From NCBI RefSeq assembly GCF_900167395.1, contig NZ_FUWK01000057.1:1-12889 (forward strand): a DNA stretch of 12,889 nucleotides, in the 5' to 3' direction. Origin of the DNA: Nitrosomonas europaea (GTDB taxonomy: Bacteria; Pseudomonadota; Gammaproteobacteria; Burkholderiales; Nitrosomonadaceae). The notes beneath the pieces were generated by a model. The model was not told the DNA's origin. It searched no databases and saw only the letters and a list, made by a program, of their open reading frames with translations. Shown in pieces: positions 1 to 12,889 of this stretch. The position numbers were made by a program, and so were the translations under genes. The number at the start of each line of letters is the position of its first letter. The first letter of the stretch is position 1.

Positions 1-8
1 GCCTAATC

Positions 9-40
9 GGGTAGCTGGGAGCTTTTAACTCCCAGCCCCC
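9..40 (-). ncRNA. Group II intron domain VI with a bulged branch-point adenosine
   Basis: The minus strand reads GGG(G)-GCUGGGAG-UUAAAAG-CUCCCAGC-UA-CCC. A perfect 8-bp helix (36..29 with 21..14) is extended by GGG/CCC. An unpaired UA sits on the 3' strand. The A (position 12) is the 7th nucleotide from the proposed 3' splice site (position 6), the canonical branch-point spacing. Confidence 0.55.
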
Positions 41-43
41 ACA

Positions 44-73
44 CCACCCACCGTGCGGGTCCGCAGTAGGCGG
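44..73 (-). ncRNA. Group II intron domain V (catalytic hairpin)
   Basis: The minus strand reads CCGCCUAC-UGCG-GACC-CGCA-CG-GUGGGUGG. This gives an 8-bp lower helix including G-U pairs, a 2-nt bulge (CG) on the 3' strand, a 4-bp upper helix and a tetraloop. The lower 5' strand carries CGC where AGC usually sits as the catalytic triad, a substitution characteristic of class C introns. The hairpin lies about 35 nt downstream of the RT stop, as expected. Confidence 0.6.
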
Positions 74-106
74 TTCAACGAGCGTGCTCGTGTGACGACG
101 ACGCCT

Positions 107-1420
107 TCAACCCTTGTCCGGCCCGTAGCTCTGTGCTTTGCACCACAGGTCTTTGATGCTGAGCAGTCCCTGTGCCCTGAGCCAGTCGTTGGACATGGCC
201 TGTTGGGTCACCGGAGTTCTGGCCATGCGCCAATAGCTCAGGCTGCTCACGCCGTGTTGGATGGCAGCCTTCAGCGGTATGCCCAAGTCCAGCAGGTGCC
301 GGATCTTAGTGCGCGCCCAGCGCCACTGTTTCCAGTAGCACATACGCACCCGACGTCGGATCCATTCGTCCAGTTCCGGGATCGGCCGGTAGTACTGGCT
401 GATCCCGTAGTACCCGAACCATCCCCGCAGATACTGACCGAGCTTTTCCAGCCGGTACTCCATGCTGACGCCCCAACTTCTGCCGGTGAGTTGCCGCACC
501 CGATGCTTGAAATTCGCCAGGGATTTCTCTGTCCAGCGGATCTTCTTGCCCACAAGAGTGAAGCCTAGAAAGCTGCATTCACTCATCGGTGCGACTTGGC
601 TCTTGGCCAGGTTCACGGTGAGCTTGAGGGTGGATTGCAGGAAGTACGTGAGGCTTTGCATCACCCGCTCGGCCGCGCGTCGGGACTTGACCAGGATGAT
701 CACATCGTCGGCGTAGCGGGCGAAGCGGTGTCCGCGGCGTTCCAGTTCGAGATCGAACTGGTGCAGCAGGACGTTGGCCAACAGCGGCGAGAGCGGCCCG
801 CCTTGCGGCGTGCCCACCTCGCTGGGTTGGGGGTGCTCCCCGACCAGCACCCCGGCGCGCAGGTAGCGCCCGATCAGGGCCAGCAGTCGCTTGTCGGCGA
901 TGCTTCGACTCAGCAGGCTCATCAACAGGTCATGGTTGACGTTGTCGAAGAACCTGGCCAAGTCCAGATCTACCGCCCAACGGTAGCCGGCCTTCACGTG
1001 CGCCTGCACCTGGCGGATCGCCTGGTGTGCATTGCGGCCCGGTCGGAAGCCGAAGCTCGATGCCGAAAAGCCCGGATCGAAGATCGGTATGAGCACCTGG
1101 GCGATGGCCTGCTGGATGACCCGGTCCGTGACGGTCGGGATGCCCAGTTGCCGTTGGCCGCCATCGGGCTTGGGGATATCCACCCGTCGCACCGGTTGCG
1201 GCCGATATCGCCCGGCCTCGATCTGCTCGCGCGTGGCTGGCCAGTGTGCGCGGGCGTGTTCGGGCCATTCCGCCGTGGTCACGCCGTCGATACCCGGCGC
1301 CCCCCTATTGGATTTGACCCTGCGCCACGCCCGCGCCAGGTTGTCTCTGGCCAGCACGGCCTCGAGCAGGTCTTGGCCGTCTTGGTTATGGTCGTCGTCT
1401 TGGTTCAAGGCTCGGTGCAT
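107..1420 (-). CDS. Group II intron-encoded reverse transcriptase/maturase (RT plus X/thumb domains, no endonuclease domain)
   Basis: 437-aa ORF with diagnostic motifs. These are RT0/1 (LLEAVLARDNLARAWRRVKSNRGAPGIDG; RRVDIPKPDGGQRQLGIPTVTDRVIQQA), RT4 (GTPQGGPLSPLLANVLL), the RT5 catalytic YADD (FARYADDVIILV) and a maturase X-domain signature (LGQYLRGWFGYYG). The short C-terminus has no HNH/En domain, as in class C introns. It has an ATG start with an in-frame stop 11 codons upstream. Confidence 0.95.
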   Translation of the reverse strand: MHRALNQDDDHNQDGQDLLEAVLARDNLARAWRRVKSNRGAPGIDGVTTAEWPEHARAHWPATREQIEAGRYRPQPVRRVDIPKPDGGQRQLGIPTVTDRVIQQAIAQVLIPIFDPGFSASSFGFRPGRNAHQAIRQVQAHVKAGYRWAVDLDLARFFDNVNHDLLMSLLSRSIADKRLLALIGRYLRAGVLVGEHPQPSEVGTPQGGPLSPLLANVLLHQFDLELERRGHRFARYADDVIILVKSRRAAERVMQSLTYFLQSTLKLTVNLAKSQVAPMSECSFLGFTLVGKKIRWTEKSLANFKHRVRQLTGRSWGVSMEYRLEKLGQYLRGWFGYYGISQYYRPIPELDEWIRRRVRMCYWKQWRWARTKIRHLLDLGIPLKAAIQHGVSSLSYWRMARTPVTQQAMSNDWLRAQGLLSIKDLWCKAQSYGPDKG

Positions 1421-2012
1421 GCCGACCGCCGCCGTGCCTGGCCCATGCGGGCTTCATCGGTTTGGTCGAGTTCGGTCACGTCTGCTCCTTAGTATCTCGT
1501 TGTTCAGCCCTTCGGCAGCCCGACACCTGGCTGCCTACTATGGCTTCTGCTGACTTCTGCACCGTCACGCCCACCGTTGCCAGTGGACGCGCTGCCCGTC
1601 TGATCGTGCGTCGCTGCCGGTTTCTTCGCTCGTGGCGGGCAGCTCGCCACGGCTCCTGGTCCTTGGTTGCCCGGTGGGACCGGCCGGGTCATCGTCACGA
1701 TCAGGCTGGCCGCCGTCAGCACAGACCTCCCCAGGTAAGAACGCGAACTGTCGGTGCACAAGCGCCGCATTTACCGTGGCCGGCGTACCGTTGGGCTTCG
1801 CTGTCATGTGCCAGCTCGCCTCGCCTGCCTCGGCCTTCTATGCGGTTTCTGTCCGTCGCCTCGCACCTCTTGCACTCCGGCTTCCTCCAGACAATCCCTC
1901 ACGGGCTTGCCCTTGCCTTCGGCTCGTGGTTATACTCGGTTCACAATGAATCCAAGTCGGTACTCCCACAGGGGACTTGCACCCCATAAGTTCGCGCCCA
2001 TGCTGGGCGCAC

Positions 2013-2118
2013 ACAAGTCGCTCAAGGTCGCGCCATAAATGGCGCTGGACAGCCACAACCGGCGCATGCTTCGCATTTTATGCGCCGCTTGTGTCTGCCC
2101 CTTAGCTCGGCGTTAGTT
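2013..2118 (+). other. Integron attC recombination site, split by the intron (first 5 nt are at 1..5); probably the terminal attC of a cassette array
   Basis: Joining 1..5 to 2013..2118 gives GCCTAAC...GTTAGTT. GCCTAAC is an exact RYYYAAC inverse core (R''). GTTAG.. at 2112 is the GTTRRRY-type core (R'), and CTAAC/GTTAG pair. An L-box-like pairing, GCT(C)AAGG (2020..2027) with CCTTAGC (2100..2106), leaves one extrahelical base: C2023, which is G on the minus strand. Two internal hairpins (2030..2045 and 2060..2087) form the variable central part. The total of about 111 nt is within the attC size range. The GC-rich tract ends here. Confidence 0.55.
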
Positions 2119-2160
2119 CTTCTCAAAATACATCGCTAGAACCAATACTCCACTATTTAA

Positions 2161-3528
2161 TTACTCTCCCTGCGAGTTATTTCTCACTGATCCAGCAAAG
2201 TCAATTCGCCCTACTTTCCATACCAGCACCAGTACCGGCACACCCAATAATGCAGTGCCAGTAAAGAATGTGGCGTAGCCGTAAGCATCAACAAATTCTC
2301 CACTGAAACCGGCGATAAATTTTGGCAGCAGCAGCATGATGGAGCTGAACAACGCATACTGCGTGGCGGAATAAGCAGCGTGCGTCAATCCTGAAAGGTA
2401 GGCAACAAAGGCAGAGGAGGCAATACCTGCTGCCAGGTTATCGGCTGAAATGGTGAAGACCAGCCCGCCGACATCATGCCCTCTGCCCGCCAGCCATACA
2501 AACAGCAGATTGGTGGCGGCTGATAATACCGCTCCCAGAAACAAGGTACGGATAACGCCGATGCGGGCAACCAGCACACCGCCCATGGCTGCGCCCAATA
2601 TGGTCATGATCACACCATACACTTTGGAGATGGTGGCTACTTCATCTTTGGTATAGCCCATGTCCACATAAAACGGATTGCTCATGATGCCCATGACGAC
2701 GTCTGAAATCCGGTATATGGCAATCAATGCCAGAATCAATAGTGCGTGATAACCGTAGCGCATGATGAAATCACGAAACGGCGCAATCACTGCACTATCC
2801 AGCCAGGCAAGCAACCGGGCTGATGCTGTCGCTCCTCGTGATCCACTGTTAACCGTCAATTGTGCAACGGGTACCTCCGGTTCACGAATTATCAACGTAG
2901 TCATCATCCCGATCAGCATACAGCTCGCCATGATGGTATAGGCTACCTGCCAGGAAGCAGCGCTGTATTCACCAGGTGATGCATCCAGTGCAGCGGCAAT
3001 CCACAATACCCCTGCCGAAGCCAGAATCATCGCCAACCGGTAGCCTGCCTGATAGGTTGCGGCCATCGCGCCCTGCAGTCGTAACGCAACCGCTTCGATC
3101 CGGTAAGCATCCAGTGCGATATCCTGAGTAGCGGAAGCAAATGCCACGATGATTGCGCACACTGTCATGCGCACCAGATCTTCCGCCGGATCAGTACGGG
3201 CCATACCAATCAATGCCATGCTAATGGCCAGTTGTGACAGCAATAACCAGGCACGGCGGCGCCCCAGCCAACGAGTCAGCAGTGGCAATGGCATCCGATC
3301 AACCAATGGCGCCCATGCCCATTTGAAACCGTAGGCAAGCCCCACCCAGCTCAGATGGCCAATGGTGGCACGGTCGATACCCGCTTCACGCAACCAGAAC
3401 GACAATGTGCCGAGTATCAGCAGCATGGGCAGACCGGCAGAAAACCCCAGCAGCAGCATGCCCAGCACTCTCGGATGAGTATAGATACGCAGTGCATGCA
3501 GCCAGCCGACGCATGCGCCTGGTTTCAT
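2161..3528 (-). CDS. ampG: AmpG-family MFS muropeptide (anhydromuropeptide) permease
   Basis: 455-aa polytopic membrane protein. The N-terminus LGMLLLGFSAGLPMLLILGTLSFWLREAGIDRATIG...FKWAWAPLVDRMPLP matches the conserved AmpG signature region. Its ATG overlaps the xthA stop codon (ATGA). Confidence 0.85.
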   Translation of the reverse strand: MKPGACVGWLHALRIYTHPRVLGMLLLGFSAGLPMLLILGTLSFWLREAGIDRATIGHLSWVGLAYGFKWAWAPLVDRMPLPLLTRWLGRRRAWLLLSQLAISMALIGMARTDPAEDLVRMTVCAIIVAFASATQDIALDAYRIEAVALRLQGAMAATYQAGYRLAMILASAGVLWIAAALDASPGEYSAASWQVAYTIMASCMLIGMMTTLIIREPEVPVAQLTVNSGSRGATASARLLAWLDSAVIAPFRDFIMRYGYHALLILALIAIYRISDVVMGIMSNPFYVDMGYTKDEVATISKVYGVIMTILGAAMGGVLVARIGVIRTLFLGAVLSAATNLLFVWLAGRGHDVGGLVFTISADNLAAGIASSAFVAYLSGLTHAAYSATQYALFSSIMLLLPKFIAGFSGEFVDAYGYATFFTGTALLGVPVLVLVWKVGRIDFAGSVRNNSQGE

Positions 3529-4298
3529 AGATTGAAATCGTAATCGATGGTCAGTGGAGCGTGGTCAGAAAAGCGCTCAGCCTTGTAAATCGAGACACCG
3601 GTTGCCATAGCTGCCAACCCCGGTGTTGCAATCTGGTAGTCGATCCGCCAGCCCACGTTCTTCGCCCATGCCTGGCCACGATTGGACCACCAGGTATATT
3701 GATCCGGTTCCGGGTTGATCTTGCGAAATACATCCACCAACTTCAATTCATCGAACACGGTGGACAACCAGGCGCGTTCCTCCGGCAGGAATCCTGAATT
3801 TTTCTGATTGGAACGCCAGTTCTTGAGGTCGATTGCCTTATGCGCGATATTCCAGTCTCCGCACAGCAGCACCTCACGACCACACTCTGCCAACGACTGC
3901 AACAGCGGAAGAAAATGCTCCATGAAGAAAAATTTTGCTGCCTGGCGGTGCTCTCCGCTCGAACCGGAAGGAAGGTAAATCGAAATAACGGTCAGGTTGC
4001 CGAAATCCACTCTCAGGAAACGCCCTTCCATATCAATTTCAGGAATGCCGGTTCCCTCTATGATCTGATCGGGAGAATAACGGGTATAGAGCCCAACTCC
4101 GCTGTAGCCCTTTTTTTCCGCACAGTGGAAATAACCGCTGTAGCCATCCGGTGCACGCATCACTCCATTGATGTCACCCTGCTGTGCTTTCAATTCCTGC
4201 ACACAGATCACATCTGCCTCCTGTCGAGGAAGCCAGTCAAAAAGCCCTTTGCCAGCTGCCGAACGCAGACCGTTCACATTCAAAGTGATAATTCTCAT
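3525..4298 (-). CDS. xthA: Exodeoxyribonuclease III (Xth/ExoA family AP endonuclease)
   Basis: MRIITLNVNGLRS..., VICVQE, CGDWNIAH, WWSNRG..., GWRIDY and ERFSDHAPL are the conserved EEP-fold Xth motifs. I chose the internal ATG at 4298 (MRIITLNVNG), which matches the family N-terminus. The track start at 4346 would overlap the upstream gene. Confidence 0.9.
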   Translation of the reverse strand: MRIITLNVNGLRSAAGKGLFDWLPRQEADVICVQELKAQQGDINGVMRAPDGYSGYFHCAEKKGYSGVGLYTRYSPDQIIEGTGIPEIDMEGRFLRVDFGNLTVISIYLPSGSSGEHRQAAKFFFMEHFLPLLQSLAECGREVLLCGDWNIAHKAIDLKNWRSNQKNSGFLPEERAWLSTVFDELKLVDVFRKINPEPDQYTWWSNRGQAWAKNVGWRIDYQIATPGLAAMATGVSIYKAERFSDHAPLTIDYDFNL

Positions 4299-4309
4299 AC
4301 AAATCGTAA

Positions 4310-4702
4310 TTAGTGCGCGCCTAATGCAGGGAGACCAGGCTTGCAATAGACACGCCCCGGATAGCCTGGTACACGGCGTGTGTTCGGAATGACATCACCA
4401 CTGCGGATACACTGTATGGTTGCTTTATCCAGATTAGCGAAATATTCATTTTCTCCCGGCTGGAACGATGCAGGAGGAACCGCCTCACGGATGAGGCGAC
4501 AGGTTTCCGGCTCATTCTCAGGAATCGGATCATCCGTATGGGGTGGCAGCCGGCAAAGCTGGCAGGGATTACCCGGGCAAAAACAACCTTTGCACTTCGT
4601 TGCCGCTACATTATTAGTACCAGTTGGCTGATTGGCTGATGATGTCACGGGCAAAGCCATCAGCATTAGAAACATTGAACATACCATCCATTTCAACCAC
4701 AT
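4310..4702 (-). CDS. Small secreted cysteine-rich protein, family not recognised
   Basis: 130-aa ORF with a strong AGGAG Shine-Dalgarno (4711..4715 on the + strand) 8 nt upstream of the ATG at 4702. It has a Sec-type signal peptide (MWLKWMVCSMFLMLMALPVTSSA/NQ). The mature part has 8 Cys, including a dense cluster CKGCFCPGNPCQLC. It is co-directional with and tightly packed against xthA (11-nt gap). Confidence 0.6.
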   Translation of the reverse strand: MWLKWMVCSMFLMLMALPVTSSANQPTGTNNVAATKCKGCFCPGNPCQLCRLPPHTDDPIPENEPETCRLIREAVPPASFQPGENEYFANLDKATIQCIRSGDVIPNTRRVPGYPGRVYCKPGLPALGAH

Positions 4703-4848
4703 CCGTTCATCTCCTTTAAATCAACAAAACAAATCCAAATCTTCCAAAAATTCAGGCAACGGCAAAAACGACCTTTCAGCGTTGGCAGATTGCTTCAATG
4801 TCATCTCGCGAAAACAGTATTTTCATCACCGCAGACAACTTATACCGT

Positions 4849-5385
4849 TTATCCCGGTATTTCCGGAATAATCTGCCGCAGCAACTGAAACAAAGCACGA
4901 AAATTATGGGGAGGTTTACCGGCCAGTTTTTCTTTTTCGATATTACGCAACAAGGTACGTAACTGGCGCACATCCGTGTGCGGATAGGTTTGCACGAATT
5001 CGGTCACCGCTGTTTCATCACTGATGAGGCGATCGCGCCACCGCTCCAGTTGATGCAGCCATGCGGTATGGCGCATACCGGTATGCTGCCATGCATCCAG
5101 CTTTTCCTGAACAGGTAGTGGATCAACTGCACGCATCAGTTTACCGATGAATTGCAGGTGCCGTCGGCGTGCGCCATGGCTGGTTATTTTGCGGGCTTCC
5201 AGCAATGCTTCTGCCAGTTTCTCGGGCAAATCCAATTCTGCGATGCGGGCAGGTTCAAGTTCCACCAGCCGCTCACCCAATGCCTGCAAGGCATGCATTT
5301 CCTGCTTGAGGCGGGTTTTGCTGGGCCGGGATTCAGATTCGGGATCAGGCTGGGAAACAGTTTGCGGATGGTCGGACACAGTCAC
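4849..5385 (-). CDS. yjgA: YjgA/DarP (DUF615) ribosome-associated protein
   Basis: 178 aa. The acidic N-terminus is followed by SKTRLKQEMHALQALGERLVEL...LPEKLAEALLEARKITSHGARRRHLQFIGKLMR, typical of YjgA. It is divergent from pmbA, the conserved arrangement seen in E. coli. The start in the track is a GTG without a clear SD, so the start is uncertain. Confidence 0.8.
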   Translation of the reverse strand: MTVSDHPQTVSQPDPESESRPSKTRLKQEMHALQALGERLVELEPARIAELDLPEKLAEALLEARKITSHGARRRHLQFIGKLMRAVDPLPVQEKLDAWQHTGMRHTAWLHQLERWRDRLISDETAVTEFVQTYPHTDVRQLRTLLRNIEKEKLAGKPPHNFRALFQLLRQIIPEIPG

Positions 5386-5626
5386 TCGTATCGGGAACAG
5401 TCAATAAACTGTTATCATAACCTGCTTTGGAAAACAGGGCGCGCTGAAGAACATCAGCGTACAGCAGGAACTGGTTTCACAGCCTCTCTCTGCCACTGAC
5501 AGCCCGAACTTGCAAGCAGTCGTTCCTGTTTCATTCCGCCTCCAGCCAGATCAGCACCAGGCTCACGCCAATCTGGAAGTGGAATCTGTTTCAATGCACT
5601 GATAAACCGTCTCCTCCCCAATTTAT

Positions 5627-6994
5627 ATGGACAACTCGAATCATCACCCCGAACAACCGCAATCCTTTTCTTATTCCGTTGAGACTCTGCAACAGATCGC
5701 AGACGATGTACTGACGCTCGCCCACAAGGGAGGGGCTGACGCCTGTGAAATGAATGTCTCGGAAGGCTCCGGTCAGAACGTCACCGTGCGCCAGGGAGAA
5801 GTCGAAACCATCGAATACACGCGTGACAAAGGATTGTCCATTACCGTCCATATCGGGCATAAGCGGGGCAATGCCAGCAGTTCGGACTTTTCTCCACAGG
5901 CGATACGCGAAACCGTCTCTGCCGCACTGTCGATTGCCCGATACACGGCAGATGATATTTACGCCGGGCTGGCTGACCAGGATTTACTGGCGACTTCCTT
6001 CCCGGATCTCGATCTTTACCACCCGTGGTCACTACCTGTCGAAGAAGCCATCGAACTGGCACGCCAGTGCGAAGCAGCTGCCCTGGCAACTGACAAACGC
6101 ATTACCAATTCCGAAGGCGCCAGCGTATCGGCCGGCGCCTCACACTTCGTTTACGCCAATTCGCTCGGATTCTGCGCCGGTTATCCACTGTCACGCCACA
6201 GCATCAGTTGCGCGGTCATCGCCGGCGAGCAGAACAACATGCAACGTGATTACTGGTACAGCGTTGCACGCGCGGCGGGTGATCTCGAAGCCATCGAAGA
6301 AATCGGCAAAAAAGCCGGTATGCGCAGCCTGGCACGCCTCGGCGCCAGCAAAATCGCAACCTGCGAAGTGCCGGTACTGTTCGAATCGACCATCGCCTCC
6401 AGCCTGATCGGCTATTTCGTCCAGGCAATCAGTGGCGGCAGCCTGTACCGGAAATCTTCCTTCCTGCTGGACAGTATTGGCAGACAGGTATTTCCGGCAA
6501 CCATTCAGATCAGTGAGTTACCGCATCTTCAAAAAGGTCTGGCAAGTTGTGCGTTTGATGATGAAGGTGTCGCCACTCATCCGCGCAAAGTGGTGGAAAA
6601 TGGTGTCGTGCAAGGCTATTTTCTGGGCAGTTACACGGCGCGCAAGCTCGGTATGCGTTCCACCGGCAATGCTGGCGGCAACCATAACCTGATCGTGGAA
6701 AATAATGTTTCGTTATCTTTCGATGCTCTGTTGAAAAAAATGAACAAGGGCTTGCTGGTTACCGAACTGCTCGGCCATGGCGTCAACCTCGTCACCGGAG
6801 ACTATTCCCAGGGAGCAGCCGGGTTCTGGGTGGAAAACGGTGAAATCACTCACCCTGTAGAAGAAATCACCATCGCCGGCAACCTGAAAAATATGTTGTC
6901 CGGCATCGTCGCTGTCGGTAATGATGTCATCGTACGCGGCTCACGCCAGTGCGGTTCATTACTGATCGAACGCATGACCATCGCCGGACATTAA
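5627..6994 (+). CDS. pmbA: PmbA/TldE metalloprotease (TldD/PmbA family)
   Basis: 455 aa, full-length and family-typical. Matching segments include FSYSVETLQQIADDVLTLAHKGGADACEMNVSEGSGQNVTVRQGEVETIEY and the C-terminal GDYSQGAAGFWVENGEI..PVEEITIAGNL. Confidence 0.9.
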   Translation: MDNSNHHPEQPQSFSYSVETLQQIADDVLTLAHKGGADACEMNVSEGSGQNVTVRQGEVETIEYTRDKGLSITVHIGHKRGNASSSDFSPQAIRETVSAALSIARYTADDIYAGLADQDLLATSFPDLDLYHPWSLPVEEAIELARQCEAAALATDKRITNSEGASVSAGASHFVYANSLGFCAGYPLSRHSISCAVIAGEQNNMQRDYWYSVARAAGDLEAIEEIGKKAGMRSLARLGASKIATCEVPVLFESTIASSLIGYFVQAISGGSLYRKSSFLLDSIGRQVFPATIQISELPHLQKGLASCAFDDEGVATHPRKVVENGVVQGYFLGSYTARKLGMRSTGNAGGNHNLIVENNVSLSFDALLKKMNKGLLVTELLGHGVNLVTGDYSQGAAGFWVENGEITHPVEEITIAGNLKNMLSGIVAVGNDVIVRGSRQCGSLLIERMTIAGH

Positions 6995-7069
6995 ACCGGG
7001 CACACCGCAGCAGATCATTCCTCATTCGATCACCAGCCTGTAACTCCTATCCGGTCAAACAAGGTTTTC

Positions 7070-7990
7070 ATGACAAATACGCGCAACGAAAATCTCGGCT
7101 ATGTGTACGGGCTGATCGCCGTTACTGCATTTGCCCTCACACTTCCGGCCATGCGGGCGGCACTGAGTGCGCTCGATCCCGTTTTCGTGGCGCTTGGCCG
7201 GGGAGCCGGTGCTGCTGTGCTGGCAGCCGTTTTTCTATGGTTCACTCGTCAGCGTTTACCAACACGTGAAGAAGCCAAAGGCTTGATCATCGTTGCAGCA
7301 GGCGCTGTGATCGGTTTTCCGCTGCTCGCTGCCTGGGCAATGCTGTATGTGGATGCTTCGCACGGCGGTGTTGTCCTCGGTATTCTTCCGTTGGCTACTG
7401 CGGTGGCAGCAGCCCTGTTTTCCAATGAACGTCCTTCTATGAAATTCTGGCTGTTTGCACTGATAGGGGCGGGGCTGGTGGTCGGCTATTCGCTCAGTCG
7501 AGCGGGTGGAACACTCCACCCGGCTGATCTTGCGCTGTTCGGTTCTATCGTTTGTGCCGGTGTCAGTTATGCGGAAGGAGCAAGGCTGTCCAAATCACTG
7601 GGCGGGCCGCAGGTCATTTCGTGGGCGCTGGTTTTTTCTTTTCCCATCCTGATCATTCCTGCCATTCATTACGCACCGGTATCGCTGAATCTGCCGCTCG
7701 AATCCTGGCTGGGATTCATTTACCTCACGGTCATCAGCCAGTACCTCGGCTTCTTTCCCTGGTATCACGGACTTGCTCTCGGTGGTATCGCAAAAGTAGG
7801 GCAAACCCAGTTGCTGCAACCGTTTCTGACCATCATTGCCTCCGTATTGCTACTGGGAGAACACGCAGATCTCATGACCTGGCTGGTGGCCACTCTCGTG
7901 GTTGCAGTCGTTGCCGTCGGCAAACATGCTCAGGTGAAACACAATGATCCCGAGTCAGCAACCATAGCAGATACCAGCCCCCACAGCTGA
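7070..7990 (+). CDS. EamA/DMT-superfamily transporter (10-TMS permease), substrate unknown
   Basis: 306-aa highly hydrophobic protein with two EamA-like halves. AAGG lies 6 nt upstream of the ATG. Confidence 0.75.
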   Translation: MTNTRNENLGYVYGLIAVTAFALTLPAMRAALSALDPVFVALGRGAGAAVLAAVFLWFTRQRLPTREEAKGLIIVAAGAVIGFPLLAAWAMLYVDASHGGVVLGILPLATAVAAALFSNERPSMKFWLFALIGAGLVVGYSLSRAGGTLHPADLALFGSIVCAGVSYAEGARLSKSLGGPQVISWALVFSFPILIIPAIHYAPVSLNLPLESWLGFIYLTVISQYLGFFPWYHGLALGGIAKVGQTQLLQPFLTIIASVLLLGEHADLMTWLVATLVVAVVAVGKHAQVKHNDPESATIADTSPHS

Positions 7991-8078
7991 CGACTTCCTC
8001 CATCGTTTTCTGTGCTTGAATCTTTGCTTCTGATCGGGTTATCAACCATACGATCAATTCAACTGCGCGATTCAGGTT

Positions 8079-10484
8079 TTATCTTTTCTCTTTCGCTCGT
8101 GCCAGTGCAAGGGCCAGCGCACCGGCAGGTTCAGATTTCCCTGTTCTGGACGCAGTCTGTAGTGAACGGGAACCTCGCCGGGATTGTCGGTCATCCGGCC
8201 TGGCTTTTCGTGTTTCCGGCTGGCTGATTGTTTCAGGAATATCGTCGATTCGCATAGTCAGGCTGATACGTTGGCGTACCGCATCCACCGTCAGTACCCT
8301 GACCTTGACGACTTGCCCCGGTTTGACGATCTGATGGGGGTCTTTGATGAATTTGTTCGCTAGCGCAGAAACATGCACCAGACCATCCTGATGCACGCCA
8401 ATATCGATAAATGCACCGAAAGCGGCTACATTGGTCACGACACCTTCGAGAATCATCCCGGGTTGTAAATCGGTGATTGATTCAATCCCTTCCTGAAAAA
8501 CGGCTGTTTTGAATTCCGGACGCGGATCACGGCCGGGTTTTTCCAGCTCGGTCAGGATATCGCGCACGGTTGGCAAACCAAAGGTTTCATCGGTAAATTC
8601 TTCGGCAGAAAGCCCTTTGAGTGTGCCCGGCTGGCCCATCACCTGCCCGATTCCCTTCTTCAGGCGCGCCAGGATACGTTCGACCACCGGATAGGCTTCC
8701 GGGTGAACAGCGGAACGATCCAGTGGATTATCACCATCGTTGATGCGCAGGAAACCTGCAGCCTGTTCGAATGTTTTTTCCCCCACACGCGGCACCTTGA
8801 GTAGCGTTTGCCGGTTTGAAAACGGGCCATGGGCATCACGATAGCTGACGATGTTCTGCGCAAGTACACGATTGAGACCGGAAACCTGAGCCAGCAGCGG
8901 AGCAGATGCGGTATTGACATCCACACCGACCGCATTGACGCAATCTTCCACCGTAGCATCGAGTGATCGCGCCAGAATACGCTGATTCACATCGTGCTGA
9001 TACTGGCCGACGCCAATCGATTTGGGTTCGATCTTGACCAGTTCTGCCAGGGGATCCTGCAAGCGTCTGGCAATGGAAACAGCACCGCGCAGGCTCACAT
9101 CCAGATCGGAAAATTCTGCTGCAGCCAGTGCGGACGCTGAATAAACCGAGGCGCCTGCCTCGCTGACAACAATTTTGGTCAGCTTCGATTCGGGGGACTG
9201 TTCCGCAACCAGCCTGACAACTTCGGTAGCCAGTTTGTCGGTTTCCCGGCTTGCTGTCCCGTTGCCAATCGAAATCAGTTCAACGCCATGCCGGTGTACC
9301 AGTTGCACGAGGGTTGCCAGCGAACCCTGCCAGTCATTCCGTGGCTGATGCGGATAAATCGTCACGGTTTCCAGCAATTTCCCGGTAGCATCGACCACAG
9401 CCACTTTGCAGCCGGTACGGTAACCCGGATCGAGCCCGAGCACGGCCTTGGGGCCTGCCGGAGCCGCCAGCAGCAATTCACGCAAGTTCCGGCTGAAAAT
9501 CCTGATCGCCTCTGTTTCTGCCGCTTCACGCACCTGCAACAACAGTTCGGTAGTGAGATGCAGATGTACTTTGACACGCCAGGCCCACTGGCAAACATCC
9601 CCAAGCCATTTATCCGCTTTCCGATCACGGTTTTCGATCCCGAAATGTGTTGCAATCATGGCGATGCAGGGATGTGGAATGCTCTCCCGGGCTGTTTCGT
9701 CCAGATCCAGATCGATTCTGAGCACGCCCAGCGCACGACCGCGAAACAATGCCAGTGCACGGTGCGATGGAATCAACCGTACCGGTTCGGTATAAGCGTA
9801 ATAGTCACGGAATTTTTCTTCCTCTGCCTTTTCCTGACCGGCAACGACTGTCGAAGTCACCACCCCCTCCTGCCAGAGCTTGCTACGCAGTACAACGAGC
9901 AAATCCGCTGTCTCCGCAAAGCGTTCAGCCAGAATATCGCGCGCACCTTCAAGTGCTGTTTTCGTATCGGGAACATTGATCGCTTCCACCCCCTCAGCAG
10001 CCGGCACCACCTTGATATATTTTGCGGCTTCCTGCTCAGGATCGAGTGTCGGATCTGCCAGAAGCGTATCCGCTAGCGGCTCCAGTCCGGCTTCACGTGC
10101 GATTTGTGCCCGGGTGCGGCGCTTCGGCCTGTAAGGCAAATAAATATCTTCCAGAAGCTGCCTGGTAGCAGCCTGATCGATGGCATGACGCAGTTCATCG
10201 GTGAGCTTGCCCTGCTCCTCGATCGAAGCCAGGATAACTTGTCGTCGTGCTTCCAGCTCACGCAGATAAGCCAGCCGCTCTTCCAGCAAGCGCAGTTGTG
10301 TGTCGTCCAGGTTACCGGTCGCCTCTTTGCGATATCGCGCAATAAAGGGTACGGTTGCCCCCTCATCCAGCAGCATTACCGCTGCGCTGATCTGCCGCGG
10401 TGCGACATCAAGTTCTTCGGCGATGGTGTTGATGATTTTTTTCTGCGTTGGCTCTGAAACAGCAGATGGGGCTGTAGAAGTCAT
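8079..10484 (-). CDS. tex: Tex transcription accessory protein (S1 RNA-binding domain protein)
   Basis: [44 protein letters not shown] is the conserved Tex N-terminus. A YqgF/RuvC-like region and HhH region follow, then a C-terminal S1 domain ([31 protein letters not shown]) and a basic tail. I chose the ATG at 10484 (MTSTAPS...). The track start at 10541 is a TTG that adds a non-homologous FLFRFLFF extension. Confidence 0.9.
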
Positions 10485-10830
10485 GAAGTTTGTGAAAAAG
10501 AGAAATCGAAAGAGAAAATCGAGAGCAAAACCGGATATCAATGAGAAAAATCCTGAGATTTCTTACGCCTCAGCCAATCTGGCGTAGTTGTGCTCAGATC
10601 TTCAGATGAATATACCGCCATAAATGAATCGCAATATATCGTGTCTACCTGCAAATTTCATCACTCGGGCAAAGGCGCATATTCTAATTAATATATTATC
10701 CGAAAGGCAGGAAAGTAAGCCGGTAATCCGGCATTTCCCTGCACCCGCCGTAAATATAAAAACAGGTATTTCCGCAGCCTGTCGATGGAGGAAACAACCT
10801 GACAGCCATAATCGACAAAGTCTTATCAGA

Positions 10831-11145
10831 TCAGGATGACAGTTTCATCAAGACCAGACCACTGATGATCAGGGCGGCTGCCAGAAGCCGCAAGGGAGTC
10901 ACTGATTCTCCCAACACAAAGATGCCTACCATAAATGCGCCTATTGCTCCAATCCCGGTCCAGATCGTATAGGCTGTGCCGAGCGGAAGTATTTTCATCG
11001 AGAGTGAAAGCAGCACAAAACTGGCAATTACACCCGCAATGGTAATGATGGAATAGACTGGGTTGGTAAAGCCATTCGAGAGTTTCATCGTGAAAGCCCA
11101 GCCCACTTCAAGTAAGCCCGCAAAAATCAGCATCATCCAAGCCAT
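10831..11145 (-). CDS. sugE: SMR-family guanidinium exporter (SugE/Gdx)
   Basis: MAWMMLIFAGLLEVGWAF...LPLGTAYTIWTGIGAIGAFMVGIFVLGES...LKLSS is near-collinear with E. coli SugE. The protein is 104 aa with 4 TMS. GGAG lies 5 nt upstream of the ATG at 11145. The longer track ORF (to 11214) reads through the riboswitch leader. Confidence 0.88.
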   Translation of the reverse strand: MAWMMLIFAGLLEVGWAFTMKLSNGFTNPVYSIITIAGVIASFVLLSLSMKILPLGTAYTIWTGIGAIGAFMVGIFVLGESVTPLRLLAAALIISGLVLMKLSS

Positions 11146-11165
11146 CTCATCTCCATTGAAAGATA

Positions 11166-11212
11166 CCAGGTCGTCCCGGATAGTAGATTGTCCCGAAGAT
11201 GAGGTCGTCCTC
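11166..11212 (-). promoter_or_regulatory. Guanidine-II (mini-ykkC) riboswitch in the sugE/gdx leader
   Basis: The minus strand reads UGAGG-ACGA-CCUCA (hairpin 1; core 11212..11201), then a roughly 20-nt linker, then CCGGG-ACGA-CCUGG (hairpin 2; 11179..11166). This is two short GC-closed hairpins, each with an ACGR tetraloop, placed about 20 nt upstream of the SD and ATG of an SMR exporter. That is the defining architecture and genomic context of mini-ykkC. Confidence 0.78.
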
Positions 11213-11230
11213 AATCAGGAAATTCGCGTT

Positions 11231-12508
11231 TTATTTGATTTGTCCCTGAATCATCCGCTGTAGCTGTTTCAGGTAAGGATAATAATGAACTTCTATCGAA
11301 TGACGGGGACGCGCAATAAATTGTTGTGCCCGGTTTCTCCCTTCTGATAGCGCCAATTTACGCCAGTTTAGTGGCAGCTGTATTTTGTTTGTTAATAATT
11401 GGCCTATCAACCTGGCCTGTATTTCGGCAAGTGGCCAAATGCAGCCCTGCGGCTGAATCAAGCCGACAAAAAACAAACTGGGATGATCCGGATGAAATAT
11501 TCGCAGGAAAAGTGGAATATGAGCCGCTTCTTCCCAGTCAAGAAAATCCCGATCAAAAAATGGGAAGCTGATTTTATAGCCGGTAGCAGCAATGAGCACA
11601 TCATACTGCGCTGTAGCGTTGTCAGCAAAATATACCGTTTGCCCGGAAACTTTCTGGATACCGGGGCGAGGATGCACTTTGCCATGTCGGATCTTATCGA
11701 ATAACGCTGAGTTGATGGTTGGGTGCGCCCGGGTTGGAGAAAAATCTGGCTCTGGTAATGCGTAATCATGATAACGCCCGATCTGGAGACGAAGGCTGAT
11801 TCTTTGTAGCCCATCCTGTACGCTTTGAGGCAGCCAGTGGAAAGTAGCGGCAAAAGTATCGGTAGGACGACCCATGATAAATTTGGGAATAATGTATTGT
11901 GGCGAACGCAAGCTGATATCTACTCGTGCAGCCACGCGGCTGGCTTCTACCGCGCAATCACACCCTGAGTTACCGGCACCGACTACGAGTATGCGTTTGC
12001 CTTCAAGCCCCTGGTTGGTTTTGTACTCATGCGCATGCAGATACTTTCCCGTGAAGCACTCTTTCCAGTCAGGATGGCGTGGTACGGAGTGATGACCATT
12101 GGCAACAAGCAAGTAGTCAAACTCTGCCTGAGTGCCATCATCCAGATGCAAACACCAGCGTTCTTTTTCAATCTTTTCAGCACGGAGCACCGCTGTATTG
12201 AATCGAATATAGTGATCCAGATGAAAATGCCGTGTGTACGCCTGGAAATACGCGAGTATTTGCTGGTGACTGGGGTAATCGGGATAATCGTCAGGCATCG
12301 GGAAGTCGCTGAACTGTGATAAAGCCTTGCTGGAAATGATATGAGTGGCTTCGCTTACGCTGCTGTGACTTGGAGCTGCTGTATATACCCAGTTGCCACC
12401 GATCTGGTCACTTTTCTCGAAACAGATGATCTCCTTCAACCCTGCATCGAGCAGATTTTTGATGGCAGTGAGACCAGAGCAGCCGCTACCGATGATTGCA
12501 ATCCTCAT
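11231..12508 (-). CDS. Class B flavin-containing monooxygenase (FMO family, FAD/NADPH-dependent)
   Basis: 425 aa with N-terminal FAD GxGxxG (IIGSGCSGL) and the FMO-identifying motif FxGxxxHxxxY (FTGKYLHAHEY). It also has a second NADPH GxGxxG (VVGAGNSGCD) and the ATGY motif (LIAATGYK). Confidence 0.85.
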   Translation of the reverse strand: MRIAIIGSGCSGLTAIKNLLDAGLKEIICFEKSDQIGGNWVYTAAPSHSSVSEATHIISSKALSQFSDFPMPDDYPDYPSHQQILAYFQAYTRHFHLDHYIRFNTAVLRAEKIEKERWCLHLDDGTQAEFDYLLVANGHHSVPRHPDWKECFTGKYLHAHEYKTNQGLEGKRILVVGAGNSGCDCAVEASRVAARVDISLRSPQYIIPKFIMGRPTDTFAATFHWLPQSVQDGLQRISLRLQIGRYHDYALPEPDFSPTRAHPTINSALFDKIRHGKVHPRPGIQKVSGQTVYFADNATAQYDVLIAATGYKISFPFFDRDFLDWEEAAHIPLFLRIFHPDHPSLFFVGLIQPQGCIWPLAEIQARLIGQLLTNKIQLPLNWRKLALSEGRNRAQQFIARPRHSIEVHYYPYLKQLQRMIQGQIK

Positions 12509-12576
12509 TGATTACCTTTTGTGGCTAGTACTTAGTCTTCAGACTCAATTCCCTGCCCTTGGGGTGTTAAGGCAAA

Positions 12577-12607
12577 TCGACATTTACGGATTTCCAACAT
12601 CTATAAT
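12577..12607 (+). promoter_or_regulatory. Candidate sigma70 promoter for the transposase
   Basis: A perfect TATAAT sits at 12602..12607, with TCGACA (5/6 match to TTGACA) at 12577..12582. The 19-bp spacer is longer than optimal. This is a by-eye call only. Confidence 0.25.
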
Positions 12608-12651
12608 TTTTGCTTTACTGAAAGAGGTTTAACATTTTCAGTGAGGAATGT

Positions 12652-12889
12652 ATGAAACGCTATGAATTGAACAGGGAGCAATGGCGTCGAATAGAGCCGT
12701 TTATACCGGGTAAAATTGGGGATCGTGGCCGACATGGCGCGGATAATCTATTGTTTATAAATGGTGTTTTATGGGTTTTACGCTCTGGTGCGCACTGGCA
12801 TGACCTGCCGGAGCGGTATGGCAAATGGAAAACTGCTCACAAACGCTTTACGCGGTGGGCACAGGCCGGTATTTGGGAAAAGATATTCG
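12652..12889 (+). CDS. IS5-family transposase (DUF4096-type N-terminal region / orfA), 5' partial, running off the window
   Basis: My own translation from the ATG at 12652 gives MKRYELNREQWRRIEPFIPGKIGDRGRHGADNLLFINGVLWVLRSGAHWHDLPERYGKWKTAHKRFTRWAQAGIWEKIF. It contains the conserved ...NGxxWxLRSGAxWxDLPERYG.W.T...RF.RW...G.W..I... signature of IS5/IS427-IS1031-group transposases. GAGGA lies 5 nt upstream of the ATG. The ORF track omits it because no stop codon is reached. Confidence 0.8.
   Translation, partial: MKRYELNREQWRRIEPFIPGKIGDRGRHGADNLLFINGVLWVLRSGAHWHDLPERYGKWKTAHKRFTRWAQAGIWEKIF

Follow-up and report, generated by a model that had tools for sequence, protein, structure and literature searches.

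A complete group II intron occupies positions 6 to 2012, minus strand, of the window, i.e., the 12,889-nt stretch of Nitrosomonas europaea DNA that was analysed, and it is almost certainly N.e.I1, an intact and recently mobile IIC-attC intron in the terminal attC site of a chromosomal integron. It should be noted that this exact copy has been in the literature since 2010, together with the lineage, target rule and promoters of the element: N.e.I1 is listed in Table 3 of Leon, Quiroga, Centron and Roy (NAR 38:8196, PMC3001079) as an IIC-attC intron inside an integron, in record AL954747. The window and AL954747.1 (N. europaea ATCC 19718, from 2,378,142) have 100% identity over the 11,420 nt compared. 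The published intron and the element in the window share the record, the ampG neighbour, and the hexamers and coordinates of the promoters P1out and P2out, with no difference in the element. The main thing confirmed is that a reading of the raw sequence was able to recognise an attC-targeting intron; the added value lies in the comparison with newer genomes and metagenomes. A mixed origin of the flanking attC halves and a comparison with the intron-less 13-cassette allele of CP157069 were not found in the literature searched, which did not include Leon and Roy 2003 and 2009.

The features of the locus are as follows (a slash in sequences below marks a junction or an insertion point).

1 to 5, plus strand: left attC stub GCCTA, the first 5 nt of the R'' inverse core GCCTAAC (sequence)
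6 to 2012, minus strand: group IIC-attC intron N.e.I1, complete, 2,007 nt, 5' GUGCG ... AU 3' (Rfam, empty sites, publication)
9 to 40, minus strand: domain VI hairpin (read from sequence; no Rfam match)
45 to 72, minus strand: domain V (read from sequence; lower helix covaries with L017 and L018, introns of class 1 integrons)
107 to 1420, minus strand: intron-encoded protein (IEP), 437 aa, with RT and maturase (X) domains and without endonuclease domain (Pfam, TIGR04416)
1577 to 1604, plus strand: P2out, TTGCCA-16-TCTGAT, antisense to the intron (published intron positions 409-435, Table 3)
1804 to 1811, minus strand: candidate EBS1 loop GCACAUGA (hairpin loop of the RF02001 structure; putative assignment)
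1907 to 1936, plus strand: P1out, TTGCCC-18-TATACT (published intron positions 77-106)
2013 to 2118, plus strand: attC remainder, which is the 5' exon on the minus strand (fold, family covariation, identity to L019 and L028)
2161 to 3528, minus strand: ampG, AmpG-family muropeptide MFS transporter (TIGR00901 at 525.7 bits)

The boundaries claimed in the original prediction, 6 and 2012, were upheld by empty sites, by the ends of related introns and by published coordinates. On the minus strand, the junctions read CGACTTGT/GTGCGCCC at 2013/2012 and CCCGAT/TAGGC at 6/5; therefore, the intron runs from 2012 to 6 and is 2,007 nt long. It begins with GUGCG at 2012 and ends with AU at 7-6, in agreement with the consensus GUGYG ... 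AY. Two intron-less alleles, L019 and L028, carry ..CCTAACAAGTCGC.. unbroken (contiguous CCTA/ACAAG), followed by the same ampG flank, and these fix both ends. Homologous ends, TTGT/GTACGCCCAGCATGGGC ... GCTACCCGAT/TAG, are found in introns of class 1 integron attC sites, and the published promoter coordinates fit only when intron position 1 is window position 2012. The claim of a complete group II intron inside an attC site was likewise borne out, with an intact minus-strand copy splitting GCCTA (1-5) from ACAAG... (2013-2118).

Two Rfam models of domains I-IV matched the intron, RF02001 at 118.7 bits and RF01998 at 70.6 bits. A permissive Rfam search of window positions 1-2200 returned nothing besides these, and the model of domains V and VI, RF00029, had no match there even at E<=1; therefore, the description of domains V and VI rests on reading by eye and on a few covarying pairs. 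In domain V, CGCCUAC pairs with GUGGGUG to form the lower helix, whose CGC triad occupies 72-70; a bulge of 2 nt (53-52), an upper helix of UGCG with CGCA and the loop GACC complete the domain. The lower helix covaries, with CCUAC and GUGGG here versus CCCUG and CAGGG in L017 and L018. Domain VI has a bulged branch-point A at window position 12, 7 nt from the 3' splice site, and the 3' end of the intron, GGGGGCUG...GCUACCCGAU, is conserved in the same two introns. The loop that is the candidate for EBS1 has the consensus GCaaaacA in RF02001. In N.e.I1, the candidate EBS1 is ACAU, of which ACA (1809-1807) pairs with UGU of IBS1, i.e., only three of four bases, whereas L017 and L018 carry GCACAAGA at this position, which gives a perfect 4-bp ACAA:UUGU pairing. 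The stem-loop upstream of IBS1 is the attC bottom strand, as seen in the fold of the joined site.

The ORF of the IEP is intact, with YADD at residue 236. Pfam finds RVT_1 (1.8e-40), GIIM (1.4e-19) and no other domain in it, and TIGR04416 matches at 414 bits. Among solved structures, the best relatives of the RT are those of class IIC, GsI-IIC at 462 bits and E.r. IIC at 376 bits (PDB 6AR1, 7UIM), versus 140 bits for LtrA and 134 bits for TeI4h (IIA and IIB). Placement of the RT outside class C was thus not the outcome, and the assignment to class C, which had been made from an endonuclease-less (En-less) RT and the CGC triad, is supported by these scores, by the domain content and by the readable triad. 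A six-sequence neighbor-joining tree of RTs (PDB-derived IIC, IIA and class 1 integron sequences) also gives class C and does not separate the attC subclade from GsI-IIC, identities in this set being 56% to the class 1 integron introns versus 52.5% to GsI-IIC; therefore, the publication and the insertion sites are the basis for placing it in the lineage. The IEP (NP_842195) is listed there among the IIC-attC introns, in a clade with bootstrap support of 100% (Leon et al. 2010, PMC3001079).

Joining of the flanks, GCCTA/ACAAGTCG, yields GCCTAAC, an exact RYYYAAC, in a site of 111 nt. On the minus strand, the insertion point lies in the R'' box between GT and TAGGC; positions 1-5 are the 3' exon TAGGC with T5 as IBS3, and IBS1, TTGT, is at 2016 to 2013. 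The attC remainder consists of the AC of R'' (2013-2014), a spacer (2015-2019), L'' GCTCAAGG (2020-2027), a branched variable region (2028-2099), L' CCTTAGC (2100-2106), a second spacer (2107-2111) and R' GTTAGTT (2112-2118). R' agrees with GTTRRRY at six of seven positions, and the single departure is expected because the last bases belong to downstream DNA. The joined bottom strand, folded as DNA, has -34 kcal/mol (z = -5.85), and none of 200 shuffles was equally stable. In the minimum free energy (MFE) fold, CTAAC of the R box is paired with GTTAG, and in the L box GCT(C)AAGG pairs with CCTTAGC, with G2023 of the minus strand bulged. The reconstituted GCCTAAC, its GTTAG partner at 2112 and the R-box and L-box pairing had all been predicted, and all are confirmed in the sequence. 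As for the extrahelical bases that the folded site was expected to have, the bulge of G2023 was recovered; for T2016, whose distance of 6 nt to the G matches that in the aadA1 attC (T-N6-G spacing), no flipped-out state was seen, as the MFE fold places this base inside a 4x4 internal loop. Between the G bulge and the insertion point, the distance equals that of the aadA-type attC. All 10 family sequences (nine distinct, from three other contigs) have the bulged G, and their R and L boxes are invariant or covarying, with one compensatory change in the L box, several in the variable hairpins, and an unpaired spacer.

Rfam contains no attC family. We used a surrogate covariance model, R1, made from eight unrelated attC sites (13 pairs) and no member of the tested family. 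R1 matches the uninterrupted allele over its full length at 29.5 bits in L019 (E 5.6e-5) and L028 (E 1.9e-5); the split copy in the window scores 9.6 bits, and the background maximum over ~62 kb is near 10-14 bits. This natural allele is identical to the joined site at 111 of 111 positions after the first base, and with it the proposed check by an attC covariance model was passed. R1 also matches all nine natural sites of the family and finds 13 co-oriented attCs in the array of CP157069, the attC of the window allele being the last of them; no further attC was found by R1 in the window. A home-made structural scan (AAC...GTT plus fold) missed sites in its strict form and was swamped by false positives in its relaxed form, and was replaced by R1. 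A model from the same attC family was dropped, since 96-100% identity makes a match trivial.

In window orientation, the order of the locus is intI (leftwards), attI, one DUF6232 cassette, R''/intron/L''-L'-R', and ampG. A cassette array had been predicted immediately to the left. The integron is there, with an integrase gene, attI and one cassette within 1.5 kb; the array is not, the single DUF6232 cassette (protein of 123 aa) being the only one beside attI and intI. The intI gene encodes 323 aa (TIGR02249 at 490 bits, cut-off 265) and lies, together with attI, ~0.5 kb left of the window; it is divergent from the cassette ORF, with 140 nt between them, and the intI-attI-cassette arrangement is that of a complete integron. 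By the title of a 2003 paper of Leon and Roy, activity of IntINeu has reportedly been described. The stop codon of the cassette, TAA, ends just left of position 1. The attI/cassette junction, AAC G/TTAGGCTTA, is the exact complement of the extended R'', TAAGCCTAAC: the 5' end of the cassette at this junction, GTTAGGCTTA, pairs at 10 of 10 positions with TAAGCCTAAC at the end of the ORF. Complementarity of the cassette 5' end to its own R'' is a rule that is also kept along two other contigs, L021 and L020. The contents at attI differ between ATCC 19718 and CP157069, with the break exactly at G/TTAG, which is indirect evidence that the integrase may have recombined this site. On the other side, ampG is the first core gene past the integron; it is transcribed towards the cassettes, in the orientation of the intron, and 'ampG (NA)' is given as the 5'-exon gene of N.e.I1 (Leon et al. 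2010, PMC3001079).

A second copy of the intron in the same genome is identical to the window copy at 2007 of 2007 positions and occupies the same position of an aadA-type attC. The insertion sites read ACTTGT/TAGGC for the window copy (B) and AATTGT/TAGGC for the other copy (A), so that TAGGC follows both, and both copies are antisense to the cassette ORFs. The nearest relatives on plasmids, with RTs of 56-59% amino acid identity, reside in class 1 integrons, in the attCs of aadA1 and blaIMP-26, and have the same antisense placement at TTGT/T. TTGT/T, bottom strand and antisense, is the published target consensus of IIC-attC introns (PMC7923331), and the predicted reading of TTGT/T as IBS1/IBS3 of an antisense, bottom-strand insertion matches it.

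The prediction that removal of the intron restores a canonical attC holds for the form of the site; the original target of the intron was probably a different one. On balance, comparison of the arrays favors a history in which the two halves never formed one site and were brought together by homologous recombination between two intron copies in one array. The DUF6232 cassette is found in a metagenome contig (L034) with 405 of 405 nt identical, and there it is closed by an intact aadA-like attC of its own, 60 nt long; the same is seen in L035. The L''-R' half of the 111-nt site, with the ampG flank included, has full identity to the attC of a ceramidase-like cassette in CP157069 and L019, and this cassette closes the 13-cassette array at the orthologous locus of N. 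europaea CP157069. The two halves trace to different attC sites, and the joined site is therefore probably a chimera. The two parent sites overlap only in CCTA/ACAAG (9 nt), which includes the insertion point; a crossover within these 9 nt would imply homologous recombination between intron copies residing in two attCs. Such an event would have deleted the intervening cassettes, and there is one cassette at the integron of ATCC 19718 versus thirteen in its sister strain CP157069. Among relatives of a 76-aa cassette, the attC is aadA-like in L037 and of a different type in L038, which is compatible with a history of deletion or inversion. DUF6232 homologues in L023-L027 (77-87% identity) were considered as a guide to the native attC and rejected, as they are not cassettes.

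We regard as rather unlikely that the DUF6232 cassette arrived with a B-type (111-nt) attC and received a single insertion, in which case the joined site would be the true historical target and there would be no chimera. This history agrees with the canonical form of the joined site and its score as an attC. Moreover, attCs of the B family are found behind a variety of cassettes in L020 and L021, and their similarity naturally begins at YTAAC, so that a homology break at R'' is not in itself unusual. However, the same cassette DNA is associated with a different attC in two independent arrays, the B half with its ampG flank agrees base for base with the attC that a different cassette carries at the orthologous locus of CP157069, and an exchange mediated by IntI would break at R' (G/TT), not at R''. 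The halves may instead have been joined by RecA recombination between two attCs, rather than between intron copies.

Two contigs, L010 and L014, pair the 5' exon of the window copy with the 3' exon of the other copy; no reciprocal junction was seen among the contigs read. They may stem from another such recombination between intron copies, may be inversion isomers, or may have been joined in assembly across the 2-kb perfect repeat. If recombination between intron copies did produce the joined site, the locus would be a natural example of the step 'join by recombination between introns' in the Leon-Roy model of attC acquisition by genes, and IIC-attC introns would remodel chromosomal arrays. 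The introns would then serve as portable homology able to delete, invert and re-pair cassettes and attC sites, a role that would bear on the open question of cassette assembly.

Two other readings concern the intron itself. It is highly improbable that N.e.I1 is a decayed remnant that no longer splices or moves. The lack of a match to RF00029 and the EBS1 pairing of only three bases could be taken as signs of decay, but the IEP of 437 aa with its YADD is intact, domains V and VI are readable, and two 100% identical copies reside at two different attCs; in addition, three environmental IIC-attC introns were reportedly mobile in E. coli in a 2009 study by Leon and Roy. It is scarcely credible that a common class C intron inserted past an ampG terminator, with the likeness to attC coincidental: the intron has the orientation of ampG, 148 nt beyond the stop codon of that gene, and the majority of IIC introns insert after terminator hairpins, but the terminator reading of the ampG-proximal hairpin was ruled out by the missing T-run, by the absence of any terminator-like site found on that strand and by the array context, as this hairpin is one of a family of attCs repeated at the borders of cassettes (the last of the 13 in CP157069), integrase and attI are 0.5 kb to the left, and the second copy is at the same position of an aadA-type attC.

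The steps by which N.e.I1 would act follow what is established for IIC and IIC-attC introns in general. The intron ribonucleoprotein would recognise the folded, single-stranded bottom strand of attC, a bulged stem-loop, in place of IBS2 pairing, and the target would also be set by 3-4 bp of EBS1-IBS1 (UUGU) and by EBS3-IBS3 (U). Reverse splicing into the bottom strand would be followed by cDNA synthesis by the En-less RT, with a primer from replication. With its attC split by 2 kb, the cassette would be unable to fold a recombination site, so it would be frozen in place. Transcription of the intron could result from read-through from ampG, and P1out would fire outward over the attC remainder, antisense into ampG. 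Outward promoters in domains I and II are a mark of the IIC-attC lineage, and P1out and P2out agree with it; P1out was the only sigma-70-like site found in window positions 1-2400, and Leon et al. (2010, PMC3001079) demonstrated its activity with a CAT reporter.

Among known systems, the introns of the S.ma.I2, E.c.I7 and Kl.pn.I1 type, represented by L017 (P. putida pVIM, aadA1) and L018 (K. pneumoniae, blaIMP-26), share with N.e.I1 the En-less RT and an insertion that runs antisense to the cassettes, at TTGT/T in R'' on the bottom strand of attC. They also have in common with it the 5' end GTRCGCCCAGCATGGGC, the 3' end GCTACCCGAT and P1out at the same place of domain I, and L018 even has the same layout, with intI, a first cassette and the intron. 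N.e.I1 differs from these class 1 integron introns in an RT identity of only 56-59%, in its chromosomal host and sedentary integron, in a 111-nt target attC with a branched variable region (a 60-nt aadA type in the relatives), and in the candidate EBS1, ACAU versus ACAA. Its 5'-exon gene is, unlike theirs, a convergent core gene, ampG, and the intron can therefore be read through from it. The class C introns that target terminators (B.h.I1, GsI-IIC, E.r. IIC) are similar to N.e.I1 in the class of the En-less RT (52.5% identity to GsI-IIC) and probably also in a short EBS1, in having no EBS2 and in the need for an upstream stem-loop. However, they insert after intrinsic terminators with a U-rich IBS1, whereas N.e.I1 is inserted inside a recombination site, at TTGT/T.

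Reading the minus strand, we placed the 5' splice boundary at ...GAGCGACTTGT|GTGCGCCCAGC... (2013|2012) and the 3' boundary at ...GCTACCCGAT|TAGGC (6|5); thus, the intron occupies 2012..6 and is 2,007 nt long (GUGCG...AU). Two Rfam group II domain I-IV models match inside it (118.7 and 70.6 bits), and its 437-aa ORF passes the NCBI group II RT/maturase model. The following elements were located in the window:

107-1420, minus strand: intron-encoded protein, 437 aa, with RVT_1 and maturase domain and no further domain
72-45, minus strand: domain V, by direct reading, with the CGC triad at 72-70 and a 2-nt bulge
40-9, minus strand: domain VI, by direct reading, with the bulged A at 12
1811-1804, minus strand: candidate EBS1, hairpin loop GCACAUGA
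1907-1936, plus strand: P1out hexamers, by sequence match to the published promoter
1577-1604, plus strand: P2out hexamers, by sequence match to the published promoter

In a by-eye reading, the domain V/VI pairing is kept against two related introns; the Rfam domain V-VI model gave no match to the intron, even at E<=1, which we count as a weakness. The candidate EBS1 loop position holds GCACAAGA in plasmid introns and is A-rich in the Rfam consensus, which fits U-rich or UUGU targets; only three bases of the N.e.I1 candidate pair with the target. The assignment to class C is borne out by the best solved-structure relatives of the RT, GsI-IIC (462 bits) and E.r. (376), with LtrA at 140 and TeI4h at 134. 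A small RT tree of our own did not resolve an attC subclade.

This element is already known. The AL954747 intron (IEP NP_842195) was named N.e.I1 by Leon, Quiroga, Centron and Roy (2010), listed as group IIC-attC and marked as integron-inserted, with 'ampG (NA)' as the 5'-exon gene (PMC3001079). The same authors described P1out (TTGCCC-18-TATACT, intron positions 77-106), whose activity was measured by CAT assay, and P2out (TTGCCA-16-TCTGAT, 409-435) (PMC3001079); counted from window 2012 as the first intron nucleotide, the hexamers lie at the positions required. In our promoter scan of window 1-2400, P1out was the only sigma-70-like site. Exact protein matches for the MFS gene and the RT assign the window to N. 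europaea, and its DNA is 100% identical to AL954747.1 (ATCC 19718, from 2,378,142) across 11,420 comparable nt, and to CM135170.1 over its whole length.

The original prediction held that removal of the intron restores an attC, and the joined flanks read exactly as it had proposed, GCCTA|ACAAGTCGCTCAAGG...CCCCTTAGCTCGGCGTTAGTT, 111 nt. Six independent lines indicate that this sequence is an attC: its fold, natural uninterrupted copies, the DNA to its left, a covariance model, a sister strain and the second intron copy. Folded as single-stranded DNA, as had been suggested, the bottom strand reaches -34 kcal/mol (z = -5.85; 0/200 shuffles as stable). In this fold, CTAAC pairs with GTTAG as the R box; a 4x4 unpaired spacer comes next, then the L box, in which GCTAAGG pairs with CCTT(G)AGC and the G bulges out, and last a variable region with branches. 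A junction scan recovered the intact site, with the same ampG flank, in an activated-sludge contig (L019), and four copies of the ~111-nt element between short ORFs in each of two MAG contigs (L020, L021). Ten sequences of this attC family show no variation in R box, L box or bulged G, except that one L-box pair, along with several variable-hairpin pairs, changes on both sides. From cassette to cassette, the nucleotides following G|TT show complementarity to the next R''.

For the covariance-model check, we used a surrogate (R1) in place of IntegronFinder's model, trained on eight attC sites, none of the tested family (aadA1, blaIMP-26, blaVIM-2 and aac(3)-If, from two plasmids, and four from the second N. 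europaea array); in its alignment, 96% of the R- and L-box cells are paired and 6 pairs covary. With filters off, R1 matched the uninterrupted L019 allele at full length (29.5 bits, E 5.6e-5) and recovered 9/9 family sites, each on its correct strand; the window's split site scored only 9.6 bits. No further attC sites were found by R1, filters off, in the window and the 21-kb contig (L009) covering the DNA on its left. At the same locus of the N. europaea sister strain CP157069 (L028), 13 co-oriented R1 matches lie between intI and ampG, the last being the intact form of the window attC.

A cassette array had been predicted immediately left of the window. The integron is there, with intI, an attI-type junction and a cassette; as for the array, it consists of one cassette only. 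The divergent integrase (323 aa; TIGR02249, 490 bits vs a cut-off of 265) is reportedly the subject of Leon and Roy's 2003 work. The cassette encodes a 123-aa DUF6232 protein directly left of the window, its stop codon abutting GCCTAAC, and the junction on its left, AAC G|TTAGGCTTA, shows a 10-nt complementarity to TAAGCCTAAC. In the attI region (L009 11800-11935; window-relative -451 to -398), TTATACACCTA occurs upstream of the G|TTAGGC crossover as a direct repeat, its two copies 24 nt apart, which is reminiscent of the direct repeats that integrase binds in attI1. Just past intI, a 95-aa ORF (L009 13021-13308) with a weak partial glutamate racemase match (E 4e-9 over ~30 residues) is probably a gene fragment. 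The CP157069 locus (CP157069.1 2,302,888-2,323,664; L028 1169-12267) lacks the intron and carries 13 cassettes at the same intI/attI; among them are glyoxalase, isochorismatase, DUF924, a HigB/HigA-like pair, one IS3-family insertion and, as the last cassette, a ceramidase-like gene.

ATCC 19718 carries a second copy of N.e.I1 (L008 9409-11415; AL954747.1 about 2,285.1-2,287.1 kb), identical at 2007/2007 positions, ~92 kb from the integron and inverted relative to the window copy. It sits at the same position, TTGT|TAGGC, in a 60-nt attC sharing 95.5% identity with the aadA6/aadA10 attC present on >5,000 plasmids, and the distance from bulged G to insertion point equals that in the window attC. 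This copy closes an integrase-less cassette array (L008 11416-21314) rich in toxin-antitoxin and defence genes (ThsB-TIR, two BrnT/BrnA pairs, RES-Xre, Fic, PIN-PhD). The array also holds a 64-nt perfect palindrome, GTCTAACAATTAAGG...CCTTAATTGTTAGAC (L008 14133-14202), with attC-like cores and no unpaired spacer or bulge (R1 23 and 18 bits on the two strands). In the N. europaea genome CP054389.1 (L007 8084-11415), the second copy is interrupted by a ~1.3 kb IS3-family element, making the intron 3,332 nt, and several more copies of this element flank the array.

Comparison of these sequences suggests, on balance, that the attC halves flanking the window intron form a hybrid of two sites. In an unrelated metagenome array (L034, 134-593), the DUF6232 cassette is identical over 405/405 nt up to the insertion point, and in another (L035, 954-1420) it differs by one substitution and one single-base indel. 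In both, it has attCs on both sides, its own intact one, GCCTAACAAGGCATTCAAGCCGACGCCGCTTCGCGGCGCAGCTTAACTCAGGCGTTAGG, being 60 nt and aadA-like, not of the 111-nt type; because identical DNA recurs attC-flanked in unrelated arrays, the cassette is currently mobile. The 111-nt L''-R' half with its ampG flank is, base for base, the attC of the ceramidase-like cassette in CP157069, L019 and several other contigs. Between ATCC 19718 and CP157069, identity runs across intI and attI as far as G|TTAG, the middle is unrelated, and identity resumes from CCTAAC onwards; the left break is the integrase cutting point, whereas the right break is not at R', where integrase would cut. The two parental sequences overlap in CCTA|ACAAG only, and the intron lies within this overlap. 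In the simplest reading, the halves would have been joined by homologous recombination between two intron copies, each lodged in an attC of its own, most economically by deletion between direct copies, which would also explain the one-cassette integron.

It is possible that an exchange with the surviving inverted copy made the present flank pair: its 5' exon is an aadA-like L''-R', three mismatches from the DUF6232 cassette's own attC, and two metagenome contigs (L010, JGI 3300030446, 9302-11500; L014, ENA ERZ926323, 5790-8000) pair the window copy's 5' exon with the second copy's 3' exon, joining ampG/attC to the 76-aa cassette and TIR. However, their flanks are 100% identical to ATCC 19718, and these contigs represent either an inversion isomer between the inverted copies or, equally well, an assembly join through the perfect 2-kb repeat. 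The reciprocal junction was not seen among the contigs examined, and relatives of the 76-aa cassette did not decide the flank history. Recombination by RecA between two attCs of one family, or a cassette variant absent from these sequences, could possibly account for the flanks as well.

Homology at the DNA level between the cassette and non-cassette DUF6232 homologues (L023-L027; 77-87% aa) is confined to the stretch from AGGCTTACAGAG, starting 2 nt inside the cassette's 5' end, to GGCTAAGC, the stop codon plus 2 nt; thus, the cassette consists of little more than the gene. In L026, GCTTA and TAAGC, the ends derived from the gene, already complement each other.

Beyond position 2119, the window is ordinary chromosome (ampG, an exonuclease III-like gene, darP, pmbA, an EamA transporter, tex, an SMR gene and a flavin monooxygenase). 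A guanidine-II (mini-ykkC) riboswitch (11166-11216, minus strand, 36.8 bits) lies directly upstream of the SMR family gene, which is called as 104 aa (mechanical ORF 10831-11214). Such an arrangement with a small multidrug resistance gene is the one usually seen for guanidinium exporters.

The anatomy, target site, strand and context are observed, as are the two identical copies and the intact alleles. Beyond these, established knowledge of IIC and IIC-attC introns suggests that the intron would recognise the folded bottom-strand hairpin plus UUGU/U and reverse-splice into single-stranded DNA, with replication supplying the primer, since the RT has no endonuclease. From the layout, the split attC would be unable to fold, immobilising the cassette, and P1out would be directed outward across the attC remainder, antisense into ampG. 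Our scan found no terminator-like site between ampG and the intron; as the two are co-oriented, ampG read-through could supply precursor RNA.

According to the published rule, IIC-attC introns enter the bottom strand of R'' at TTGT/T, running against the direction of cassette transcription (PMC7923331). The predicted attC-specific, antisense target agrees with this rule, both N. europaea copies lying in TTGT|TAGGC. The original observation is thus confirmed and its interpretation supported; the chimeric flanks would be a modest addition to the published N.e.I1. The nearest plasmid-borne RT relatives (56-59% identity) belong to introns that lie antisense in class 1 integron attCs, those of aadA1 (P. 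putida pVIM) and blaIMP-26 (K. pneumoniae), with boundaries homologous to those of N.e.I1, TTGT|GTACGCCCAGCATGGGC ... GCTACCCGAT|TAG.
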